Positions 1 through 64,000 of a stretch of DNA of 64,000 nt are shown in pieces. The notes under the pieces were generated by a model. It did no database searches. It saw only the letters and a list, made by a program, of their open reading frames with translations, and was not told where the DNA came from. Source of the DNA: an uncultured Acidimicrobiaceae bacterium (GTDB lineage: Bacteria; Actinomycetota; Acidimicrobiia; Acidimicrobiales; Bog-793). Each line of letters begins with the position of its first letter. Position 1 is the first letter of the stretch. The translations under genes were made by a program, and so were the position numbers. The stretch is from contig CAWISR010000003.1 of assembly GCA_963838845.1 (NCBI GenBank), positions 1,092,322 to 1,156,321 on the forward strand. The letters are read 5' to 3'.

Positions 1-2583
1 CCCAGGAAGACGACGTACGGCTCGCTTCCCTTTCGCGGTCGAGACACCGAACTCGCACGATTGCTCGAAATGTCCGCGCAGGCGCGCGAGGGATCAGGGT
101 CGACTGCCGTCATCGAAGGTGAACGCGGTGCTGGCAAATCGCGGCTCCTCACCGAGTTCCTCAGCGCGGCCGTGCCCGCGGAACGCGTCCTTTACTTACA
201 GGGCGAGACGTTCGGCAACGCGGTGCCGTACTTGCCGATACGCGGCGCGTTGCGGGACCTGCTCGGCATCGAGGCGCGCGACCGGCAGGGCGCAGGGCGA
301 GAGCTCCATGCGGCGCTCGAGATCCTGGGAGCGGGCCTCGTGCCGTTCGCACCGCTCCTCGCTCCGGTCGTCGACGCCATCGTCGCTCCGACTCCGGAGA
401 GCAAGGCGGTTGCGCCCGAGTTCGTAGGCGAACGGCTTGCAAGCCTGCTCGTCGAGCTACTCGAGCTCGCGTGTCCGGAATCCTTGCTTGTGGTCGCCGA
501 AGACGCGCACTGGTTCGATGACACGACGACGGCAATCTGTGATCGACTGGCGAAAGCGGCTCCGGTGCATCGCTGGTTCATCTGTGTCGTTCGTCGACCC
601 GATTCCGGGGGGCTCGATCTGCCGGAGGCCACGGCGCGGCTTTCGCTCGCTCCGCTCGACAATAAAGTTTCGCGTGAGATCGTCGATGCGGCCACCGAGG
701 GGGTTCCGCTTCGACCGCACGAGCAAAAGGAGCTCGTGGCGAAGGCGGGGGGTAATCCGCTCTTTCTGGAAGAGCTGCTACGCATAGTTCACGCCACCGA
801 CACCGAAGCGTTGCCGGACTCGCTCGAGGCGGTCGCGATGCGCGAGATCGACCTGCTGAATGCCTCGTCGCGGCGCGTGCTGCAACTCGCTTCGGTGTTC
901 GGGCGGACGTTCTCGGTGCACTTGCTGTTCCAACTTCTTTCTGACGAAGACGTCGACGTCGACGGCGACCCGCTCCTCGGTCTTCAAGGACAGCTCGTGC
1001 GTGACGAGGCCGGGGAAGTGCATTTCCGCCACGCGGTGCTGCGTGACGCCGCGTACCACAGCCTGCCGTTCCGAGCCCGCCTGAGATTGCACCGTCGAGT
1101 CGCGGAGACGATCGCACTCGCCGCCCAGTCGATCGACGAAGTCGCCGCGCAGCTGTCGATCCATTACGGCGCCGCCCAGGATTGGGAGCGCACCTGGCGA
1201 TACGCCCGGTTCGCGGCGCGCACGGCACAGGACGCCCACGCGCCGAGTGAAGTCGCCGCGCATTTGGAACGGGCGCTGACCGCCGCTCGGCGGCTCAAGA
1301 AGGTCGACCCCGAGGAGTTGGCGAACGTGCAAGCCGATCTCGGCGCGACGTTCGAGTTGCTCGGGGAGTACGAGCGGGCCGACTTCGCGTACGGTCAATC
1401 GGTCCAGGCAGCAAAACGAGACCCCTTGCGGCGAGCCGAAGTGGCCGATCGCCGCGCCTTCATCAAGAGCGAATATCAGGGCCGACCGACAGCTGCGATC
1501 CGAGAGGTACGAGCCGCGCTCGCTCAACTCGACAGGGTTCTATTGAGCGATGCCAACGCCGGTCGGGTGCGTGCGAAGTTGCTCGCCCGCGAAGCTGACG
1601 TGCGTTGGCGCGAGGGACGTCTCGTCGAAGCCGTCGCGTGTAGCGAGCGGGCGATCGCGGAGGCAGAAGAGGTTGGCAATCGACGGGCGCTCGCTGTCGC
1701 GCTCTTCGTGCTCGACGCCTGTCTCATCCGGATGGGTCGCCCACAGGAGGCGACTCACATGAATCGCGTGCTCGAGCTTTTTGAAGAGCTTGACGACCAC
1801 GTCCAAGTGGCGGTCACGCTCGGGAATCTCGCCGCCGTCGCTTTTTTCAATTCGAAGTGGGAGATGGCGGCCGAATACATCCAGCGTTCCGCAGACGCCT
1901 CTGTCATCGCAGGCGATCTCGCCGGCGCGGCAATCGCCGAGATGAACCTCGGGGAGCTGCGTGTGAATCAGGGATATCTGGACGACGCGGTGGCGTTGCT
2001 CGTCCCGGCTCGCCGGACGCTCGAATCGTTCGGGTACCGCCATATGGCGGCCGCGGCGGCAATGCAACTCGGTCGCGCCCGGGCGTTCCTCGGCGACCCC
2101 GATGCCGGGATCGAATTGGAGCAATTCGCTGTGTCGACGTTCGACGAGCTCGGCGCCCGCGTCGAATCGATCGAGGCGCGTGCCCGGTTGGCCGAGGTCC
2201 TCGTGTTCGGAGGTCGTCTCGACGACGCGAAAGCCCCGCTCGCGCAAGCGCGCAGGATAGGGCGTTCGAACGCGGATAACCCACATCAGGCGCTCCTCGA
2301 TCGCGTCGAACTCACACTCGCCGCGTCTTCCGGCGATCGATCGGCCGCTCTCGCGAAACTGAACCGCGTGGTCGCGCGCGCCCGCCAGAGCGGCGCTGAC
2401 TACGACGTGCTCGTCCTGCTCTCGCTCGCCAAGCGACTCGGCGATGATGGTGACAGCGCCGAGGTCTCGCGCCTAGAGCGAGACCTCGGCGTCGTCAAGT
2501 TAGCGATGTTGCGAGATGCGGACTCGGACCTCACCCCCCGTCGCGCAGCTGCCAGTCGGTCAACCCGCTCCACGTCTCGGTGA
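1..2583 (+). CDS. AAA_16-type ATPase / TPR signal-transduction regulator, 5'-truncated by the window edge
   Basis: Frame 1 is open from nt 1 (PRKTTYGSLPFRGRDTELARLLEM...). Walker A GERGAGKSRL and Walker B-like LLVVAEDAHWFDD are present, followed by a long helical TPR-like C-terminal region. No HTH is visible at the C-terminus. Relatives of this architecture often carry an N-terminal cyclase domain, which would lie outside the window. Confidence 0.7.
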   Translation, partial: PRKTTYGSLPFRGRDTELARLLEMSAQAREGSGSTAVIEGERGAGKSRLLTEFLSAAVPAERVLYLQGETFGNAVPYLPIRGALRDLLGIEARDRQGAGRELHAALEILGAGLVPFAPLLAPVVDAIVAPTPESKAVAPEFVGERLASLLVELLELACPESLLVVAEDAHWFDDTTTAICDRLAKAAPVHRWFICVVRRPDSGGLDLPEATARLSLAPLDNKVSREIVDAATEGVPLRPHEQKELVAKAGGNPLFLEELLRIVHATDTEALPDSLEAVAMREIDLLNASSRRVLQLASVFGRTFSVHLLFQLLSDEDVDVDGDPLLGLQGQLVRDEAGEVHFRHAVLRDAAYHSLPFRARLRLHRRVAETIALAAQSIDEVAAQLSIHYGAAQDWERTWRYARFAARTAQDAHAPSEVAAHLERALTAARRLKKVDPEELANVQADLGATFELLGEYERADFAYGQSVQAAKRDPLRRAEVADRRAFIKSEYQGRPTAAIREVRAALAQLDRVLLSDANAGRVRAKLLAREADVRWREGRLVEAVACSERAIAEAEEVGNRRALAVALFVLDACLIRMGRPQEATHMNRVLELFEELDDHVQVAVTLGNLAAVAFFNSKWEMAAEYIQRSADASVIAGDLAGAAIAEMNLGELRVNQGYLDDAVALLVPARRTLESFGYRHMAAAAAMQLGRARAFLGDPDAGIELEQFAVSTFDELGARVESIEARARLAEVLVFGGRLDDAKAPLAQARRIGRSNADNPHQALLDRVELTLAASSGDRSAALAKLNRVVARARQSGADYDVLVLLSLAKRLGDDGDSAEVSRLERDLGVVKLAMLRDADSDLTPRRAAASRSTRSTSR

Positions 2584-5407
2584 CGTCGGTGTAGGTCGTG
2601 TCGTTCACGGTGACGAAACTGAAGTTCTTCGCCGTCGTGCACAGTGGATCGTCCGCCGACGCCTGGGCGCAGAAGGTCTGTGGTTCGAACGTGATCCCAT
2701 CCAACGAGACGTACGTCGTCGGGCAAGCCGGCAAGTCGCCCGATCCGGCCGTCGGCTCGCATTCTGGCAGGTCGCCCCAGTTGATGGTCACCGTGAACGG
2801 AATCGTCGGCGAATCGGGCGACTTGTCGAAGACGACCGAGCGGTGCGTCGTGACCGGTGTTCCGTTCACCGTGAAGTTCTCCAAGTCGTTCGCGTTCGCA
2901 GTGAACTGCGTGTAGTTGACGCACCCGCTGTCATTGGGATTGTCAGAGGGGTAGGTGAGGCTCACGCCGACCGGCCCGGTTCCAAGGGTCGCCGTCCCCG
3001 TCTGGATCGCGGTGATCGTGTCCCCGGGACAGATCTGACCCGGCACCGTGGTGATCGAGGCGTCACAGTTGCCGGCGGAGGTCGAGCAGCTCGGCGGCGT
3101 GCCGGTCGCGGCGGAGAGCGTGCCGCTGATTCCCTCGTTCGCGGCGCTGAACGATGGTGCAGAAGCATTCACCGTCACCGTCTCTGCGGCTGGGTCTGTG
3201 ACCATCACCGAGCATGATCCCGACGTCGTCGTGCAAGACACCGCAGTGCCGAGGTTGTCGTTGCTCGCGTCGGTGAAGTAGGCGCTCCCGCTCGGGGAAG
3301 GCAACGAGAAGTCGACCGTCGCGCCGCTGTCGGTGATGTCGGTGTACGTCGAGCCGTTCGTCGTGTACTGCAGCTGTGCCGTCTCCGTGACGACCCCGCC
3401 CAAGGCGTTGCTCGCGGTCGTCTCGGGGGTGAGGGTGATGCCGCCTTCCGCCCAGATCTGCGTCGCGTCACACTTGCCCGTCATTCCGGGACAGTCCGAA
3501 GTCGTCATGTCCGTCGATCCGGTGAACATTCCCGAGATATTCTCCGCACTCGCGCCGAAGGTCGACGTGGCGTGGACGGTTGCTGTCTCGGGATTGGGGT
3601 CGTTGACGATCACCGAGCACGATCCGGACGATGTCGTACACGTCGTGGATACGCCGAGGTTGTCGTTGCTCGCGTCGGTGAAGTAGGCACCGCCGCTCGG
3701 GGAGGACAACGTGAAGTCGACCGTCGCGGCGCTGTCGGAAAGGGTCGTCCAGCTTCCACCGGGCAACATGTACTGCAACGTTGCCGCGATCGTGTCCGAG
3801 TTCCCGGTCGCGTCCGTCGCCGTCTCCGGCGACAAGGTGATGCGTGCCTCGGACGTCTGGACGTATTCGTTGCCACACGGGCCGGTCGTCGACGCGTAGT
3901 CGGGATTCGTCGAGGTATAGGTGTCCCGCCAGTAGTACGTGGCGAGGTCCGACGCGGTATAGGCCAACGACGTCGCGGAGAACGGACTTCCGTTCGACGC
4001 GTTCTCGGTGTCGGTGAACACCGGCGTCGTGACACAACTCGAGTCGTTCTTGTACAAGTTGAAGGTGATCGTCCCCGTCGGGTTACCGAACCCCGTGATC
4101 GGGGTGAGGGTCGCCGTGTCAGAGATCTCGAAGCCGACTGGGGCGGTCAGGCCGCCGTTTGTCGCCGAGGTCGCGGTGTCCGTGGCGTTGTTCGGGTCGG
4201 TCACCGTCGTCGTCGTGTGCATCGTCGGCGGTCCGGGCACGACGAACGTCGTGCAGGACTCGGCCCCGCCCGTTCCTCGCTGACCCGGGTCGACTTCAGG
4301 AGCGAGGGCCTGAATCCGATAGGTGTCACCGGGAATCAGCCCCGTTGTCGAGCCCTGGTTCGCGATCGTCATGCCCGCGAACGAGCTCGCGTTCCAGACG
4401 ACTTCGGATCCGTAGCCCTGGTTGAACTGTGTGGCGGGGTTGAACGGCGGCGTGTCCGCGTACGGTCCGAGATCCCAGTTGTTCGGCACCGAGGCGAACG
4501 TCGGCACGCCAAAGGAGGACGTGGCGTTGTCGGTCGCCCAGTCCCCGTAGATCGCGTTGATGAAGCTCGTTCCCGTGCCGCCCTGCTCCCAGTCACCGGC
4601 GTAGTAAGCGGGCGTGTTCGGCGTGAGCAGCGCGCCGTTCGGCTGGGTCAGGTTGGTGAGGTACAGCGCTGGATGGTCGGGGCGCGAGGAGGATCCCCCG
4701 AGGGTGAGCTCGGTCGCGGCCGGGTCTCCGATGCTCGGGTTTGTCGCTTCGCCGTAGGGCAACGCGGTGTCGACGACAATCGTCCCCGCCGGGAAGGCGT
4801 TGTGACCAGTACTGAACGCGTTGACGGTGATCGTCGTTGCGCCCTGAGCCGCCGGCTGCGCCACCGTGATGTGGTTGATCTCGAGCCCGCCCGAAATGAG
4901 GGTGAGCGAGTCGCCGGTCGCGTAGGCGACCGGAAGCGCGGCGACCGAGAGCGTCGTGTACTGCGTGTTCCTCTGCAGTCCGCTGCCGGTGAGCGTCGTT
5001 TGGCTCACTGCTTGCCATGCCGTCGGCACGGCAGAACTCGACTTCGTCTGCACGCCGAGGAGAAGGTCCGACTCGTCGTTCGCGAAGAGACCGATGTGAG
5101 CCGAAAGCCCGACTCCGTAGACCTTGAGTCCCTGGATGACGGACTGTTCCGGCATCCGAATCGACGAACCGTAAGAACCCTGAGACGTCTTAGTGGTCGG
5201 TTGGTAGTTCGCGTACGCCGAGGACGAAACCGGGTAGCCGCACGAGTCCGCGTTGGTCGGGGGTGGCAGATACGTTGCGGCCGATACGCCGTTTGCGACG
5301 AACGCGACGACCGGCGCGACGACGCCCGAAACCAACAACGCGCACATCGCCAAAGTGCGGCGCCGCGTCGGCCGGGCATGGACGCGACTGTCACCAAGGA
5401 ACCGCAC
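2531..5407 (-). CDS. Large secreted Thr/Ser-rich protein with tandem Ig-like (Big-type) modules; adhesin-like, function unknown
   Basis: The longest ORF is 2531-5563. The preferred start is the GTG at 5407, preceded by GGGGGAGG plus a 7-nt spacer. The signal-peptide-like N-terminus is VRFLGDSRVHARPTRRRTLAMCALLVSGVVAPVVAFVANGVSAA. Two roughly 134-aa modules are duplicated in tandem. The opposite-strand ORF (3572-5500) is Arg-rich shadow sequence. Confidence 0.8.
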   Translation of the reverse strand: MRFLGDSRVHARPTRRRTLAMCALLVSGVVAPVVAFVANGVSAATYLPPPTNADSCGYPVSSSAYANYQPTTKTSQGSYGSSIRMPEQSVIQGLKVYGVGLSAHIGLFANDESDLLLGVQTKSSSAVPTAWQAVSQTTLTGSGLQRNTQYTTLSVAALPVAYATGDSLTLISGGLEINHITVAQPAAQGATTITVNAFSTGHNAFPAGTIVVDTALPYGEATNPSIGDPAATELTLGGSSSRPDHPALYLTNLTQPNGALLTPNTPAYYAGDWEQGGTGTSFINAIYGDWATDNATSSFGVPTFASVPNNWDLGPYADTPPFNPATQFNQGYGSEVVWNASSFAGMTIANQGSTTGLIPGDTYRIQALAPEVDPGQRGTGGAESCTTFVVPGPPTMHTTTTVTDPNNATDTATSATNGGLTAPVGFEISDTATLTPITGFGNPTGTITFNLYKNDSSCVTTPVFTDTENASNGSPFSATSLAYTASDLATYYWRDTYTSTNPDYASTTGPCGNEYVQTSEARITLSPETATDATGNSDTIAATLQYMLPGGSWTTLSDSAATVDFTLSSPSGGAYFTDASNDNLGVSTTCTTSSGSCSVIVNDPNPETATVHATSTFGASAENISGMFTGSTDMTTSDCPGMTGKCDATQIWAEGGITLTPETTASNALGGVVTETAQLQYTTNGSTYTDITDSGATVDFSLPSPSGSAYFTDASNDNLGTAVSCTTTSGSCSVMVTDPAAETVTVNASAPSFSAANEGISGTLSAATGTPPSCSTSAGNCDASITTVPGQICPGDTITAIQTGTATLGTGPVGVSLTYPSDNPNDSGCVNYTQFTANANDLENFTVNGTPVTTHRSVVFDKSPDSPTIPFTVTINWGDLPECEPTAGSGDLPACPTTYVSLDGITFEPQTFCAQASADDPLCTTAKNFSFVTVNDTTYTDVTETWSGLTDWQLRDGG
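3040..3841 (-). repeat. Tandem duplication (period about 402-405 bp) encoding two Ig-like modules inside the secreted protein gene
   Basis: An identical 36-nt core, gccgaggttgtcgttgctcgcgtcggtgaagtaggc, occurs at 3248-3283 and 3653-3688. At protein level, ITLSPETATD...ATVDFTLSSPSGGAYFTDASNDNLG...GSCSVIV matches ITLTPETTAS...ATVDFSLPSPSGSAYFTDASNDNLG...GSCSVMV. Confidence 0.9.
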
Positions 5408-5721
5408 GATACGACCTCCCCCCTCGTGCAGGTGCACAACCGGCTGCGCGCCTGCGCCGGACTCCGCACGGCGTTTGCAAGAGTAAGTGTCAAGGGATGA
5501 GCGCGCCATAGGCGACGCAGGGAAATCCATGCCGATTCCGACGCGCAACGCGCACGTCAGCAAGATTCAGGGACGCAGCGTGCTTGGTCTTTCACCCATC
5601 GTGGCAAGCGGCGGTGGTATCTCGCTTCACGACGTGGAACTCCGTGCGGCAGGGTGTGCGCTTTCGCCGAGCATGCGCGCACCTCGCGTCGAGCGAGCCC
5701 GCCCGGGTTCAGAGATCGTCG

Positions 5722-6573
5722 TCAGAGATCGAGGACGGTGCCGACGGCGGCGGCCTCGACGCGCGGAGGGGCGCTTTGGTACCGGGCGAGGATCGCGTCG
5801 ATCTGGTCGTCGGCGCGCTCGGGGTGGTGATGGATGAGCAGGACCCGACCGACCTCGGCGATCTCACCGAGACCGACCGCGTAGCCGTACGACGAGTGCC
5901 GCGGGTTTGGGCGGTTGGCCAACTCCTCGTCGGTGTACTCCGCATCGTGGAAGACAACCGCGCACCCCTTAGTCAGCGCGAGCGCGTCCTCGTGGTACAC
6001 GCCGAGTCCGCTCGGCCCGGGCCCGAGTCGCGTCGGGGCGTGGTCCCCGAGATAGGCGACGTTCGCGCCACCGTCTGAGATCCGGAAGCCGAAGGTCGGG
6101 CTGTCGGCATGCGGGATCTCGCGGGCCGAGATCGAGAAACCCTCGACTTTCATCTCACCCGCTGCAAGCCGTTGGTACTGCCACCGCCCTAACAGCTGGC
6201 TCGGCGTGATCGGGAAGAAGGGCGGCGAGAGGAACCTTTCGATGCTCTCTTCGACGCCATTGCGCGTCGGCGCGAACAGGTCGACCCGCGATCCTGCGTG
6301 GTTTCCGGCACCGAAGAACGGGAGACCCTGCGTGTGGCCAAAGTGCAAATGGCTGAGCAAAAGGGTCCCGGAGAACGGCTCGGACCCGAAGATCGTCGCC
6401 TCCGGTTGAAAGAAATCACCGACGAGTCGGATCCCGGTTCCGGCGTCGACGATGAGGCTCGGTCGCTCGCCGTCGTGGGCGAAGGCGAGGCACGCTGTGT
6501 GTCCGCCGTAGCGGGTGAATGCCGCTCCGGGTGCCGGAGTCATTCCCCGGACCCCGCACACCCAGATCCGCAC
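5722..6573 (-). CDS. MBL-fold metallo-hydrolase (paralog 1) with variant motif HLHFGH
   Basis: MRIWVCGVRGMTPAPGAAFTRYGGHTACL...[15 protein letters not shown]...HDAEY...LIHHHP. By eye it aligns at roughly half of its positions with the ORF at 55571-56404. Confidence 0.8.
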   Translation of the reverse strand: MRIWVCGVRGMTPAPGAAFTRYGGHTACLAFAHDGERPSLIVDAGTGIRLVGDFFQPEATIFGSEPFSGTLLLSHLHFGHTQGLPFFGAGNHAGSRVDLFAPTRNGVEESIERFLSPPFFPITPSQLLGRWQYQRLAAGEMKVEGFSISAREIPHADSPTFGFRISDGGANVAYLGDHAPTRLGPGPSGLGVYHEDALALTKGCAVVFHDAEYTDEELANRPNPRHSSYGYAVGLGEIAEVGRVLLIHHHPERADDQIDAILARYQSAPPRVEAAAVGTVLDL

Positions 6574-6695
6574 GGGCGCAGTCTTTCATGACCGAGCCGC
6601 GAATGGGGCTGTCACTGTCCTCTCGGTCGTGGCGCCACCTTCGCGTGCAACCTTCGCTTTGAGGTCGCGGGAGACTCGCACCGCGCCGCTCATGT

Positions 6696-7451
6696 TCAGT
6701 TGGCGAAGTAGCGCCGAGGGGTAGACCCGGTCTCGCGTCGGAAGGCGGCGATGAAGGCGCTCGTCGTCATGTAGCCGACGCGCATCGCCACCTCGCTCAC
6801 CGGAACCCCCGCAGCAAGCGCGGGAGCCGCTGCTTGAAGCCGGGCGAGCGTGCGCCACCGCCCGAAGGTGACTCCCGTCTCCGCAAAGGCGCGCGCGAGC
6901 GTCCGGGCACTCGCACCGACGAAGTGGCCCCAGTCGTCGAGGTCGCGCCCGTCGGCGGGGTCGCCGATGATCGCCCGCGCCACGTCGAGGGCACGTTCGT
7001 CGGAGGGCATGCGTAGTTCGATCGCCGAGTTCGATACGGGGGTGAGGACGTCGAAGAGGACCATCTCGGCGTGCGCTCGTGCCTCGGCGCTCGATCGGGC
7101 GTCCGCGAGGTACGTGATGAGCTCGGCCAGCAGCTGTCCGGCACCGATCGGGGTCGGGCGTGCGAAGGCAAGGGGTGATCGGTCAGAGTTGATGTACGCC
7201 GTGCGCATGATTGCCGGACCCGACGATCTCGTCTCGTGGCGCACACCGGCGGGGATCCACAGCGCCCGCGTCGGGGGCAGCACCCAGGTCTCGTTGCCGC
7301 AGTCGACCGTGAGCACACCTTCGGATGCCCAGGCGAGCTGGTGTTCGGCGTGCACGTGTGCGTCGAAGCTGGTGCCGGCGTCCATCTCGAAGACGACGAG
7401 GTCGAGCATGCGATCTTCAGGCACCCGCAGACGTTGTCCGTCTTGCGACAT
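6696..7451 (-). CDS. AraC-family transcriptional regulator with N-terminal cupin domain
   Basis: The cupin-like N-terminus reads HVHAEHQLAWASEGVLTV...WIPAGVRHE. The C-terminal AraC HTH region reads ...ARTLARAFAETGVTFGRWRTLARLQAA...VGYMTTSAFIAAFRRETGSTPRRYF. Confidence 0.8.
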   Translation of the reverse strand: MSQDGQRLRVPEDRMLDLVVFEMDAGTSFDAHVHAEHQLAWASEGVLTVDCGNETWVLPPTRALWIPAGVRHETRSSGPAIMRTAYINSDRSPLAFARPTPIGAGQLLAELITYLADARSSAEARAHAEMVLFDVLTPVSNSAIELRMPSDERALDVARAIIGDPADGRDLDDWGHFVGASARTLARAFAETGVTFGRWRTLARLQAAAPALAAGVPVSEVAMRVGYMTTSAFIAAFRRETGSTPRRYFAN

Positions 7452-7497
7452 TGTTTGGCAGCGTACGCGCTAGCCACGTGCGCCGTCGGTCCGTACC

Positions 7498-8100
7498 GTG
7501 CGTCGCATGAATGAGGAACATGCGAAGTTCTGTTCGAGTCCGGAGTGGGTCGAGTGTCTGCGTACCGAGGTCGTCGCGCCGCTGGCGGCGGGCATCCTCG
7601 GCGGTGAGGTCCTCGAGCTCGGTCCGGGTCCCGGCGCGGCGACCGGATGGCTCGCCGAGCACGTCGAGCACCTGACGTGTCTCGAGTCCGACCCGAAAGC
7701 GGTGCTCGATCTCGCTGATCGGTTCACCGGTCGCAACGTCGACGTCGTCGAAGGAGACGCTTCGGCGATGGAGTTCCCCGACGCGTCGTTCGACACGGCT
7801 TGCTGCTTCACGATGCTCCACCACGTTCCGACGGCACGCGAACAGGACGAGCTGTTGTCCGAGACGCTGCGCGTGCTTCGCCCCGGCGGAGCGTTCATCG
7901 GCTCAGACAGCCTTCCGAGCGTCGACCTCCACCATTTTCACGTCGGGGACACATACAACCCGGTCGAACCGTCATCGTTCCTCACCCGTCTCCAAACCAC
8001 AGGTTTCTGCAGGATCACGCTGATGGTCGATTGGGACCTGCGCTTCATCGCGTACAAGCCCCAATCCGATAGTGACGCGTCCGAAGCGTGCCGATCCTGA
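7498..8100 (+). CDS. Class I SAM-dependent methyltransferase
   Basis: SAM-binding motif I is VLELGPGPGAATGWL; later motifs are ...DVVEGDASAMEFPDASFD... and LRPGGAF. An alternative ATG start lies at 7507. Confidence 0.75.
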   Translation: MRRMNEEHAKFCSSPEWVECLRTEVVAPLAAGILGGEVLELGPGPGAATGWLAEHVEHLTCLESDPKAVLDLADRFTGRNVDVVEGDASAMEFPDASFDTACCFTMLHHVPTAREQDELLSETLRVLRPGGAFIGSDSLPSVDLHHFHVGDTYNPVEPSSFLTRLQTTGFCRITLMVDWDLRFIAYKPQSDSDASEACRS

Positions 8101-8118
8101 TGTCGATGCCTGTCGAAC

Positions 8119-8637
8119 GTGAAAGAGAGGAGTGAAACGATGACGCTTCCCTACGAAGAGCCCCTTGTCGTCCGTCAGCCGGGCGAACGTGTGGTTCCCG
8201 AGCCGCCGCGCCGCGGTGAACCCGGCGGTGAACCCTGCCGAATCTGTGCCGGAGAAACGACGAAGCCAGTATGGGCGGACGACAACTGGACCCTCCATCC
8301 TCCAGTCGGCGGCAGCCTTCCGGGGGCCGTGTGGCTCGCGAGTCGTGAGCACGTCGATTCGTTTTCCGACCTGCCGCAGGTTCTCGCTGAGGACTTCGGC
8401 AAGGTCGCCGCGAGAGTCGAGCGCGCGATCCTCTCGCGAGGCGACGTGGGCCGCGTCCACCTCTATCGATGGGGTGACGGTGGCGCGCACTTCCATGTTT
8501 GGTTCATTCCGCGGCCCCTCGGGATGCTCGAGGCGAGCGGGATGATGCTGCCGATCTGGGAGGACGTCCTCCCGAACGTGTCGGACGACGAGCTACGCGA
8601 GGCGGCGGAGGACGTCGCGAGCGCGATGTCGCGGTAA
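8119..8637 (+). CDS. HIT-like (histidine-triad-related) protein
   Basis: A Cys pair (CRICAG) lies near the N-terminus. The triad-like motif is GGAHFHVWFIPRP, in which the third His is replaced by Trp. The assignment is tentative. Confidence 0.45.
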   Translation: MKERSETMTLPYEEPLVVRQPGERVVPEPPRRGEPGGEPCRICAGETTKPVWADDNWTLHPPVGGSLPGAVWLASREHVDSFSDLPQVLAEDFGKVAARVERAILSRGDVGRVHLYRWGDGGAHFHVWFIPRPLGMLEASGMMLPIWEDVLPNVSDDELREAAEDVASAMSR

Positions 8638-8975
8638 TGCGAGAAGGTGATCGCGGTGATGTTCAATCCTTCACTCTTCGGACGAGATATCGATCGGCGG
8701 ACACGGGAACTTCGTGCGTTGCCGGAGCCGAGGTTCGTCGAACGCCCGAGAAATCCTCGTCAAAGGCGCCCGCGAGCTCTGCGCGCTGCATTTGGGGTGC
8801 GGCTCATCGCCTGGGGTGAGTCACTCACTCGCGGTGTCTCTGATGCTGGGATGGGACGCATCGGTCGGCAGCCGTGCTGATCCTTCTCGTCGCGCCGCTT
8901 GCAAAGGGCTCGCGAGCGTGCCCCCTCTCTCGCTGGTTCCTCCTCGGAGGAGGCGGACCGGAAGAATCTGACGAT

Positions 8976-9419
8976 TTAGCTCGCGGATGGCTTTTGGTAG
9001 CGCGCGACCGAGAACGAGAGCAGCAGTGGGATATCGATCGCGAAGACGACCAGGGACAACGTGATCAGCACGAGCGTGGAGCCGCTCGTGTGATCGAAGA
9101 CGAAGATGAACTCGAGCATCCCGGCGATGACGAAGTACGCGAGGCTCGTCCACCGGCCGACCAGGAAGAACGATTTCCACGCGAAGGGACGAAATCTCGC
9201 GATGAGGATCACGTTCACGACGAGTACCGCACCGGCAGCGATGAGCAGTCCAAGCGAGGGTCCGATCGGCACGCGCCGCGGCAGACGCGCGGCGAGCAGG
9301 ATCCCGCCCACGATCACCAATCCCATCGACAACACACAGAGTTGAGCGACGGGCGGCAGTTTTCGTTCTTGCGCGTCCGCTGAGTGTTCGGCGAGGCGGG
9401 GGGCGGTTTCGGTGGTCAT
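8976..9419 (-). CDS. Small integral membrane protein (4 predicted TM), unknown function
   Basis: The start is the internal ATG (MTTETAPRLAEH...), followed by hydrophobic segments LCVLSMGLVIVGGILLAA, LGLLIAAGAVLVVNVILIA, SLAYFVIAGMLEFIFVF and LVLITLSLVVFAIDIPLLL. An ATGA overlap joins it to the upstream gene. The longer ORF (to 9839) is Arg-rich shadow. Confidence 0.6.
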   Translation of the reverse strand: MTTETAPRLAEHSADAQERKLPPVAQLCVLSMGLVIVGGILLAARLPRRVPIGPSLGLLIAAGAVLVVNVILIARFRPFAWKSFFLVGRWTSLAYFVIAGMLEFIFVFDHTSGSTLVLITLSLVVFAIDIPLLLSFSVARYQKPSAS

Positions 9420-10033
9420 GATGAGGCGAGCTTCGTCATGATGATCAGCGTCGCGACCTGCATCGCGCCGGTGACACCCGCGGTGTAGATGAACCGGCGC
9501 ATGAGACGGCCGATCAGCTCGCCATTCGGCTCCGACTTGCGCAATTCGAAGAGCACCGCGAGGTTTGCCGGCTCGAGAAGTCCAATTGCGATGACCGCCA
9601 TCACGCCGACGATGATCATCGATGCGACGACCCACCCGTGAACCGGGGACGTGCTGAGGATCGTGCCTTCGTGCCGAGCGAGTTGCCAACCTGCCGCGAG
9701 CGTCGCGATGACGAGCGTTGGCATCAACAGGATCATCTTCGGCATCAGTCGTTTCGAGAATTCGATACGCGCAGGGATCGACATTTGTCCGAGTATCGGT
9801 CCGATCACGAAGCCGAGGAACAGGTCGATGGCGGTCCAAAGTCCGCCACTCACAACGTGGAAGAAATCCAGCGCCCAGAGCCGGTTGGTGGCGATCGCCG
9901 CGACGAGTCCAGCGAGCGCGACCACGACGATCGGGATCGCGCGGACCGGCACGATCTGGAAATCGGCGCGAGGGTTCGCTTCCGCCTCGACTCGTCCCGG
10001 GGCGGCCCCGACGTCGATCAACGTTTCCGCCAT
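9416..10033 (-). CDS. Integral membrane protein (about 5-6 TM), unknown function
   Basis: MAETLIDVGAAPG... is followed by several hydrophobic helices (IPIVVVALAGLVAAIA, LWTAIDLFLGFVIGPIL, MILLMPTLVIATLAAGW, WVVASMIIVGVMAVIAIGLL, AGVTGAMQVATLIIM). The ATG at 10033 is preceded by a G-rich SD. Confidence 0.6.
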   Translation of the reverse strand: MAETLIDVGAAPGRVEAEANPRADFQIVPVRAIPIVVVALAGLVAAIATNRLWALDFFHVVSGGLWTAIDLFLGFVIGPILGQMSIPARIEFSKRLMPKMILLMPTLVIATLAAGWQLARHEGTILSTSPVHGWVVASMIIVGVMAVIAIGLLEPANLAVLFELRKSEPNGELIGRLMRRFIYTAGVTGAMQVATLIIMTKLASS

Positions 10034-10267
10034 TCGCCCCCCTATCAACCGACGACGCGATCTGCGGCGCAATCTAGTTATTGGCGCCGGACGGGTGAAG
10101 CTGAAGTTGCCGGCGTCGTCGTCGGTCGCATCGCGCCGGTTGAGCTGCGGCGCACGCTGTCGCCGCGTCGGCCACCGCTGGCAGGGTGCCTCGGATTCCC
10201 GTAAACTCGCCTACGCCCGCTGGCGCGCGCCCGCGGGCGACCCCCGTGGTCTTTCGGAAGGAAACGC

Positions 10268-10639
10268 GTGCCCACTATCGCCCAACTCGTCCGCGCCGGA
10301 CGGGAGTCGAAGCGGTCGAAAACGAAGACGCCTGCTCTGAAAGGCGCCCCGCAGCGCCGGGGCGTCTGCACGCGCGTGTACACGACGACCCCGAAGAAGC
10401 CGAACTCTGCCCTGCGCAAGGTCGCCCGGGTGCGCCTCACGAGCGGGGTCGAGGTGACGGCGTACATCCCCGGCGTCGGCCACAACCTGCAGGAGCACTC
10501 GATCGTGCTCGTGCGCGGCGGCCGGGTGAAAGACCTGCCAGGAGTGCGGTACAAGATCGTGCGCGGCGCCCTCGACACCGTCGGGGTGCGCGACCGCGCC
10601 CAGGCCCGCAGCCGCTACGGCGCGAAGAAGAGCGCCTGA
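10268..10639 (+). CDS. rpsL: 30S ribosomal protein S12
   Basis: [59 protein letters not shown]...; GTG start. Confidence 0.98.
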
Positions 10640-11109
10640 TGCCCCGCAGCGGCCCCGCCCCTCGACGTGACCTCCAGCCGGACCCTGTCTACCGGTCAGT
10701 CCTCGTCACGCAGCTGATCAACAAGGTTCTCTCGCGCGGCAAGCGCAGCCTCGCCGAGCGCATCGTCTACGACGCCTTGACGGTCGTTGCCGAGCGCACC
10801 AGCGGCGATGCCCTCGCGACGCTGAAGCGGGCCCTCGACAACGCCCGTCCCGAGCTCGAGGTCCGCTCCCGCCGCGTCGGGGGCACGACCTACCAGGTGC
10901 CGGTCGAGCTCCGCCCGAAGCGGGCGACGACCCTGTCGATCCGTTGGATCGTCAACTACGCGAAGGAGCGCCGCGAGCGCACGATGGCGCTTCGGCTGGC
11001 GAACGAGATCCTCGATGCGGCGAACGGCCTCGGTGCCGCCGTGAAGCGTCGCGAAGACGTCCACAAGATGGCGGAATCGAACAAGGCGTTCGCGCACTAC
11101 CGCTGGTAG
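10639..11109 (+). CDS. rpsG: 30S ribosomal protein S7
   Basis: [44 protein letters not shown]...KAFAHYRW. The junction with rpsL is a TGATG 1-nt overlap. Confidence 0.97.
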
Positions 11110-11209
11110 ACGCCCGTATCGGGCGTCGGTATCGCACCGATTTCCCCTGTACACGCCGTACTCTGTATGTGTAGCCGCCCGCGCTACACCGACCCCAGGA
11201 ATTCACCAA

Positions 11210-13306
11210 ATGGCAACACCCCAGAGCCGCACGACCCCCCTCGCCAAGGTCCGCAACATCGGGATCATGGCGCACATCGACGCGGGGAAAACCACGACGA
11301 CGGAGCGGATCCTCTACTACACGGGCCGCAACTACAAGATCGGTGAGGTCCACGAGGGCGCCGCAACCATGGACTGGATGGTCCAAGAGCAAGAGCGCGG
11401 CATCACTATCACCTCCGCGGCGACGACCGCCGCCTGGCGGGACTGCTCGATCAACATCATCGACACGCCTGGCCACGTCGACTTCACCGTCGAGGTCGAG
11501 CGCTCCCTCCGCGTGCTCGACGGAGCGGTCGCGATCTTCGATGCCGTCGCCGGAGTCGAGCCCCAGACAGAGACCGTCTGGCGCCAGGCCGACAAGTACA
11601 ACGTCCCCCGCATCTGCTTTGTGAACAAGATGGACCGGACCGGCGCGGACTTTCCCCGGACGGTCGAGATGATCCGCGATCGTCTCGATGCGATCCCGGC
11701 CGTCACTCAGCTTCCCCTCGGCGTCGAGGCGAACTTCCGCGGCGTCGTTGACGTGATCGGGATGAAGGCCCTCGTCTGGGAGGAAGAGGGCATCGGCGAG
11801 AAGTGGTCCGAAGAGGAGATCCCCGCCGGCATGCGCGACGCAGCGGTGGCCGCCCGCCACGACCTCGTCGACGTGACGTCCCACTACGACGACACGGTGA
11901 TGGAGAAGTACGTCTCGGAAGAGGAGATCACCGACGACGACCTCCGGCGCGCGCTGCGCGTCGGGACGATCGAGGGCCATCTCGTCCCCGTTCTGTGCGG
12001 CTCGGCGTTCAAGAACAAAGGCGTCCAGCCGCTCCTCGACGCGGTCGTCGACTATCTGCCGAGCCCGGTCGACCTTCCCCCGACGATCGGGCACTCGCTC
12101 CGTGGTGACGAGATCCTCGAGCGCAAGGCGGCCGACCAGGAACCGTTCTCGGCGCTCGCCTTCAAGATCCAGACGGACCCCTTCGTCGGCAAGCTCACCT
12201 ACCTGCGCGTCTACTCGGGCACCCTCGAGAAGGGATCGACGATCCTCAACTCGACGAAGGACAAGCGCGAGCGGATCGGCCGCGTCCTCGAGATGCACGC
12301 CAACCACAGAGAGGACAAAGAGACGCTTTTCGCCGGCGACATCGTCGCGGTCGTCGGGCTGAAGACTACGACGACGGGCGACACGCTGTGCGACCCGTCG
12401 CACCCGATCGTCCTCGAATCGCTTGTCTTCCCAGAGCCGGTCGTCCACGTCGCCGTCGAGCCGAAGTCGAAGGCCGACCAGGACAAATTGGGCAAGGCCC
12501 TCTTCGCACTGTCCGAGGAGGACCCGACTTTCCGCGTCCGCACGGACGAGGAGACCGGCCAGACGGTGATCTCCGGCATGGGCGAGCTGCACCTCGAGGT
12601 GCTCGTCGACCGGATGCTGCGCGAGTTCAAGGTCGACGCCCACGTCGGCAAGCCGCAGGTCGCGTACCGCGAGACGATCCGCGACGCGGTGAGCAAGGTG
12701 GAGGAGCGCTACATCCGCCAGACCGGCGGTCGCGGCCAGTACGGCCACGTCGTCATCGACCTGGAACCGACGGGCCCGGGTGGTGGCTACGAGTTCGTCG
12801 ACAAGATCACGGGCGGGGTGATCCCGAAGGAGTACATCCCGGCGATCGACCGCGGCATCCGCGAGGCGATGGAGTCCGGTGTGCTCGCCGGCTTCCCGGC
12901 CGTCGACCAGCGGGTCGTCCTCACCTACGGTTCGTACCACGACGTCGACTCGTCCGAGATGGCGTTCAAGATCGCCGGCTCGCTCGCCTGGAAGAAGGCG
13001 GCGCGTCTTGCGCACCCGGTGCTGTTGGAGCCGATGATGTCCGTCGAGGTCGTCACCCCCGAGGAGTTCCTCGGTGACGTCATCGGCGACCTGTCCTCGC
13101 GCCGCGGCCGCGTCGAGGGGATGGAGAGCCGCGGCACGAGCCAGGTGATCCGCTCGCAGGTACCCCTCGCCGAGATGTTCGGCTACGCTACCGACCTGCG
13201 TTCTCGCACCCAAGGACGCGCCACGTTCTCGATGCAGTTCAACTCCTACCAGGAGGTCCCCGAGTCGATTGGCCGGGAGATTGTCGCCCGGGCAACGGGG
13301 GAATAG
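11210..13306 (+). CDS. fusA: Elongation factor G
   Basis: [25 protein letters not shown]...[13 protein letters not shown]...; 698 aa. Confidence 0.98.
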
Positions 13307-13456
13307 GCGGCATCGGGACCAGCGCCCGCTTTTCCTTTTGGGACCGGCCACCGAGGCCGCGACCTGAGGTGGCGGTTGCGGACCTGAGCAGATCAACGCA
13401 AAACAACACGGCAGGGCGAAGGGCCCTGCCCAGGACAGACGGAGCTGTCAGCAACA

Positions 13457-14644
<1,188 letters not shown>

Positions 14645-14660
14645 CGAAGGGACCGCACAG

Positions 14661-14975
14661 GTGGCGCAGCGGATCCGCATCCGCCTGAAGGCCTACGACC
14701 ACGAGGTCGTCGACCAGTCGACGAAGAAGATCGTCGAAACGGTGCTCCGCACCCAGGCGAAGGTGCGGGGTCCGGTGCCGCTGCCGACCGAGCGCCACCG
14801 CTACACGGTCATCCGCTCGCCGCACAAGTACAAGGACAGCCGCGAGCATTTCGAGATGCGGATCCACAAGCGCCTCGTCGATATCGTCGAGCACAGCCCG
14901 AAGACCGTTGACTCGTTGCAGCGGCTCGACCTGCCGGCCGGCGTCGACATCGAGATCAAGATCCAGCAGGTATAA
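14661..14975 (+). CDS. rpsJ: 30S ribosomal protein S10
   Basis: [27 protein letters not shown]...[24 protein letters not shown]... The GTG start lies 16 nt after the tuf stop. Confidence 0.97.
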
Positions 14976-15143
14976 CGCGGGGCGAGGTGGTCCCCTTTAG
15001 GCCAGCACGGCTCGCGGCGTGCCTCGTTGCCGACTCGCGCTACCTCGTCGTCCACTGATCCGACAGACGCGCGGATCTCCGGGGAGGACGGCAGCGCACC
15101 GGTGCGGGAGCGGCTGTCACCGGACGCGCCCGGTACGGTCAGC

Positions 15144-15211
15144 CGGCTCGCGGATCTGACCTGGGCGTGAAGCTTTGGCTCATGTTCGGTGTCGAGATCC
15201 AGCAGGTCTAA
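15144..15211 (+). repeat. Degenerate second copy of the rpsJ 3' end, including a stop codon
   Basis: cggctcg...acctg...gtcgagatccagcaggtctaa here compares with rpsJ 14922-14975, cggctcgacctgccggccggcgtcgacatcgagatcaagatccagcaggtataa. The core tcgagatc/cagcaggt is identical apart from a 6-nt gap. The remnant reads ...FGVEIQQV* against the genuine ...[12 protein letters not shown]. Confidence 0.65.
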
Positions 15212-15225
15212 GCAAAAATTCGCAG

Positions 15226-15234
15226 TGTTATAGT
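15226..15234 (+). promoter_or_regulatory. Candidate extended -10 promoter element (TGtTATAGT) in the rpsJ-rplC spacer
   Basis: This is the only AT-rich patch (agcaaaaattcgcagtgttatagtg) in a GC-rich spacer. It matches TGnTATAAT at 8 of the 9 positions but has no convincing -35. About 200 nt of hairpin-rich leader follows before rplC. Confidence 0.3.
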
Positions 15235-15436
15235 GAGGCTGTCGCCGGTGCGGCGCCCGGCGGATTAAGACGACGTCCGAGCGTGCCCCGCTCGCCGGGG
15301 GACCGCTCGGCACAAGCCATTTCCGCTCCGCTCGGCAACGCCGGGCGGAGCGTCCGCGTGAGTAAGGGCGATGCCCTGGCCGACCCGGGTCGGAGCGTTG
15401 CGCGGGCGACCGAGGACGAACAAGGAAGGCACGACG

Positions 15437-16081
15437 ATGACGATCAGTGCGGTCATCGGGGAGAAGGTCGGCATGACGCAGATCTTCGACTCCGAGAACC
15501 GGGCGGTCCCTGTGACCGTCGTCAAAGTCGCGCCCTTCCGCGTCGTCCAGGTGAAGACGCCCCAGCGAGAGGGGTACTCCGCGCTCCAGCTCACCTACGG
15601 CTTTCGGCGCGCGACGGCGATGAACAAGCCCGAGGCCGGCCACTTTGCCAAGGCCGGGGTCGACCCGGGGCGCAAGCTCGTCGAGGTACGCGTCGACGAC
15701 ACGGACGGCTACGCGGTCGGTGACGTGCTCGACGTGACGGTGCTCGCCGCCGGCGAGAAGGTCGACGTCACCGCCGTTTCGAAGGGTAAGGGCTTCGCCG
15801 GCTCCATGAAGCGCCACAACTTCGCGGGCCAGGGCGCGGCGCACGGCAATCACAAAAAGCACCGCGCGCCGGGATCGATCGGCGCCTGCGCAACCCCGGC
15901 GCGGGTGTTCAAAGGCACGCGCATGGCGGGCCGCACCGGGGCCGAACGGGTGACAACCCTCAACCTGGAGGTCGTCGAGGCCGACCCCGAGCGCGAGATC
16001 GTCCTCGTCAAGGGCGCGGTCCCCGGTCCCCGCGGCGGCCTCGTCGTGCTGCGCAAGGCTGTGAAGGGCGAGGCGCGATGA
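15437..16081 (+). CDS. rplC: 50S ribosomal protein L3
   Basis: MTISAVIGEKVGMTQIFDSENRAVPVTVV...; the SD AAGGAAGG lies upstream of the ATG at 15437. Confidence 0.96.
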   Translation: MTISAVIGEKVGMTQIFDSENRAVPVTVVKVAPFRVVQVKTPQREGYSALQLTYGFRRATAMNKPEAGHFAKAGVDPGRKLVEVRVDDTDGYAVGDVLDVTVLAAGEKVDVTAVSKGKGFAGSMKRHNFAGQGAAHGNHKKHRAPGSIGACATPARVFKGTRMAGRTGAERVTTLNLEVVEADPEREIVLVKGAVPGPRGGLVVLRKAVKGEAR

Positions 16082-16911
16082 CCGACCTCTCAATCGTTGC
16101 CCGCGCGAAGCCCCGCCAGCTCGCCGCGCCGGTCGAGCTCACGCGCACCAGCGAATCGGGTGCGGTGCTCTCGACGGTGACGCTCGACCCCACGTACTTC
16201 TCGGTTCCTGAAAATGTCGCGCTGGTCCACCAGGTCATCACCGCTCAGCTCGCCGCGCGCCGCCGCGGCACCCAGAGCACGAAGACGCGCGCCGAGGTCC
16301 GTGGCGGCGGCGCGAAGCCGTATCGCCAGAAGGGCACGGGCAACGCGCGCCAGGGATCGATCCGTGCGCCGCACTACGCCGGCGGTGGCGTCGCCCTCGG
16401 GCCGAAGCCGCGCGACTACGCGCAGCACACGCCGCGCAAGATGGTCCAACAGGCGCTGCGCTGCGCCCTCTCGGACCGGGCGCGCTCGGGCGGCGTCCGC
16501 CTCATCGACCGTTGGGGCTTCGAGCAGCCGAAGACGAAGTTGGCGCTCGACGCGCTCGACGCGCTCGACTGCCAAGGTCGGGTCCTCGTCGTCACCGAGC
16601 GCGACGTCGATGTCGTCGAAAAGTCGATGCGGAACATCCCCGGCGTCGAGGCGCTCCCCGTCGATCAGCTCAACGCGTACGAGGTGATGCGCGCCGACGT
16701 CATCGTCTTCACTGACGCGACGATCCCGGGCGAGGTGACGACGACGAAGGTCGCGACGAAAGCGGCAGAGCCCGCGGCGGCAGCGAAGAAAACGGCTGCA
16801 AAGAAAATCCCGGCGAAAAAGGTGGCGGCGAAAAGAGTCGTCGTACCAAAGCCCGCCGCGTCAACCGAGGCAGCCGGATCCGAGGACGTTGAGGGCAGCG
16901 AGGAGTCATGA
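16078..16911 (+). CDS. rplD: 50S ribosomal protein L4 with Ala/Lys-rich C-terminal extension
   Basis: ...[53 protein letters not shown]... The tail reads [54 protein letters not shown]. An ATGA overlap joins it to rplC. Confidence 0.95.
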
Positions 16912-17195
16912 CCACGCGCACCGTCTTGATCCGCCCGATCATCTCGGAGAAGTCCTACGCGCTGATGGACGGCGGCGCGTACGTCTTCGTCGTCGATCCG
17001 CGCGCCTCGAAGCGGGAGATCCGCGACGCGGTCGAAGCGAACTTCTCGGTGCGTGTGCGCAGCGTGAACACGATGAACCGCAAGGGCAAGCACAAGCGCG
17101 ACCGACGGAGCAACAAGGTCGGCAAGCGGTCGGACTCGAAGCGGGCGATCGTCCGCCTCGAAGGCGACGACCGCATCGAGCTGTTCGAGAGCTGA
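16908..17195 (+). CDS. rplW: 50S ribosomal protein L23
   Basis: [43 protein letters not shown]...; ATGA overlap with rplD. Confidence 0.95.
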
Positions 17196-17205
17196 GGGCG
17201 GTCTC

Positions 17206-18042
17206 ATGGGTGTGAGAAAGCGCAAGCCGACGAGCGCGGGGCGGCGGTTCCAGTCCTCGTCCGACTTCAAAGAGATCACAAAAAAGCGCCCCGAGCGCGC
17301 GCTCACCGAGTCGTTGCCGTCGTCTGGTGGCCGCAACAGCTACGGTCGCAAGACGGCGCGCCACCGCGGTGGCGGCCACAAGCGGCGCTACCGGATCATC
17401 GACTTCTGGCGCGACAAGGACGGGATTCCGGCACGCGTCGCGGCGATCGAATACGACCCGAACCGCAACGCCCGCATCTGCCTGTTGCACTACGCGGACG
17501 GCGAGAAGCGCTACATCATCGCTCCCGAAGGCATCGGCGTCGGCGACGTCTTGCAGTCCGGCCAGGGCTCAGAGATCCGTCCCGGCAACGCCTTGCAGCT
17601 GCGCTACGTACCCGTCGGCTCCACGATCCACAACGTCGAGCTCCGTCCGGGTGGCGGTGGCAAGCTCGCCCGCGGCGCGGGGTCAAGCGTGCAGCTCGTG
17701 GCGAAAGAAGGCGCGTACGCGACGCTGCGCCTGCCCTCCACCGAGATGCGCCGCGTGCCGATCGACTGCCGGGCGACGATCGGTGTCGTCGGCAACGCCG
17801 AGGCCGAGCTGCTCTCGATCGGCAAGGCGGGTCGCAACCGCTGGCGCGGCGTCCGGCCGCAGACCCGCGGCGTCGCCATGAACCCGATCGACCACCCGCT
17901 TGGCGGGGGCGAGGGAAAGTCCTCCGGCGGACGCCACCCCGTCTCGCCGTGGGGCAAGCCCGAAGGCCGCACTCGCCGGAAGCACAAGCCGTCCGACCGG
18001 CTCATCGTCCGTCGTCGCCGCGGTCGCGGCGCCCGCCGCTGA
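17206..18042 (+). CDS. rplB: 50S ribosomal protein L2
   Basis: [25 protein letters not shown]...[13 protein letters not shown]...[26 protein letters not shown]. Confidence 0.98.
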
Positions 18043-18057
18043 TCGTGTGAGGTTGTC

Positions 18058-18336
18058 ATGCCGCGCAGTCTGAAAAAAGGTCCCTTTGTGGACGACCACT
18101 TGCTGAGAAAGGTCGACGAGCTGAACGCGAGGAACGAAAAGCGCGTCGTGAAGACGTGGTCGCGCCGCTCGACGATCATCCCCGACATGGTCGGGCACAC
18201 GATTGCTGTGCACGACGGGCGCAAGCACGTGCCGGTCTACATCACCGAGGCGATGGTCGGTCACAAGCTCGGCGAGTTCGCTCCGACGCGGACCTTCCGA
18301 TACCACGCCGGTCAAGAACGCCAGGCGAGGCGCTGA
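18058..18336 (+). CDS. rpsS: 30S ribosomal protein S19
   Basis: [23 protein letters not shown]...[36 protein letters not shown]. Confidence 0.98.
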
Positions 18337-18337
18337 G

Positions 18338-19144
18338 ATGACGGTGAAGACGAACGAGCGTCCCGGGACGAGGGCGACGCTGCGCTACTGCCGGCTCTCG
18401 AGCTACAAGGCCCGCGAGGTCCTCGATCTCATCCGGGGCCTCGACTACACACGCGCGGTCGAGCTGCTCGACCACACCCAGCGCGCCGGCGCGCCGATTG
18501 TCGCGAAGCTCTTGCGCTCGGCGGCGTCGAACGCCGAGCACAACGATTCGCTGTTCCCAGAAGAGCTCTACGTCGCGACGGCGTTCGCGGACGAGGGCAC
18601 GACGATGAAGCGTTGGCGACCCCGCGCCCGCGGACGGGCGACGCGCGTGCGCAAACGCACGTGCCACATCACGATCGTGCTCGCCCGCATGCCGGAAGAC
18701 CAGGTTGCGCGCCTCAAGGCGCGTGCTGCCGCGCAGCAAGCCGACCGCCGGGCGCGCAGGGTCGCCGGGTCGCGCCGACGCGCCGCGCAGGTGGAGCAGG
18801 TCTCCGAGGAAGATGAGGTGCCGTCGGAAACGGGTGACGAGACCGCTTCGACCGCCGAAGACGAAGTGAGCGAGGTCCCCGAGCTCGAGACAGATGCTGC
18901 GGACGCAGAGGACGAAACGGGCGAAGACGAAACGGAGAGTCAAGCAGCCGTCGCCGCGCCGGCGGCGAAGAAGGCGGCCGCGAAGAACAAAGCCGCGAAG
19001 AAGGCGCCGGCTAAGAGGACCGCCGCCAAGGTGACCGCCGCCAAGAGGGCGCGGCCCGAGAAAGCGGCGAAAAAGACCGTGCAGGCGATCTCGAAGATCG
19101 CCAAGAGGTCCGGGCGGAAGCCCCAGGCAAAGGACGAGGGCTGA
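18338..19144 (+). CDS. rplV: 50S ribosomal protein L22 with long acidic plus Ala/Lys-rich C-terminal extension (268 aa)
   Basis: The core reads [34 protein letters not shown]...[24 protein letters not shown]. An E/D-rich block follows ([45 protein letters not shown]), then [41 protein letters not shown]. Confidence 0.93.
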
Positions 19145-20076
19145 TGGGTCAGAAGGTCAACCCGTACGGGTTCCGCCTCGGGATCACGACGGACTGGAAG
19201 TCGCGCTGGTTCGAAGACCGCGGCTACCAGAACGCGGTCGTCGAGGACTGGAAGATCCGCAATTATCTGATGACCCAGCTCGAGTCGGCCGCGGTGAGCC
19301 GCATCGAGATCGAGCGGACCCGCGACCGTTTGCGCGTGGACATCCACACTGCGCGACCAGGCATCGTGATCGGCCGGCGCGGAGCCGAGGCCGACCGTTT
19401 GCGTCGCTACCTCGGCCGGATGACGAAGAACGCGAACATCCAACTGAACATCCAAGAGATCAAGCAACCGGAGCTCGATGCGGCGCTCATCGCGCAGGGC
19501 ATCGCCGACCAGCTCGCCCGGCGCATCAGCTTTCGGCGCGCGATGAAGCGCGCGATCCAGACGGTGCAGAAGGCGGGTGCGCTCGGTGTGCGCGTCCAGT
19601 GCGCGGGCCGCCTCGGCGGATCCGAGATGTCGCGGAAGGAGTCGTACCGCGAGGGCCGCGTACCGTTGCATACGCTGCGCGCCGACATCGACTACGGCAT
19701 GCGCGAGGCCCGCACGTCGACCGGGCGCGTCGGCGTCAAGGTTTGGATCTACAAGGGCGACATCCTGCCCTACCGCACCTCGCCCGAGGACAAGATCTCC
19801 CGCGAAGCGGCGATGGCAGTCGGGGAGACCTCCGGCCAGGCGCGGCCGCGGCGCATCGTGAGCGCTGGCGGCGGACGACGTCGCCCGGACATGGCCGAGC
19901 CCGGCGCGGCACCAGAAGAGGTTGCCGAGACAGAAGAGCCCGCCGAACCAGCGGAGGTCATCGCTGCGACGCCCGACGACGCGCTCGAACGACTGTTGGC
20001 AGAAGAAGAAGAGATCGAACGCCGTACCCGTGACGAGCATCACGAGGCGCCGCACTTCCGCAAGGAGACGGACTGA
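19144..20076 (+). CDS. rpsC: 30S ribosomal protein S3 with C-terminal extension (310 aa)
   Basis: [23 protein letters not shown]...; KH domain present; acidic/Pro-rich tail ...[44 protein letters not shown]... Confidence 0.96.
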
Positions 20077-20078
20077 CC

Positions 20079-20510
20079 ATGTTGATGCCGAAGAAGGTGA
20101 AGCACCGCAAGCAGCAACGCGGTCGCAGGACCGGCCTCGCGAAGGGCGCGACCACCGTCGACTTCGGGGACTACGGGATCAAGGCGCTCGAGCCAGGCTG
20201 GCTGACGGCTCGCCAGATCGAAGCTGCCCGAATCGCGATGACCCGACACGTCCGCCGTGGCGGGAAGATCTGGATTCGCGTCTTTCCGCACAAGCCGGTC
20301 ACCCAAAAGCCGGCCGAGACGCGCATGGGCTCGGGAAAAGGCAACCCGGAGCACTGGGTGGCGGTCGTGAAGCCGGGCGCGATCCTCTTCGAGCTTGCCG
20401 GTGTCGACGAAGCGCTCGCGAAGTCGGCGATGGAACGAGCGATCCAGAAGCTGCCGATCAAGGCTGAGTTCGTCGTGCGCTCGGGCGTCGAGACGGGGGC
20501 GCACAGCTGA
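20079..20510 (+). CDS. rplP: 50S ribosomal protein L16
   Basis: [56 protein letters not shown]... Confidence 0.98.
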
Positions 20511-20740
20511 TGACCAAGCCCTCAGAGCTGCGCCTACTCGCCGACACCGATCGTGCCCAGCGCCTCGACGAGGCGCGCAAAGAGCTGTTCAACTTGCGCT
20601 TCCAGCTCGCGACCGGACGGCTCGACAACGTGAGCCGGATCGCCGTCGTGCGCAAGGAGATCGCGCGTCTGATCACGCTCGCGCAAGAAGAGACAACCGT
20701 TGCGCGCGCGCCGAAGCGTCCGAGGAGGAGACATGGCTGA
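20510..20740 (+). CDS. rpmC: 50S ribosomal protein L29
   Basis: [54 protein letters not shown]...; 1-nt overlap with the rplP stop. Confidence 0.93.
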
Positions 20741-21029
20741 GCAGGACGAAACCGCAGCCGATCCCTCGGTCGGCGCGCGGCCGAACCGCCGCAAGGTGCG
20801 AGAGGGAACCGTGCTGAAGCGTTCGATGGACAAAACCGCTGTGGTCGCGGTGACCCAACGCGTCCGCCACCCGAAGTACGCGAAGACGGTCCAGCGCACG
20901 ACGAAGCTGTACGTCCACGACGAGGAGAACACCTCGCGCGTCGGTGACCGGGTGCGCGTCGCCGAGACGCGCCCGCTTTCGAAGATGAAGCGGTGGCGCC
21001 TCGTCGAGGTCCTGGAGCGGGCGCGATGA
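20733..21029 (+). CDS. rpsQ: 30S ribosomal protein S17
   Basis: MAEQDET...[71 protein letters not shown]; 8-nt overlap with rpmC. Confidence 0.94.
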
Positions 21030-21394
21030 TCCAGCAAGAGTCGCGCCTTCGCGTCGCCGACAACTCGGGAGCCCGCGAGGTGCTGTGCATCAAGGTGCTC
21101 GGCGGGACCCGTCGCAGGTATGCGTCGATCGGCGACGTGTTCATCGGGACGGTGAAGGACGCCGTCCCGGGAGCCCAGGTGAAAAAGGGCGACGTCGTCC
21201 GCTGCGTCGTCGTCCGAACGAAGAAAGAGCGCCGTCGCCCCGACGGCAGCTACATCCGTTTCGACGAGAACGCTGCGGTGCTGATCACCGACCAGCAGCA
21301 ACCGCGCGGCACGCGCATCTTCGGCCCGGTAGGACGCGAGCTTCGCGACAAGCGGTTCATGCGCATCGTGAGCCTCGCACCGGAGGTGATTTGA
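21026..21394 (+). CDS. rplN: 50S ribosomal protein L14
   Basis: [46 protein letters not shown]...; ATGA overlap with rpsQ. Confidence 0.98.
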
Positions 21395-21700
21395 GTGAAG
21401 ATCCATAAGGGAGACACCGTCGAAGTGCTCTCGGGCAAGCACCGCGGCAAGACCGGCGAGGTCATCCGCGCCATCCCGAAGAAGAACCAAGTGATCGTGG
21501 CAGGAGTGAACATCGCGAAGCGCCACCAAAAGCCGGTGCGCGCAACGATGCAGGCCGGGATCATCGACAAGGACATGCCGCTGCCGGTCTCCGCCGTGGC
21601 GCTCGTCTGCGCGAAGGACGGCCCGACGCGCGCCGCCACGCAGGTCGAGCCCGGCGGCTCGAAATCGCGCGTCTGTGCGAAGTGCGGGGGGAAGCTATGA
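21395..21700 (+). CDS. rplX: 50S ribosomal protein L24
   Basis: [46 protein letters not shown]...; the GTG start directly follows the rplN stop. Confidence 0.95.
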
Positions 21701-22278
21701 GCACTGCCACGCTCCCCGAACGGCCTCGCCTTCGCCGCCGCTACGACGAGCAGTTGCGCGACGAGCTCAAGACAGCGCTCGGGCTGAAGAACGTGATGGA
21801 GGTCCCGACCCTCGAAAAGATCGTGCTGAACTGCGGAGTTGGACGGGCGATACAGCAGCAGTCGTTGCTCGAAGGCGCGGTGCGCGACCTCTCGACGATC
21901 ACTGGCCAGCGGCCGGTAGTCACCCGCGCCCGCAAGTCCATCGCCTCGTTCAAGTTGCGCGAAGGGAATGCGATCGGGGCGATGGTTACCCTGCGCGGCG
22001 ACCGCATGTGGGAGTTCTTCGACCGCCTGGTGTCGATCGCGATCCCGCGCATCAGGGACTTCCGCGGGCTGAACCCCCGCGCTTTCGACGGGCGGGGCAA
22101 CTACACGTTCGGTATCACCGAGCAGCTGATCTTCCCGGAGATCAACTACGACTCGATCGACGCGACCCGGGGGATGGACATCACGATCGTCACGACCGCG
22201 AAGACCGATGCTGCGGGAAGGGCGCTGCTCAGCGCGCTCGGGCTTCCCGTTCCGCAGGGAGGGGTAACGAAGAAACCG
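21697..22278 (+). CDS. rplE: 50S ribosomal protein L5; no in-frame stop before rpsN, so the ORF continues to 22464
   Basis: [49 protein letters not shown]...[34 protein letters not shown] reads directly into MAKKAL... An ATGA overlap joins it to rplX. The end coordinate given is the codon before the rpsN ATG. Confidence 0.9.
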
Positions 22279-22464
22279 ATGGCGAAGAAAGCACTCGTCG
22301 AAAAGCAGCAGCGCACTCCGAAGTTCAAGGTACGCGGCTACACGCGTTGTCGCCGCTGCGGACGGCCGCGCGCCGTCTTCCGGAAGTTCGGGATGTGCCG
22401 GATCTGTCTGCGCGATCTCGCGCTCACGGGCGAGATCCCCGGTGTGACAAAGGCGAGCTGGTGA
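22279..22464 (+). CDS. rpsN: 30S ribosomal protein S14, zinc-ribbon type Z (61 aa)
   Basis: [61 protein letters not shown], with a CxxC...CxxC pattern. GGAGGGG lies upstream. It is in the same frame as rplE. Confidence 0.93.
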
Positions 22465-22480
22465 GGGGAGGCGAGTCTCG

Positions 22481-22885
22481 ATGACGATGACCGACCCGAT
22501 CGCCGACATGCTGACGCGCGTCCGAAATGCGAACGTCGCGATGCACGACAGCGTGAAGATGCCGGGCTCGAAGCTCAAGGTCTCACTCGCCTCGATCCTT
22601 GAGCGCGAGGGCTATATCGCGGGCTTTTCGACGTCGTCGGACGACAACCACCCGGGCAGCGTGCTCGAGATCAGGATGAAGTACACCGAGGACCGGACAC
22701 GCGCGATCGCCGGGCTGCGGCGCGTCTCGACGCCGGGATTGCGCGTCTACGCGCGCGCCGATCGCCTGCCGCGCGTGCTCGGCGGGATGGGTGTCGCCGT
22801 CCTCTCGACGAGCGAAGGTCTGCTCACCGACCGCGAGGCGCGAAAGCGCAAGATCGGTGGCGAGGTGCTCTGTTATGTCTGGTGA
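22481..22885 (+). CDS. rpsH: 30S ribosomal protein S8
   Basis: [46 protein letters not shown]... Confidence 0.97.
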
Positions 22886-22912
22886 TCAGCGCAACCGTCA
22901 CGGGGTGGTGCG

Positions 22913-23458
22913 ATGAGCCGCGTTGGTCGTTCGCCGATCCCGCTGCCTTCGGGCGTGGAGGTCGACATCACCGACGGACGCGTCGCGGTCCGCGGGCCGA
23001 AGGGCGCACTTGAGCGCGTGCTGCCGTCTCCGATCACGGTCCGTCGTGACGAGGCGGCCGCGTCGCTGCTCGTCGAGCGCCCCGACGACGAACGCGAGAA
23101 CCGCGCGCTGCACGGGCTCGCGCGCTCGTTGGTCCAGAACATGGTCGTGGGCGTCACGGCGGGGTTCCAAAAGGACCTCGAGATTCAGGGCGTCGGCTAT
23201 CGCGCCCAAGCGCGCGGACCGCGCCAGCTCGAGCTGGCGCTCGGCTTTTCGCATCCGGTGATGGTCGACGCACCCGAGGGGATCGACTTCGAGGTGCCGA
23301 GCCCGACGCGCATCACGGTGCGCGGCATCGACAAGGAGAAGGTCGGTCAGGTGGCGGCGGACATCCGCAAGCTCCGCAAGCCGGAGCCGTACAAGGGCAA
23401 GGGCATCCGGTATGTCGGCGAGGTCGTCCACCGCAAGGCCGGCAAGGCGGGGAAATAG
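22913..23458 (+). CDS. rplF: 50S ribosomal protein L6
   Basis: [37 protein letters not shown]...[23 protein letters not shown]. Confidence 0.97.
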
Positions 23459-23460
23459 CG

Positions 23461-23823
23461 ATGGCCAACATCCGACGCGTCCACGAGCTGCGGCACCGCC
23501 GCCACGCTCGCCTGAGAAAGAAGGTGCACGGTTCCTCGGAGCGGCCGCGCCTTTCGGTCTTCCGGTCGAACCGACACATCGTCGCCCAGGTGATCGACGA
23601 CGACGCGGGCCTGACCCTTGCTGCCGCGTCGACCATCGAGCCGGCGTTGCGTTCCGGCAAGACCGGCAACGCCGCGGCGGCGGCGGCGGTCGGCCGGCTC
23701 GTCGCCGAGCGGGCAAAGCAGGCGGGGGTGTCCACCGTCGTCTTCGACCGCGGCGCGGCGCGCTTCCACGGTCGTGTCGCGGCGCTCGCCGACGCGGCAC
23801 GAGATGCGGGATTGGAGTTCTAG
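23461..23823 (+). CDS. rplR: 50S ribosomal protein L18
   Basis: ...[34 protein letters not shown]...[28 protein letters not shown]. Confidence 0.96.
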
Positions 23824-24372
23824 ATGCCAGAGTCCCAGTACGAGGAGCGGACGATCCGGGTGAACCGGGTGGCGAAGGTCGTCCAGGGCGGGCGCCGCTT
23901 CTCGTTCACGGCGTTGATGGTCGTCGGTGACGGCCAGGGCAGGGTCGGTCTCGGCTACGGCAAGGCGAAAGAGGCGGGCCTCGCCGTGCAAAAGGGCATC
24001 GAGGAGGCGAAGAAGAACTTCTTCGACGTGCCGCTCGCCGGCTCGACGATCACCCACCCGGTGATCGGCGAGGCGGGCGCGGGGCGAATCCTCCTCAAGC
24101 CTGCCGCACCGGGCACCGGCGTCATCGCCGGCGGCGCGGCGCGGGCGATATTCGAGATGGCGGGGATCCGCGACATTGTCGCGAAGTCGCTCGGGACCTC
24201 GAACGCGATCAACGTCGCCCACGCGACGGTCGCCGGACTGAAGTCGCTGCGCCGACCCGACGAGGTCGCGCGCCTGCGCGGCAAGGCGCCGGACGAGGTC
24301 ACGCCCATGGGGGTGCTGCGCGCCTACGAGGAGCGGCGGCGTGGACAGGTCGCCGCGGGCGGGGAGCGCTGA
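23824..24372 (+). CDS. rpsE: 30S ribosomal protein S5
   Basis: ...[40 protein letters not shown]...; the ATG directly follows the rplR stop. Confidence 0.97.
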
Positions 24373-24374
24373 GC

Positions 24375-24623
24375 ATGACGACGCCCGATCCGAAAGACGG
24401 CGGTCTCATCGTCACACAGGTGCGCTCCGCGATCGGCGCGATGCCGAAGCACCGTGCCACCCTGCGTGCGCTCGGTTTGAGGCGGATCGGCACGACACGC
24501 ACCGTGCCCGACCGGCCCGAGATCCGTGGCATGCTGACGGCCGTTTCGCACCTCGTCGAGGTGCGTCATCTCGACGCCGAAGCACCAAAGCGCCCGCGCC
24601 GAAAAAGCGAGGAGGCGAAGTGA
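24375..24623 (+). CDS. rpmD: 50S ribosomal protein L30 (with basic C-terminal extension)
   Basis: [53 protein letters not shown], followed by the tail [19 protein letters not shown]. Confidence 0.9.
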
Positions 24624-25108
24624 AACTCCACGAGCTCGCCCCGCCTGAGGGCGCGCGCCGCCCCCGTCGTCGCGTCGCGCGCGGCACCGGCGGCAAGGGC
24701 GGCAAGACCGCCGGACGGGGCACGAAGGGCCAGCTCTCGCGCGGCCACGTGAACGCCGGATTCGAGGGCGGACAGCTGCCCCTCACCCAGCGCATCCCGA
24801 AGCTGCGCGGCTTCCAGAACCCTTTCCGCATCGCCTACCAGGTCGTGAACCTCGACGACCTGGAGACGCTCGGTGAGGACGCGGTCGACCCCGAAAAGCT
24901 CCGCAAGGCGGGCCTGTTGCACGAAAAGAGCCTCGTGAAGATTCTCGGCCGCGGCGAGCTCAGCCGGGCGGTCGCCGTCGAGGCGCACGCCTTTTCGAAG
25001 TCCGCGACCGAGGCGATCATCGCGGCAGGGGGCACGGCGACGGTCGTCCCCCGACCGAGGGGGGACCGCAGACCGCCGGCGCGAGGCAACGCGCTGGCGA
25101 ACCGGTAA
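24620..25108 (+). CDS. rplO: 50S ribosomal protein L15
   Basis: GTG start (GTGA overlap with rpmD). [64 protein letters not shown]... Confidence 0.94.
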
Positions 25109-25192
25109 GGATCATCCCGTGACCGTCCGCCTGCGCGCCGATGTCGGCGCGACCTGGCCGGTGCGGCCCCATCGGATGCGAGAGGGACGCGC

Positions 25193-26488
25193 GTGCTCGG
25201 AAGCCTGAAGAACATCGTCCGCGTGGCGGACCTGCGCAACAAGGTCCTCTTCACGCTGCTCGTCATCGCCATTTACCAATTCGGCGCGAACATCCCCGTT
25301 CCCGGGGTGAGCTTCAAGGCGATCCACTCGATCTCGAACGCAGCGAAGGGCCAGGGGCTGCTCGGCTTCTTGAACCTGTTCTCGGGCGGTGCCTTGGCCC
25401 GCGCCGCCGTGCTGGGGCTCGGGATCATGCCCTACATCACGTCGTCGATCATCATCCAGCTGCTCACGACCGTGATCCCGAAGTTCGCCGAATGGCGAGA
25501 CCAGGGAGCGGTCGGACAGCGCAAGCTCACCCAGGCGACGCGCTATCTCACCGTCGGTCTCGCACTGATGCAGTCCTCGGGGCTCGTCTTCTTGCTCCAC
25601 TCGGGGGAGCTCTTGTCCGGGAGCGCGTCGGGCTCGGTCGACTTGATCCCTGATTTCTCCGCCCTGCACGTGCTGTTCATCATCTTGACGTTCACCGCCG
25701 GCACGGCGTTCGTGATGTGGCTCGGCGAGCTCATCACTCAACGCGGCATCGGCCAGGGGATGTCGATCATCATCTTCGCGAACGTCGTCGCGACCTTGCC
25801 CTTGGACGTCGACTTGATCAAGGCGGACAAGTCGTGGGGGGGGCTCGCGATCATCGGCCTCGTCTGCGTCGCCTTGTTGGTGGCGATCGTCTTCGTCGAG
25901 CTCGGTCAGCGCCGCATCCCGGTCACCTTCGCACGCCGGGTGCAGGGGCGCCGCATGTACGGCGGCCAGAGCACCTACATCCCCTTGAAGGTGAACCAGG
26001 CGGGCGTGATCCCGATCATCTTCGCGAGCTCGCTCTTGTACATCCCGGTGTTGATCTCGACCGTGCTGCCCTGGCAGGGGGTGCGCACTTGGATCAACGC
26101 CAACCTCGTCAACCCGACCGGTGGCGTCTACCTCGTCTTGTACGGGCTCTTCATCATCGCCTTCACGTTCTTCTACGTGCAGGTGAGCTTCGACCCGATC
26201 CAACAGGCCGACCAGATCCGCAAGCAGGGCGGCTACATCCCCGGCATCCGTCCCGGTCCGCCGACCGAGACGTACCTGTCGAAGATCCTGAACCGCATCA
26301 CGCTTCCGGGGTCACTGTTCCTCGCCTTCGTCGCGCTCGTGCCGTCGGCGATCCTCGCGGCCTGGCACATCACGGGGATCCCGTTCTTCGGGACGACGCT
26401 GCTCATCAGCGTCGGCGTGGCGCTGCAGACGAACCAGCAGATCAACTCCCAGCTCACGATGCGTAACTACGAGGGCTACCTCGCGTAG
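25193..26488 (+). CDS. secY: Preprotein translocase subunit SecY
   Basis: LGSLKNIVRVADLRNKVLFTLLVIAIYQFGANIPVPGV...LGIMPYITSSIIIQLL...; 10-TM profile; GTG start. Confidence 0.97.
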   Translation: MLGSLKNIVRVADLRNKVLFTLLVIAIYQFGANIPVPGVSFKAIHSISNAAKGQGLLGFLNLFSGGALARAAVLGLGIMPYITSSIIIQLLTTVIPKFAEWRDQGAVGQRKLTQATRYLTVGLALMQSSGLVFLLHSGELLSGSASGSVDLIPDFSALHVLFIILTFTAGTAFVMWLGELITQRGIGQGMSIIIFANVVATLPLDVDLIKADKSWGGLAIIGLVCVALLVAIVFVELGQRRIPVTFARRVQGRRMYGGQSTYIPLKVNQAGVIPIIFASSLLYIPVLISTVLPWQGVRTWINANLVNPTGGVYLVLYGLFIIAFTFFYVQVSFDPIQQADQIRKQGGYIPGIRPGPPTETYLSKILNRITLPGSLFLAFVALVPSAILAAWHITGIPFFGTTLLISVGVALQTNQQINSQLTMRNYEGYLA

Positions 26489-27168
26489 TGATCCCCGGCG
26501 CGCGTCTGATCGTCCTCGGCAAGCAGGGCGCTGGCAAAGGAACCCAATGCGAGGCGATCTCGCACCACTACGCCATTCCGCACATCTCGACCGGCGACAT
26601 GCTGCGCGCCGCGGTGAAGACCGCCTCGCCGCTCGGGCGCCAGGTGGAGGCGGCGATGGAGCAGGGCGAGCTCATCTCGGACGACATCGTCTTGGAGATG
26701 GTCGCCCAGCGGCTCAAAGAGGACGACACGCAAAGTCGCGGCTTCGTCTTCGACGGCTTCCCGCGCACGGTGAATCAGGCCGATCGCCTCGACAAGATCC
26801 TCGCGCCGTTGGAGCTCGACTTGGTCATCAATCTCGTCGTGCCGACGAGCCTCGTGCTGAAACGACTCGCCGGGAGGCGCGCCTGCCAGGTGTGCGGTAC
26901 GAACTACTCGATCACGTCGCCGCCGAGGACCGACTGGATCTGTGACGTCTGCGCCGGCGAGGTCGTCCAACGCGAAGACGACACAGAAGAGGCCATCCGA
27001 CGGAGGCTCGATCTCTACGAAAAGGAGACCGCACCGCTGATCGCGCGTTACCGCAAGCTCGGTAAGCTCGTTTCGGTCCAAGGGACCGGAACCCCCGACG
27101 ACGTCACCAGCCGGTTGATCTCGCTCATCGACGCCCGCGTCGGCGAGAACCTGGAGGCACGGCCGTGA
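26488..27168 (+). CDS. adk: Adenylate kinase (Cys-containing lid)
   Basis: LIVLGKQGAGKGTQCEAISHHYAIPHISTGDMLRAAV...; lid sequence CQVCGTNYSITSPPRTDWICDVCAGEVVQREDD. Confidence 0.95.
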   Translation: MIPGARLIVLGKQGAGKGTQCEAISHHYAIPHISTGDMLRAAVKTASPLGRQVEAAMEQGELISDDIVLEMVAQRLKEDDTQSRGFVFDGFPRTVNQADRLDKILAPLELDLVINLVVPTSLVLKRLAGRRACQVCGTNYSITSPPRTDWICDVCAGEVVQREDDTEEAIRRRLDLYEKETAPLIARYRKLGKLVSVQGTGTPDDVTSRLISLIDARVGENLEARP

Positions 27169-27905
27169 TCCGCACGAAAGATGAAATCGCGAAGATGCGA
27201 CGCGCCGGCAAGGTCGTCGCCGAGATCCACGAAAAGACGCGTGCCGCGATCGCGCCCGGGGTGACGACGCTCGATCTCGACCGCGTCGCGCGCGAGGTGC
27301 TCGACGCGCGCGGCGCGCGCTCGAACTTCTTGAACTACCACGGCTTCCAGGCGGTGATCTGCACGTCGCCGAACAACATGATCGTGCACGGCATCCCCGG
27401 TTCGTACGTGCTGAAGGACGGCGACATCATCTCGGTCGACTGCGGGGCGATCGTCGAGGGCTACCACGGTGACGCGGCCTACACGGCGCCGGTCGGCGAG
27501 ATCTCCGAGCTCGCCTGCCGGCTCATCGAGGTCACCGGGCGCTCGCTGTGGGCGGGCATCGACGAGATGCACGAGGGAAAGCGGCTCCACGACGTCGGCG
27601 CGGCGGTGCAGCGTGTCGCGGAGAACGCCGGCTTCTCGGTGGTCCGCAAGTACGTCGGGCACGGCATCGGCACGTCGATGCACGAGGAGCCGCAGGTGCC
27701 GAACTACTGGCCGGGGAACCCCGGCCCGAGGCTCAAGGTCGGCAACGTGTTCGCCATCGAGCCGATGGTGAACGTCGGCGGACCGGAGACGATCGAACTC
27801 GAAGACGGCTGGTCGGTGATCACCGCCGACGGCAGCCTGTCGGCGCACTTCGAACACACGATCGCGATCACAGAGGACGGCCCCGAGGTACTGACGCTGC
27901 CGTAG
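27165..27905 (+). CDS. map: Type I methionine aminopeptidase
   Basis: IRTKDEIAKMRRAGKVVAEIHE...DGDIISVDCGAIVEGYHGDAAYT...VGHGIGTSMHEEPQVPNY...FAIEPM...HFEHTIAIT; GTGA overlap with adk. Confidence 0.96.
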   Translation: MIRTKDEIAKMRRAGKVVAEIHEKTRAAIAPGVTTLDLDRVAREVLDARGARSNFLNYHGFQAVICTSPNNMIVHGIPGSYVLKDGDIISVDCGAIVEGYHGDAAYTAPVGEISELACRLIEVTGRSLWAGIDEMHEGKRLHDVGAAVQRVAENAGFSVVRKYVGHGIGTSMHEEPQVPNYWPGNPGPRLKVGNVFAIEPMVNVGGPETIELEDGWSVITADGSLSAHFEHTIAITEDGPEVLTLP

Positions 27906-27931
27906 GCAGGCGGCGGCGGCCCTCGCCGCGG

Positions 27932-28279
27932 TCAGTCGAGCTTGAAATCTCCGGCTGGCGGCGCGTCACCGCCCGGGGAATCGGTGCTCTCCGACGCCGA
28001 GGTCGGCTCGGTGCTGTCCGACGCCGAGGCCGGCTCGTCGGGGTGCTCTTGTTCCCACTTCGCGATCTCGCCGTAGAGGCGGTTGATCTCGGCGGTGTTC
28101 GCCTGGTCGCCGCGCCCGGCGTGCTCGGTGTAGGAGGCGGCGCCGAGGTCGCGGTACAAGGCGTCGAGCTGGCGACGCGCCTGCACCTCTTCGATCTTCG
28201 CCTGCCCGGCGCGGCCTGCCTCCTGGGCCTTCTGGGCGACCTGGGCCGCCTGCTGCTTCATCTTGTCCAACAGCGCCAT
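27932..28279 (-). CDS. Small helical protein with acidic Ser/Thr/Pro-rich tail, unknown function
   Basis: MALLDKMKQQAAQVAQKAQEAGRAGQAKIEEVQARRQLDALYRDLG...EIAKWEQEHPDEPASASDSTEPTSASESTDSPGGD. It starts 21 nt after the stop of the AIM24-family gene on the same strand. Confidence 0.55.
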   Translation of the reverse strand: MALLDKMKQQAAQVAQKAQEAGRAGQAKIEEVQARRQLDALYRDLGAASYTEHAGRGDQANTAEINRLYGEIAKWEQEHPDEPASASDSTEPTSASESTDSPGGDAPPAGDFKLD

Positions 28280-28300
28280 CGCGCCTCCTTGTTCGTCCGA

Positions 28301-29092
28301 TCAGCGACCGAGGACGGCGCCGGCAAGCCCGGCGCGCGATCGGTCGTCGTTTTTTTCTTCCTGCTCGTACTGGCGGTGGATCGTCGACTGCAAGAGCACC
28401 GTGCCGTCGCCCTCCAACGAGATGAGGTTGATGCCGCCGCCACCGAACAACGCCGCCATCGCCAGCTGGCCCCCCACCGGCGCGATGCGTTCGGTCGTGA
28501 AGGAGAGGTTGTCCGAGAAAGCCACGAGCGCACCCGTGTGGACCTGGAGCTTGCCCCCGTACGAGGCGGGGTTGAGCTCGACGATCGTGCCGCCGCCGCC
28601 GACAACGAGCGTCCCGTTGCCCTGGAAGTGCTCCAAGATGAAGCCCTCGCGCGAGCGCACGCCGAGGACGAGACCGGTGAAGTCGATGTCGAAACTGACC
28701 GTCGCTTCGGCACAGACAAACGCCCGGCTCTCCGCGTACCAGCCGGCGGCGCCGTCGAGCTCGATGACGCGGATCTGGCCGGGCTGCTCGCCGGAGAAGC
28801 CGACGAGGCCGGAGCCGCCGGAGGGCCGGAACCACTGGAAGGCGAGGCTCTGGCCGGAAAGCGCCCGTTTGCCGACTTCGACGGCGGTGGCGAGCGCCCC
28901 GGCGAGCAGCCCGGCGCCCTTTGCCTTCGCCTGGTCGCGGGCGCCGCCCGGCGTCGAAAGCCGCGTCTCGATGGCGACGTTCGTCGTCTTCCAGCGAAAC
29001 TTCGTCGCGTCCGAGAACACCGTCTGGTCGGGCTCGAGCTGACACGTGACGAACTGGGCGTACTCGCCGCTCAGCTTCTGGGTGACGGTCAT
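28301..29092 (-). CDS. AIM24 / DUF124 (TIGR00266) family protein
   Basis: MTVTQKLSGEYAQFVTCQLEPDQTVFSDATKFRWKTTNVAIETRL...GFSGEQPGQIRVIELDGAAGWYAESRAFVCAEATVSFDIDF...GTLVVGGGGTIVELNPASYGGKLQVHTGALVAFSDNLSFTTE. The start is the ATG at 29092; the longer ORF to 29623 is shadow. Confidence 0.7.
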   Translation of the reverse strand: MTVTQKLSGEYAQFVTCQLEPDQTVFSDATKFRWKTTNVAIETRLSTPGGARDQAKAKGAGLLAGALATAVEVGKRALSGQSLAFQWFRPSGGSGLVGFSGEQPGQIRVIELDGAAGWYAESRAFVCAEATVSFDIDFTGLVLGVRSREGFILEHFQGNGTLVVGGGGTIVELNPASYGGKLQVHTGALVAFSDNLSFTTERIAPVGGQLAMAALFGGGGINLISLEGDGTVLLQSTIHRQYEQEEKNDDRSRAGLAGAVLGR

Positions 29093-29444
29093 CGTCACGA
29101 CCACCTTTCCTGCGGCCGATGCGCCCGCCCGCCGCCCGCGCGCAAACCGTACGCGAGGATGCGTCACACCGCTAGCGACTTTCGGTTGCTCTCGCCGGCG
29201 ACGCGGCCGCCGGCCGACCGTCGCGAGCAGCGGAAAGTTGCGCCGCCCGTCGTCGCCAGACCGGTAAACCGCTACACTTTGTTTGCTTCGGGCCGTCTGG
29301 CTCGCGGTTCGACCGCGGGCAGGGGCGGGCCTCGTGTGGCCCCACGGCCGCAATCCGCTGGCGGCGAGGGGACGCCCTTTCGGTCGCTGCGGCGCTGGTC
29401 GCGGCCCGCGCCCGAAGAGCAGCAGTCTCATCGAGGAGGGGAAC

Positions 29445-29669
29445 CTGCCGAAACCGAAAGAGGACGCGATCGTGCTCGAGGGCACGGTCGTCGAGCCGCT
29501 CCCGAACGCGATGTTCCGCGTCGAGCTCGAGAACGGCCACAAGGTGCTCGCCCACAGCTCGGGGAAGATGCGCATGCACCGCATCCGGATCCTCCCTGGC
29601 GACCGGGTGCAGGTCGAGATCACGCCCTACGACTTGTCCCGTGGACGCATCACCTACCGGTACAAGTGA
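29445..29669 (+). CDS. infA: Translation initiation factor IF-1 (start codon uncertain: CTG 29445 or GTG 29472)
   Basis: (L)[82 protein letters not shown] lies 3 nt upstream of the CTG, and AAGAGGA lies 7 nt upstream of the GTG. Confidence 0.9.
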
Positions 29670-29727
29670 GTTCCCAACCTCTGATGCGCCACTGGCCCAA
29701 CCGATTCGAGAACCAAAGGACAACGCG

Positions 29728-29841
29728 GTGAAGGTTCGACCGAGCGTCAAACCGATGTGCGAGAAGTGCAAGGTCATCCGCCGGCACGGCCGGATCATGG
29801 TGATCTGTGAGAACCCGCGCCACAAGCAGCGGCAGGGTTAG
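29728..29841 (+). CDS. rpmJ: 50S ribosomal protein L36 (zinc type)
   Basis: GTG start; [36 protein letters not shown]. Confidence 0.95.
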
Positions 29842-29844
29842 GAA

Positions 29845-30225
29845 ATGGCCCGAATCTCCGGCGTCGACATCCCCCGCGAGAAGCGGCTCGAGATCGCGCT
29901 CACCTACATCTACGGAATCGGCCGCACCAAAGCGAAGCAGATTTGTGCCGCGACCGACTTGAGCGTCGACACGCGCGTCCGTGACCTCACCGACGACGAG
30001 GTGACGAAGATCCGCACCTACGTCGACGCGAACGTGAAGGTCGAAGGTGACCTGCGTCGCGACGTCGCGCAGGACATCAAGCGGAAGATGGAGATCGGCT
30101 CGTACCAAGGAATCCGTCACCGCCGCGGCCTCCCGGTCCACGGCCAGCGCACGCACACGAATGCCCGCACCCGGAAGGGCCCGAAGAAGACCGTCGCCGG
30201 CAAGAAAAAGATCAGGAAGCACTGA
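29845..30225 (+). CDS. rpsM: 30S ribosomal protein S13
   Basis: [39 protein letters not shown]... Confidence 0.98.
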
Positions 30226-30626
30226 TGCCGCCTCAGAAGAAGCCCGGCGGCCGCCGGCCCCGCAAACGAGAGAAGAAGAACGTCACCCACGGCGTCGCTC
30301 ACATCAAGAGCTCGTTCAACAACACGATCGTGGCCATCTCCGATCTGGAGGGCAACGTCATCGCCTGGGCGTCGGCGGGCAACGTCGGCTTCAAGGGCTC
30401 GCGCAAGTCGACACCCTTCGCCGCGCAGTTGGCCGCCGAGCAGTGCGCGCGACGCGCGATGGAGCACGGTGTGCGCCGCGTCGACGTGTTGGTGCGCGGA
30501 CCGGGCTCGGGCAGGGAGACGGCGATCCGCTCGATCGCCGCGACCGGCATCGAGGTGACCGGAATCAAAGACGTCACGCCCATTCCCCACAACGGCGTCC
30601 GCCCGAAAAAGCGGCGTCGCGTCTAG
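30225..30626 (+). CDS. rpsK: 30S ribosomal protein S11
   Basis: ...[50 protein letters not shown]...[18 protein letters not shown]. Confidence 0.98.
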
Positions 30627-30639
30627 GAGGTCGATCGAA

Positions 30640-31266
30640 TTGGCCCGCTACCTCGGGCCGGTGTGCCGTCTGTGCCGCCGAGAGAAAGTGAAGCTGTTCT
30701 TGAAAGGGCCGAAGTGCGAAAGCCCACAGTGCCCGATCGAACGCCGCCCGTACCCGCCGGGCGAGCACGGCCGCGACCGCATGCGGCAGGGCTCGGAGTA
30801 CCTGGCGCAGCTGCGCGAAAAGCAGAAGGCCCGCCGCATCTACGGCGTCTTAGAGCGCCAGTTCCGCAACCTCTACGAGGAGGCGAACCGTCAGTCCGGC
30901 ATCACCGGCGAGATCCTGCTGCGGATGTTGGAGACCCGCCTTGACAACGTCGTGTTCCGCGCCCGCTGGGCGGCGAGTCGCGCCCAAGCGCGCCAGTTCG
31001 TCTCGCACGGCCTTGTCACCGTGAACGGCCAGCGGGTCACGATCCCGAGCTTTCGTGTGCGCGTCGGCGACGTCGTAGCGCTCGCGAACCGCGCGCAGGA
31101 CGATGTCACCGTGCGCCAGAACCTCGACCTGATCGACCGCCCCGTTCCCGGCTGGATCGAAGCCGATGAATCGGGACGTTCGCTCACCATCCGCGCGCTC
31201 CCCGAACGCGCGCAAATCGACACTCAGGTGCGCGAGCAGCTGATCGTCGAGCTGTACTCGAAGTAA
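30640..31266 (+). CDS. rpsD: 30S ribosomal protein S4
   Basis: TTG start; ARYLGPVCRLCRREKVKLFLKGPKCESPQCPIERRPYPPGEHG... Confidence 0.97.
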   Translation: MARYLGPVCRLCRREKVKLFLKGPKCESPQCPIERRPYPPGEHGRDRMRQGSEYLAQLREKQKARRIYGVLERQFRNLYEEANRQSGITGEILLRMLETRLDNVVFRARWAASRAQARQFVSHGLVTVNGQRVTIPSFRVRVGDVVALANRAQDDVTVRQNLDLIDRPVPGWIEADESGRSLTIRALPERAQIDTQVREQLIVELYSK

Positions 31267-31296
31267 CGACCGCCCGAATCACAGGAGTCCTACGTC

Positions 31297-32238
31297 ATGC
31301 TCATCATTCAGCGCCCCACTGTCGAAGCGATCGGCGAAGAGGAAGAGAACCGGCAACGCTTCTCGATCGGCCCGCTCGACCCGGGCTTCGGTTACACGAT
31401 CGGCAACACGCTGCGCCGCACGCTCCTGTCGTCGATCCCGGGTGCCGCGGTCACCCAGATCCGATTCGACGACGCCCTCCACGAATTCACCTACCTACCG
31501 GGCGTGAAAGAGGACGTCTCCGACATCATCTTGAACCTCAAAGACCTCGTCCTCACGGTCGCGACCGAAGAGCGCGTCACGCTCCGCCTCGACGTGCGCG
31601 GGCCCGCCGAGGTCACCGCCGCCGACCTGAAGGTGACCTCCGACGTCGAGATCCTCAACCCGGACCTGCACATCGCGACCGTGAACGCGAAGGGCCGCCT
31701 GGCGATGGACGTCACCGTCGAGCAGGGCAAGGGCTACGTCTCCGCGGAGAAGAACAAGCACTCCTCGACGATCGGCGTGATCCCGGTGGACGCGATCTTT
31801 TCGCCCGTTCGCCGCGTGGCGTTCAGCGTCGAGCCGACCCGCGTCGAGCAATCCACCGACTATGACCGGCTCGTCTTGGACATCGAGACCGACGGCTCGA
31901 TCGGCCCGCGCGCCGCGCTCTCGTCGGCCGGCCAGACGCTGCGGGCCCTCGTCAGCCTCGTCGCCGACCTCTCTGACGAGGCCCACGGCCTCGAGCTCGG
32001 TGACGCCGGCACGATCACGAGCGGCTCCCCGGACCTCGACCGCCCGATCGAGGAGCTCGACTTGACCGAGCGCCCGCGCAACTGCCTGAAGCGCGCCCAG
32101 ATCAACACGATCGGCGAGCTCGTGCAGCGCACGCCCGCTGAGCTGCTCGCGATCACGAACTTCGGTCAAAAAAGCCTCGACGAGGTGCTGCAGCGCCTCG
32201 ACGAGCGCGGGCTGTCGCTCGCCGGCGAAGGGTACTGA
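31297..32238 (+). CDS. rpoA: DNA-directed RNA polymerase subunit alpha
   Basis: ...FSIGPLDPGFGYTIGNTLRRTLLSSIPGAAVTQIRFDDALHEF...; C-terminal domain ...LDLTERPRNCLKRAQINTIGELV. Confidence 0.98.
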   Translation: MLIIQRPTVEAIGEEEENRQRFSIGPLDPGFGYTIGNTLRRTLLSSIPGAAVTQIRFDDALHEFTYLPGVKEDVSDIILNLKDLVLTVATEERVTLRLDVRGPAEVTAADLKVTSDVEILNPDLHIATVNAKGRLAMDVTVEQGKGYVSAEKNKHSSTIGVIPVDAIFSPVRRVAFSVEPTRVEQSTDYDRLVLDIETDGSIGPRAALSSAGQTLRALVSLVADLSDEAHGLELGDAGTITSGSPDLDRPIEELDLTERPRNCLKRAQINTIGELVQRTPAELLAITNFGQKSLDEVLQRLDERGLSLAGEGY

Positions 32239-32241
32239 GTC

Positions 32242-32601
32242 GTGCCCGCCGCGCCGAAGAAGGGCCAGCGACTCGGCGGTGATGCCGCTCATCAAAAGGC
32301 GATGCTCGGCAACCTCGTCGCGTCGCTGATCGCGGCGGAAGCGATCGTGACGACTGAGGCGAAGGCGAAGGCGTTGCGCCCCGTCGCAGAAAAGCTCGTG
32401 ACCAAGGCTCGCGAAGGCGGCGTGCACAACCAACGCGAGGTCGTCGCGTTCCTGCGCGACAAGGAGATGGCCCACAAACTGTTTTCCGAGATCGGTCCGC
32501 GGTACGCCGACCGCAACGGTGGTTACCTGCGGATCCTGAAGCTCGGGACCCGCAACGGCGACGCGGCACCGATGGCACGCGTCGAGTTCGTCGAGCCGTA
32601 A
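32242..32601 (+). CDS. rplQ: 50S ribosomal protein L17
   Basis: GTG start; PAAPKKGQRLGGDAAHQKAMLGNLVASLIAAEAIVTTEAKAKALRPVAEKLVTKA... Confidence 0.96.
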   Translation: MPAAPKKGQRLGGDAAHQKAMLGNLVASLIAAEAIVTTEAKAKALRPVAEKLVTKAREGGVHNQREVVAFLRDKEMAHKLFSEIGPRYADRNGGYLRILKLGTRNGDAAPMARVEFVEP

Positions 32602-32608
32602 TAGCGCG

Positions 32609-33475
32609 GTGGCGACCGCGACCGACCCCGAACCCACACCGTCAACACCGCTCGCGTCGTCGACCCGTCGCGTCGCGCTCGGAATCGCCTACGACGGCAC
32701 GAATTTCCACGGCTTCGCGGCGCAACCGGGTCAACGCACGGTGGCGGGCGAGATCCGAGATGCACTGCGCACGCTCTTTGGCGGGGACGCGACGATCGTC
32801 TGCGCGGGCCGCACCGATGCCGGCGTCCATGCCGCGGCGCAGGTTGCGCACGTCGATCTCGACACCGAGGTCCTCTCCTCGCGCTATCGCTTGGACGACG
32901 GCGTGACCTGCCCTGAGCTCCCCGATCTCGCGAGGAGCCTCGACGCGCTCGTCGGCCCGGAGATCACGATCTGGCGCGCGCTCGTCACGCCGGAGGGTTT
33001 CGATGCGCGGCGCTCGGCGTTGTCGCGGCGCTACCGCTACGAGATCGATACGAGCGTGCGCCCCGATCCGCTGCGGCGCTCGGCGAGCTGGCACGTCCCC
33101 GCGCACCTCGACCTCTCGGCGATGCGAATCGCGGCGGACGCCTTGCTGGGGGAGCACGACTTCGCCGGATTCTGCCGGCGTCCGCGGAACGACGATGGCG
33201 GGCCGATCCGCCGGCGGGTGATCGACGCCCGCCTCGACGGCGCGCAGCCCGGCGTGTTCGTCTTCGAGATCGAGGCGAACGCGTTCTGCCATCAGATGGT
33301 GCGCTCGATCGTCGGCACCCTCGTCGCCGCCGGGCGGGGAACGCGACGACCGAGCGAGGTGATGCGGCTCCTCGCCGCCGGGGATCGTGCGGGCGCCGCC
33401 GACCCCGCGCCTCCGACCGGGCTCTACCTCGTCGCCGTGCGCTACCCGGAGGAGCTCACCGGCACGTGGAACTGA
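32609..33475 (+). CDS. truA: tRNA pseudouridine(38-40) synthase TruA
   Basis: RVALGIAYDGTNFHGFAAQPGQRTVAGEIRDAL...VCAGRTDAGVHAAAQVAHVDL...; the exact start is uncertain. Confidence 0.9.
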   Translation: MATATDPEPTPSTPLASSTRRVALGIAYDGTNFHGFAAQPGQRTVAGEIRDALRTLFGGDATIVCAGRTDAGVHAAAQVAHVDLDTEVLSSRYRLDDGVTCPELPDLARSLDALVGPEITIWRALVTPEGFDARRSALSRRYRYEIDTSVRPDPLRRSASWHVPAHLDLSAMRIAADALLGEHDFAGFCRRPRNDDGGPIRRRVIDARLDGAQPGVFVFEIEANAFCHQMVRSIVGTLVAAGRGTRRPSEVMRLLAAGDRAGAADPAPPTGLYLVAVRYPEELTGTWN

Positions 33476-33566
33476 GCTCCACAGCCACACTCGCCGGAAG
33501 CGCAGGCGGTGTAATCGCGCGGCGTGGGGGCGGGTCGGAGAGACTGTCCGGCACGGAGGTCAGCAA

Positions 33567-33794
33567 GTGAGCGAACCCGCAGACGAACACGAGAAGGGCA
33601 CCGGCGAACTGCTCGGCGTCCCCTATGACGTGCGGAAGCCGACCGCGGCGCGCGTGAAGTCGCGAATGTGGAATCCCGACGACCGGCGCATGTTCCCGCC
33701 GAAGGTCTTCGGCTGGGGCTGGACGATCAACGCCTACTGGCTCGTGCACCCCGGCAAGTACCTTCGCCAGGACCGTCAAAAGCCGTCCAGCTGA
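33567..33794 (+). CDS. Small conserved protein, DUF5808-like
   Basis: The GTG is preceded by GGAGGT at a 6-nt spacing. ...LLGVPYDVRKPTAARVKSRMWNPDDRRMFPPKVFGWGWTINAYWLV. The family assignment is from memory of the GVPYD.R.PT / FGWGW.IN pattern. Confidence 0.5.
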   Translation: MSEPADEHEKGTGELLGVPYDVRKPTAARVKSRMWNPDDRRMFPPKVFGWGWTINAYWLVHPGKYLRQDRQKPSS

Positions 33795-33978
33795 GGCGAG
33801 AGCAGGCCTCGAGCGAGACACTCGGGCGCCCGCATTCGTGTCCGGGGGCGTCCCGGGTCCCAGGATTCGGCCCGCCCGCGCAGCTCGTATACTCTTGGGA
33901 CCTGCTCACGGCGCATTTCGGTCGTTCGCCGCGTCCTGAGCTCGAAGACGAGGCGGAGCCTCGAGACAAAGGATCAGG

Positions 33979-34428
33979 GTGCGCACCTTTTCTCCAAAGC
34001 AGGCCGACATCGTTCGCGAGTGGCACACCATCGACGCCGATGGCGTCGTCCTTGGGCGTCTCGCGACCGAAGTCGCAACCCTGCTGCGCGGCAAGCACAA
34101 GGCGATCTTCGCCCCGAACGTCGACACCGGCGACCACGTGATCGTGGTCAACGCCGCGAAGGTCGTGCTGACCGCCAACAAGGCCGAGAGCAAGCTCGCC
34201 TACCACCACAGCGGTTACCCCGGCGGCTTGCGCACCCAGACCTACGCCTCGATGCTCGAAAAGCAGCCGGAAGAGGTCATCCGACGCGCCGTGCGGGGCA
34301 TGCTCCCGAACGGCACCCTCGGTCGTCAGATGCTGAACAAGTTGAAGGTGTACGCCGGCCCGGACCACCCGCACGCCGCCCAGATGCCAAAGCCGCGTCC
34401 GCTCTCGAGCACGCGCTCGGCCCGCTGA
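33979..34428 (+). CDS. rplM: 50S ribosomal protein L13
   Basis: GTG start; [58 protein letters not shown]... Confidence 0.97.
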
Positions 34429-34441
34429 AGAGGACGAGCTG

Positions 34442-34834
34442 ATGCCACGACCCCTTACACAATCGACAGGACGGCGCAAGGCGGCCGTCGCGCGTGTCCG
34501 GCTCGTCGCCGGTGACGGCAAGGTGATCGTCAACCGTCGTCCGATCGAGGAGTATTTCTCGTCGGTGTCGTCACGGGTGCACGCCACCGAGCCCCTCCGG
34601 GTCGCCGGTCGGTCGGACCGCTATGACGTCGTTGCGACCATCGACGGTGGCGGGATAACCGGCCAGGCGGGCGCGCTCCGGCTCGGGATCGCCCGTGGGC
34701 TCGTCGAAGTCGATCCGGAACTGCGCACCACCTTGAAGCGCGCCGGGCTGCTGACGCGCGACGCGCGCGAGAAGGAGAGCAAGAAGTACGGCCTGAAGAA
34801 GGCCCGCAAGGCACCGCAGTACTCGAAGCGCTGA
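34442..34834 (+). CDS. rpsI: 30S ribosomal protein S9
   Basis: ...[32 protein letters not shown]...[28 protein letters not shown]. Confidence 0.97.
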
Positions 34835-34850
34835 TCGCGCTGGAGTTGCA

Positions 34851-36197
34851 ATGTCGTTGCGCTTCGGGACCGATGGCATCCGGGGCGTCGCCAATCGTGA
34901 GCTGACCCCGGAGGTCGCCCTCGCGCTCGGCCATGCGAGCGCGCGCCACCTTCAGGGTTCGGCGTTCTTCGTCGGCTCAGACACGCGGCGCTCGAGCCCG
35001 ATGCTGAAAGCAGCGCTCGTTGCCGGGCTCGCGTCTGAAGGGCGTCATGTCTTCGACCTCGGCGTCCTGCCGACGCCCGGTCTCGCGTGGATCGTCGCCT
35101 CTCGTGGGATTCCGGGCGCGATGGTGTCGGCTTCGCACAATCCCTTCCCGGACAACGGGATCAAGCTCATTTCGGAAAAGGGTACGAAGCTCTCCGACGC
35201 GCTCGAGCGCGAAATCGAGTCCGACCTCGCCCGCGTCCTCGTAGCCGCCCCCATCGAAGGACAGGAGCACTTGGTCGGGGAAGCGCTCGGCGAGATCGAG
35301 GACGCCCAGAAACTGGTCGGTGAATACGTCGACCACCTCGTGCAGTCCGTCGACGTGCCGTCCGATTTCGCGGTCCAGATCGTTTGTGATTGCGGGAACG
35401 GCGCCGCATACCAGGTCGCGCCGGCCGTCTTCGAGCGCCTCGGGATCGACGCGATGGTGATCAACGACACTCCCGACGGGACGAACATCAACGCGAAGTG
35501 CGGCGCAACGGCACCGATGATGCTCGGGCAGGTGGTGGTCGAGAGCGGCGCGGACCTCGGCCTGAGCTTCGACGGCGACGCTGATCGGATGATCGCTGTC
35601 GATGGGCTGGGAAACGTCGTCGACGGCGATGTGCTGATGGCCCTCTTCGCCCTCGATCTGAAGGATCGTGGCGAGCTCGCGAATAACGCCGTTGTCGCGA
35701 CGGTGATGAGCAATCTCGGATTGCGAAGGACGCTGATCCGCGGTGGCATCGAGCTGATCGAAACGCCCGTCGGCGACCGCTACGTCGCGGACGCGATCGA
35801 CGAACTCGGTCTCGTGCTCGGCGGTGAGCAGTCCGGCCACATCGTCTTCCGGAAGTACGCGACGACGGGCGACGGAGTCCTGACCGGGATCAAGCTCCTC
35901 GAGCTTGTCGCACGCTCGGGCCTCAGCCTCGCCGAGCTCGCGGACGACGCGCTGACCCGGGTGCCACAGGAGCTGCGCAACGTGAAAGTCATGTCCCCGG
36001 ATCGTCTCGAGACGGCGTCAGGCGTTTGGAAGGCGGTCGCCGAGGTCGAAGCGCGCCTCGGTGATTCCGGGCGGGTCGTCATCCGTCCGAGCGGAACCGA
36101 GTCGGCAGTGCGCGTCATGGTCGAAGCTGACGATGTGGAAATGGTCGATCGGGCGCTTTCAGCGATCGTCGAGGCCGTCGAGCTGGAACTCGGCTGA
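34851..36197 (+). CDS. glmM: Phosphoglucosamine mutase
   Basis: MSLRFGTDGIRGVANRELTPEVALALG...GAMVSASHNPFPDNGIKLI...FDGDADRMIAVD... Confidence 0.95.
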   Translation: MSLRFGTDGIRGVANRELTPEVALALGHASARHLQGSAFFVGSDTRRSSPMLKAALVAGLASEGRHVFDLGVLPTPGLAWIVASRGIPGAMVSASHNPFPDNGIKLISEKGTKLSDALEREIESDLARVLVAAPIEGQEHLVGEALGEIEDAQKLVGEYVDHLVQSVDVPSDFAVQIVCDCGNGAAYQVAPAVFERLGIDAMVINDTPDGTNINAKCGATAPMMLGQVVVESGADLGLSFDGDADRMIAVDGLGNVVDGDVLMALFALDLKDRGELANNAVVATVMSNLGLRRTLIRGGIELIETPVGDRYVADAIDELGLVLGGEQSGHIVFRKYATTGDGVLTGIKLLELVARSGLSLAELADDALTRVPQELRNVKVMSPDRLETASGVWKAVAEVEARLGDSGRVVIRPSGTESAVRVMVEADDVEMVDRALSAIVEAVELELG

Positions 36198-36282
36198 ATC
36201 GACGACGGTATCGAGCGTTATCTCGTGCAGGCGTCGATGACGACGGCGAGCCTCCAGTCCTCCCTGTTCAGCTCCTGCGGCT

Positions 36283-38073
36283 TCATGGTCCGGTAGCCCG
36301 CCACGTGACGTCGAAGGAATCTCCGGACCCGTAGTCGGTAGGGGTATCGACCTCGTCAAGGACCGACGTGTCGGCGTTGTTCACCATGTCCATCCCGGTC
36401 GTGCTGTAGTCCGTGATGGGCTCGGCTGGGCTGCTGGCGGTTGCCGCATTCGCGTCCGAGAAGAAGGCTGTCCCAAAATTTGCCAGCTGAGGGAATGCGC
36501 AATTTGAGCAGGTCTCTGGCCGCTCGACGATCCATTCCGCTGACGACTCTGCTGCTCCAGAGAAATCGATCGTCGTCGAGAAGGACCCGCTCCAGTGCGA
36601 GTCATCGAGAGTGAGCGTCCATTGCTCTCCTGAGATACTGACGGAGGCAGTGATTTCGTCGCCAGGAGAGACCGGATACTGAGAGGGGCTCAGCTCGACC
36701 TCGTAACCGCCGTCGACGGCGGGATCGCCATACATTTCGTACCAGGCGTCGTATTGAGCCGTGCCGCCCCGACAGTCCGATTCCGTTCCGTCCTGCTCAA
36801 CCGTCGAACTTGCGAAGCCGTCGATCCCAATCCACTGGGACGAGTACTGGTCGGTGGTTACTCCAAGACAGGAGACCGAAGCCACGGTCCAGCTCGCGGT
36901 GACGTCTTCGAAGGTGGATGCTGCACACGGATCCGTGACCGCGTAACCGGACCAGTTCGTCGATCCCGCCGTCCCGACTGTCAATTCGGCGGCGTCTGTC
37001 GTCGTCGAGCCCAAACCGCTCGTGAACACCGCCTCGACTTCTTCGTTGTTGTCAGACGTGGTCGCCGAGAACGAGTAACAGGACGAAGTCTGCCCCGAGA
37101 CCGGTTGCCAGGTCGCCCCGTCATTAGTCGAGACTTGCCATTGAATTGCGGGCGTTGGGGATCCCGAAGCCTCTGCGGTGAACCAGGCGGTCGTGTTAGC
37201 GAGCACCTCCTCACTCTCGGGTTGTTCGATGATCGCCGGATCGATCGTCAGGGTCGCCGCGTCCGTCGTCGCCGCACCAGCCGAATTGGTGAAGATCGCT
37301 TCGAACTCGTCGCCATCTTCCGACGATGAGGCCGCGAACGAGTAGGAGGTCGATGTCGCACCGCTCACGGTGTTCCACTCGACGCCGCTGTCATCGGAGA
37401 TACGCCACTGGACGGACGGCTGCGGCGTGCCCGACGCACTGGCGGTGAAAGTCGCGGTCGTGCCATCAGGGACGGTCTGGTTCGAGGGCTGAAGTGTGAC
37501 GGTGGGTGCGCTCGTCGTTGAGGAGGGGGGTGGCGGGGGTGAGGGAGGAGGTAAAGGAGACGGAGTGGGTTGCGAGGTGACGAGGGCTGCGGGAGTCGGG
37601 CTACCGCGCTCGACCACTGATACGGTCCGGCGCCTCGAGGTCGTCTCGTTGATGGCGGACAGCTCGAAGCGGAACGAGCGAGGGGATGAGGATGGATTGT
37701 CCGGAAGAGTAATGAGGACGCGACGTGCCCCCGAGGAGCACGGAACGCGTTTCGAAAGATGCGGCTTCGCCGACGTGAAAAGGCAGGTTTGTGCGCCGTT
37801 CACCACGGCGAGAAGTTCGACTCGTCCTCCAGCCGAAGACAGCAGCGCAGGGATCGCCGAGAACTTCGAAATCTGAAGGGCTACAGCGCGCGGCGCAAGT
37901 CCGAGCGAAGCGACGATTCGATGCGTAGCAATGACGCGGGGGGAGCGGTCGGCAGTTTGGGGTCTCCCGCCGTGCGCATTTAACGCACCGAAGGTGGCAG
38001 TACTAAGTAGTGCGACCAATCCGAGGATCGGGCACAGGCGCGCGACTCGGCTCGTGAGCTTCGCGCATGTCAC
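36283..38073 (-). CDS. Secreted multidomain protein: signal peptide, N-terminal domain, Pro-rich linker, two Ig-like (I-set-type) domains and a C-terminal peptidase G1 (eqolisin / Peptidase_A4)-like domain
   Basis: The N-terminus reads MTCAKLTSRVARLCPILGLVALLSTATFGALNA and the linker PTPSPLPPPSPPPPPSS. The two repeats are TVTLQPSNQTVPDGTTATFTASASGTPQPSVQW... and IIEQPESEEVLANTTAWFTAEASGSPTPAIQW... The C-terminal domain carries STNWSGYAV...SSQWIGIDG...VEQDGTE...SAEWIVERPE, which are G1-family hallmarks. Confidence 0.75.
   Translation of the reverse strand: MTCAKLTSRVARLCPILGLVALLSTATFGALNAHGGRPQTADRSPRVIATHRIVASLGLAPRAVALQISKFSAIPALLSSAGGRVELLAVVNGAQTCLFTSAKPHLSKRVPCSSGARRVLITLPDNPSSSPRSFRFELSAINETTSRRRTVSVVERGSPTPAALVTSQPTPSPLPPPSPPPPPSSTTSAPTVTLQPSNQTVPDGTTATFTASASGTPQPSVQWRISDDSGVEWNTVSGATSTSYSFAASSSEDGDEFEAIFTNSAGAATTDAATLTIDPAIIEQPESEEVLANTTAWFTAEASGSPTPAIQWQVSTNDGATWQPVSGQTSSCYSFSATTSDNNEEVEAVFTSGLGSTTTDAAELTVGTAGSTNWSGYAVTDPCAASTFEDVTASWTVASVSCLGVTTDQYSSQWIGIDGFASSTVEQDGTESDCRGGTAQYDAWYEMYGDPAVDGGYEVELSPSQYPVSPGDEITASVSISGEQWTLTLDDSHWSGSFSTTIDFSGAAESSAEWIVERPETCSNCAFPQLANFGTAFFSDANAATASSPAEPITDYSTTGMDMVNNADTSVLDEVDTPTDYGSGDSFDVTWRATGP
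36976..37506 (-). repeat. Two tandem Ig-like domain coding repeats (about 88 aa each)
   Basis: Residues about 190-277 and 279-366 of the ORF are parallel: T(A/W)TFTA(S/E)ASG(T/S)P(Q/T)P(S/A)(V/I)QW...G..W..VSG.TSS.YSF.A...E(F/V)EA(I/V)FT...G..TTDAA.LT(I/V). Confidence 0.8.
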
Positions 38074-38372
38074 AAAGCGAGATTCTTCCAGAACGATTAC
38101 CTAATTCACTGAAATTTTTCGTTCGCGCTCCACGGGGTTGATCGACCGCCGACGGTGATCGACGTAGCGCGTTTTCACTACCCGGGCGACGATCCGGGGT
38201 GGTTTGACAACTACCTCATCGCGCTGAAAGGCAGCACGAGCATTCCCAGCTCGGTCAGCCGAACGTGGCGACGCCTCGACGTTCGCCCCTTCTGGGAGCC
38301 CGTTGCGGGTCGGCACAGATTCGTGGGTCCGTTCTTCACGGGGGAGTGCGTCCCCCCGTAGCCTGGAGCGAT

Positions 38373-40220
38373 ATGTGCGGGATCATCGGAGTCTCCGGTT
38401 CTGAGCAGCCGCTCTCGTTGCTGCTCAGGGGCCTCGAGGCGCTCGAGTATCGCGGCTACGACTCAGCTGGGGTTGCGCTCGTGGACGCGTCTGCTGGCGA
38501 GCTGTATGTGGAGAGATCTGCCGAGCAGACAAGATCCGTCGAAAAGCTCCTCGCGAAGGTGTCGAGCGCGCCCACGACCTCCTCGGCTGGGATCGGCCAC
38601 ACGAGGTGGGCGACGCACGGCGCGCCGGTCGAAGAGAATGCACACCCACAAATCGATTGCAATGCGTCGGTCGCGGTTGTGCACAACGGCATCATCGAGA
38701 ACCACCGCGAGCTCTCATCCGTATTGACCGAACGCGGGCATCATTTTCGGTCGGAGACGGACACCGAGGTGATCGCACACCTGATCGAAGAGGAACTCAA
38801 ACGGGGTTCGCGCCTTCGTGACGCAGTTCGCAAGACGATCGGCTTGCTGCGCGGCGATTTCGCGATTGCTGTTGTCGCACTCGGCGAGCCCGACACGATC
38901 GTCGCCGCTCGCCGGACGTCTCCGTTGATCGTCGGTCTCTCCGACGAGCTCGGGCTCGTTGCCTCCGACATCTCCGCCTTGCTCGAGACCACCCGCCGGC
39001 TTTTTGTTCTCGAAGACGACCAAATTGCCGAGGTCGGACCGGGCCGGGTTGAAGCCTTCGATCTCGAAGGACGCGAGATCGAGCTACGCCCGCTCGAGGT
39101 CTCGTGGTCCGTCGAGGACGCACGTCGCGAGGGGTATCCGGACTTCATGTCAAAGGAGATTCACGAGCAACCGGCCGCGGTTGAACAGACGCTGCTCGGA
39201 CGGACGTCAGCCGACGGCGCGACGGAAATCGAGGAGCTTTCGATTTCGCCTTCGCAGCTCGCGGAGTATTCACGCGTTCTCCTACTTGGATGCGGATCGA
39301 GCTATCACGCGGCTCTCGCCGGGCGGCAATCGATCGAAGCGCTCGCCAACGTTCACGCCGATGCTGACATCTCGAGTGAGTTCCGGTATCGGAGGTCGAG
39401 CGTCGGATCAGAGACGCTCGTGATCGCGATCAGTCAATCTGGTGAGACCGTCGACTCATTGCACGCGATCCGTGAGGCGCGCGCTCGAGGTGCGGCGGTC
39501 ATCACCGTTTCAAACGTCGTGGATTCGGTGATGGCCCGAGAATCGGATGGTGTCTGTTACACCCACGCTGGTCCGGAGATTGGTGTTGCCTCGACGAAAT
39601 GCCACGTCGCACAGGTGGCGCTGTTGCAGGTCTTGGCTCTGCACCTCGCCCGATCTCGTGGGGTCATCGAGGCGGCCGCCGCGAAAGCGTTCGCCTCGAG
39701 CCTGAACGACCTGCCCGATCTCGTCGGACGGGCGGTCGATCGGTTCGACGAATACCGACAGGTCGCGAGGGAGTTCGCATCCGTTGATGACGTGTACTTC
39801 CTCGGGCGGCGGTCCGGCTTGCCGATCGCGATGGAGGGCGCGCTGAAGCTGAAGGAGCTCGCGTACGTGCGCGCCGAGGCATACCCCGCGGGTGAGATGA
39901 AACACGGGCCGATCTCCCTGATCGAACCCGGTGTCGTGGTCGTGGTCGCCGCAACTCGGAATCCGCTCTGGGAAAAGGTGATGGCCAACGTCGAGGAGAT
40001 GCGTGCTCGTGGCGCAACGATCATCGCGATCTGCGATGACGGCGATGACGAGACGAGTGAACTCGTCGACGCCACCCTCTCCATTCCTCCGACGCCGGAA
40101 CTGTTGTCGCCGATCGTCGCTGCCGTCGCGACACAATCGTTCGCCTATGAGGTCGCGCGTGCGCGCGGAAAGAACGTCGATCGTCCGCGCAACCTCGCAA
40201 AGGTCGTCACCGTCGAGTGA
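38373..40220 (+). CDS. glmS: Glutamine--fructose-6-phosphate aminotransferase (isomerizing)
   Basis: MCGIIGVSGSEQPLSLLLRGLEALEYRGYDSAGVAL...; two SIS domains; ...NLAKVVTVE. GGAG lies 6 nt upstream of the ATG at 38373. Confidence 0.97.
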   Translation: MCGIIGVSGSEQPLSLLLRGLEALEYRGYDSAGVALVDASAGELYVERSAEQTRSVEKLLAKVSSAPTTSSAGIGHTRWATHGAPVEENAHPQIDCNASVAVVHNGIIENHRELSSVLTERGHHFRSETDTEVIAHLIEEELKRGSRLRDAVRKTIGLLRGDFAIAVVALGEPDTIVAARRTSPLIVGLSDELGLVASDISALLETTRRLFVLEDDQIAEVGPGRVEAFDLEGREIELRPLEVSWSVEDARREGYPDFMSKEIHEQPAAVEQTLLGRTSADGATEIEELSISPSQLAEYSRVLLLGCGSSYHAALAGRQSIEALANVHADADISSEFRYRRSSVGSETLVIAISQSGETVDSLHAIREARARGAAVITVSNVVDSVMARESDGVCYTHAGPEIGVASTKCHVAQVALLQVLALHLARSRGVIEAAAAKAFASSLNDLPDLVGRAVDRFDEYRQVAREFASVDDVYFLGRRSGLPIAMEGALKLKELAYVRAEAYPAGEMKHGPISLIEPGVVVVVAATRNPLWEKVMANVEEMRARGATIIAICDDGDDETSELVDATLSIPPTPELLSPIVAAVATQSFAYEVARARGKNVDRPRNLAKVVTVE

Positions 40221-40248
40221 GGTCAGCGACGAACCGGGACGCGCATCG

Positions 40249-40620
40249 GTGACGGTGATCGGCATCGGTATCGACGCCGTCGACGTTGAGCGCTTCCGCA
40301 GGGTTCTCGAACGGCGACCCCGCCTCGCCGAACGCGTGTTCACCGACCGCGAACGGGCGGACATGGCGAACCGCCACGACCCTGTCCCGGGTCTCGCGGC
40401 GCGGTTCGCGGCGAAGGAAGCGACGATGAAGGCGCTCGGAATCGGAATCGGGTCGATCCGGTTTTCCGAGGTCGGTGTCGTGCGAGCGACGTCGGGTGCC
40501 CCGTCGCTCGAGCTGATCGGCAACGCGGCGAAACGGGCATCTGAGCTGGGAATCGTTGAACTCAAGGTTTCCCTCACCCACACCGACACCCATGCCGGCG
40601 CGGTTGTCGTCGCCGAATGA
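40249..40620 (+). CDS. acpS: Holo-[acyl-carrier-protein] synthase
   Basis: GTG start chosen by homology; TVIGIGIDAVDVERFRRVLERRPRLAERVFTDRER...RFAAKEATMKALG...SLTHTDTHAGAVVVAE. Confidence 0.88.
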   Translation: MTVIGIGIDAVDVERFRRVLERRPRLAERVFTDRERADMANRHDPVPGLAARFAAKEATMKALGIGIGSIRFSEVGVVRATSGAPSLELIGNAAKRASELGIVELKVSLTHTDTHAGAVVVAE

Positions 40621-40644
40621 CTCTCTCGTGGGAGGGTTGCTGAC

Positions 40645-42027
40645 GTGAGGCCGGTGCTCACCGCCGGAGAGATGGCCGAGGTCGACCGGAAGGCGCAGGC
40701 AACGGTCCGCATCGAGACCTTGATCGGAAGAGCCGGCTTTCAGGTCGCCCGATACTCGATAGCGGCAATGGGCGGCACCTACGGTCGCCGCGTCGTAGTC
40801 GTCGCCGGAAAGGGACACAACGGCGATGACGGTCGGACCGCCGCGCGCCAACTCGCACAACGGGGCGCCCGCGTGGCGATCATTCCGGTCGAAGAGGCCC
40901 CCTGGCGCCTGCCCGAATGCGACCTCGTGATCGACGCCGCATTCGGGACCGGATTCCGCGGCGACTACCGCGCGCCGGAGCCACACCCCGAATCGATTGT
41001 TGTGGCGGTCGATATCCCATCCGGTGTCGCGGCCGACACCGGCGCCGCGGGCGAAGATGCGGTGGAAGCGGATCTCACGGTGACCTTCGGCGCTCTGAAA
41101 CCCGGGCTCTTGCTTGGTGAAGGTGCGCGGCGCAGCGGAGTCGTCGTCACCGAGGAGATTGGGCTCGACGCGAGCTTGGCGCGGAGCCATCTCGTTGAAA
41201 CCGCCGACCTCGGGTCGCTTCCGGCGCGCGAACGGGAAACGAACAAATGGAGAACCGCACTCGGCATCGTCGCGGGATCTCCAGGCATGTACGGTTCGGC
41301 GGCCTTCGCCGCATCCGCGGCCGTACGCGCCGGGGCGGGGATGGTGCGGCTCGGATCTCCGGGCGTGCCTCCTGGGACGATCCCAGTCCTCGAAGCTGTG
41401 GCGTTCGAACTCCCTGACGAGGATTGGGCGCAAGCCGCGCTCGACGGGTGCGCACGGTGCAAATCGGTCGTCATCGGACCGGGACTCGGCCGCCGCGAGT
41501 CGACGGGTCGATCGGCAGTCGAGTTCGTCGACCGGATCGACGTGCCGGTGGTGATCGACGCCGACGGTCTCATCGCCTTTGGCGTCGTTTCCGATGCGGC
41601 GAAGATCCTCGGTCGGCGGCACGCGCCGACGGTTCTCACTCCCCACGACGGCGAATTTGCCCGCCTCGCCGGTGAACCCCCGGGCGTCGACCGGGTAGCC
41701 GCGACACGGGACCTCGCGCGGCGCCTCGGCGCGATCGTGCTCCTGAAAGGTTCGACGACGATCGTCGCCACTCCCTCGGGCGAGGTGCTGTTCGCGACGT
41801 CGGGGACGCCGAGCCTCGCGACCGCCGGCACCGGCGATGTCCTCTCGGGGGTCATCGGTGCCTTCATCGCCCGCGGGATGGACCCGTTCCACGCCGCCGC
41901 GCTCGGTGCACACGTGCACGGCCTGGCCGCGTCGATCGGACTCGCTGAAGGACTCGAGGCTTCGGACCTGCCCCTCCTTATTGCCTCGACGTTGTCGAGC
42001 TACGTCGAATCGACCGAGCCCGAGTGA
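40645..42027 (+). CDS. nnr: Bifunctional NAD(P)H-hydrate repair enzyme (epimerase / ADP-dependent dehydratase, YjeF-type)
   Basis: The N-terminal YjeF_N region reads VVVVAGKGHNGDDGRTAARQLAQRG. The C-terminal carbohydrate-kinase region reads ...VVIGPGLG...VIDADGL...LTPHDGEFARL...LLKGSTTIVA...GTGDVLSGVIGA. Confidence 0.9.
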   Translation: MRPVLTAGEMAEVDRKAQATVRIETLIGRAGFQVARYSIAAMGGTYGRRVVVVAGKGHNGDDGRTAARQLAQRGARVAIIPVEEAPWRLPECDLVIDAAFGTGFRGDYRAPEPHPESIVVAVDIPSGVAADTGAAGEDAVEADLTVTFGALKPGLLLGEGARRSGVVVTEEIGLDASLARSHLVETADLGSLPARERETNKWRTALGIVAGSPGMYGSAAFAASAAVRAGAGMVRLGSPGVPPGTIPVLEAVAFELPDEDWAQAALDGCARCKSVVIGPGLGRRESTGRSAVEFVDRIDVPVVIDADGLIAFGVVSDAAKILGRRHAPTVLTPHDGEFARLAGEPPGVDRVAATRDLARRLGAIVLLKGSTTIVATPSGEVLFATSGTPSLATAGTGDVLSGVIGAFIARGMDPFHAAALGAHVHGLAASIGLAEGLEASDLPLLIASTLSSYVESTEPE

Positions 42028-43232
42028 AAGCCACGTACCGCGAAGCGTGGGCCGAGATCGATCTCGGCGGAGTGCAGCACAACGCCCAGCTGCTCTCTCG
42101 AATCGTCGCACCGGCGAAGCTCTGCACGGTCGTGAAGGCAGATGGCTACGGCCATGGAGCGATCGAGGTCGCGCGAGCCGCCCTCGAGGGTGGCGCGCAC
42201 TCGGTGGGTGTCGCGCTCGCGGAGGAGGCGATCGCGCTGCGCGAAGCCGGCATCGACGCGCCGATCCTGATGTTCACGGAGCCGACCGAGGCCGCGGCCG
42301 AGCCACTCGTCGACGCTGGCGTGACACTCACGCTCTATCGTCCCGACGCGATCACGATCGCGGATCAGGCCGCGCGTCGGCTCGGCAGGTCGGTACGGGT
42401 CCACCTGAAGGTTGACACCGGGATGCACCGGGTCGGGGCGGATCCCGCTGATGCCGTCGCTCTGTGCGAGTCCATCCTCCGGTCGCCGGTAATGCGCCTC
42501 GAGGGACTCTGGACCCACTTCGCCGTGGCCGACGACCCGGACGACGGGTTCACCGACGATCAGCTCTCCCGTTTCGCCCACGTCGCGGCGCAGTTGCGCG
42601 AGGTGGGCATCGTGCCATCGGTGTTGCACGCGGCGAACTCCGCCGGAGCGATCGCCCACCCGAGGAGCCGCTTCGACCTTGTCCGCTGCGGCATCGCGTC
42701 GTACGGGTACGCGCCGTCGGCGAAGGTGGCACCGGTTCTCACCCGCCAGGTCCAGGCCGTGAGTCCAGGCGAGTCCCTCACGCCCGTGCTCTCGCTGAAG
42801 GCGCGCGTCCACTTGGTGCGCGACCTCGAGGCGGGTGAACGTGTGAGCTATGGCCGCACGACGCCCTTACCGCGTGATGGCCGCGTCGCCGTCGTGCCTC
42901 TCGGCTACGCCGACGGGGTGACGCGCCGCCTCGGTTCTGCAGGCGGCGAGGTGCTGATCGGCGGAAAACGGCGGCCGATCTGCGGGACGGTGACGATGGA
43001 TCAGCTCATGGTCGATTGCGGCGACGACGACGTCAGGGTCGGCGATCCCGTCGTCCTGATCGGCCGCCAGGTCGGCGAGGAGATCACCGCTGACGAATGG
43101 GCCGAACGGCTCGGGACGATCGCGTACGAGGTGCTATGTGGGATCGGACCGCGCGTTCCGCGGGTTGCGCGACGGCGGATCGCGGCTGACGCAGAAGCAA
43201 GCGGAGCGGACGCCGTCCCTGTTCGAAGCTGA
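42024..43232 (+). CDS. alr: Alanine racemase
   Basis: AWAEIDLGGVQHNAQLL...LCTVVKADGYGHGAIEVARAAL...YGYAPS...; GTGA overlap with nnr. Confidence 0.93.
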   Translation: MKATYREAWAEIDLGGVQHNAQLLSRIVAPAKLCTVVKADGYGHGAIEVARAALEGGAHSVGVALAEEAIALREAGIDAPILMFTEPTEAAAEPLVDAGVTLTLYRPDAITIADQAARRLGRSVRVHLKVDTGMHRVGADPADAVALCESILRSPVMRLEGLWTHFAVADDPDDGFTDDQLSRFAHVAAQLREVGIVPSVLHAANSAGAIAHPRSRFDLVRCGIASYGYAPSAKVAPVLTRQVQAVSPGESLTPVLSLKARVHLVRDLEAGERVSYGRTTPLPRDGRVAVVPLGYADGVTRRLGSAGGEVLIGGKRRPICGTVTMDQLMVDCGDDDVRVGDPVVLIGRQVGEEITADEWAERLGTIAYEVLCGIGPRVPRVARRRIAADAEASGADAVPVRS

Positions 43233-43277
43233 CCTCAGCCCGAGGGAACCTCCTGGTCAGACGGTTAGCATGGCTGC

Positions 43278-43844
43278 GTGGTCGCGCTCGCCGAGCTCGA
43301 GCGAGCCGCGAAAGCCTGTGTCGCGTGCCCACTTGCTACGGGACGTACGAATGTCGTCTTCGCCGCTGGGTCGCCGCACGCTCGACTGATGTTCGTCGGC
43401 GAGGGACCGGGTCGAGACGAAGACCTCGCCGGCGAGCCGTTCGTCGGGCGCTCTGGGAAGTTGCTCGACCGGCTGATCGAAGAGGAGATCGGATTGACCC
43501 GCGCCGAGTGCTACATCGCGAACGTCGTGAAGTGCCGGCCGCCGAACAATCGCGATCCACATCCCGACGAGGTCGCCGCGTGTCGACACTTCCTCGACGG
43601 CCAGGTCGAAGCCGTCAACCCCGCTGTCGTCGTCACCCTCGGCAACTTCGCCGCCCGGGCCCTGCTTGGCGGGACCGACGGTGTCACGCGACTGCGAGGA
43701 AGGACCTATCCGTTCGGCCATCGCGTCCTCGTGCCGACCTTCCATCCCGCCGCGGCGTTGCGCGGTGGCGGCGTTGTGCTCGCGCAGATGCGGGCCGACT
43801 TCGTACGCGCGAAGCGCGTGCTCACCGGGGCCGTCCCCTCATGA
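43278..43844 (+). CDS. Uracil-DNA glycosylase, family 4
   Basis: ACVACPLATGRTNVVFAAGSPHARLMFVGEGPGRDEDLAGEPFVGRSGKLLDRLI...ANVVKCRPPNNRDP...FHPAAALR. Confidence 0.9.
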   Translation: MVALAELERAAKACVACPLATGRTNVVFAAGSPHARLMFVGEGPGRDEDLAGEPFVGRSGKLLDRLIEEEIGLTRAECYIANVVKCRPPNNRDPHPDEVAACRHFLDGQVEAVNPAVVVTLGNFAARALLGGTDGVTRLRGRTYPFGHRVLVPTFHPAAALRGGGVVLAQMRADFVRAKRVLTGAVPS

Positions 43845-44368
43845 GCAAGCCCGAAATGACCTTCGACGTCGATTCACGTTCAGTGGAAGACACGCAGCGG
43901 ATCGGTGCCGCCATCGCGTCGGTGCTCGATCCCGGCGACGTCGTCTTGCTGATCGGTGAGCTCGGTGCGGGAAAGACGACGCTCACGAAGGCGATCGTCG
44001 AGGCTCTCGGTGTAACCGGCGTTACGAGTCCGACGTTCACGCTGTGTCACCGTTACGACACCTCGCCTCCGATAGCCCACGTCGACTGCTATCGAATCGA
44101 CGACGGTGACGCCCTTGCGGATCTCGCACTCGAAGAGATGCTCGACGACGGATGCGTTGCGATCGTCGAGTGGGGTGAGCGACTGCGCGAGCGCTTCGGC
44201 GGCGAGGCGTTGGAATGCGCGCTCGTGCCCGGACCGGGCGACAGCTTCGATCACCGCCGCGTGACGTTGCGGGCGATCGGGACGCGCTGGTCGCTTCGCG
44301 CCGACGAGTTGCACGATCGCATCACCACGTCGCTTGGGGCGACGCCGATCGGCGGGACGGCGACGTGA
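43841..44368 (+). CDS. tsaE: tRNA t6A37 biosynthesis ATPase TsaE
   Basis: ...VVLLIGELGAGKTTLTKAIVEALGVTGVTSPTFTLCHRY...HVDCYRI...; ATGA overlap with the UDG gene. Confidence 0.9.
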   Translation: MSKPEMTFDVDSRSVEDTQRIGAAIASVLDPGDVVLLIGELGAGKTTLTKAIVEALGVTGVTSPTFTLCHRYDTSPPIAHVDCYRIDDGDALADLALEEMLDDGCVAIVEWGERLRERFGGEALECALVPGPGDSFDHRRVTLRAIGTRWSLRADELHDRITTSLGATPIGGTAT

Positions 44369-45063
44369 AGCTCCTCGCGATCGAAACGGCGACGCTCAAC
44401 GTCGGCACCGCCATCTTTGAAGACGACCGGGTACTGGCGGCGACCTTGAGCCGCCCCGGCCGACTGCACGTCGAAACGCTCCATCCGGCGATCGGACGAG
44501 TCCTCGCCGAATCGAACACGCCGCCCGGCGCGCTCGCGGCGATCGCGGTGGACGTCGGGCCGGGGCTGTTCACCGGTCTGCGCGTCGGCATCGCGGCGGC
44601 GAAGGCGTTCGCGTTCGCCTTGTCTCTGCCCGTTGTCGCTGTGCGGAGCACCGAGGCACTTCGTGAGGCAGCCGCGCGCACCGTCGGCGATGACGGCGTG
44701 ATCGTCCCGGTCGTCGACATGCGTCGGGGCGATGTGGCCTGGGAACTCGAAGACGGCGCCGTGGAGCTCGGAACGCCGGAGACGCTCGCCCTGCGACTCT
44801 CCGCCGTTGGTCCGGTCGCGCTCGTCGGGGATGGCGCGTTGCGCCTCGGTGACGAACTCGTTTCCTTGAGTGGCTCGCACATCATCGAGAATGAAGCGTT
44901 GCTCGCGCCGTCAGCCGAAGCGGTCGGTCGTTTGGGCATTATCCGCCTCGATCAAGGCGTCGTTGAAGACGCGATCTCGATCGCGCCGGTGTATCTGCGC
45001 CAAGCGGATGCGATTAGCAATTACGAGACGCGAGCCTCCGCGAGGTCAGGAGGGCGGCGGTGA
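44365..45063 (+). CDS. tsaB: tRNA t6A37 biosynthesis protein TsaB
   Basis: KLLAIETATLNVGTAIFEDDRVLA...LAAIAVDVGPGLFTGLRVGIAAAKAFAFALSLPVVAV; GTGA overlap with tsaE. Confidence 0.9.
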   Translation: MKLLAIETATLNVGTAIFEDDRVLAATLSRPGRLHVETLHPAIGRVLAESNTPPGALAAIAVDVGPGLFTGLRVGIAAAKAFAFALSLPVVAVRSTEALREAAARTVGDDGVIVPVVDMRRGDVAWELEDGAVELGTPETLALRLSAVGPVALVGDGALRLGDELVSLSGSHIIENEALLAPSAEAVGRLGIIRLDQGVVEDAISIAPVYLRQADAISNYETRASARSGGRR

Positions 45064-45641
45064 CACTTCGTCGTTCACGTCGGCGAGTCGGCCTGCCACT
45101 TCCGCCGTGCAACGGCGAGGTCGTCGACATCGTCGAGATGCGCCGCCGCGACATCCCCGCCGTGGTCGCGATCGAACGCGAGATCTTCGCCGAACCGTGG
45201 TCGCAGGGCCTTTACCTCTCCGAGCTCGCGCAGCGCGCCACCCGCCGCTACTACGTCGCCGTCGCGGCCGGGAACGTCGTCGGGTACGCGGGCGGAATCC
45301 TCGTCGCCGGGGAAGCGCACGTGACGACGATCGGCGTCGCCCCGTCTTGGCACAAGCGCAAGATCGGTGCGCGGCTGTTGTACCGATTCGTCGCGGACGC
45401 TCGCGATTGGGGCGCCGCTTCGATCACGCTTGAAGTGCGGATGTCGAATACCCCCGCGCAGCGGCTTTACGAGTGGTTTGGCTTCGCCCCCGTTGGCGTG
45501 CGCAAGAACTACTACGTCGCGACAGGCGAGGACGGCCTCGTGATGCACGTCGCCGACGCCGACTCCGAGGGGTACGGCGAGCGGCTGCGCGCGATCGGAC
45601 GTGCGCTCGGCGAGGTCGTCGAGGAACGGACCTCGTCGTGA
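45060..45641 (+). CDS. rimI: Ribosomal-protein-alanine N-acetyltransferase (GNAT)
   Basis: ...MRRRDIPAVVAIEREIFAEPWSQGLY...IGVAPSWHKRKIGARLL...LEVRMSNTPAQRLYEWFGF. The start is either the GTG at 45060 (GTGA overlap with tsaB) or the ATG at 45138. Confidence 0.85.
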   Translation: MTLRRSRRRVGLPLPPCNGEVVDIVEMRRRDIPAVVAIEREIFAEPWSQGLYLSELAQRATRRYYVAVAAGNVVGYAGGILVAGEAHVTTIGVAPSWHKRKIGARLLYRFVADARDWGAASITLEVRMSNTPAQRLYEWFGFAPVGVRKNYYVATGEDGLVMHVADADSEGYGERLRAIGRALGEVVEERTSS

Positions 45642-46669
45642 GCTCGCTCGTCCTCGGCATCGAGACATCCTGTGACGAGACGGCCGCCGCCGTCGTCGAA
45701 GACGGACGCATGATTCGGTCGTCGATCGTCTCGAGCCAGGTCGACCTGCACGCGCGATTCGGCGGTGTCGTCCCTGAACTTGCCGGGCGCGCCCATCTCG
45801 AGCGGATCACCCCGGTCGTCATCGAGGCCCTCAAAGACGCCGGGATCTCGAAGGACGCGCCGGCTTTGAACGCCGTCGCCGCGACGACGGGACCCGGACT
45901 GGTCGGTGCGTTGCTCGTCGGTGTGTCATACGCGAAGGCCCTCTCGCTCGCGTGGGGGGTGCCGTTCGTCGGCGTGAACCACCTCGAAGGTCATCTCTTC
46001 GCTTCACTCCTCGAGGAACCCGACATCGAACTCCCGGCGGTCGTGCTGCTCGCCTCGGGTGGTCACACCCTGCTCGTCGAAATGTCGGCGCCGGGTACCT
46101 ACGAGATGCTCGGCGAGACCGTGGACGATGCCGCGGGAGAGGCGTTCGACAAGGTGGCGCGCTTTTTGGGCCTGCCGTATCCGGGAGGACCGGCGATCGA
46201 GCGGCTCGCCGCATCCGGCGATCCGGACGCCGTCCGTTTTCCTCGACCGATGCTCGATGACGGTCTCGCGTTTTCGTTCTCCGGCCTGAAGACCGCCGTC
46301 GTGCGCCACGTGCGGGCCCACCCCGACATCGACAGCGCCGATGTCGCGGCGGCGTTCGAAGAGGCGGTCGTCGACATCTTGGTGACGAAGGCGATCCGTG
46401 CCGCTCGACAGACGGGCGCCCGCTCGGTCTGTCTCGCCGGTGGGGTCGCGGCGAACGGGCCGCTCCGGCAGGCCCTTTCCTCGGCGGCAATCGCGGCGGG
46501 TCTCGGCGTGTTCCTGCCGAGCCCGAAGATGTGCACGGACAACGCGGCGATGATCGCCGCGGCGGCGACGGGACACCTCTTCGACGCCGGTCCGAGCGAT
46601 CTTTCGACCGGAGCGGCGCCGGGCCTGCGGCTGTCTCCCCGCCGTCGGATCGAATCCGCAGCTCGCTGA
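45638..46669 (+). CDS. tsaD: tRNA N6-adenosine threonylcarbamoyltransferase TsaD
   Basis: SSLVLGIETSCDETAAAVVEDGRMIRSSIVSSQVDLHARFGGVVPELAGRAHLE...; GTGA overlap with rimI. Confidence 0.95.
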   Translation: MSSLVLGIETSCDETAAAVVEDGRMIRSSIVSSQVDLHARFGGVVPELAGRAHLERITPVVIEALKDAGISKDAPALNAVAATTGPGLVGALLVGVSYAKALSLAWGVPFVGVNHLEGHLFASLLEEPDIELPAVVLLASGGHTLLVEMSAPGTYEMLGETVDDAAGEAFDKVARFLGLPYPGGPAIERLAASGDPDAVRFPRPMLDDGLAFSFSGLKTAVVRHVRAHPDIDSADVAAAFEEAVVDILVTKAIRAARQTGARSVCLAGGVAANGPLRQALSSAAIAAGLGVFLPSPKMCTDNAAMIAAAATGHLFDAGPSDLSTGAAPGLRLSPRRRIESAAR

Positions 46670-46675
46670 CGCACC

Positions 46676-47428
46676 GTGCGAGACTCGCCGCCGATGGATC
46701 GGGACACCTACCTCGCGCACGTCCGCAGCGACGGCAAGCGCCTCATCGAGGTCGCGAAGGGGTCGGCCGCCGCCCCGATCCCGAGCTGCCCGGAATGGGA
46801 CATGCGCGCGCTCGTCGGCCACGTGGCGTCGGTCCATGCCTGGGTGGCGAACATTCTCGAGAACGACCTGCAGACGCGCCCCGACCTCCGTCGCGTCGAC
46901 GAGCTAGTCGGCCACTTCGACGACGTCGCGGCGGACTACGAATCGAACTTCGCTCGCCTTCTCGCCGCGCTCGAGGCGACGACAGATGACGACGTGGTCT
47001 GGAACTGGTCCGATCGGAAGCCCGCGCCTGCTGCGTTTTGGTTCCGTCGGATGGCTCAGGAGACCGTGATCCACCGAGTCGACGCGGAGCTCGGCGCCGG
47101 CGTTCCTTCGCCGATCGACGCGCCACTCGCCGCCGACGGAATCGGCGAGTTTCTCGGCCTGCTGCAGCGCTTCATCGTCTACGAACCCGTGGAAGCGATG
47201 TCCGGCTCGATCGCCTTTGCGACGACCGACGTCGGGGACGAATGGCGACTCGCACTCGCGCCGGACCACGTCGAGTTCATCGAGGACGAGGTCGACGCGA
47301 CCGTGCGCGGTGCTGCTTCGGACCTGTATTTGTGGGTGATGCACCGTGACGACGGCGACACCGCACTGCTCAGTGTTGGCGGTGATCGCGAGGTCGTCGA
47401 GCGGTGGCGAAACGTGAAGTTCGCTTGA
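46676..47428 (+). CDS. DinB-like / mycothiol-dependent maleylpyruvate isomerase-family (TIGR03083-type) protein
   Basis: MDRDTYLAHVRSDGKRLIEVA...CPEWDMRALVGHVASVHAWV...FWFRRMAQETVIHRVDAE... The start could be the ATG at 46694. The family call comes from the N-terminal motif pattern only. Confidence 0.6.
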   Translation: MRDSPPMDRDTYLAHVRSDGKRLIEVAKGSAAAPIPSCPEWDMRALVGHVASVHAWVANILENDLQTRPDLRRVDELVGHFDDVAADYESNFARLLAALEATTDDDVVWNWSDRKPAPAAFWFRRMAQETVIHRVDAELGAGVPSPIDAPLAADGIGEFLGLLQRFIVYEPVEAMSGSIAFATTDVGDEWRLALAPDHVEFIEDEVDATVRGAASDLYLWVMHRDDGDTALLSVGGDREVVERWRNVKFA

Positions 47429-48888
47429 GGCGGAAGGACCGCGGGGCGGCAGAGCCGACTCGGGCGGTCGTCGTCGGTTCGGGACCGAACGGCCTCGCGG
47501 CTGCGATCGAGCTCGCCCGCCACGGTCTCGAGGTGGAGGTCCTCGAGGGTGCGGCGACTCCGGGCGGCGGCTGCCGCAGCGCAGCGGTCACCGAAGCAGG
47601 CTTCGTGCACGACCTCTGCTCGGCGGTTCACCCGCTGCTCGCGGAGTCCCCCTTTTTTCGTGAGCAGGCTCTCGCTTCGCGCGGCGTCGAGTTGCTGGTT
47701 CCCGAGGTCGCCGTCGCCCACCCGCTCGACGGTGGGCGGGTTGGCGCGGTGCGGGTAAGCGTCGAGGAGACCGCCGCGTCGCTCGGCGCGGACAACGACC
47801 CGTATCGGCGAGTTTTCGCCTGGATGGTGCGCGACCGCGAGAAGCTCATCCCGACCCTGCTCGCACCGATCCGCACGCCGCCGGTCCATCCGGTGCCGGC
47901 AGCACGCTTCGCCGCGCTCGGTCTTCGCTCGGCGCGCCACCTCGCCCGACGATTCACCTCGGACGAGGCGCGTGGAATTGTCGCCGGCGTCGCCGCGCAC
48001 TCGATGCTCGCGCTCGACCAACCCCTGACGGCATCGTTCGCTCTCCTGCTCACGACGCTCGCGCACTCGACGGGATGGCCGATCGTGCGCGGCGGGAGCT
48101 CGTTCATCGTCGATGCGCTCGTGGGGGAGCTCGAAGCGCTCGGCGGGAAGGTGACGTGCGAAACCCGAGTGAACTCGCTCTCCGACGTTGGGCCCGCCGA
48201 CGTCGTGCTCTTCGACGTCGCTCCGAGCGCACTCGCCCGCATCGCCGGCGACGCGCTCCCGACCCGCTACCGGCGTGCGCTCGAGCGCTTCCGGAACGGA
48301 CCGGGCGTCTTCAAGATCGACTACGCGTTGAGCGAAGCCGTTCCGTGGAGTTCGCCTGCGTGTCGCGTCGCTGGGACGGTGCACGTCGGCGGTTCGTTCG
48401 AGGAGGTGGCGCGCGCCGAAGCCGATGTCGCCCAAGGCCATCATCCGGACCGGCCCTTCTGCATCGTCGTGCAGGCGAGCGTGGTCGACCCGTCGCGCGC
48501 GCCCGCGGGGCGGGCGACGTTGTGGGCGTACTGCCACGTCCCGAACGGGTCGGACGTCGACATGACCGGGCGGATCGAGGCCCAGATCGAACGGTTCGCC
48601 CCCGGCTTCCGGCAGGTCGTCACGGCCCGAGCGACGCGTGGCCCGGCACAGCTCGAGGCCGAGAACCCGAACGACGTCGGCGGCGATATCGCGGGGGGTT
48701 CGTCGGATCTGCTCCAGACGATCTTCCGGCCGGTTATGCGGTGGAACCCGTACCGCACCCCGATCCACGGCGTCTACCTCTGCTCGGCGTCGACGCCACC
48801 GGGCGGTGGAGTGCACGGCATGTGCGGCTTGCACGCCGCACAGACGGCGCTTTCTGACCTCCGCCACCGCGCCCGGGACCGAGTCTGA
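47404..48888 (+). CDS. FAD/NAD(P)-binding oxidoreductase, phytoene-desaturase (CrtI)-like family
   Basis: The Rossmann motif is AVVVGSGPNGLAAAIELARHGLEVEVLEGAATPGGGCRS and the C-terminus reads ...GVYLCSASTPPGGGVHGMCG. An alternative TTG start at 47425 gives a TTGA overlap with the upstream stop. Confidence 0.8.
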   Translation: MAKREVRLRRKDRGAAEPTRAVVVGSGPNGLAAAIELARHGLEVEVLEGAATPGGGCRSAAVTEAGFVHDLCSAVHPLLAESPFFREQALASRGVELLVPEVAVAHPLDGGRVGAVRVSVEETAASLGADNDPYRRVFAWMVRDREKLIPTLLAPIRTPPVHPVPAARFAALGLRSARHLARRFTSDEARGIVAGVAAHSMLALDQPLTASFALLLTTLAHSTGWPIVRGGSSFIVDALVGELEALGGKVTCETRVNSLSDVGPADVVLFDVAPSALARIAGDALPTRYRRALERFRNGPGVFKIDYALSEAVPWSSPACRVAGTVHVGGSFEEVARAEADVAQGHHPDRPFCIVVQASVVDPSRAPAGRATLWAYCHVPNGSDVDMTGRIEAQIERFAPGFRQVVTARATRGPAQLEAENPNDVGGDIAGGSSDLLQTIFRPVMRWNPYRTPIHGVYLCSASTPPGGGVHGMCGLHAAQTALSDLRHRARDRV

Positions 48889-49055
48889 GCAGTTCGCCAG
48901 GGCGAGGGATGCCTCCGGGCGGCAGGTGATGCCTGCCCCCTCGCTGGACACCGGACGACACCCTTTCCGAGCTGGCCGTTTCGCTGCACACTGGCTGCAC
49001 GATCGCCCGTGCATCGCGCGGGTGGAGCGGGCCCGAGGGCCCGGTTTGGGGGGCG

Positions 49056-50054
49056 ATGATGCGCACCGAGGCTTCGGTTACTTCGATTTCGTGGATCCCT
49101 TCAGAGGCGATCAGCGGCGTCGCGGTGCGCGCGCCCTTCGACGTCGGGATCACGCACTACGACAACGCACCACCCGAGGTCGTGACCGACCTCGAGGAAC
49201 TCCGCGTCGCGGACCGCTTCCGCTTCGCGAACGAGTTGCGCGGATTCGTCGAGACCCAGAACGGCCGCATCGTCGACTACGGGCAATCGGGCGGTGGCGT
49301 GATCGGTTCGACGACGGTGCGGCTCGGCGGACTGCAGAAGACCTTCCAGGCGGTGCCGCTTCCCGACATCCGTCCCGATGCGGTCGTCACCGACCGCAGC
49401 GTCACCTTCGTCCAGACGGCCGGCGGACGGACAGGGATCCCCGCTCCGCGGCGTGTCCGACGCGCCCCGTTCGTGCAGTTGTCGGCGCCGCTCGTGTGGA
49501 CGACGCTGGCGCTCACGATCTTCGTCGACGGGCGCACTCGCATCGAGCTGCGCGGTGCGAGCCCGTTCCCGCGGCATTGGATCTATGGGCCGGACGGCAA
49601 GCTTGAGCAGAAGTCCGGTCTCATCGACTTCTCGACGTGGTACCGGCGCGCGTTCGGCGTCCACAGTCCGTGGGGCGACCGCGATTCGCGGGCGCTCACG
49701 ACCGCGATCGAGACCGCGCTCGAGCGCGAGCTTTCGACCGTGCTGATGAAAAGCGGCGAACGTCCGCGCGTCGCGACGGTTGCCGAGGGCTCGACGATCC
49801 TCGAACAAGGGGAGTCGGGGAACGAGCTGTTCTTGGTCCTCGACGGCGTCGTGCGCGTCGAGGTCGACGGCAAGCCACTCGTCGAATGCGGCCCAGGATC
49901 GGTCCACGGCGAGCGCGCCGCGCTCGAGGGCGGCAAGCGCACCGCGACGGTGCGTGCCGTGACGAAGTGCAAAGTTGCCTTCGCCTCGGCCGATCAGTTC
50001 GACAAGGACGTTCTCACAGAGCTCGCGAGCGGGCACCGACGGGAACTCGACTGA
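49056..50054 (+). CDS. Protein with unknown N-terminal domain (about 230 aa) and C-terminal cyclic-nucleotide-binding domain
   Basis: The C-terminal region is GSTILEQGESGNELFLVLDGVVRVEVDGKPLVECGPGSVHGERAALEGGKRTATVRAVTKCKVAF. It contains the phosphate-binding-cassette pattern G-E-x-A ... R-T-A. I did not recognise the N-terminal domain. Confidence 0.8.
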   Translation: MMRTEASVTSISWIPSEAISGVAVRAPFDVGITHYDNAPPEVVTDLEELRVADRFRFANELRGFVETQNGRIVDYGQSGGGVIGSTTVRLGGLQKTFQAVPLPDIRPDAVVTDRSVTFVQTAGGRTGIPAPRRVRRAPFVQLSAPLVWTTLALTIFVDGRTRIELRGASPFPRHWIYGPDGKLEQKSGLIDFSTWYRRAFGVHSPWGDRDSRALTTAIETALERELSTVLMKSGERPRVATVAEGSTILEQGESGNELFLVLDGVVRVEVDGKPLVECGPGSVHGERAALEGGKRTATVRAVTKCKVAFASADQFDKDVLTELASGHRRELD

Positions 50055-50055
50055 C

Positions 50056-51429
50056 ATGCCGACGCTCGAGGACGAACGAGCGGTCGCGGGAGGTGATCGT
50101 GGCGTCGGGGGGCCGACGATCACCGTCTTGCTCGCAGACGACAACCTGATTGTCCGAGAGGGCGTGAAAGCGCTGTTGGTACTGGAGCGCGACTTCGAAC
50201 TCGTTGGCACTGCCGGTGACTACGACGAGCTCGTCGCGGCGTCCGAGCGACTCGCCCCGCAGGTCGTCATCACCGACATCCGGATGCCGCCGAACTTTCA
50301 ACAGGAAGGCATCGACGCCGCGCACGAGATCCGCAAGCGCCACCCTGGCACCGGGATCGTCGTGCTCTCCCAGTTCGACGACCCCGAGTATGCGATCTCT
50401 CTCCTCGCCGAGGGCTCCGCGGGCTACGCGTACCTGTTGAAGGACCGCGTCGCCGAGGGTGACCAGCTCGCCCGGGCGGTGCGCACCGTCGCAACAGGGG
50501 GTTCGGTGCTCGACCCGGCGATCGTCGAGTCGATGGTCCATCCGGTCACCGACTCGGGAGGACTCGACGAGTCCGACGAGCAGCTGCTGAAGTTCGTCGC
50601 CGAGGGCCGACCGATCAAGGCGATCGCCGTCGCGACGAACACGACTCCCGCTGCGACCGCGGACGCCGTCGAGCGGCTGTTCCTGCGCCTCGCGAAGGAC
50701 GCGAGCAGCGGCAGCAAGCAGTCGCTTCGTCAGCTGCGCAAGCTGCACGAGGCGATCGTCGATCGCGAAGAACAAGGCGAATCGCTGAGCCGCCTACTGC
50801 CCGGTGGCGTCGCGCAAATGCTGCGCGACGAAGGATGCCGTCCCGGCGAGACGGTCCAGCTCACCGTCAGCGTCTTGATGTCGGACATCCGCGGGTACTC
50901 GACGATCGCCGAGCGCGCCGATCCGAGCGCGCTTGCCGGGCAGCTGAACGTGCATCGCGGCGAGATGAACCGAGCGGTCATCGGAGAAGGGGGCACCGTG
51001 ATGCAGTTCGTCGGCGACGCGGTGATGGCGGTCTTCGGGGCGCCGGTTCCGATCCCGGATCACCCGGACAGGGCGCTGCGCGCCGCGCTGGCGATGCACC
51101 GCGCGCAGGAGGCGGTGAACGTTCGCTGGCGCGATGAGGGTCTTGCCGAGTTCGGCCTCGGCATCGGGATCACGACCGGCGAGGTCGCCGCGGCATTGCT
51201 CGGATCGGACGAGCGCCTCGAGTACACGGTCGTCGGCGACACCGTGAACCTCGCTCAGCGGATCCAGCAGTGGGCAGAACCGGGAGAGACCGTCCTTTCC
51301 GACGCGACGTACCAGTCGTTGCTCGACCAGATCGCGGCGGAGCCGATCGCGCCGTCGACGGTGAAGGGGCGCTCAGGTTTGGTCGGCGCGTGGAAGGTGG
51401 CGGCACAAATGGCGGGAGTGGACCGATGA
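50056..51429 (+). CDS. NarL-type response regulator (REC plus LuxR-like HTH remnant) fused to a class III adenylate/guanylate cyclase domain
   Basis: REC: VLLADDNLIVREG...VVITDIRMPP...IVVLSQF...YLLKDR. HTH-like: DEQLLKFVAEGRPIKAIAVATNTTPAATADAVERLFLRLA. Cyclase: VLMSDIRGYST...GGTVMQFVGDAVMAVFG...EYTVVGDTVNLAQRIQ. The ATG lies 1 nt after the upstream stop. Confidence 0.85.
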   Translation: MPTLEDERAVAGGDRGVGGPTITVLLADDNLIVREGVKALLVLERDFELVGTAGDYDELVAASERLAPQVVITDIRMPPNFQQEGIDAAHEIRKRHPGTGIVVLSQFDDPEYAISLLAEGSAGYAYLLKDRVAEGDQLARAVRTVATGGSVLDPAIVESMVHPVTDSGGLDESDEQLLKFVAEGRPIKAIAVATNTTPAATADAVERLFLRLAKDASSGSKQSLRQLRKLHEAIVDREEQGESLSRLLPGGVAQMLRDEGCRPGETVQLTVSVLMSDIRGYSTIAERADPSALAGQLNVHRGEMNRAVIGEGGTVMQFVGDAVMAVFGAPVPIPDHPDRALRAALAMHRAQEAVNVRWRDEGLAEFGLGIGITTGEVAAALLGSDERLEYTVVGDTVNLAQRIQQWAEPGETVLSDATYQSLLDQIAAEPIAPSTVKGRSGLVGAWKVAAQMAGVDR

Positions 51430-52154
51430 GCGTGATGCAGGCACGTGGCGTGCGCAAGACGTATGAGACCGAGGGTGCCCCGGTGCGCGCGCTGCGGGGA
51501 GTCGACCTTGCGATGGGCGAAGGGGAGTTCGTCGCGATCATGGGACCGTCGGGCTGTGGCAAGTCGACGCTGTTGAACCTCATCGCAGGTCTCGACGTGC
51601 CAACCGATGGTGAGATCGTCGTCGCCGGAGAGGCGCTGTCCGGCATGGACGAGGACGATCTCGCGTTGATGCGCCGTCGCCACATCGGCATCGTCTTTCA
51701 GTTCTTCAACCTCTTGGAAGGGATGACCGTCCTCGAGAACGCGACGCTCCCCGCCGTCGTCGCCGGCCTGCGCCGTCGGCAGGCGGAGAGCAGGGCGCGT
51801 GATCTCCTCGACCTCCTCGGTCTCGCCGACAAGGCGCGCGCCGCTCCCGGACTGCTCTCAGGCGGGGAGCGCCAGCGCCTCGCCATCGCCCGCGCGCTCG
51901 CGAACGCGCCGACTCTGCTGCTCGCCGACGAGCCGACCGGCGCGCTCGACTCCGAAGGCGGATTCGAAGTTCTCGAGCTGTTCCGGCGGCTGCACGCCGG
52001 TGGCCAGTCAATCCTTCTCGTCACCCACGACGAGCACGTCGCCGCGCCGGCGTCGCGCCTCGTCCATATGCGCGACGGCCGCATCGAATCCGACGTCGAA
52101 CAGCGCGTGGAGCTCGCCGTCGAAGCGGAGATCGACGTCGCGATCTACGAATGA
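51426..52154 (+). CDS. ABC transporter ATP-binding protein (MacB/LolD/FtsE-like) with no adjacent permease gene
   Basis: Walker A GPSGCGKST, signature LSGGERQRLAIARAL, Walker B LLLADEPTGALD, H-loop LLVTHD. ATGA overlaps are present at both its 5' and 3' ends. Confidence 0.9.
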   Translation: MSVMQARGVRKTYETEGAPVRALRGVDLAMGEGEFVAIMGPSGCGKSTLLNLIAGLDVPTDGEIVVAGEALSGMDEDDLALMRRRHIGIVFQFFNLLEGMTVLENATLPAVVAGLRRRQAESRARDLLDLLGLADKARAAPGLLSGGERQRLAIARALANAPTLLLADEPTGALDSEGGFEVLELFRRLHAGGQSILLVTHDEHVAAPASRLVHMRDGRIESDVEQRVELAVEAEIDVAIYE

Positions 52155-54370
52155 TGGACGCCGCCCCGATCGTCGTCAGCCAGCTCGGTGTGCGCCGCGA
52201 ATCGGCGGCCCCGCCGGCGTCGCGTCGGCGCGTCGCGGTCGGGCCGACGTTGCTGCTCGCCGCGGTGGCGCTCGGGGGGGCCATCGCCGCGCCCGTGGTC
52301 GACCACCGCGGCGACCTTCTCACTCAAGTGGTCCGGGCGGTCGTCGTCGGGTGCTTCGCGATCGCCGGCGGATTCGCCCTCATGCTCCGGCCGAAGGAGC
52401 GCCAGCCGCTGCTCGTGCTCTCGGCGACGTTCGTCGCCGCTGCCGCGGTCGTCTCGGCGGCCCTCATTCAAGCCCACGCCCACCACGCCGCCGTCGCCGG
52501 GGGTCTCGTCGCGGTGGCGCGCCTTGTCGCGCCGGTGGCGCTCGCGATCTTGCCGATGTCGACGATGCACGTCCTGCTCGGCCTGCCGGACGGCACCTGC
52601 CGGCTGAGCCGCTTCGCGATCGGCGGCGGCTATCTCGTGGCGATCGGCGTCGGGCTCGGAATGTGGAGCGACAGGCCGGTGCTGCCGCTGTGGCCGGTCG
52701 GGGTCGAGCTCCTCGTCGCCGTGCCCATCGGGCTCTACGGCGCCAGGCGCCGCTATCGGCGCTCGGCAGGGCTCGAGCGCCAGCGGATGCAGTGGTTCGG
52801 GTGGGCGGTGTCCGTCGGGGTCGAGATCGTCGTCCTCGCCGAGGCGTTGCGCCTTTTTTGGGGCTGGCCGACGCGCGAAGCGCTCGTCGTCACGGTCGCC
52901 GCCGTGCCGATCGCGATCGCCGTCGCGGCGGGCGCGACGACCGTCATCGCGACGCGCATCGACCGCCTGCTCGCCTGGTCGGTCTCGGTCGCCGGTCTGA
53001 CCGGCGTCGTCGTCGTCGTGTACCTCATCGTCGTCTTGGGCATCGGACACGCGCCGACGAAACAGGAGCGGACGCTGCTCATCCTCTCGATGATTGCCGC
53101 GGCGGCGTCAGCGTTGATCTACGGGCCGGCGCGCACGCGCCTGAAGTCTTACGCGAACCGCATCGTCTACGGCGAGCGCGAGGCGCCCGACACCGTGCTA
53201 CGCACCTTCGCGACGCGCCTCACCCGCGCCATGCCGCTTGAGGAACTCTTGTTGCAGGTCGTCGAGTCGCTGCGCAAAACGCTTGCGCTCACCTCGGCCG
53301 AGATCTGGACCGGATCCGGCGGTGTGCTGGAACGCGCCGTGTCGGTGCCGGACGCACCCGGGGCGCGGATCGTGTTGAGTGCGAGCGAAGAGTCGGTGGT
53401 CGCCCGCGCCGGCGTCACGGGCAATGCGTGGCTTGAGATCTGGATGCCGCAGATCCTGAAGGGCCACGAAGGGTTTGCGATCCGCGTCGCGCCGACCACG
53501 CACTCGGGCCGCGTCCTCGGACTCGTCGTCGCGGCGCGCAAATCCGACGGCGAGCGCTTCAGCGAGGGCGACGACACGACGCTCGTCGAGCTCGCCCGGC
53601 AGCTCGGCCTCGCTCTCCACAACGTCGAGCTCGACTCGGCACTGCAGGAGTCACTCGACGAGGTGCGGCGACAAGCCGACGAACTGCGCGCCTCGAGAGC
53701 GCGGATCGTTGCCGCGTCGGATGCGGCGCGCCGCCAGATCGAGCGGAACCTCCACGACGGCGCGCAGCAGCACCTCGTCGCGCTCGCCGTCAACGTCCGT
53801 TTGGCGCGCCAGCTCGTCGAGTCCGACCCTGCGGGTTCTGTCGAGATCCTCGACGCACTCGGCGGTGAGCTGCAGGACGCGGTGCAGGAGCTGCGTGCGC
53901 TCGCGCACGGCATCTACCCGCCGCTGCTCGTCGACCGCGGCGTCGAAGAGGCGTTGCGGTCCGCGGCCTCGCGCGCCGCCATCCCAACCGAGGTCGAGGC
54001 CGAAGGTCTACGGCGCTATTCGCCGGAGGAGGAGGCGGCCGTCTACTTCTGCTGCATGGAGGCGCTGCAGAATGCCGGCAAACACGCGGGCGAGGGAGCG
54101 ACCGCCACCGTGCGAGTCCACGAACGCGAGGGGACGCTCTTTTTCGATGTCGTCGACAACGGCGCCGGATTCGACATGAACGGCGTGAAGGGGCACGGCG
54201 CGGGCTTCGTCAACATGCGCGACCGCGTCGGCGCGATCGGCGGCACGGTCTCGGTGCAGTCCTCGCCCGGGAAGGGAACGAAGATCTCCGGGCACTTGCC
54301 GCTGAGCGGGACGAACGAGCCGTCGACGAACGGTGCGACTGGCGTGGAGCGCTCGGCCCTCAGGACCTGA
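52151..54370 (+). CDS. Polytopic (about 10 TM) sensor histidine kinase with GAF-like domain, HisKA_3 and HATPase_c domains
   Basis: The N-terminal 330 aa are almost entirely hydrophobic helices. The central region resembles GAF (...LLLQVVESLRKTLALTSAEIW...GLVVAARK...). The H-box is RQIERNLHDGAQQHLVAL. ATPase motifs are EALQNAGKHAG..., DNGAGF and GHGAGFVNMRDRV. Confidence 0.88.
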   Translation: MMDAAPIVVSQLGVRRESAAPPASRRRVAVGPTLLLAAVALGGAIAAPVVDHRGDLLTQVVRAVVVGCFAIAGGFALMLRPKERQPLLVLSATFVAAAAVVSAALIQAHAHHAAVAGGLVAVARLVAPVALAILPMSTMHVLLGLPDGTCRLSRFAIGGGYLVAIGVGLGMWSDRPVLPLWPVGVELLVAVPIGLYGARRRYRRSAGLERQRMQWFGWAVSVGVEIVVLAEALRLFWGWPTREALVVTVAAVPIAIAVAAGATTVIATRIDRLLAWSVSVAGLTGVVVVVYLIVVLGIGHAPTKQERTLLILSMIAAAASALIYGPARTRLKSYANRIVYGEREAPDTVLRTFATRLTRAMPLEELLLQVVESLRKTLALTSAEIWTGSGGVLERAVSVPDAPGARIVLSASEESVVARAGVTGNAWLEIWMPQILKGHEGFAIRVAPTTHSGRVLGLVVAARKSDGERFSEGDDTTLVELARQLGLALHNVELDSALQESLDEVRRQADELRASRARIVAASDAARRQIERNLHDGAQQHLVALAVNVRLARQLVESDPAGSVEILDALGGELQDAVQELRALAHGIYPPLLVDRGVEEALRSAASRAAIPTEVEAEGLRRYSPEEEAAVYFCCMEALQNAGKHAGEGATATVRVHEREGTLFFDVVDNGAGFDMNGVKGHGAGFVNMRDRVGAIGGTVSVQSSPGKGTKISGHLPLSGTNEPSTNGATGVERSALRT

Positions 54371-54800
54371 AGCTGAGCGGCAGTTTCCCGGCCCAGCCGC
54401 GCGTCAGCACGTCCGGGCCGAACTGTTCTTTGTGCACGTACGCCACGGCGCCGCTCGTCGCGGCATCGGCGGGGAGGCTCTCGACGTCGTAGGTCGACAG
54501 CAAGAGGACCCGCACCGACGGGTGCTGCTCGACGATGCGCCGTGTCGCCTCGATGCCGCCCATGCCGTCCATGTTGATATCCATCAGGACGAGCTGCGGC
54601 TCGAGCTCTGATGCGAGGGCGACGGCTTCCTCGCCCGAGCGTGCCTCTCCGACCACAGTGAACCCGGGGGTCGCGCGCACGACCGCCTTGGCGGCCAAGC
54701 GGAACGGAGCCTGGTCGTCGACGATCAGCACACCGACTGAATCGTCAGCCACCTCATCATCATCGCAGGTCGGTGGCGGTGAGCGGACGCTTGCCAGCAC
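54360..54800 (-). CDS. Stand-alone receiver-domain response regulator (no output domain)
   Basis: VLIVDDQAPFRLAAKAVV...QLVLMDINMDGMGGIEATRRI...VLLLSTY...AYVHKEQ. Its 3' end overlaps the kinase 3' end by 11 nt (convergent). The start is uncertain (ATG 54800 or a downstream GTG). Confidence 0.8.
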   Translation of the reverse strand: MLASVRSPPPTCDDDEVADDSVGVLIVDDQAPFRLAAKAVVRATPGFTVVGEARSGEEAVALASELEPQLVLMDINMDGMGGIEATRRIVEQHPSVRVLLLSTYDVESLPADAATSGAVAYVHKEQFGPDVLTRGWAGKLPLSFRS

Positions 54801-54832
54801 GAGGGTGCAAGGCGTGGCACCACCACGACGGC

Positions 54833-55501
54833 CTAATCGGCGCGATCGGAGAGAAAAAGGAGTACGGCCTTCACCCGTCGGTGGACGTCGAGTTCCTGGG
54901 ACAACCCGAGCTTGGAGAAGATCGAGTTGATGTGCTTTTCGACCGCTCGCTCAGAAAGCACGAGCGCGGCGGCGACAGCGGCGTTGTTCTTGCCGGTCGC
55001 CATCTCGGCGAGGATCTCTTTTTCGCGCGGGGTCAAGAGCCGCATCGGCGAGTTCTGGGCGCGAGAGCGGGCGGCGACGAGCGCGTCGACGACGACCGGG
55101 TCGATCACCGACCCCCCGGCGGCCGTCTGTCTGATCGCATCGGCGAGCTGTTTGATGTCCGAGACCCGTTCCTTCAGCAGGTAGGCGCGACCCTTCGATC
55201 CGTGTTCCAAGAACGCGAGCGCGTAGCTCGGTTCCGCGTACTGGCTCAAGACGACGACGCCGACGTCGGGATTGCGCGTGCGGAACTCGTTCGCCGCACG
55301 GATGCCTTCGTCGGTGCCGGTTGGCGGCATGCGTATGTCGGTGACAACGACGTCGGGCTTCTCCGCATCGACGCTTTCGAGCAGCGAGTCGTAGTCGGCG
55401 CACGTCGCGACGAGTTCGAGTTCATCTTCGGAGGCGATCAGTCGCGCGACACCCTCGCGGACCAGGTAGTCGTCCTCGGCGAGGACGACCCGTATCGACA
55501 T
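54833..55501 (-). CDS. NarL/LuxR-family DNA-binding response regulator
   Basis: MSIRVVLAEDDYLVREGV...VVVTDIRMPPTGTDEGI...VVVLSQYAEPSYALAFLEHGSKGRAYLLKERV...LTPREKEILAEMATGKNNAAVAAALVLSERAVEKHINSIFSKLGL. It is clearly paralogous to the REC part of 50056-51429. Confidence 0.92.
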   Translation of the reverse strand: MSIRVVLAEDDYLVREGVARLIASEDELELVATCADYDSLLESVDAEKPDVVVTDIRMPPTGTDEGIRAANEFRTRNPDVGVVVLSQYAEPSYALAFLEHGSKGRAYLLKERVSDIKQLADAIRQTAAGGSVIDPVVVDALVAARSRAQNSPMRLLTPREKEILAEMATGKNNAAVAAALVLSERAVEKHINSIFSKLGLSQELDVHRRVKAVLLFLSDRAD

Positions 55502-55570
55502 ACCGACAGGCTACGTGACGAAATCCTCGACGTCTGATAACCCGTCACCGATGGGTCGTTATGAGAGGTA

Positions 55571-56404
55571 TCAATCGAGCGTGATCAGCTGCCCCTGGGT
55601 CGCGGCGCGGACGGGCAGCGGCGCGTCCGTCAACTCCTTCACGATGGCGTCAACTTCGTCATCGGTGCGCGAGGGATCGTGGTGGAACAGAACGAGCTCG
55701 CGGGCCTTCGCCGCGGCGGCCAGGCCGACGGCGTACGGGTAGGCGGAGTGGCCGTAGTGCGCCTTCGTCGGCAGTTCCTCCGCCGTGTACTGCGAGTCGT
55801 GCAAGACGAGGTCGCAACCCTCGGTGAGCGCGAGCGCGGTGTCGTGGTACTCGCCAAAGCCGTCCGGGCCGGGACCGAGGTCGGTCGGGCAATGGTCGGA
55901 GAGGTAGGCGAGCGTGGAGTGGCCGTCCGAGACCCGATACCCGAAGGTCCGCCCGCCTCCGTGGGGGATGTCGAGTGCGAGGACCGAAAGCCCTTCGAGC
56001 TCGTGTTCCCCCGGTTCGAGCGGACGGAAGCTCCACGACCCCCTGAGGCCGCGGGGCGTGATCGGGAAGTGGGGCGGCGACATGAAGCGCTCGAAGATCT
56101 CTTCGCCGTGGGTTTGCGCCGGCAAGTAGGCGTCGACGCGGGCGTCTTCGCGGTCCGCCGAGGTGAAGAACGGCAGGCCCTGGGTGTGATCCCAGTGCAG
56201 ATGGCCGAAGAGGATCGAGCCGCGGAAGGGCTCACCCGCAAAGACGGCGTCGGCGGCGCGAATGCCCGTGCCGGCGTCGATGATGAGCGTCGGTGTGGCG
56301 CCATCTGAAGAGATCCCGACACAGGAGGTGTGGCCCCCGTAGCGGACGAAATCGGCGCCCGGGGTGGGCGTCGACCCCCGCGTGCCGAACAGATGGACGC
56401 GCAT
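55571..56404 (-). CDS. MBL-fold metallo-hydrolase (paralog 2) with canonical HLHWDH motif
   Basis: [29 protein letters not shown]...[15 protein letters not shown]...VLHDSQY...GHSAY...LFHHDP. It lies 69 nt upstream of the NarL regulator on the same strand. Confidence 0.85.
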
Positions 56405-56537
56405 CAGGAACCGACGTCCGGGCGACCGAACCCGCGATGGGGTGCAACGAGCACTTTTGTGGCCTTTCTCAGAGGGTCTCCAAGGATACGAGAAGTGGGT
56501 GATTCGACCCTACGCAACAAACGGACCGTACCCGCGG

Positions 56538-56566
56538 TTGCCGGGTCGGCGCGGCGACGGTATCGT
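56538..56566 (+). promoter_or_regulatory. Candidate sigma-A-type promoter of groES-groEL
   Basis: TTGCCG (56538-56543), an exact 17-nt spacer, then TATCGT (56561-56566), directly abutting the CIRCE operator. Confidence 0.5.
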
Positions 56567-56592
56567 TAGCACTCAGAGCAATAGAGTGCTAA
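56566..56592 (+). promoter_or_regulatory. CIRCE operator (HrcA binding site)
   Basis: TTAGCACTC-agagcaata-GAGTGCTAA is a perfect match to the TTAGCACTC-N9-GAGTGCTAA consensus, 24 nt upstream of the groES ATG. Confidence 0.92.
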
Positions 56593-56615
56593 CGAGCCCA
56601 AGGAGGCCCCCCAAG

Positions 56616-58534
<1,919 letters not shown>

Positions 58535-58557
58535 GCGAAGCGACATCACGAATGGAC

Positions 58558-58585
58558 GGGGGCCGGCGAGTCCGGCCCCCGTTTG
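58558..58585 (+). terminator. Candidate intrinsic terminator after groEL
   Basis: GGGGGCCGG-cgagt-CCGGCCCCC is a 9-bp GC stem, followed by gTTTg (a short U tract). Confidence 0.55.
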
Positions 58586-58618
58586 CGTCTCAGTAAGGTC
58601 GGCCGACGTGTCGAAGCG

Positions 58619-59302
58619 ATGACCGCGCCGTATCGCCAGCACGTCCCGCGCCCTGACGACGCTCGACCGGGAAGTCGGCCGCGCTGGACCGAACTCGAAG
58701 CGGCGGATCGCGTGCACATTTCGGTGCAACGAGTGCGCGAAGTGTTCGCCTCTGTGCGCGCACCCGTGATCGCGGACGGTCCTGTCGAGGCGGCGGTCCT
58801 CGTCCTGATCGAGGAGCTCGGCGACGAGGCGAGTGTGCTGCTCATCCGGCGATCGGATCTCGTGCTCGACCCGGGGCACATCGCGTTTCCCGGCGGTCAT
58901 GTCGAAGCGGGAGAGTCACCGCTCGACGCCGCACTGCGCGAGACCGAGGAGGAGATCGGCCTGCACCGCGCGGAGATCGAGGTGATCGGCGCGTTCCCGC
59001 CGATCGGGCGACGTCGCGGCGACGCGCGCGTCGCGCCCTTCGTCGGTCTCGTCCGGGGCCGGCCACTGCTCGTGCCCGATCGCGACGAGGTCGCCGAGGT
59101 CTTCGAGGTCCCGATCGCTGCGCTCGCCGACGACGAGGCGTCGTGGCAGGAGGTCTGGGCGATGGGATCCGACGACGTCGAGATGACCTTTTTCGGGGGG
59201 ATACCCGAGCTCGGCTCGGAGCTTGTCTGGGGGCTTTCGGCGCGCATCCTCTCGGCGTTGCTCGTCCGCGTTCTCCTCGGCGGAGAAAAGGCCACAGTGT
59301 AG
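58619..59302 (+). CDS. NUDIX hydrolase (CoA pyrophosphatase-like)
   Basis: The Nudix box is GGHVEAGESPLDAALRETEEEIGL. The start is assigned to the ATG at 58619. Confidence 0.8.
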   Translation: MTAPYRQHVPRPDDARPGSRPRWTELEAADRVHISVQRVREVFASVRAPVIADGPVEAAVLVLIEELGDEASVLLIRRSDLVLDPGHIAFPGGHVEAGESPLDAALRETEEEIGLHRAEIEVIGAFPPIGRRRGDARVAPFVGLVRGRPLLVPDRDEVAEVFEVPIAALADDEASWQEVWAMGSDDVEMTFFGGIPELGSELVWGLSARILSALLVRVLLGGEKATV

Positions 59303-59364
59303 CCTCGCCGCGGCGCGCGCCGAGGTCGGAGCGGTCGACACCCAGCAGACGGGGGCGGAATCCG

Positions 59365-60498
59365 GTGGCAGACGTCGAGATCGGCATGGGCAAGAGTGCC
59401 CGGCGCGCGTTCGGCCTCGACGAGCTCGCGATCGTGCCGTCGAGGCGGACTCGCGATGCGAATGACGTCGACATCTCCTGGCAGTTCGAGGCGTTCCGCT
59501 TCGACCTGCCCTTCATCGCCGCACCCCGGGACGGGATCGTCGGACCTTCGTCCGCCGCGGCGATCGACGCCGCCGGGGGGCTCGCCTGTCTTGACCTGGA
59601 GGGGCTGTGGACGCGGTACGAAGACCCGCTGCCGGTCCTTGAAGAGATCGCCGCCGCACCTCCGGCCGAAGTGACGCGACGAGTCCAAGCGGCGTACGCG
59701 CAACCCGTTCGTCCGGAGTTCATCAGCGAACGCGTCCGAGCCATCGCCGCCGAAGGCGCCGTCGCCTGCGGCGCGGTGACGCCGCAACGTGCCGAGGAAC
59801 TCGTCCCCGCGGCGATCGACGGCGGCCTCGACGTGCTCGTCATCGCCGGGATCAGCGTTTCGGCGGAGCACGTGTCACGCTCGAGCGTCACGCTCGATCT
59901 CGAGAAGTTCATCCGCTCCCTCGACCTGCCAGTCATCGTCGGGGGCTGTTCGTCGTACGCTGCCGCGCTGCACCTGATGCGCACCGGCGCGATGGGGGTT
60001 CTCGTCGGCGTCGGACCGGGGGAGTCGCCCGCCGCCTCCCGGCGCGTCCTCGGCGTCGGTGTGCCGATCGCCACAGCGATCGCCGACGCGGCCGGCGCGC
60101 GCAGTCGCCACCTGGAGGAGACGGGGTTCTACGTCCAGGTGATCGCCGACGCGCCGATCGCCGAGGGCGGTGACCTGGCGGCAGCGTTTGCATGCGGCGC
60201 CGACGCCGTGATGCTCGCGTCCCCGCTCGCGGCGGCGAAGGAAGCACCCGGTATGGGTCGATACGCCGCCGCCGCCGCCGGCCACCCGCGCCTGCCGCGC
60301 AGCGGCCTCGTCGAGGTCCCGGTGCTCGGCAGCTTGTCCGAGATTCTCACCGGCCCCGCGCACGACCCGAGCGGAAGGACGAACCTCTTCGGCGCGCTCC
60401 GCGCCGCGATGGCGCTTTCTGGGTTCCAGACGATTCGTGAGTTCCACAAGGCGTCCGTCGTCGTCGCTCCGCGTCGATCGGGGTCGTCGAGCACGTGA
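59365..60498 (+). CDS. GuaB3-type IMP dehydrogenase-related protein (no CBS insert)
   Basis: (V)ADVEIGMGKSARRAFGLDELAIVPSRRTRDANDVDISWQ...FIAAPRDGIV... It resembles the mycobacterial GuaB3 N-terminus (VEIGMGRTARR...). The start is the GTG at 59365 or the ATG at 59386. Confidence 0.75.
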   Translation: MADVEIGMGKSARRAFGLDELAIVPSRRTRDANDVDISWQFEAFRFDLPFIAAPRDGIVGPSSAAAIDAAGGLACLDLEGLWTRYEDPLPVLEEIAAAPPAEVTRRVQAAYAQPVRPEFISERVRAIAAEGAVACGAVTPQRAEELVPAAIDGGLDVLVIAGISVSAEHVSRSSVTLDLEKFIRSLDLPVIVGGCSSYAAALHLMRTGAMGVLVGVGPGESPAASRRVLGVGVPIATAIADAAGARSRHLEETGFYVQVIADAPIAEGGDLAAAFACGADAVMLASPLAAAKEAPGMGRYAAAAAGHPRLPRSGLVEVPVLGSLSEILTGPAHDPSGRTNLFGALRAAMALSGFQTIREFHKASVVVAPRRSGSSST

Positions 60499-63056
60499 GC
60501 GACGACAGCACTCCGTCGAGTGGAGAAGGTCTCGGGGCCGTCGAGGATGTGAGCGAGGACGTCACTCCCTCGAGGCGAGGAGCTCTCGGGGCCTTCTTTC
60601 GGTGGCGCTATCGCACGGACGTGCTCGGCGTCGCGATCGTCATCGTCGTCGCGCTCTTATACCTGTCGCCCTCGGTGAAGGACGGCTTCAGCTTCGGCCC
60701 GACGGATCTCGTCTCTGGCGCGTCGGTGCTCACGCAGTCCCTCTTCACGGTTCTCGTGCACAACCACCCGACAGTTCTCTCGCACAACCACCTGGCCGGC
60801 GACGTCGGTGACCAGGGTGTGCCGTGGAACGCGATCGATTGGCGCATCGTGCACGAGGGCTCGATCCCACTGTGGAACTCGACGGCCGGGACTGGGCTTC
60901 CCCAGCTGTTCAATTTCGAGTCGGCGGCGCTCGCGCTGCCGACGTTGATCGCCTACCTCTTCCCGCTCTCCGCCTCGTTCCTCGTCACCGTGCTCGGCAA
61001 GTTGTTGATCGCCGGCATCGGCACCTACGTGTGCTGTCGTGTCCTTGGGACGAGAGCCGCCGGCGCGACCTTGGGCGGGATCTCGTTCATGTTGTCGGGA
61101 AGCTTTGCCGGGTGGCTCGGGTGGTCAATCTCGGGGCCGGTCGCGTGGTCGGGCTTCATCCTCGCCGGCGTCGTCATCGCGTACCGGTCGCGCCGAAGAG
61201 CGCGTGATCTCTGGTTGCTAGCGGTGTCGGTCGCGTTCGCGATCTACGGGGGATTCCCCGAGATGTACGTGATCATGGGGCCGGCTCTGCTCGGCGCGGC
61301 CGGCGTCGCGGCTCTCCTCATCTTCGTTCGCGACCACAAGCTCTACTGGCGCGGCATCGGGCGCGTCCTCGCCGGTTCCGTTGCCGGCTTCGCGCTGTCG
61401 GCGCCGTTGTGGCTGCCGGGGATCTCGGTCGTCAAGCACTCGGCGCGCTCGACCAAGCACCTCGACGGCGGACTCGTGGCACCACTGCTGCACCTCATGT
61501 TCGTGCAGGGGTACTACGGCCTGCCGATCCAGGGCAGCGTCTGGTTCACGAATCTGAGCAACTACTACGAGTCAGCCGCCTACCTCGGCATCGTCGCGAT
61601 CGTCTGCGCGGCGCTCGGAGTCGTGCTCTGTGTCCGCCGTCCGATCATCATCGGTCTCTCGCTCGCCGGCTTCGGGACGCTCATCGCCTGTTACGACATC
61701 TTCGGCGGGATCGGCAAGACGATCTTCAGCGACATCGGGCTCGGTGCGGTCGCCGTCCACCGCGGCTTGCCGGTCTTCGAATTCTGCGTCGCCGTCGTGG
61801 CGGGCATCGGGTTGGACGCGCTTTTACGCCGATTCACCGAGCGAAGGGTGCAGATCGTCTTTTTGGTCATCCTCGCGGCGGTGTCGTTCGAGGTCATCGA
61901 GCTGTGGAGGTGGGTCGACCTCCCGTCGCTCGACGCGCTCGATCGTGCGTTGCGCACATCAAGCCGTGCGTTGCCCACACCAAGCCTCCGCGCGTTGCGC
62001 ACATCAAGCCTCGTTTGGCCGACGTGGACGACAGGGATGCTCATCGTCGTCGCGCTGGTGTTCGTCGCCGTGCCGAAGCGATCCGAGATCTTGCGGCGCT
62101 GGGTCCCAAGAGCGGTCGCGGCGCTGTTCGTCGGCACGCAGGGTGCGTTCTTGGTCATCGCCGGAGTCGGCATCAACAGCTACTTCAAGAACCCGTTCCC
62201 GACGGATCCGGCGGTGAAGACAGTGGCGCGCATCGTCGGCGGCGGCATGCTCGCGGCGGACACGCCGAACGTGAACTGCCTCAACCTGCCACCGGCGCGG
62301 GCGAACAAACCTTGCGGCGTCCGGATGTGGGAGGGCTACGGCTTCATCGCGAACGTGCAAGGTGGCTACGACATCGACGAGCTCGCGATGCACGACCCGA
62401 TCATCCCCCAGCGTTACTTCGATGCCTGGCCGGTGCCGGACGCCGGTCAGGTGTTCAAGGGGAACGTCGGTTTCTTCTCGCCGTCGATCACCTCGGTCGC
62501 GCTCGCCCGCCGCTACGGCGTGACGGCGGTGCTGCTGCCGCCGGGACACCCACTGCCGAAGGGGATGAACCTCGTCGCCGAGGTGCCGGTCGGAGGAAAC
62601 AACAAGATCGAGCTGGCGACGGTGCCCGACTCGTCGCGTTTCGCCTTTGTCGGCAAGCCGAGCGCAAAGCAAGCGACCGTCCTTTCGTACACGCAGACGA
62701 ACGACGCGACGTACACCCTCAACGTCGACGTCCCCGAAACGTCGACCCTCTTTTTGCATCTCACCTACTTCTCCGGCTGGCACGTCACCGCCGATGGCCA
62801 CCCACTGAAGGTCACGCCCTTCGAAGGGATGTTCGAGGTCCGCGTTCCAGCCGGAACGACGAGGGTCACCGCCCACTACTGGCCGCGGACCTTTACCGAA
62901 GGGATCGTGCTCGCAGCCGTCGCCCTCGCCGCGCTCGCCTTCTGGCCGGCACTGCCGTTTGTAGGCTCGGCCGGAAGGGCGCTCGTCGTGGGGATTCGCC
63001 GCCGACGTGGCGACCGAACGGCGCCGCCGTCCGACGAGGGGGAGGTGCAGCCTTGA
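60495..63056 (+). CDS. Large polytopic membrane protein, YfhO-like (putative glycosyl-transfer/lipid-linked glycan membrane protein)
   Basis: 853 aa with at least 12 hydrophobic helices. A C-terminal beta-rich extracytoplasmic region and a final TM follow (...TRVTAHYWPRTFTEGIVLAAVALAALAFWP), typical of the YfhO architecture. The GTGA start overlaps the upstream stop. Confidence 0.5.
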   Translation: MSDDSTPSSGEGLGAVEDVSEDVTPSRRGALGAFFRWRYRTDVLGVAIVIVVALLYLSPSVKDGFSFGPTDLVSGASVLTQSLFTVLVHNHPTVLSHNHLAGDVGDQGVPWNAIDWRIVHEGSIPLWNSTAGTGLPQLFNFESAALALPTLIAYLFPLSASFLVTVLGKLLIAGIGTYVCCRVLGTRAAGATLGGISFMLSGSFAGWLGWSISGPVAWSGFILAGVVIAYRSRRRARDLWLLAVSVAFAIYGGFPEMYVIMGPALLGAAGVAALLIFVRDHKLYWRGIGRVLAGSVAGFALSAPLWLPGISVVKHSARSTKHLDGGLVAPLLHLMFVQGYYGLPIQGSVWFTNLSNYYESAAYLGIVAIVCAALGVVLCVRRPIIIGLSLAGFGTLIACYDIFGGIGKTIFSDIGLGAVAVHRGLPVFEFCVAVVAGIGLDALLRRFTERRVQIVFLVILAAVSFEVIELWRWVDLPSLDALDRALRTSSRALPTPSLRALRTSSLVWPTWTTGMLIVVALVFVAVPKRSEILRRWVPRAVAALFVGTQGAFLVIAGVGINSYFKNPFPTDPAVKTVARIVGGGMLAADTPNVNCLNLPPARANKPCGVRMWEGYGFIANVQGGYDIDELAMHDPIIPQRYFDAWPVPDAGQVFKGNVGFFSPSITSVALARRYGVTAVLLPPGHPLPKGMNLVAEVPVGGNNKIELATVPDSSRFAFVGKPSAKQATVLSYTQTNDATYTLNVDVPETSTLFLHLTYFSGWHVTADGHPLKVTPFEGMFEVRVPAGTTRVTAHYWPRTFTEGIVLAAVALAALAFWPALPFVGSAGRALVVGIRRRRGDRTAPPSDEGEVQP
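61944..62009 (+). repeat. In-frame 21-nt tandem triplication inside the membrane protein gene
   Basis: Copy 1 is cgtgcgttgcgcacatcaagc (61944-61964) and copy 2 is cgtgcgttgcccacaccaagc (61965-61985). After a ctc spacer, copy 3 is cgcgcgttgcgcacatcaagc (61989-62009). Together they encode RALRTSS-RALPTPS-L-RALRTSS. Confidence 0.9.
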
Positions 63057-63139
63057 CGAGGTCATTCGCCGCCGGCCTGGTCAGTCGGGATTTCGAACTA
63101 GTTTGACTTCCTAGAAAGTTGCGTTTTCGAGGAGGAGCG

Positions 63140-64000
63140 ATGACCGGAAGCGTCATCATCGCCGGCGCCCGCACGCCGATCGGCAAGCTGTCGGGCGCGC
63201 TCGCCACGCTGAAAGCGGTCGACCTCGGGGCGATCGCGATCGCCGAGGCGCTCGTCCGGGCGGGGGTCGACCCAGCGGCGGTGGACTACGTCGTCATGGG
63301 CCACGTCCTGCAAGCAGGACAGGGCCAGGACACGGCGCGCCAGGCGGCGGTGAAGGCCGGCATCCCGATGTCGACGCCGGAGACGACGGTGAACAAGGTT
63401 TGCCTCTCCGGATTGAACGCCATCCATCTCGCCGACTTGATGGTGCGCGCCGGCGATGCGGACCTCGTCGTCGCCGGCGGGATGGAATCGATGACGAACG
63501 CGCCGTACGTGCTGCCCGGCGCGCGCGCCGGATTCCGCTTCGGCGATCAAGCCGTGCTCGACGTGATCCAAGTCGACGGGCTTGTCTCGTCCTTCCAGCA
63601 TTTCTTGATGGGCGAGGGGACGGATCACGACGCCAGGGCCGCCGGTATCTCGAGGGAGCGCCAAGACGAGATCGCGTTGAAGTCGAACGAGCGCGCCGCC
63701 GACGCCATCGCGTCCGGTCGCTTCGGCGAAGAGATCGTGCCGGTGACGGTGACCGACCGGCGGGGGTCGGTCGTCGTCGATGCCGACGAGGGCGTGCGGC
63801 CGAACACCACCGCCGAGGGTCTCGCCTCGTTGAAGCCGGCGTTCGTCCCGGACGGCACCGTCACCGCCGGCAACGCGAGCCAGATCTCCGACGGGGCGGC
63901 GGCGGTGGTCGTCACCTCGCCCCGTCGCGCCGAGGAGCTTGGCGTCGAGCCGCTGGCCGAACTCATCGCCTACGGACAGGTCGCCGGCCCGAGCGAGTCG
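63140..64000 (+). CDS. Acetyl-CoA C-acetyltransferase (thiolase), 3'-truncated by the window edge
   Basis: My own translation from the ATG at 63140 (SD GAGGAGG upstream) gives MTGSVIIAGARTPIGKLSGALATLKAVDLGAIAIAEAL...TVNKVCLSGLNAIHLA...GGMESMTNAPY... The ORF track omits it because no stop lies inside the window. Confidence 0.9.
   Translation, partial: MTGSVIIAGARTPIGKLSGALATLKAVDLGAIAIAEALVRAGVDPAAVDYVVMGHVLQAGQGQDTARQAAVKAGIPMSTPETTVNKVCLSGLNAIHLADLMVRAGDADLVVAGGMESMTNAPYVLPGARAGFRFGDQAVLDVIQVDGLVSSFQHFLMGEGTDHDARAAGISRERQDEIALKSNERAADAIASGRFGEEIVPVTVTDRRGSVVVDADEGVRPNTTAEGLASLKPAFVPDGTVTAGNASQISDGAAAVVVTSPRRAEELGVEPLAELIAYGQVAGPSES

Follow-up and report, generated by a model that had tools for sequence, protein, structure and literature searches.

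The L5 gene (rplE) and the S14 gene (rpsZ) of the window, by which we mean the whole 64,000-nt stretch of DNA analysed here (Acidimicrobiales, GC 67%), are read as one open reading frame (ORF), and we consider it probable, at about 75%, that the insertion in L5 behind this reading is a consensus indel artefact and that rplE and rpsZ are ordinary separate genes. According to this explanation, the spc operon would here contain a normal pair of rplE and rpsZ, with translation of L5 (189 aa) ending at TAA 22265-22267 and that of S14 (61 aa) beginning separately at ATG 22279. An extra base at CTCGGGC shifts the frame off the real L5 tail, and a further base in the spacer by chance brings the shifted frame into the phase of rpsZ, so that two genes are read as one ORF. 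We infer from sequence comparison that the extra base in the window is most likely an artefact rather than a real mutation, and the route of its origin is proposed on the same footing.

As written, the locus shows a single uninterrupted ORF from 21682 (GTG) or 21697 (ATG) to 22464, with no 0-frame stop between 21697 and 22461. An earlier sequence-only reading had described an rplE that has no stop and reads in frame into S14, with complete L5 and complete Zn-type S14, and the ORF, Pfam and NCBIfam agree with this description. The long ORF carries the Pfam domains Ribosomal_L5 (PF00281, 94 bits) and Ribosomal_L5_C (PF00673, 131.9 bits), both above the curated cut-offs, as well as Ribosomal_S14 (PF00253). 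In NCBIfam, the ORF as written is matched to the L5 equivalog NF000585 with 275.2 bits (cut-off 186), and S14 is full length (NF005974, 118.3 bits, positions 1-61 of 61) with two CxxC pairs. The genes are arranged as L14-L24-L5-S14-S8-L6-L18-S5, which is the order of the spc operon. The same reading had pointed to a GGGG run (22261-22264) directly before a +1-frame TAA (22265-22267), which is 11 nt before the S14 ATG at 22279, and these coordinates are confirmed. The S14 ATG coincides in the alignment with the start, annotated or inferred, of S14 in five relatives (L002-L004, L165 and L166), and S14 is a separate 61-aa gene in L002, L165 and L166. GGAGGGG probably doubles as a Shine-Dalgarno-like element for S14, and we do not regard it as a stimulator of frameshifting. 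The features of the locus are summarized in Table 1.

Table 1. Features of the rplE-rpsZ locus, with positions counted in the window.
Feature	Position	Strand	Basis
rplE body, L5 residues 1-181 (...AGRALLSAL)	21697..22239	+	Pfam PF00281 and PF00673; NF000585, 275-282 bits; 96% identity to L5 of L001-L004
Extra-base site, C-GGG inside GCGCTCGGGCTTCCC	22239..22242	+	Alignments; relatives are 1 base shorter (CTG GGC, CTC GGC or CTC GGG, then TTC)
Canonical L5 C-terminus in the +1 frame, GGC TTC CCG TTC CGC AGG GAG GGG TAA (GFPFRREG-stop)	22241..22267	+	Translation; same tail in P0013, P0016 and P0022
GGAGGGG, final L5 sense codons, Glu-Gly (AGG GAG GGG)	22258..22264	+	GAGGGGTAA also in relatives with separate genes
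rplE-rpsZ spacer, 11 nt	22268..22278	+	10 nt in L001-L004, L165, L166 and L006
rpsZ, type-Z (zinc-type) S14, 61 aa, own ATG, CRRC and CRIC cysteine pairs, stop TGA at 22462-22464	22279..22464	+	NCBIfam NF005974; Pfam PF00253

The break in the frame was found at CTCGGGC (22239-22242), about 20 nt upstream of the GGGG run. In DNA alignments to L002 (GCA_049696635.1), two Logan short-read contigs (L003 and L004) and two JGI contigs (L165 and L166), the window is 1 base longer at GCGCT[C]GGGCTT, and the alignment leaves it ambiguous which of the four bases 22239-22242 was added. This extra base is located eight codons before the true end of rplE. The 13-nt form as written (junction 22235-22247) is CTCGGGCTTCCC, or CTCGGGCTTCCCG. 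If the insertion is an artefact, the true junction would have 12 nt and would be CTCGGCTTCCCG, CTGGGCTTCCCG or CTCGGGTTCCCG, possibly mixed, as against the 13-nt CTCGGGCTTCCCG.

The +1 frame from 22241 encodes GFPFRREG followed by a stop, which is the same C-terminus as in the nearest L5 proteins obtained by searching a large protein collection, namely P0013, P0016 and P0022 (94%, 90% and 86% identity), each of 189 aa. Deleting either C 22239 or one G yields the same 189-aa L5, in which 182 of 189 residues are identical to P0013. With one base removed, the NF000585 score goes from 275.2 to 281.6 bits, and the match reaches profile position 180 of 181. For membership in the L5 family, the GFP-type tail (GFPF[RK] in most) with a stop within a few codons, which is conserved in the clade, is absent from the body frame as written (GLPVPQGG..., no stop), and it is regained in frame once one base is removed at 22239-22242, restoring the canonical protein.

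These results bear on how the junction had been interpreted from the letters. An assembly indel had been among the options, and it is now the best-supported one, with the relatives 1 base shorter, while its site is 22239-22242 and not the GGGG run at 22261-22264. Losing one G from GGGG, which had been proposed as the repair, gives a protein ending in LPVPQGG, which is not seen in any relative. The restored stop is indeed the expected TAA at 22265-22267, and it is preceded by the canonical GFPFRREG rather than by PQGG. Likewise, the relatives do have one base fewer at the junction, as had been anticipated for an artefact, and this base lies outside GGGG; the second extra base, in the spacer, had been missed.

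A coding signature of a linker was searched in the fusion frame by GC3, rare codons and substitution pattern, and it was not found. GC3 is 8/8 in the canonical tail vs 8/13 in the fusion frame (background 0.86; binomial P = 0.024), and the rare codons CTT, GTT, GTA and AAA occur in the fusion frame.

The second extra base is located in the A run at 22273-22275 (GAAG[A]AACCG), and only the window has it. Because of this base in the spacer, the shifted L5 frame is in phase with S14, and the “fusion” of the window is the sum of two +1 indels. They are the only indels in 4.8 kb whose length is not a multiple of three, and they are 34 nt apart. Given a shifted tail, the chance of in-phase readthrough is about 0.26 (0.79 x 1/3), in which an off-frame stop density of 0.018 per codon gives a probability of 0.79 for no stop in 13 codons and 1/3 accounts for the phase. 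The extra A of the spacer may be genuine, as a neutral intergenic indel, or may come from a second consensus error.

To describe the junction in related organisms, we collected the other loci from Acidimicrobiia, and it turned out that none of them (0 of 154) has a fused L5-S14, while the GFP-type tail followed by a stop is found in all (154 of 154). In all the genome or assembly loci holding both genes (83 of 83), L5 ends in a GFP-type tail (GFPF with few exceptions) and a stop, and S14 is encoded separately, with rplE-rpsZ spacers of -1 to 155 nt; the same holds for all the metagenome loci with the junction (71 of 71) and for L165 and L166. A genuine fusion had also been among the options drawn from the sequence, and a conserved obligatory one is contradicted by the separate genes in these 154 relatives. 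For an evolved fusion, we looked for a fusion clade or for its presence in close relatives, and neither was found among the 154 loci or in the protein database, where the “fusions” are singletons with unrelated junctions. In the sister lineage of the window (L002-L004) the genes are separate.

The GLPVPQ tail was found only in the window and in one more distant record, L001. A search with the junction peptide returned no other carrier of LGLPVPQ among the 10 scored candidates, a small sample in which all tails are of GFP type, and the exact DNA pattern of the junction had 0 matches in JGI metagenomes. Exact matches to the 255-aa and 260-aa fusion and to L6 of the window were also sought in the protein collection, and none was found. 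A protein-guided metagenome scan gave only relatives of at most 80% identity, each with the two genes separate; they were used as background and are too distant to test the insertion itself.

L001 contains the first insertion only, and its L5 runs out of frame across rpsZ, giving a 249-aa product (P0005) with no S14 called. The tree over 4.8 kb is ((window, L002), L001), with 91.8% identity between the window and L002, 84.0% between the window and L001 and 84.1% between L001 and L002; 534 informative sites support (window, L002) vs 156 and 158 for the alternatives. Since the insertion is present in two non-sister lineages and absent from the sister of the window, it does not follow descent. 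Besides, neither the window nor L001 shows any decay of the canonical tail with its TAA in the +1 frame, and the sole difference between the two tails (AGG/AGA) is silent when read in the canonical frame and replaces Gly by Arg when read in the fusion frame. Around the site, the window and L001 share a stretch of 34-38 nt without any difference. Recombination between the two as the source of the shared insertion was rejected, because L165 and L166 differ at just 2-4 positions there; the identity would fit ancestral codons that were retained under strong GC3 bias.

The quality of the two carriers was then compared. L001 is contig_29287 of ERZ25039491, a 491-kb contig with a Flye-style “contig_N” name. 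Its rplB (L001:5944-6056) contains a 2-nt deletion that turns GCCCGC into GCGC and shifts the frame after GGGGKLAR, with the correct continuation in another frame. In Pfam, the L2_C domain of L001 gets 33 bits and covers profile positions 2-33 of 126, vs 177 bits for the full domain in the window, and it is very unlikely, judging by this truncation, that the L2 of L001 would be functional. The rplB deletion is almost certainly a consensus error in the public record. Because it removes most of L2_C, the L001 record contains consensus indels.

In the window, no further frame breaks were found in about 50 genes checked by Pfam or by comparison with L001. All ribosomal protein genes from S10 to L15, SecY, Adk, Map, S4, RpoA and TruA are intact, and so are, among others, GlmM, GlmS, Nnr, Alr, UDG, TsaE, TsaB, RimI, TsaD and GroEL. 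At 43.3-45.1 kb, tsaB or tsaE had been suspected to be split, and this was dismissed, with UDG, TsaE, TsaB, RimI and TsaD each intact. A crude GC3 segment scan for frameshifts was too noisy, with antisense frames scoring too, and the homology and Pfam checks were used instead. No rRNA or tRNA matches were obtained in the window, and thus no rRNA operon, which would be a pointer to long reads, was found; the lower-GC stretch at 36-41.5 kb is protein-coding (peptidase A4, GlmS, Nnr) and not such an operon.

Several other observations were made along the window. Between glmM and glmS, in the lower-GC stretch of 36000-40000 (62.5% vs 67%), a 596-aa ORF on the minus strand (36283-38073) combines Peptidase_A4 (eqolisin-type glutamic peptidase) with an immunoglobulin I-set domain, which is an unusual pairing. 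Another minus-strand ORF (2531-5563; 1010 aa) shows GC3 like that of coding sequence along about 815 codons and has no Pfam match; its neighbour on the other strand (61-2583) is a regulator-like gene of the AAA_16/TPR type. Long C-terminal extensions rich in Lys and Ala are present in L22 (about 259 aa in L001) and in S3 (about 314 aa), and in the window they are encoded at 18880-19070 (rplV 3' part) and at 19940 (rpsC 3' part). These tails differ among the window, L001 and L002 by several indels whose lengths are multiples of three, indicating fast evolution of the tails with the frame kept.

Calls of “L5-S14 fusion” also exist in the public data. In a database of 5.8 billion proteins there are dozens of them (P0001-P0087), mostly in singleton clusters, with erratic lengths and unrelated junctions, which are either frame-shifted LPVP-type tails or lost stops, and some include L24. 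The median contig is 58.6 kb for these calls vs 2.9 kb for normal L5 (p = 1e-7). For example, in the 90% cluster of P0027, the members from short JGI contigs are plain S14 (68 aa), and “fusions” of 222, 255, 256 and 380 aa are from contigs of 100-290 kb. From this pattern, the calls look like annotation artefacts that recur and not like members of a fusion family. MFD metagenome-assembled genomes (MAGs) are Nanopore-only, assembled with Flye and polished by one round of Medaka (PMC12313526), and the MFD MAG records in this comparison carry “contig_N” names. Among the loci compared, 2 of 150 ribosomal protein genes in MFD loci are frame-split vs 2 of 1222 genes elsewhere (odds ratio 8.2; p = 0.06), an enrichment that is no more than suggestive. 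The frame-split genes, which belong to the same operon in other relatives, are L14 in L052 (MFD01138), L18 in L065 (MFD05442) and L24 in the JGI contigs L090 and L143.

As for the origin of the L5 insertion, an error of consensus calling or polishing, in an assembly of long reads or of mixed strains, is the most likely one. Synonymous variation among the relatives is high in the Leu/Phe-Gly codon pair that precedes FPF (CTC GGG, CTC GGC, CTG GGC, TTC GGN), and their in-frame alleles include CTC-GGG-TTC (5 loci), CTC-GGC-TTC (4 loci) and CTG-GGC-TTC (4 loci). The 7-mer CTCGGGC equals the union of two synonymous alleles, either CTC-GGG-TTC and CTC-GGC-TTC or CTG-GGC and CTC-GGC, and a mixed-strain consensus could therefore emit both bases. 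Three points were counted against an artefact. The window is otherwise clean and so not obviously an error-rich assembly, and a change of GG to GGG or the gain of a single C does not resemble the classic errors at long homopolymers. For the same error to arise in two independent assemblies, moreover, a context-specific or mixed-allele cause would be needed, of which the alleles of the relatives suggest one possible form.

The contrary reading is that the extra base is real in the window and in the more distant L001, with either a +1 slip at CUC-GGG-CUU or a tolerated L5-S14 chimera beside an independently initiated S14, and we regard it as unlikely. In the chimera, an L5 with a changed tail would be fused to S14, and free S14 would also be produced by internal initiation at ATG 22279, where the ATG and its upstream purine-rich element are intact. 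The second insertion would then have been fixed because in-frame readthrough is less harmful than about 60 out-of-frame codons across rpsZ, as in L001. The same insertion in a second, independent record and the lack of other frame breaks in about 50 genes of the window speak for a chimera, while the off-tree distribution of the insertion would demand two identical recent events, and the GFP-type tail is kept in every one of the 154 other relatives. Moreover, translation of the fusion frame is disfavoured by GC3 and rare codons, and the canonical tail with its stop has not decayed in the +1 frame, the one substitution being synonymous there only. The only other carrier, L001, has the disabling rplB frameshift in the same record. 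In the ribosome, uL5 is located on the central protuberance of the 50S subunit and uS14 in the head of the 30S subunit, and, from the textbook structure, a 12-residue tether could not let both of them sit in place during subunit cycling. Taken with its supporting points, the chimera is a doubtful explanation.

A real insertion might also be bypassed by programmed +1 frameshifting at CUC-GGG-CUU, in which the P-site tRNA-Gly would move from GGG to GGC with the rare CUU in the A site, regenerating canonical L5. CTT indeed makes up 5% of Leu codons (4.3 per 1000 codons), a +1 shift at this exact spot restores the canonical protein, the sequence around the site is identical in the window and L001, and a slip predicts the conservation of the canonical tail in the +1 frame that was found. 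A stimulator is lacking, with neither a 0-frame stop nor an SD-like sequence a few nt upstream of CTCGGGC, and re-pairing from GGG to GGC leaves a wobble mismatch. The site is absent from L002-L004, L165, L166 and 150 further relatives, which needs a gain with precise losses or two gains, and an abundant essential protein is not expected to rely on an inefficient, unstimulated slip; the unrelated rplB frameshift in the L001 record counts against it too. We thus take such a slip to be very improbable. To the prfB-like termination that the sequence-only reading had raised, we give next to no credence. It supposes that tRNA-Gly slips by +1 on GGG-G (22261-22264), stimulated by the overlapping GGAGG, and that L5 ends with PQGG at the TAA. 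The G run, the following +1-frame TAA and the SD-like GGAGG are present. In prfB, the SD-like stimulator is about 3 nt upstream of the slip site, whereas in the window the SD-like element overlaps it, and the slip site has no 0-frame stop or hungry codon, with GTA as the 0-frame codon after GGG. In relatives without a frame problem, GAGGGGTAA is plain Glu-Gly-stop, so that GGAGGGG represents conserved Glu-Gly codons before TAA, and a non-canonical product ending in LPVPQGG has no counterpart in the close relatives, with their GFPFRREG, or in any of the 154 loci, which all have a GFP-type tail. When the window was checked for a 0-frame stop or slow codon, an upstream SD-like stimulator and a conserved out-of-frame arrangement, as in prfB-type sites, none of them was found.

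If the L5 insertion is a consensus artefact as preferred here, the locus serves as a warning for quality control and annotation, showing that one consensus indel near the end of rplE is enough to mimic an “L5-S14 fusion protein” convincingly. Public collections already contain dozens of such calls, concentrated on long contigs, and these would mislead the mining of domain fusions or the use of L5 and S14 as phylogenetic markers. For apparent readthrough, the conserved C-terminus should be checked in the other frames, not the nearest stop alone, since the obvious repair at GGGG leads to an incorrect protein. Were the base real, the window would have a rare frame-disrupted essential ribosomal protein gene, which would need recoding or make a protein linking the subunits; nothing in the present findings requires this.

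A search of the literature returned no reports of an L5-S14 fusion. The ubiquitin-eS31 and ubiquitin-eL40 fusions are conserved and undergo processing, and their partner does not belong to the other ribosomal subunit. In these eukaryotic proteins, a ribosomal protein is likewise contained within a longer ORF (PMC5027506); unlike them, the L5-S14 “fusion” is missing from all clean relatives. The likeness to prfB (RF2) is superficial and consists of a G-rich SD-like element together with a stop that a +1 shift would reach, whereas the arrangement in the window is unconserved in the relatives, has no 0-frame stop and is predicted to give a non-canonical product. Pseudo-frameshifts of long-read metagenomes resemble the locus in the isolated 1-nt indel in an essential gene, in the concentration of similar “fusions” on long contigs and in the other carrier, a 491-kb “contig_N” with a second frameshift in rplB; they differ in that the window has no long homopolymer at this site and looks clean elsewhere. 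Finally, the locus after removal of one base is like the canonical rplE-rpsZ of Actinomycetota in its spc gene order, its 189-aa L5 with GFPFRREG, its 61-aa S14 with two CxxC pairs, its short spacer and the purine-rich last codons of L5. The window as written differs from it by the extra base in the L5 tail, a spacer of 11 nt instead of 10 nt and the merged ORFs. In conclusion, the repaired locus belongs to the L5 and type-Z S14 families as a standard member of each, and the L5-S14 “fusion” is most likely not a real feature of this genome.

Follow-up and report, generated by a model that had tools for sequence, protein, structure and literature searches.

A cyclic nucleotide-binding receptor with an unrecognised N-terminal domain, encoded in a conserved eight-gene cluster and likely to report on a two-component-controlled cyclase

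When a protein joins a cyclic nucleotide-binding (CNB) domain to a second domain of no recognised kind, and its gene directly adjoins that of a cyclase, do the two genes form a defence system of the Pycsar type, or does the protein read the cyclase's product for some other purpose? The question is raised by positions 49056-50054 of the window, the whole stretch of 64,000 nucleotides of DNA analysed here. A preliminary description of this locus had likened its two-gene layout to that of the antiphage Pycsar systems, while noting that the cyclase was wired to a phosphorelay. The answer that we consider probable is that the protein, hereafter the receptor, reads out a cyclase under two-component control that is encoded in a conserved cluster of eight genes, and that the N-terminal domain (N-domain) of the receptor is a novel output domain.

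The receptor gene (49056..50054, forward strand; an unrecognised N-terminal domain followed by a C-terminal cNMP-binding domain, 332 aa in all) is a real gene, and the GC content of its reading frame at codon positions 1, 2 and 3 (0.68/0.50/0.85) agrees with that of other genes in the window, itself 68% GC. Two adjacent ATG codons are present at its start, at 49056 and 49059; the second, which is used by homologues and by the public gene call, is probably the true start and gives a protein of 331 aa. The stop codon TGA occupies 50052-50054 and is followed, after a single base, by the ATG of the cyclase gene at 50056. The open reading frame, the strings quoted from it in the preliminary description, the intact phosphate-binding cassette and the 1-nt gap to the cyclase were all recovered in translation and coordinates. 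A protein database search returned homologues in their thousands, with E-values down to 1e-149. Within the window no second copy (paralogue) of the receptor was found, and scanning the stretch against Rfam matched nothing.

The C-terminal portion of the receptor, aa 212-332 (49689..50051, forward strand), comprises an N-terminal helix, a beta-barrel, a phosphate-binding cassette, a C-helix and a conserved tail, GHRRE. The Pfam model cNMP_binding (PF00027) matches aa 242-316 with 58.2 bits against a cut-off of 27.5. The cassette itself, GERAALEGGKRTATVRA (aa 285-301; 49908..49958, forward strand), was read from the sequence together with its conservation in 40 homologues, which show no variation at G285, E286, R287 or A288 and at least 90% conservation of R295 and T296. 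It has both the Gly-Glu residues that contact the ribose 2'-OH and the Arg-Thr residues that contact the phosphate, as the cNMP-binding superfamily requires. The Arg-Thr pair is found in cAMP binders and in cGMP binders alike. Among proteins of solved structure, sequence matches to the CNB domain include PKG, PKA-R, MloK1 and HCN, with E-values down to 8e-18; a Foldseek search with the full-length model retrieved the CNB domain only, with probability 1.00 to the CNB domains of PKA-R, PKG, HCN and CRP, and found no two-domain structural relative of the receptor. The original assignment of the C-terminal domain to the cNMP-binding type is thereby borne out, and sequence and model together place the receptor, as a predicted cyclic nucleotide binder, in the CNB superfamily.

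The N-domain had been described as matching nothing recognisable, and this too held in every profile library and PDB sequence search. Residues 1-232, submitted alone and as 51 family members to Pfam, NCBIfam, PHROGs and PADLOC, gave nothing consistent, and comparison with PDB sequences, as single sequence or as family profile, gave chance-level matches only. The size originally proposed, 230 aa, did not hold: in the structure models the globular N-domain ends at about aa 200-205, giving a domain of about 205 aa, and the CNB domain with its N-terminal helix begins at about aa 212. An AlphaFold (AF2) model of the N-domain alone, built from a 51-sequence alignment, is confident (pLDDT 81.5, pTM 0.77) and depicts an all-beta/alpha domain (aa 1-205; 49056..49670, forward strand) that opens with one strand and two short helices, continues through about nine strands and ends in a helix. 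Between this domain and the N-terminal helix of the CNB domain lies a conserved linker segment, GxHSPWGDxDS (aa 201-211; 49656..49688, forward strand), in which P205, W206 and G207 are invariant in the alignments and pLDDT falls below 50 in both AlphaFold models.

The structure prediction and Foldseek comparison that had been proposed for this domain supplied a confident model and just one significant neighbour in the PDB, 3c5p (E 1.9e-4, probability 1.00, 225 aligned columns), at a TM score of 0.43-0.49, 9 A rmsd and 17% identity; the sequence profile gave no match to it. The protein in question, BAS0735 of Bacillus anthracis, has no CNB domain and its function is not known, so that it says nothing about the activity of the N-domain. 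No viral structure was matched by the model in Foldseek, a literature search on 3C5P and BAS0735 turned up only irrelevant papers, and one on this two-domain architecture or gene cluster found nothing relevant. The N-domain contains no recognisable catalytic motif. It is marked by a series of conserved motifs (SWIPSEA, HYD, DRFRFAN, GxIGSTT, FVQTxGGRTGxPxPRRV, APLxWTT, GASPFPRHW and KSG) and, in the 51 aligned sequences, by 39 invariant columns, the region having runs of invariant polar residues that include QTxGGRTGxPxPRR, WTT and PWG. It is conserved as strongly as the CNB domain, the mean pairwise identities of N-domain and CNB domain being 72% and 66% respectively in a close set of homologues and 36% and 41% in a distant one.

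The N-domain family is very large. As query, the domain finds more than 7,600 proteins in a 90%-clustered database; the family forms 1,223 clusters at 50% identity and is encoded in at least 568 species-representative genomes, whose bearers include Acidimicrobiia, Solirubrobacterales, Streptosporangiaceae, Nocardioidaceae, Egibacteraceae and Dormibacterota. The best 120 of the more than 7,600 matches are all of about 331 aa and all carry PF00027, as do 118 of the best 120 matches in a second search. Most of the apparent longer or shorter variants proved to be fragments, or metagenomic calls with a frameshift or read-through, and one has two CNB domains. The only apparent variant without a CNB domain (P0158) comes from a contig of 1.3 kb and stands as a singleton; since a CNB domain is present in all of its nearest relatives, it was rejected as an artefact. 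Because the architecture is fixed, and the non-CNB variant and most odd-length ones are explained as artefacts or fragments, the N-domain is, to judge from these sequences, an obligate partner of the CNB domain. Searches by tblastn with the N-domain against 72,556 plasmids and 50,697 phages gave no match. The receptor is chromosomal and vertically conserved, and lies in a core region.

Within the window the receptor belongs to a cluster of eight genes, of a kind widely conserved among soil actinobacteria. Besides the receptor, the cluster encodes a histidine kinase, two response regulators, a response-regulator (REC)-fused cyclase, an ABC ATPase, a hydrolase of the MBL fold and a flavoprotein of the CrtI family. 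Upstream of the receptor on the forward strand is the gene for the flavoprotein, a CrtI/CrtO-family NAD(P)/FAD oxidoreductase (47404..48888), which in most related loci is the third gene of a receptor-MBL hydrolase-flavoprotein operon. Downstream, also on the forward strand, come the cyclase (50056..51429; REC, a remnant NarL-type linker/HTH and a class III cyclase domain, from profile matches), a MacB/LolD/FtsE-type ABC ATPase (51426..52154), whose start overlaps the stop of the cyclase gene (ATGA) and whose stop overlaps the start of the kinase gene, and a membrane histidine kinase (52151..54370), with a hydrophobic N-terminal third that has no Pfam match, followed by GAF, HisKA_3 and HATPase_c domains. 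From receptor to kinase these four genes are separated by no more than a single nucleotide (between receptor and cyclase) and otherwise overlap in two ATGA junctions, which points to one operon. On the reverse strand follow a single-domain response regulator (REC only; 54360..54800), a NarL/LuxR-type response regulator (REC + GerE; 54833..55501) and the MBL-fold hydrolase (Lactamase_B_2; 55571..56404), a candidate cNMP phosphodiesterase whose gene is directly downstream of the receptor in most related loci. The cluster sits between tsaD and groES, flanked upstream by a ribosomal-protein gene block, alr, tsaE, tsaB, rimI and tsaD, and downstream by groES, groEL and guaB.

Conservation of the cluster was counted around the receptor in 80 related loci. 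An orthologous REC-cyclase is present in 62 of the 80. The LuxR-type regulator accompanies the receptor in 54 loci and the MBL hydrolase does so in 44; the ABC ATPase occurs in 37, the flavoprotein in 30-43 and the histidine kinase in 22-36. A class III cyclase of any kind lies within 6 kb of the receptor in 67/80 loci, namely 65 with a cyclase domain and two at contig edges, which were counted by the REC part of the orthologous cyclase, the remainder being cut off; the other 13 loci have no cyclase within 6 kb. In five loci that lack the REC-cyclase a different cyclase adjoins the receptor, for example a CHASE2-cyclase or an AAA/TPR-cyclase. The divergence of the receptor is correlated with that of the cyclase (Spearman 0.44, p 0.0009). 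The link to the neighbouring cyclase suggested earlier is reinforced by these counts, unrelated cyclase types included, and a functional tie between the two proteins is supported by the comparative data. The tandem geometry with its 1-nt gap, which had drawn attention at first, is uncommon: among the 62 loci with an orthologous cyclase only five are tandem as in the window, and 40 are divergent and adjacent. In the usual order the regulators, kinase, ATPase and cyclase are on one strand, and the receptor, MBL hydrolase and flavoprotein, which are usually co-transcribed, are divergent on the other; this synteny is kept across several actinobacterial classes and Dormibacterota.

The cyclase is a protein of 457 aa with Response_reg and Guanylate_cyc domains. 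Its REC domain (PF00072, 54.2 bits) has in translation the acidic pocket D28/D29, the phospho-acceptor D74, S105 and K129, and this intact domain, with the adjoining histidine kinase, agrees with the phosphorelay wiring proposed at the outset. NCBIfam models of NarL-type regulators align to the protein over most of their length, and because of this the segment between REC and catalytic domain is taken to be a remnant linker/HTH. The catalytic domain (PF00211, 79.6 bits) has the metal ligands D277/D321, together with N398 and R402, all conserved in 58 orthologues; its best solved relatives are Cya2 (2w01) and CyaB (3r5g). Canonical class III enzymes pair Lys with Asp(Thr) for ATP, or Glu with Cys(Gly) for GTP, and use Asn and Arg as transition-state residues. 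In the alignment the canonical substrate pair is absent from the window cyclase, which has Gln317 and Thr391 in its place: the first substrate column holds Lys in CyaB, Glu in Cya2, the site of an E-to-K Cya2 variant, and Gln here. Gln317 is found in 58/58 orthologues and position 391 is Thr or Ser, as against Lys/Asp(Thr) in adenylyl cyclases and Glu/Gly in Cya2. A pair containing Gln is also known from Mycobacterium tuberculosis Rv0386, which is an adenylyl cyclase and has guanylyl cyclase activity on the side. The window cyclase therefore probably makes cAMP; given that the canonical Lys/Asp pair is missing and an invariant Gln/Thr stands instead, cAMP is taken here as an assumption only.

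The following scheme is proposed. The membrane GAF/HisKA_3 kinase, encoded with the ABC ATPase, would phosphorylate the REC domain of the neighbouring cyclase, and the class III cyclase would then make a cNMP, most likely cAMP. This nucleotide is predicted to bind the C-terminal CNB domain of the receptor, whose helices would then move. That movement might reach the N-domain by way of the conserved linker (HSPWGD) and the helix at the start of the CNB domain, and switch the activity of the N-domain. The N-domain would then be a cNMP-gated module that is either catalytic or binds a small molecule or partner, and it probably works with the co-transcribed MBL-fold hydrolase and CrtI-family flavoprotein; alternatively, the hydrolase may be the phosphodiesterase of the pathway. 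A catalytic or ligand-binding N-domain is favoured because of its many invariant polar residues, the precedent of CNB fusions that are direct effectors, and its co-transcription with two enzymes. The receptor would thus read a two-component-controlled cNMP, probably cAMP, as a housekeeping protein.

The main rival to a catalytic or ligand-binding N-domain is that the domain is no enzyme and serves instead as a switchable protein-binding module. With cNMP bound or released, it would bind and regulate another of the cluster proteins (the kinase, a response regulator, the cyclase, the MBL hydrolase or the flavoprotein), much as PKA regulatory subunits do, and so close a feedback loop. It earns this place because invariant segments of the N-domain are modelled as flexible: long invariant stretches fall in low-confidence regions of the model, at aa 128-143 and about aa 195-224, and invariant yet poorly modelled segments are typical of parts that fold on a partner. 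The receptor also co-occurs tightly with one recurring set of cluster proteins, and the N-domain is always fused to a CNB domain; both observations point the same way. The N-domain is nevertheless kept in the 13 loci that have no cluster nearby, and to our knowledge most characterised bacterial CNB fusions act directly, through a DNA-binding domain, an enzyme or a channel. On this evidence we judge a partner switch unlikely, if worth keeping in view.

Considerably less probable is that the receptor acts on transcription in response to cAMP, binding DNA through a new kind of domain other than an HTH and controlling its own promoter together with that of the divergent cyclase gene. The proposal draws on the divergent geometry that is commonest among related loci (40/62), with its common region of 150-200 bp, and on the conserved palindromic boxes there. 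Three boxes are shared by the divergent intergenic regions, namely 'AAGGGGGCAGGCCCCAC', a palindrome GGGGGTG-N3-5-CACCCCC and a -35-like 'CACCCTTG', and after them comes a TANNNT -10 element near the receptor start. In the window itself, the intergenic region upstream of the receptor (48889..49055) has degenerate copies of these boxes, for example GGCAGGTGATGCCTGCCCCC and GACACCCTTTCC; the boxes are conserved upstream of the receptor in related loci. A relaxed form of the palindrome is strongly enriched there, with 18/66 matches falling upstream of the receptor within 1.8% of the sequence searched. The relaxed palindrome also turns up, however, in the gap that separates the regulator genes, ahead of the flavoprotein gene and beside an FtsX-type permease gene. 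Its recurrence across intergenic regions of the cluster suggests that the whole cluster may be one regulon, and the LuxR-type regulator of the cluster is a more obvious reader of 7-N-7 palindromes than the receptor. The N-domain does have an invariant Arg-rich loop, GRTGxPAPRRVRR in the homologue alignment, but it is near neutral overall (median pI 6.65, net charge -1), for which reason a nucleic-acid-binding role was rejected, and no HTH or other DNA-binding profile matched it. A DNA-binding role is accordingly less likely than either a catalytic or ligand-binding role or a partner switch.

Slimmer again are the prospects of a receptor with no output of its own, acting as a cNMP buffer or sponge in the manner of the mycobacterial universal stress protein (USP) Rv1636, or of a CNB-like domain that serves another ligand. 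No output function could be assigned to the N-domain, as a sponge would lead one to expect, but over more than 1,200 clusters the N-domain is conserved as strongly as the CNB domain, which is not expected of a passive appendage, and the cassette keeps its residues for ribose and phosphate contact.

Weakest of all is the reading from which the question arose, in which phage infection triggers synthesis of a cNMP that activates the receptor as the toxic effector of a Pycsar-like (or Pucsar-like) abortive infection system, and to which we give hardly any credence. Pycsar combines the cyclase PycC with a receptor in which an N-terminal CNBD controls a killing domain, either TIR or transmembrane (TM) (PMC11224242). 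There are real points of likeness: the cyclase adjoins a CNB protein with an unrecognised second domain, the PADLOC models for PycC and PycTIR match the shared domains, and one structural neighbour of the CNB domain is the CNBD of PycTIR (8jsk). The cyclase of a Pycsar system makes cCMP or cUMP. The PADLOC PycC model, however, scores 74 bits on the cyclase against 79.6 for the generic Pfam model and so brings no gain, and the PADLOC effector models align only to the CNB domain (aa 224-317). The receptor has no TIR match and no TM output domain, its most hydrophobic 19-aa window (score 1.72) being modelled as a beta-strand, and its CNBD is C-terminal (aa 212-332), the reverse of the order in PycTIR (PMC11224242). 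The cyclase is REC-gated and stands inside a two-component cluster. The hallmark of Pycsar, a sporadic two-gene cassette in a defence or mobile context, was not found; there is instead an eight-gene cluster between tsaD and groES. Pycsar and the cGMP-based Pucsar do resemble the receptor locus in having a class III-type cyclase beside a CNB fusion, but theirs are sporadic defence-island genes, whereas the receptor family is very large, syntenic, chromosomal and in a core region, with no member among the plasmids and phages searched. Membership was rejected on these grounds, and what likeness remains is that of a cyclase-made cNMP read by a CNB-linked output. There is no sign that the receptor is an antiphage system, and the defence framing is not supported. 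The case also carries a caution for those hunting defence systems, that a cyclase beside a CNB protein with an unrecognised domain is insufficient for a Pycsar-like call.

Cyclases are numerous in actinobacteria, and few of the cAMP effectors there have been characterised. The receptor family would add to these few a widespread effector of fixed architecture whose output domain is in no domain library searched. A bolder interpretation can be put forward only tentatively, and we lean somewhat against it: that the N-domain is an undescribed family, possibly with a new fold, acting as a new cNMP-controlled enzyme or switch, and that with a REC-cyclase that may not make cAMP it constitutes a dedicated and unstudied second-messenger circuit. 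Such a circuit would, if real, be widespread among Actinomycetota and Dormibacterota of soil, which are largely uncultured. The clear input wiring, from kinase to REC-cyclase to receptor, with a candidate phosphodiesterase, leaves the pathway open to end-to-end testing.

REC-CHD cyclases, the class III enzymes fused to a response regulator, are like the window cyclase in having a REC domain and a catalytic domain with all catalytic residues, and differ from it in that the window cyclase retains the NarL-type linker/HTH remnant between the two. The CRP/FNR factors, such as GlxR and M. tuberculosis CRP, resemble the receptor in the sequence and structure of their CNB domain and provide, as the receptor would, a cAMP read-out in actinobacteria. 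In the receptor, in contrast, no HTH follows the CNB domain, whose C-helix closes the protein at aa 332, and the extra domain is N-terminal, all-beta/alpha and of about 205 aa; the NCBIfam CRP models match aa 240-326 only, far below their cut-offs. In the mycobacterial CNB-GNAT acetyltransferase Pat/KATmt (Rv0998) and the CNB-patatin protein Rv2565, as in the receptor, a CNB domain is coupled to a non-DNA-binding output in an actinobacterium, and the best NCBIfam match of the receptor is indeed the Pat model, sub-threshold and over the CNB domain only. The output domain of the receptor is unrelated to theirs, with no GNAT or patatin profile, its CNB domain is C-terminal, and its gene sits in a dedicated two-component/cyclase cluster. 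What the receptor would share with these mycobacterial effector enzymes is a part in housekeeping cAMP signalling from class III cyclases.

The eight genes of the signalling cluster (47404-56404) form an insertion with tsaD and an MDMPI-like gene on one side and groES/groEL on the other (window 43-58 kb), in a stretch of the chromosome whose alr-tsaE-tsaB-rimI-tsaD-groES-groEL block is usually contiguous in actinobacteria. A perfect CIRCE (HrcA) operator, TTAGCACTC-N9-GAGTGCTAA, lies upstream of groES at 56566-56592; none was found in 100 shuffles.

Within the cluster, the receptor gene begins with two ATGs in succession (49056-49061), after a G-rich stretch, and the second of these (49059) is the likelier start, because the homologues start 'MR(I/T)E'. 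At the other end of the protein, past the C-helix of the cNMP-binding domain, the extreme C-terminal tail (residues 323-332; 50022-50051), which contains SGHRRE, is nearly invariant: H327 is invariant, and R328, R329 and E330 are each conserved at 90% or above. This tail could serve as a lid or as an intramolecular docking element.

The REC-cyclase encoded next to the receptor (50056-51429) carries Gln317 (51004-51006) in the column occupied by Lys in adenylyl cyclases and by Glu in guanylyl cyclases, and this Gln is unchanged in 58/58 orthologues. The second specificity position is Thr or Ser, here T391 (51226-51228), and because of this combination the product specificity of the enzyme is left open. 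Between the REC and cyclase domains, residues ~150-265 (50500-50850) align to a NarL-type linker and the first part of its HTH, the alignment covering positions 2-171 of the 205 in the MctR model; GerE was not detected in this region. The segment resembles a DNA-binding domain that has decayed, which would suggest that the protein originated when a cyclase was fused to a complete response regulator. Where the REC-cyclase is missing from related loci (L018, L038, L029, L061 and L068), an AAA-ATPase/TPR cyclase or a CHASE2-cyclase adjoins the receptor gene instead, as in L018 (2556-6071, minus strand) and L038 (4146-5984, plus strand). The receptor seems able to take its signal from more than one kind of upstream input.

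Where the cyclase and receptor genes are divergent, the intergenic region upstream of the receptor (L013-L080) contains conserved boxes, among them the palindrome GGGGGTG-N3-5-CACCCCC. These boxes are also seen between the genes for the regulators, ahead of the flavoprotein gene and beside the permease gene; degenerate copies in the window fall at 48920-48945 and 54803-54822. Upstream of the receptor the palindrome pattern is strongly enriched (18 of 66 matches within 1.8% of the sequence), and the LuxR-type regulator of the cluster probably uses it as its operator. A TANNNT -10 element is found ~7 nt ahead of the receptor start in many loci, which may point to a leaderless mRNA.

The ABC ATPase gene (51426-52154) is translationally coupled to that of the histidine kinase (52151-54370), the N-terminal third of which is hydrophobic and without a Pfam match. 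No permease gene for the ATPase is present anywhere in the 64-kb window; an FtsX-type permease of ~850 residues flanks the cluster in 25 of the 80 related loci, for example in L072 (9295-11841) and L003 (177-2762). This arrangement is reminiscent of Bce-like systems, in which sensing is coupled to a transporter.

Follow-up and report, generated by a model that had tools for sequence, protein, structure and literature searches.

A NarL-type response regulator joined through a helix-turn-helix remnant to a class III cyclase with glutamine at the substrate-specifying position

Introduction

The substrate of a class III cyclase is usually read from two residues. The canonical pairs are Lys with Asp or Thr in adenylyl cyclases, and Glu with Cys, Ser or Gly in guanylyl cyclases. 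At the second position, Asp is found in canonical adenylyl cyclases, Thr in class IIIb adenylyl cyclases and Cys or Gly in guanylyl cyclases. Such enzymes can be placed under phosphotransfer control: in the class III cyclase CyaC of cyanobacteria, the enzyme's own receiver domain reportedly exerts control through phosphotransfer, a finding attributed to Kasahara and Ohmori in 1999. Mycobacterium tuberculosis Rv0386 has Gln at the specificity position and is active, mainly as an adenylyl cyclase. It is said, in work attributed to Castro et al. in 2005, to have a Gln/Asn substrate pair and a guanylyl cyclase side activity. An alternative substrate-binding mechanism is cited for Rv0386 and its type of architecture is described as confined to Mycobacterium (PMC3466318). 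In view of the Rv0386 precedent, Gln at this position is rare but not unprecedented.

Here, we describe a class III cyclase with Gln at the specificity position and a NarL-type receiver at its N-terminus, encoded in a window of 64,000 nucleotides (the whole stretch of DNA that was analysed) from an uncultured Acidimicrobiaceae bacterium. To our knowledge, the widespread family to which it belongs has never been studied. From its sequence, the protein is best read as a homodimeric class III (IIIb-like) cyclase that is competent in catalysis and would be switched by a two-component phosphorelay, a reading to which we give a probability of about 70%.

Results

Gene and domain architecture

The open reading frame runs from its ATG to a stop codon at 51427-51429 and encodes 457 residues (Table 1). 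The product is 100% identical to P0001, a public protein that also has 457 residues. A different start codon was considered and set aside: a strong GGAGG is present at about 50090 but no in-frame start follows it, and the ATG at 50056 was therefore retained. From N- to C-terminus, the protein is composed of a NarL-type receiver, a degenerate LuxR-type helix-turn-helix (HTH), a cyclase helical (transducer) segment and a class III cyclase domain. Pfam recognizes two domains, Response_reg (residues 24-124, E = 1.9e-14) and Guanylate_cyc (residues 270-441, E = 2.8e-22). An initial annotation made from the sequence had proposed the order receiver, LuxR-like HTH remnant, class III cyclase; this order is supported by Pfam, by searching the PDB with a family profile and by hhalign, and all the cyclase motifs quoted at that time are found in the protein. 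The same annotation called the architecture unusual, which holds in comparison with characterised enzymes only. In genomes the architecture is common, with at least 582 stretches confirmed by tblastn, among them relatives from a sister clade that carries the Lys/Thr pair. Because the protein belongs to such a large and strongly conserved family, the observation is far beyond chance.

Table 1 Features of the locus (positions in the window)
Feature	Coordinates	Strand	Evidence
Partner gene, 332 aa: all-beta N-terminal domain + C-terminal cyclic-nucleotide-binding domain	49056..50054	+	Pfam cNMP_binding, E = 8.2e-16
REC / HTH-remnant / helical segment / class III cyclase gene	50056..51429	+	ORF, start codon; Pfam REC + Guanylate_cyc; identical public protein P0001
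Receiver domain + NarL-type alpha-6 linker (residues 21-161)	50116..50538	+	52% identity to neighbouring NarL-type regulator; invariant columns; NCBIfam partial matches
Degenerate LuxR/GerE-type helix-turn-helix (residues ~168-217)	50557..50706	+	PDB profile search; hhalign; AF2 secondary structure
Helical segment / cyclase transducer region (residues ~221-262)	50716..50841	+	PDB matches; MAFFT alignment; invariant columns
Class III cyclase catalytic domain (residues ~266-450)	50851..51405	+	Pfam PF00211; phmmer against PDB; Foldseek
Gln317 codon CAG, purine-specifying Lys (adenylyl) / Glu (guanylyl) position	51004..51006	+	Alignment to solved cyclases
Thr391 codon, second specificity position	51226..51228	+	Alignment to solved cyclases
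ABC-transporter ATPase, MacB/LolD/FtsE type	51426..52154	+	Pfam ABC_tran; NCBIfam
Sensor histidine kinase, presumed cognate	52151..54370	+	Pfam; NCBIfam MctS-like partial match; hydropathy scan; synteny
Stand-alone receiver-domain protein, 146 aa	54360..54800	-	Pfam Response_reg, E = 3e-22
Canonical NarL-type regulator (REC + GerE), 222 aa	54833..55501	-	Pfam REC + GerE; 52% identity to cyclase residues 21-161
Metallo-beta-lactamase-fold protein, 277 aa, candidate cyclic-nucleotide phosphodiesterase	55571..56404	-	Pfam Lactamase_B_2

Catalytic domain and specificity residues

The catalytic domain scores 79.6 bits against PF00211 (cutoff 21.9, E = 2.8e-22). Its best phmmer match in the PDB is the guanylyl cyclase Cya2 (E = 2.6e-27), and Foldseek superposes the domain on Cya2, CyaC and CyaB with a TM-score of ~0.85 and an rmsd of ~2 Å (E = 1e-17). 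Using HMMER, four residues were aligned to the catalytic residues of solved cyclases: the metal residues D277 (50884-50886) and D321 (51016-51018), and the transition-state pair N398 (51247-51249) and R402 (51259-51261). The two metal Asp and the N..R pair are thus present, as first proposed. Together with the VKGR motif, which contains K437, they are invariant in all homologues compared. The comparison of catalytic and receiver residues covered 34 aligned homologues, 120 homologues and 82 genomic loci, and no variation was seen in any of the three sets.

The substrate-selecting residues depart from the canonical pattern. Q317 (GGTVMQFVGD) aligns with the Glu of Cya2 (GGTIDEFMGD, PDB 2w01) and with the Lys of CyaB (3r5g) and CyaC (1wc0), while T391 (LEYTVVGD) aligns with the Thr of CyaB and CyaC and with the Gly of Cya2. 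The initial annotation had placed Gln at the purine-specifying Lys position and Thr at the second one, and had suggested alignment to PF00211 and to solved cyclases as a check; these alignments were made, and the registration holds, with Gln and not Lys at the specificity position. Neither the canonical ATP pair nor the canonical GTP pair is present, since Gln317 differs from both Lys and Glu, and Thr391 alone fits the class IIIb adenylyl state. Because Gln replaces Lys/Glu at the substrate-selecting position, the identity of the product is not readable from the sequence, and the earlier statement that the Q/T pair does not predict it is upheld.

Gln317 is invariant in the Gln clade, both among 120 close homologues and among 82 genomic loci from Actinomycetota and Dormibacterota. 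The second position is occupied throughout by Thr or Ser (50 and 32 of the loci, respectively), and the Met preceding Gln317 is also invariant. Judging from these alignments, Gln at the specificity position is a family trait and not a one-off. The Lys/Thr sister clade (P0128 family, Actinomycetota) has the same four-part architecture, at ~45% identity. Nearly all of its roughly 120 members keep the Lys within GT(I/L)DKF (114/120 sequences match the motif, conservation 0.99), so that DK in the sister clade corresponds to MQ in the Gln clade. Comparison of the two clades identified 54 conserved positions that differ, distributed over the whole protein; enrichment of these clade-specific changes in the nucleotide pocket was not found. 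M275, M316, T373 and T396, considered as possible signs of a new specificity, were discarded because the clade differences are evenly distributed. Given this distribution, the Lys-to-Gln change could be drift that an ordinary adenylyl cyclase has tolerated.

Operon and neighbouring genes

The cyclase gene and a HisKA_3 kinase gene belong to one tight operon. The stop codon of the partner gene is 1 nt ahead of the cyclase ATG, the ATG of the ABC ATPase overlaps the cyclase stop (ATGA), and the kinase ATG overlaps the ABC ATPase stop in the same manner (ATGA). The kinase consists of a multi-pass membrane region with ~9-10 hydrophobic segments (residues 27-328), followed by GAF, HisKA_3 and HATPase_c domains. 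Across loci, the cyclase is syntenic with the kinase, the ABC ATPase (directly downstream of the cyclase in 35/69 loci), the stand-alone receiver (in most loci) and the REC+GerE regulator. In the sister clade, too, the neighbours include HisKA_3 kinases and a canonical REC+GerE paralogue. Overall, hundreds of genomes from two phyla share the synteny of the locus, at 63-96% identity, with the core genes tsaD and groES/groEL alongside.

The partner is directly upstream of the cyclase in 52/75 loci. Its N-terminal domain (residues ~1-190) is all-beta and uncharacterised; with an AF2 model, Foldseek matched the nucleotide-binding domain only. The phosphate-binding cassette of the partner, GERAALEGGKRTATVRA, is invariant and reads RT(A/S)T. 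The MBL-fold gene adjoins the partner gene in 26/65 loci. Two NCBIfam models match the MBL-fold protein weakly, RNase Z (E = 2.5e-11) and a cyclic nucleotide-degrading phosphodiesterase (E = 1.1e-8, 34.7 bits for a cutoff of 400), and the protein may possibly degrade the cyclase product.

Candidate products

Our default guess for the product is cAMP, and a GTP side activity of the Gln cyclase, or a preference for GTP, is plausible. The Gln amide could pair with adenine (N1/N6) or, once flipped, with guanine (N1-H/O6). A further possibility is that the invariant Met-Gln marks a cyclase clade with a physiological product other than cAMP, which would be cGMP or, through a "glutamine switch", a deliberately dual purine output. 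The clade would then make cGMP, or cAMP and cGMP at comparable efficiency, and not chiefly cAMP; a second-messenger channel insulated from the cell cAMP pool would result, with its own receptor and possibly its own phosphodiesterase. We consider this proposal tentative and would not favour it at present. Gln and the guanylyl cyclase Glu are isosteric, and the top PDB sequence match is a guanylyl cyclase, but Thr/Ser at the second position is the class IIIb adenylyl state. Met-Gln is invariant where the sister clade has DK, and the Lys-to-Gln change coincides with the presence of a dedicated nucleotide-binding neighbour, found in 68/82 Gln-clade loci and adjoining the cyclase in 0/5 sister-clade loci, although the latter comparison consists of five loci. 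On the receptor side, PKG and CNG channels are biased towards cGMP by a Thr that follows the cassette Arg; the RT(A/S)T cassette of the partner agrees with this, but cassettes of this type are also present in bacterial cAMP receptors. Finally, the only characterised Gln enzyme known to us, Rv0386 (Gln/Asn), reportedly has guanylyl cyclase side activity but is mainly an adenylyl cyclase, and the even spread of the clade-specific changes argues against the proposal.

Receiver domain and helix-turn-helix remnant

In the receiver, the phospho-acceptor is D74 (codon 50275-50277). An alignment of 34 homologues shows no variation at D28, D29, D74, S105, Y126 and K129. The similarity of residues 21-161 to the neighbouring canonical NarL-type regulator (52% identity, E = 6e-47) indicates that the N-terminal half of the cyclase is a paralogue of this co-located regulator. 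In addition, NCBIfam gave partial matches of the receiver region to the MctR, MadR and NarL models.

The following segment is predicted by AF2 to form helices at residues 172-182, 187-193 and 198-217. Pfam GerE (PF00196) gave no match to this segment, even at E-values up to 10, and with the isolated mid segment Pfam returned sub-threshold HTH_7 and RuvB_C only, GerE being absent. A family profile of residues 140-245 matched VraR in the PDB (E = 0.0012) and, in the same register, the NarL DNA-binding domain (1je8, E = 0.007; 8u3b, E = 0.006). Moreover, hhalign paired the segment with the GerE domain of the canonical NarL-type regulator next door over 45 ungapped columns (96.6% probability, E = 5e-10). 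By these profile comparisons, the segment is very probably a homologue of that GerE domain.

A protein that still binds DNA through this segment would be both a transcription factor and a cyclase. Such a bifunctional role is improbable in our view. The segment is under strong purifying selection across the family, with many invariant residues including its own K188 and E206, and it keeps the GerE helix pattern. However, NarL contacts DNA bases through K188, V189 and K192, with H190 making a backbone contact (PMC10853779), and the four aligned positions in the cyclase protein are A202, D203, A204 and E206. The failure of the Pfam GerE model also argues against DNA binding, as do the continuation of the fourth helix into the cyclase helical segment and the presence, next door, of a canonical REC+GerE paralogue available for transcriptional output.

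The helical segment carries an invariant REEQGE.LSRLLPGGVA motif. It aligns with the GerE fourth helix of the canonical regulator (MAFFT) and with the helical domains found ahead of the catalytic domain in other class III cyclases; the PDB matches 5o5k, 7yz9, 4p2f, 9bcv and 6jt0 begin at query residues 227-233. By these alignments, the last helix of the LuxR-type domain continues into the transducer segment.

Discussion

We favour a cyclase under two-component control. The HisKA_3 kinase encoded two genes downstream would phosphorylate D74, which would free or re-orient the C-terminal helical bundle, as in NarL-family regulators. The bundle, no longer binding DNA, would serve as a dimerisation and relay module and set the register of the helical segment, thereby closing the two catalytic domains into the active dimer. 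The product would be a purine 3',5'-cyclic nucleotide, read by the adjacent cyclic-nucleotide-binding protein and possibly degraded by the syntenic MBL-fold protein. The AF2 model of the full protein is weak across the HTH and the helical segment (pLDDT ~35-65) and so does not support the proposed relay geometry.

Two other explanations are, to us, very improbable. PADLOC PycC models match the cyclase (best E = 2.5e-21), and PycTIR and effector models match the nucleotide-binding domain of the partner, as would be expected if the two proteins formed a Pycsar/Pucsar-type antiphage system. We discarded this reading because the PADLOC matches are generic and domain-level (74 bits, no better than PF00211 at 79.6), the partner has no killing domain, neither TIR nor membrane domain, its N-terminal domain being all-beta, and the locus is core-like, with synteny conserved across two phyla, unlike patchy defence islands; the presumed two-component control of the cyclase argues in the same sense. 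A catalytically dead scaffold, suggested by the missing canonical Lys, is equally hard to reconcile with the invariance of both metal Asp, Asn398, Arg402 and VKGR in all homologues compared and with the activity of Rv0386, which has Gln at the same position.

If the cGMP or dual-purine proposal were true, Acidimicrobiia, other Actinomycetota and Dormibacterota would own a private second-messenger circuit of four elements: its input would be two-component and its enzyme the Gln cyclase, with a dedicated receptor carrying a new all-beta output domain and, as phosphodiesterase, the MBL-fold protein. The Gln family breaks the two-residue rule of class III substrate choice in a conserved manner, and the Lys-bearing sister clade provides a natural control. 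In addition, the family appears to have turned a DNA-binding domain into a module for signal relay or dimerisation, placed between receiver and enzyme. Since the cyclase, its presumed kinase, the dedicated receptor and the candidate phosphodiesterase are clustered, a few recombinant proteins could address three questions: what Gln at this position specifies, whether signalling by cGMP or by dual purines is commoner in bacteria than thought, and what the all-beta domain of the receptor does. Should the enzyme simply make cAMP, the result would be of lesser value, as a second natural example, after Rv0386, of a dispensable Lys.

Among known systems, the closest in the catalytic domain are the class IIIb cyclases CyaC (Spirulina, 1wc0) and CyaB (Pseudomonas aeruginosa, 3r5g), together with the guanylyl cyclase Cya2 (Synechocystis, 2w01), which are the top sequence matches (E = 1e-21 to 1e-27). 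The active site of all three is of the homodimer type, as in the Gln cyclase, and contains both Asp and the Asn/Arg pair; CyaC and CyaB also share Thr at the second specificity position. In contrast, they have Lys or Glu at the Gln317 position, Asp where the Gln cyclase has Met, and other regulatory domains. As for phosphotransfer control, the cyanobacterial CyaC has the order receiver, kinase, receiver, cyclase; its receivers are not of the NarL type, no HTH remnant lies between them and the cyclase, and its pair is Lys/Thr. Rv0386, with Rv1358 and Rv2488c, resembles the Gln cyclase in the replacement of the specificity Lys by Gln and in the combination of a LuxR-type HTH with a cyclase in one polypeptide. 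However, the order is reversed in Rv0386, with the cyclase first, an ATPase in between, which the Gln cyclase lacks, and LuxR last. Rv0386 also has no receiver, its LuxR domain is canonical, and its second residue is Asn instead of Thr/Ser. Finally, the NarL/FixJ regulators (NarL, VraR, DesR, DevR, and the MctR and MadR models) have a receiver and an alpha-6 linker homologous to those of the Gln cyclase, and a four-helix C-terminal domain that is very probably homologous too, and a HisKA_3-type kinase is the likely partner in both cases. The Gln cyclase differs from them by the loss of the DNA-contacting residues, the failure of Pfam GerE and the addition of a cyclase to the last helix.

A class III cyclase with a Gln/Thr base-specifying pair

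The cyclase reading frame starts 1 nt past the stop codon of the upstream gene. Its product is 100% identical to P0001, an equally long public protein encoded on a 218-kb metagenomic contig; among the matches listed, one genome per species, the best hits in named genomes belong to Acidimicrobiales MAGs (91-96% identity). G+C content is 63-71% across the whole window. A phmmer search of all PDB sequences gave as best matches the guanylyl cyclase Cya2 (2w01), CyaB (3r5g) and CyaC (1wc0), with E values of 1e-27 to 1e-21. In these alignments, Q317 (GGTVMQFVGD) faces the Glu of Cya2 (GGTIDEFMGD) and the Lys of CyaB (GTIDKFVGD) and CyaC (GTVDKFVGD), while T391 (LEYTVVGD) faces the Thr of CyaB and CyaC and the Gly of Cya2. 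In addition, the catalytic domain as modelled by AlphaFold superimposes on the three structures with a TM of ~0.85 and an rmsd of ~2 Å. The motif registration of the initial annotation is therefore right: alignment to characterized class III cyclases places Gln, and no Lys, at the Lys/Glu specificity position, with T391 at the second position, making a Gln/Thr pair. The two metal Asp and the N..R pair that it had reported are D277, D321, N398 and R402, aligned to the metal and transition-state residues of solved cyclases. These four residues, Q317 and the receiver phospho-acceptor D74 are invariant across 82 loci; a dead enzyme is unlikely, since the catalytic residues are all among them. Residue 391 is Thr in 50 of these loci and Ser in 32, and residue 316 is Met in 81.

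Coordinates and context of the features (window positions unless residues are stated)
Feature	Position	Strand	Remark
Cyclase gene	50056-51429	+	intact ORF, 457 codons
Receiver domain	residues 24-124 of cyclase	+	Pfam
Class III cyclase domain	residues 270-441 of cyclase	+	Pfam
Cyclic-nucleotide-binding partner	49056-50054	+	gene 1 of 4; 1-nt gap to cyclase
Partner all-beta domain	49056-49625	+	partner residues 1-190
ABC ATPase	51426-52154	+	gene 3 of 4; ATGA overlap with cyclase
Membrane/GAF/HisKA_3/HATPase kinase	52151-54370	+	gene 4 of 4; ATGA overlap with ABC ATPase
Stand-alone receiver gene		-	convergent with four-gene set; gene context
Canonical REC+GerE regulator	54833-55501	-	convergent with four-gene set
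MBL-fold protein	55571-56404	-	convergent with four-gene set
Second MBL-fold protein	5725-6573	-	paralogue
groES ORF as listed	56364-56909	+	181 aa
groEL	56909-58534		after groES

A remnant NarL-type helix-turn-helix

The LuxR-like HTH remnant noted earlier between receiver and cyclase is supported by profile searches and by the predicted helix pattern. NCBIfam models (NarL, MctR, MadR) and PDB chains of the NarL family align past the receiver, to residue ~200-216; the segment has no Pfam GerE match. When the PDB was searched with a 19-member family profile covering residues 140-245, the top matches were solely NarL-family HTH domains, in register (VraR, E 0.0012; isolated NarL DNA-binding domain, E 0.006-0.007). 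With hhalign, a profile combining the HTH segments of the Gln-bearing clade and of its Lys/Thr sister clade matched GerE of co-located canonical regulators at 96.6% probability (E 5e-10, 45 ungapped columns). AF2 helices 172-182, 187-193, 198-217 and 221-238 follow the GerE pattern, at a pLDDT of just ~35-65.

In NarL, the side chains that touch DNA bases are Lys188, Val189 and Lys192, while His190 reaches the backbone (PMC10853779). The aligned positions of the cyclase are A202, D203, A204 and E206 (the last invariant), from which we infer that canonical DNA binding has been lost. That the protein still works as a transcription factor is unlikely, given these lost contact residues and the canonical paralogue encoded alongside. 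The segment is strongly conserved in the family despite this loss. Its helix 4 lines up with the beginning of the helical segment found ahead of class III catalytic domains, and PDB matches to the helical-domain cyclases 5o5k, 7yz9, 4p2f, GC-A and sGC begin at residues 227-233. Over residues 21-161, the protein shares 52% identity (E 6e-47) with the canonical regulator, whose gene lies 3.4 kb downstream on the opposite strand. We therefore propose an origin by duplication and fusion: by sequence, a NarL-type regulator seems to have been duplicated and one copy joined through its last helix to a cyclase domain.

Distribution and sister clade

GT(V/L)MQFVGD and Thr are present in all of the best 120 homologues (72-100% identity, ~450 aa, REC plus cyclase). 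When one genome per species was scanned, at least 582 stretches were confirmed by tblastn, including relatives matched by the receiver-domain pattern alone. The best 80 of these loci (63-96% identity) come from Actinomycetota (Acidimicrobiales, Microthrixaceae, Nitriliruptorales, Egibacteraceae, Nocardioidaceae, Streptosporangiaceae, Gaiellaceae) and from Candidatus Dormibacterota. Among representatives of 50%-identity clusters, the specificity pairs are QT (23), QS (17), KT (3), VT (2) and EG (1). Also in the Gln clade are ~600-aa proteins in which a multi-pass membrane N-terminus replaces REC and HTH; since they share the Gln, this pocket is not tied to the receiver architecture. Five such proteins (P0151, P0158, P0173, P0221, P0243) show a weak HisKA_7TM match in the membrane part and a cyclase domain 50-63% identical, with the same Gln and Thr or Ser.

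In the sister clade (~45% identity), REC, HTH remnant, helical segment and cyclase follow one another in the same order. Nearly all of its 120 members carry GT(I/L)DKF Lys and Thr (motif match 114/120, Lys conservation 0.99). In five of five sister-clade loci (L083-L087), the surrounding 5-7 kb contain no nucleotide-binding gene; the neighbour is instead always a divergent canonical REC+GerE regulator, which fits an origin by duplication of the adjacent regulator. Often, a tandem pair of HisKA_3 kinases and a gene for a Usp/UbiB-type kinase are found nearby.

Operon and proposed dedicated receptor

In a closely spaced set of four genes, the cyclase comes second, and synteny recovers the same set in related genomes. 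The partner gene is present in 68/82 loci and directly upstream in 52/75, usually divergent (47 loci) and co-directional in the closest relatives of the window (5 loci). The ABC ATPase gene follows directly in 35/69 loci, and in 26/65 there is an MBL-fold gene no more than 3.2 kb upstream.

The partner belongs to a large conserved family (~331 aa) with an invariant phosphate-binding cassette, GERAxLEGGxRT(A/S)TVRA. Its conserved N-terminal all-beta domain, modelled by AF2 with a pLDDT that reaches 95 in places, matches nothing in Pfam, NCBIfam, PDB sequences or Foldseek-PDB and presumably serves as the receptor's output domain. A Pycsar/Pucsar-type defence system formed by cyclase and partner is unlikely: the PADLOC matches are generic, the partner has neither TIR nor membrane effector, and synteny is core-like, adjoining tsaD and groES/groEL.

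The MBL-fold protein weakly matches RNase Z and a cyclic nucleotide-degrading phosphodiesterase model (34.7 bits for the latter, cutoff 400); a role as the phosphodiesterase of the circuit is hypothetical. It is 49% identical to the second Lactamase_B_2 protein of the window, and is the copy syntenic with the partner gene in many genomes.

The ABC ATPase, of MacB/LolD/FtsE type, is translationally coupled between cyclase and kinase. No permease gene adjoins it within the window; in one related genome (L002, 1993-4699, -), genes for FtsX-type permeases occur immediately upstream on the opposite strand. By analogy with Bce-type sensing, the ATPase may work with the kinase membrane domain (~9-10 hydrophobic segments in the first 330 residues) or a distant permease. 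If the listed ORF ends are real, the stand-alone receiver gene overlaps the kinase 3' end by 11 nt (54360-54370). Within the groES ORF as listed, Cpn10 covers just residues 87-179; the true start codon probably lies well past the first GTG.

Product and proposed mechanism

Thr or Ser at the second specificity position is the state of class IIIb adenylyl cyclases. Gln is an isostere of the Glu found in guanylyl cyclases; through its amide it can pair with adenine (N1/N6) or, flipped, with guanine (N1-H/O6), which resembles the glutamine switch of cyclic-nucleotide phosphodiesterases. To our knowledge, just one enzyme with Gln there has been characterized: M. tuberculosis Rv0386 (Gln/Asn), an adenylyl cyclase that has guanylyl cyclase side activity. 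An alternative mode of substrate binding is reported for Rv0386 (PMC3466318). We agree with the initial annotation that the Q/T pair leaves the product unpredictable. We favour mainly cAMP, at a probability of about 0.55; cGMP or dual production is a tentative second, and any other outcome would surprise us. Clade-specific substitutions, Gln against Lys, show no clustering in the nucleotide pocket. Gain of the dedicated receptor accompanies the Lys-to-Gln switch, a suggestive pattern drawn, on the sister-clade side, from five loci.

Operon structure ties the cyclase, whose receiver and catalytic machinery are intact in sequence, to a HisKA_3 kinase and to a nucleotide-binding protein. HisKA_3 kinases are the class that pairs with NarL-type receivers, and this one would phosphorylate D74. 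As phosphorylation does in NarL (PMC10853779), this would free or re-orient the C-terminal helical bundle. In the cyclase this bundle would then serve as a dimerization and relay element feeding the helical segment, which would close the cyclase dimer; the cyclic nucleotide would be read by the neighbouring receptor.

Overall, both the observation and the interpretation of the initial annotation are supported. The family stands out by its repurposed LuxR HTH, the conserved Gln at the base-reading position and the dedicated receptor gene. It is an abundant, uncharacterized variant among receiver-controlled class III cyclases rather than a new kind of system.

Follow-up and report, generated by a model that had tools for sequence, protein, structure and literature searches.

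In the 64-kb stretch of DNA that was analyzed (the window), the genes for a type VII ABC ATPase and a sensor histidine kinase with 10 transmembrane (TM) helices form the core of a signaling cassette that is conserved in Acidimicrobiia. With a little better than even confidence, we read this cassette as a Bce-like sensory module that joins a transporter to a kinase and in which the ATPase works in trans with permeases encoded at other sites; the membrane domain of the kinase probably acts alongside the transporter instead of taking the place of the permease. Literature searches for a description of this cassette found none. The features of the locus are as follows.

49056–50054, plus strand: cNMP-binding protein gene, 332 aa, first in the operon (PF00027 at residues 242–316, E 8e-16)
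50056–51429, plus strand: gene for a REC domain fused to a class III adenylate/guanylate cyclase (PF00072 and PF00211)
51426–51429, plus strand: ATGA overlap of the cyclase stop and the ATPase start, read from the sequence and absent from the first-pass annotation
51426–52154, plus strand: type VII (MacB/LolD/FtsE/YbbA/BceA-like) ABC ATPase, 242 aa, catalytic motifs all intact
52151–52154, plus strand: ATGA overlap (gaATGAtgg) of the ATPase stop and the kinase start, read from the sequence
52151–54370, plus strand: sensor histidine kinase, 739 aa, with 10 TM helices, GAF, HisKA_3, and HATPase_c
52238–53131, plus strand: 10-TM membrane domain of the kinase, residues 30–327 (hydropathy, AlphaFold2 model)
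53237–53623, plus strand: GAF domain of the kinase, residues 363–491 (PF01590, E 4.6e-5)
53729–54307, plus strand: HisKA_3 (residues 527–591; PF07730, E 1.2e-13) and HATPase_c (residues 630–719; PF02518, E 1e-12) of the kinase
54360–54800 (maximal ORF), minus strand: stand-alone receiver, a single-domain response regulator (PF00072, E 3e-22)
54833–55501, minus strand: NarL/LuxR-type response regulator, REC + GerE (PF00072 and PF00196)
55571–56404, minus strand: MBL-fold (Lactamase_B_2) protein, a conserved neighbor (Pfam)

The plus-strand genes are tightly packed. The ATG of the REC-cyclase gene, as read from the sequence, lies 1 nt past the stop of the cNMP-binding protein gene, and these two genes adjoin each other in most related loci. 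A Pfam search with the N-terminal ∼235 aa of the cNMP-binding protein returned no match. The REC domain of the cyclase protein is 40–52% identical to that of the cassette NarL-type regulator, and its gene gave dN/dS values of 0.08–0.12. On the opposite strand, the stand-alone receiver gene converges with the kinase gene and overlaps its 3' end; it was also called in four related loci (L001, L003, L004, and L006). The NarL/LuxR-type regulator gene retains its convergent position in nearly all related loci. With a HisKA_3 and HATPase_c kinase and a REC + GerE regulator nearby, the arrangement is that of a NarL-class two-component system, and the regulator is likely the cognate transcription factor of the kinase. 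Four related loci (L013, L014, L028, and L036) carry an FtsX permease gene between the MBL-fold gene and the regulator gene, a slot that holds no such gene in the window. Neighboring genes in the window have housekeeping functions only according to Pfam, and searches of the window for RNA families and tRNAs found none.

The cassette was conserved in about 85 Acidimicrobiia metagenome-assembled genome loci, comprising 6 contigs obtained through a protein search and 80 species-level genomes, all mapped by tblastn; the 80 genomes were found by the peptide pattern RMQWFGW, which biases the census. The gene order was cNMP-binding protein, REC-cyclase, ATPase, and kinase, with the stand-alone REC, the NarL-type regulator, and the MBL-fold gene on the convergent side. 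The ATPase gene directly preceded the kinase gene in 65 of the 70 related loci that contain it, and the 4-nt overlap of stop and start codons was kept in 44 of 62; given these frequencies, the arrangement is not due to chance. The first-pass annotation had pointed out the overlap in this one sequence, and the co-occurrence of the gene pair now establishes it as a conserved coupling.

The ATPase matched PF00005 (E 1.2e-35), and its top NCBIfam models were MacB, LolD, FtsE, DevA, and YbbA (E 1e-65 to 6e-53), with DarD also among the top. No NCBIfam equivalog cut-off was reached, and the protein thus belongs to none of the named subfamilies. Its closest solved relatives among PDB chains were the nucleotide-binding domains of MacB, LolD, PsdA, BceA (E about 5e-45), YbbA, and FtsE, all in agreement with the MacB/LolD/FtsE type assigned in the first pass. 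The canonical motifs reported there were likewise read directly in the sequence: Walker A GPSGCGKST (residues 40–48), Q-loop VFQFF, signature LSGGERQR, Walker B LLLADEPT (catalytic E169), D-loop GALD, and H-loop VTHD. These motifs were invariant in 66 orthologues except for the signature (LSGGQ in 61, LSGGE in 5), Walker B (LLLADEPT in 58, LVLADEPT in 8), and the H-loop (VTHD in 64, with 2 variants). The C-terminal tail of ∼20 aa varied across relatives, and tblastn alignments stopped near residues 220–225. Comparison with the closest relatives (L007–L009, a permease-less clade) gave dN/dS values of 0.05–0.11. We conclude that purifying selection on the protein is strong and that it is a regular nucleotide-binding subunit of the type VII ABC class. 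It has the intact motifs of this class, and its nearest relatives are ATPases of FtsX-fold transporters; the FtsX permease normally co-encoded with such an ATPase is missing from the window and present in 43 of 68 assessable orthologous loci.

The absence of a permease gene from the window, noted in the first pass, held up in each search. A tblastn search with FtsX permeases from related loci gave nothing significant, a family-specific FtsX HMM reached no better than E 0.12 on the six-frame window ORFs (all those of 50 aa or longer), and Pfam assigned only housekeeping functions to the neighboring genes; no FtsX permease was found in the 49 kb upstream or in the 8.5 kb downstream. The closest relatives (L007–L009) had none within 10 kb on either side. 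The 43 permease-bearing loci contained one to four YbbP-like tandem-FtsX permeases of roughly 800 aa in or near the cassette, and the ATPase orthologues of this permease-linked clade were 73–95% identical. With 17 contigs left out as too short to assess, an FtsX gene was found immediately upstream of the kinase gene in 14 loci, immediately downstream in 8, and elsewhere within about 10 kb in 21; the remaining 25 loci had none. Both ATPase-FtsX-kinase and ATPase-kinase-FtsX orders were seen among the relatives. In a neighbor-joining tree of the ATPase, arrangements with the permease(s) inside the operon, either between the ATPase and kinase genes or after the kinase gene, occupied deep branches, and permease-less loci were derived, arose more than once, and were interleaved with permease-bearing ones. 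ATPases of permease-less loci were 97–98% identical to those of their nearest permease-bearing counterparts (L019/L031 and L046/L012). The cassette-type (MacB-type) ATPase never exceeded one copy per locus; FtsX genes numbered up to four in some loci.

Each family permease has two FtsX Pfam stretches and two extracytoplasmic domains. The best PDB match of an AlphaFold2 model of one of them (P0179, 94% identical to the copy in L014) was Escherichia coli YbbP (9ge6_A; Foldseek E 3.7e-20, TM-score 0.54 over the full length), with further fold matches to LolC/E, MacB, BceB, and HrtB (7w7a, 7w78). The model showed 8 long TM helices and, at low confidence, two short ones, leaving the count at 8 versus 10. 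The YbbAP-type features of ∼800 aa, a duplicated FtsX region, and two periplasmic domains describe the permease of the relatives, no such gene being present in the window. Most family permeases stand apart from any ATPase gene. The 10 kb to either side of two orphan permeases (L087 and L088) contained no MacB-type ATPase, and 25 of 27 metagenome permease loci lacked an ABC ATPase within 1.5 kb, a sample restricted to loci flanked on each side by 1.5 kb or more and biased by its retrieval with two FtsX peptides. Another permease (P0347) shares a 2.71-Mb contig with a cassette (L010), from which it is about 184 kb away, and has no ATPase nearby. We infer that the cassette ATPase is the one used by the orphan permeases. 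A different MacB-type ATPase, 51% identical, was found near one orphan permease (L127), and such ATPases occur in some related metagenome contigs, so the orphan permeases may use a different ATPase.

The kinase has 10 helices between residues 30 and 327, joined by loops of 3–7 residues, according to hydropathy and an AlphaFold2 model (pLDDT 71.6), in line with the roughly 10 nearly loopless hydrophobic helices first noticed. This domain had no match in Pfam, NCBIfam, or the PDB and belongs to no described family; an internal 5+5 repeat was looked for and was not found. Its best-conserved segments are predicted cytoplasmic loops with the motifs LPDG, RYRRSxGxERQRMQWFGW, and RIDR. The predicted TM6–TM7 loop is a helical hairpin extension and not a membrane-parallel coupling helix (pLDDT about 70–80). 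Profile-profile alignment of the TM domain with a cleaned FtsX set by hhalign gave a probability of 0.5%, and Foldseek with the membrane domain gave a best E of 0.02, TM-scores below 0.35, and no type VII ABC matches. An initial hhalign probability of 98% was an artifact of an FtsX set that included stop-to-stop ORFs in the kinase frame. Two apparent FtsX-kinase fusions were also rejected: P0058 (1461 aa) has an Arg/Pro-rich out-of-frame junction typical of a frameshift in long-read assembly, and P0150 is similar to it. The NCBIfam "MctS/MctR" likeness, whose name derives from a rhizobial system, was restricted to the kinase and receiver cores. A profile search of 1.8 billion representatives, made with a profile that included the kinase core, returned 21,040 matches that were mostly generic HisKA_3 kinases and was uninformative on distant relatives of the TM domain. 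The best match in the protein-database search was only 62% identical, and the L007–L009 proteins were not among the matches.

These results bear on the earlier suggestion that the kinase membrane domain itself substitutes for the permease. The underlying ATPase class and the tight, conserved ATPase-kinase coupling are confirmed, and the analogy to Bce systems is reasonable, but the substitution itself is not supported, given the linkage of orthologous ATPases to tandem-FtsX permeases in 43 of the 68 assessable loci and the lack of FtsX likeness in the kinase N-terminal region. The first-pass annotation had named a cognate permease consistently linked to this ATPase clade as the observation that would overturn its proposal, and such linkage was largely seen at the family level. 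Moreover, the same 10-TM domain with the same conserved loops is present with or without an adjacent permease gene and hence did not arise as a permease substitute. It could still be that, in permease-less lineages, this domain serves as a pseudo-permease onto which the ATPase dimer docks, with ATP binding and hydrolysis directly driving or gating the kinase without FtsX. The absence of a permease in 64 kb, the conserved ATPase-kinase overlap, an ATPase-kinase adjacency tighter than that of ATPase and permease, the strongest conservation in the predicted cytoplasmic loops, the expected docking site of a nucleotide-binding domain, and about 25 species with an intact, strongly selected ATPase and no permease gene within about 10 kb are consistent with such docking. 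We nevertheless regard it as distinctly unlikely, because family members with in-operon permeases share the membrane domain and its loops, the ATPase sequence does not change with the presence or absence of a permease at the locus, neither profile-profile nor fold searches reveal FtsX likeness, and orphan permeases are common in this order, also far from the cassette in a cassette-bearing genome; the TM6–TM7 hairpin in place of a coupling helix adds a weak argument at its model confidence. That the 10-TM domain binds the ATPase through its LPDG and RYRRSxGxERQRMQWFGW loops, as either a permease-independent ATP-gated kinase or a hub sensor of one ATPase shared by dispersed orphan permeases, strikes us as improbable.

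A plainer explanation is co-regulation, in which the ATPase gene merely happens to lie in the operon of a two-component system that does no more than set the expression of an ABC exporter. The kinase would then detect a signal of its own, by the 10-TM or the GAF domain, whatever the activity of the transporter. Two-component systems beside ABC exporters that they merely regulate are common. The large membrane domain and GAF domain could bind ligands, unlike the sensor-less BceS (PMC11009047). Placement of the ATPase gene inside the signaling operon with the permeases scattered is, however, the opposite of what is expected for a regulated target operon, and the stop/start overlap with the kinase gene in 44 of 62 loci also argues against co-regulation, which we consider rather unlikely. 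Recruitment of the ATPase as a soluble regulator of the kinase GAF/DHp region or of the cyclase, binding no membrane domain, would fit its co-translation between cyclase and kinase and the lack of a local permease; it is very improbable given motifs identical to those of permease-adjacent orthologues, no extra domain, and a variable C-terminal tail.

The sensory module with permeases in trans would operate as follows. In the window lineage, the permease genes would have become separated from the cassette, and the ATPase would most likely act in trans as a shared subunit that energizes one or several of these permeases, whose genes would lie at other sites in the genome. The overlap of the kinase start codon with the ATPase stop suggests that the two proteins are made together, and the outside loops of the kinase are minimal. 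By analogy with BceAB-BceS, the 10-TM kinase is most likely a partner sensing how the ATPase-permease complex(es) cycle between conformations. Its phosphorylation targets would be three cassette receivers, namely the NarL-type transcription factor, the stand-alone REC, and the REC-cyclase, and the cyclic nucleotide made by the last could have the co-encoded cNMP-binding protein, and possibly also the kinase GAF domain, as its target. We counted against this preferred reading that the ATPase gene is tied more tightly to the kinase gene than to a permease gene, which is unusual for a plain transporter subunit. The absence of a permease gene from the window and from the flanks of the closest relatives, and the many differences between the kinase and BceS, also speak against it.

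The Bce system of Firmicutes (BceAB, BceS, and BceR) is similar in genetically linking a type VII ATPase and an FtsX-fold permease to a near-loopless kinase. Its kinase is controlled by the ATP-driven cycling of the transporter, signaling depends on ATP hydrolysis, and its 10-TM permease carries a single large extracytoplasmic domain, located between TM7 and TM8 (PMC11009047). The family permease of the cassette instead has two extracytoplasmic domains, as in YbbP, and its genes are often unlinked and multiple. The Bce kinase has two TM helices and a short linker, whereas the cassette kinase has 10 TM helices and a cytoplasmic GAF domain; the short outside loops are all that they have in common, every other defining respect being different. 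The cassette pairs a HisKA_3 kinase with a NarL-type regulator where Bce pairs HisKA with an OmpR-type regulator, adds a REC-cyclase, a cNMP-binding protein, and a stand-alone REC as outputs, and comes from Actinomycetota (Acidimicrobiia). By the measure of locus linkage, ATPase and kinase genes are adjacent (65 of 70) and a permease gene is linked in about two thirds of the loci but not in the window; unlike in Bce, translational coupling joins the ATPase gene to that of the kinase instead of to a permease gene.

Other systems share single features. E. coli YbbP, the best structural match of the family permease, has ∼800 aa and two periplasmic domains (Porter/Sabre) and binds two ATPase copies via two coupling helices (PMC12646458). 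YbbA is related to the cassette ATPase, but the adjacent ybbA and ybbP genes have no kinase link and their partner is the hydrolase TesA, whereas the cassette ATPase sits in a signaling operon; sequence identity between YbbP and the family permease is only about 13%. MsiK and MsmX are shared "multitask" ABC ATPases, each serving several permease sets encoded without an ATPase of their own. An actinobacterial example is mycobacterial MceG, reported to be shared in this way (PMC9947336). These three belong to importer or Mce systems with no kinase coupling, and the sharing of a MacB-type ATPase proposed here derives from gene counts only. HssRS-HrtBA and similar systems also combine a two-component system with a MacB-type ATPase and an FtsX permease; there, unlike in the cassette, ATPase and permease are encoded in a separate operon of their own, and sensing is done by a domain of the kinase.

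To our knowledge, transporter-coupled ("flux-sensing") kinases are established only for the Bce modules of Firmicutes. The organisms here are uncultured soil and peat Acidimicrobiia, which limits the immediate impact, and the locus carries a caution, in that an ABC ATPase that appears "permease-less" in one window can match "ATPase-less" permeases elsewhere in the genome. Either version with direct binding of the ATPase by the kinase, if true, would be a new coupling of an ABC motor to a two-component system. The cassette would extend the flux-sensing principle to Actinomycetota with different parts: a 10-TM GAF/HisKA_3 kinase, mostly orphan YbbP-like permeases, an ATPase gene tied to the kinase gene, and a cyclic-nucleotide output branch. 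Should the single ATPase really supply several scattered permeases, a kinase linked to it could sense the combined load of an entire group of envelope machines.

The ATPase and kinase genes lie within a larger, tightly packed gene unit that the first-pass annotation had missed. The flanking genes are housekeeping genes (glmS, alr, tsaE/B/D, rimI, and groEL, among others), and the features of the unit are as follows.

49056-50054, + strand: cNMP-binding protein gene; its stop lies 1 nt before the cyclase gene start
50056-51429, + strand: REC-adenylate/guanylate cyclase; its stop overlaps the start codon of the ATPase gene (ATGA, the second such overlap of the unit)
51426-52154, + strand: ABC ATPase, 242 aa (PF00005, E 1.2e-35)
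52151-54370, + strand: histidine kinase, 739 aa, with GAF, HisKA_3, and HATPase_c domains C-terminal of residue 360
54360-54800, - strand: stand-alone receiver (PF00072, E 3e-22), convergent and overlapping the kinase gene 3' end by 11 nt
54833-55501, - strand: NarL/LuxR-type regulator, convergent with the kinase gene
55571-56404, - strand: MBL-fold gene, convergent with the kinase gene

The first-pass annotation had described a MacB/LolD/FtsE-type ATPase with canonical motifs, whose stop codon overlaps the start of a kinase that begins with about 10 hydrophobic, almost loop-free helices. Its coordinates for the pair are exact, and this description was reproduced. The ATPase contains a complete set of catalytic motifs, its top NCBIfam models were MacB, LolD, FtsE, DevA, DarD, and YbbA (none reaching the equivalog cut-off), and among solved structures it is closest to the nucleotide-binding domains of MacB, LolD, PsdA, BceA, YbbA, and FtsE. 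The ATPase TGA and the kinase ATG overlap at 52151-52154 (gaATGAtgg); the two genes are co-encoded, and the proteins are probably co-translated. Hydropathy and an AlphaFold2 model (pLDDT 71.6) agree on ten helices in kinase residues 30-327, joined by loops of 3-7 residues. This membrane domain had no relatives in Pfam, NCBIfam, or the PDB, and homologues are present in Acidimicrobiales MAGs. As a literal observation, the permease-less state of the ATPase also holds within the 64 kb, because tblastn of the window with the FtsX permeases of related loci found nothing and a clean FtsX HMM, built from 27 permeases of the family, gave a best E of 0.12 against all six-frame ORFs of at least 50 aa. 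The sequence covered extends 49 kb upstream and 8.5 kb downstream.

Two stretches of lower GC were noted elsewhere in the window. One is a compositionally distinct patch (0.62-0.63 versus ∼0.68) with a gene adjoining glmS (36283-38073, - strand) for a 596-aa protein that joins a Peptidase_A4 domain to an immunoglobulin I-set domain, a combination unusual for a bacterium. The other (7470-10200, GC 0.63) gave no ORF passing the codon-position GC filter and no match in Rfam and tRNA searches.

Loci related to the cassette were mapped with the window proteins in six contigs and 80 species-level genomes; the genome scan used the peptide pattern RMQWFGW, which misses more divergent members. The order of the cNMP-binding protein, REC-cyclase, ATPase, and kinase genes and the convergent regulator were kept throughout. 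The ATPase gene lies immediately 5' of the kinase gene in 65 of the 70 ATPase-containing loci, and the 4-nt overlap is retained in 44/62 of the loci in which the two are adjacent; these counts, like the permease censuses, depend on ascertainment by the peptide pattern and on MAGs, some with long-read frameshifts. On the basis of this adjacency and overlap, the ATPase-kinase coupling is taken to be ancient and under selection. In a clade of ∼20 species (clade II; for example L003 at 4134-5087, L053, and L020), an additional ∼317-aa gene with no Pfam match lies between the cNMP-binding and REC-cyclase genes. In the MFD/ERZ long-read contigs (L001-L006 and others), frameshifts have broken up many genes or joined them artificially, and domain architectures and gene calls drawn from these contigs should be verified in the DNA sequence. 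The 1461-aa protein P0058, considered as an FtsX-kinase fusion (P0150 was listed likewise), was rejected as a false fusion by frameshift in the assembly.

Among 85 non-redundant loci, an FtsX permease gene is located directly upstream of the kinase gene on the same strand in 14 (with the order ATPase-FtsX-kinase in L004, L051, L052, L062, and L083), directly downstream of it (ATPase-kinase-FtsX) in 8, and at another position within ∼10 kb in 21. There was none within ∼10 kb in 25 loci, and the contig was too short to assess in 17. The presence of FtsX permeases in or near the cassette of relatives is the decisive finding. In L013, L014, L028, and L036 a permease gene separates the regulator gene from the MBL gene; in the window these two are direct neighbors. 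Up to four ∼800-aa tandem-FtsX paralogues occur in a row in L063, L079, and L080 (∼10 kb upstream of the kinase; these belong to the 14 loci with the upstream position), and L036, L055, and L062 likewise have multiple paralogues, in a row or cluster, around a single ATPase gene; a second MacB-type ATPase was found in none of the census loci. The clustered paralogues differ in their extracytoplasmic domains, which contain conserved cysteines. This grouping around one ATPase gene implies that several permeases would be served by one ATPase.

Each ∼800-aa permease contains a pair of FtsX stretches and a pair of extracytoplasmic domains, the latter ∼210-225 aa long. The predicted model (pLDDT 75.4) of one of them, P0179, which is 94% identical to the L014 permease, had Escherichia coli YbbP as its best Foldseek match (9ge6_A, E 3.7e-20, TM 0.54 over the full length), followed by LolC/E, MacB, and BceB. 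YbbP binds two copies of YbbA via two coupling helices (PMC12646458).

The first-pass annotation had proposed that the 10-TM domain of the kinase may itself be the membrane partner of the ATPase, in place of a permease. The ATPase gene is indeed bound more tightly to the kinase gene than to any permease gene, and conservation in the kinase membrane domain peaks in predicted cytoplasmic loops, with mean majority frequencies of 0.89 for LPDG and 0.84 for RYRRSxGxERQRMQWF, the invariance of RMQWFGW in L007-L086 being by construction since it was the scan pattern. Loop conservation and tight gene coupling make a direct ATPase-kinase contact possible. The domain does not, however, resemble FtsX: when its profile was compared with that of the clean FtsX alignment, the probability was 0.5% (an initial value of 98% came from contaminated input), and the kinase model retrieved no type VII ABC fold in Foldseek, whereas the permease model retrieves such folds readily. 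Moreover, the membrane domain and its conserved motifs are unchanged in members with in-operon permeases. We consider replacement of the permease by the kinase quite unlikely, and regard an FtsX-type permease, not the kinase, as the likely membrane partner.

When 66 ATPase orthologues were placed in an NJ tree rooted at the midpoint, in-operon permease arrangements occupied the deep branches, and permease-less loci are derived with more than one origin: a clade of ∼20 species, the window with its closest relatives L007-L009, and single species scattered among permease-bearing ones. ATPase identity is 97-98% between neighboring loci of which one has a permease nearby and the other has none (L019/L031 and L046/L012), the motifs are invariant in both kinds of locus, and dN/dS in the permease-less clade of the window is 0.05-0.11 for the ATPase versus ∼0.19 for the kinase membrane domain. 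These values indicate that the ATPase is functional, and nothing in them suggests that it has changed partner.

The permease family is far larger than the cassette family (>1000 matches at E below 1e-30) and mostly orphan, without an adjacent ATPase gene. No MacB-type ATPase occurs within 10 kb on either side of the permease in L087 and L088. Among the 27 metagenome permease loci whose flanks extend for 1.5 kb or more in each direction, 25 lack an ABC ATPase within 1.5 kb. On one 2.71-Mb contig the permease P0347, with no ATPase nearby, is ∼184 kb from the L010 cassette. A permease-less ATPase in one place thus has its counterpart in permeases encoded elsewhere without an ATPase. Such a pattern is that of an ATPase shared among permeases, for which MceG is an actinobacterial precedent (PMC9947336).

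The ATPase-kinase family is linked family-wide to YbbP-like permeases, and the cassette has a cyclic-nucleotide module as well as three proteins with receiver domains. The third, stand-alone receiver is also found in L001, L003, L004, and L006; the N-terminal ∼235 aa of the cNMP-binding protein had no match in a Pfam search. The cyclase receiver is 40-52% identical to that of the cassette NarL-type regulator, which, with the shared operon, suggests that a single kinase feeds both cNMP synthesis and transcription. In the model that we slightly favor, the type VII ABC ATPase would power permeases encoded in trans, and the kinase, almost without outside loops, would read the activity of the ATPase-permease complex by analogy with BceS, which reads the BceAB transporter (PMC11009047). 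The kinase would signal to each of the three receiver proteins (NarL-type regulator, stand-alone REC, and REC-cyclase), and the cyclic nucleotide would act on the cNMP-binding protein and perhaps also on the kinase GAF domain, which might close a feedback loop.

Literature searches found no description of this cassette. It would work like the Bce module, with a transporter-coupled kinase, but departs from it in the topology of the kinase, the classes of kinase and regulator, the architecture of the permease, and the phylum; YbbAP resembles it in the permease of the relatives but is without a kinase. We rate the cassette as a putative transporter-coupled two-component system, a known principle in differing form.
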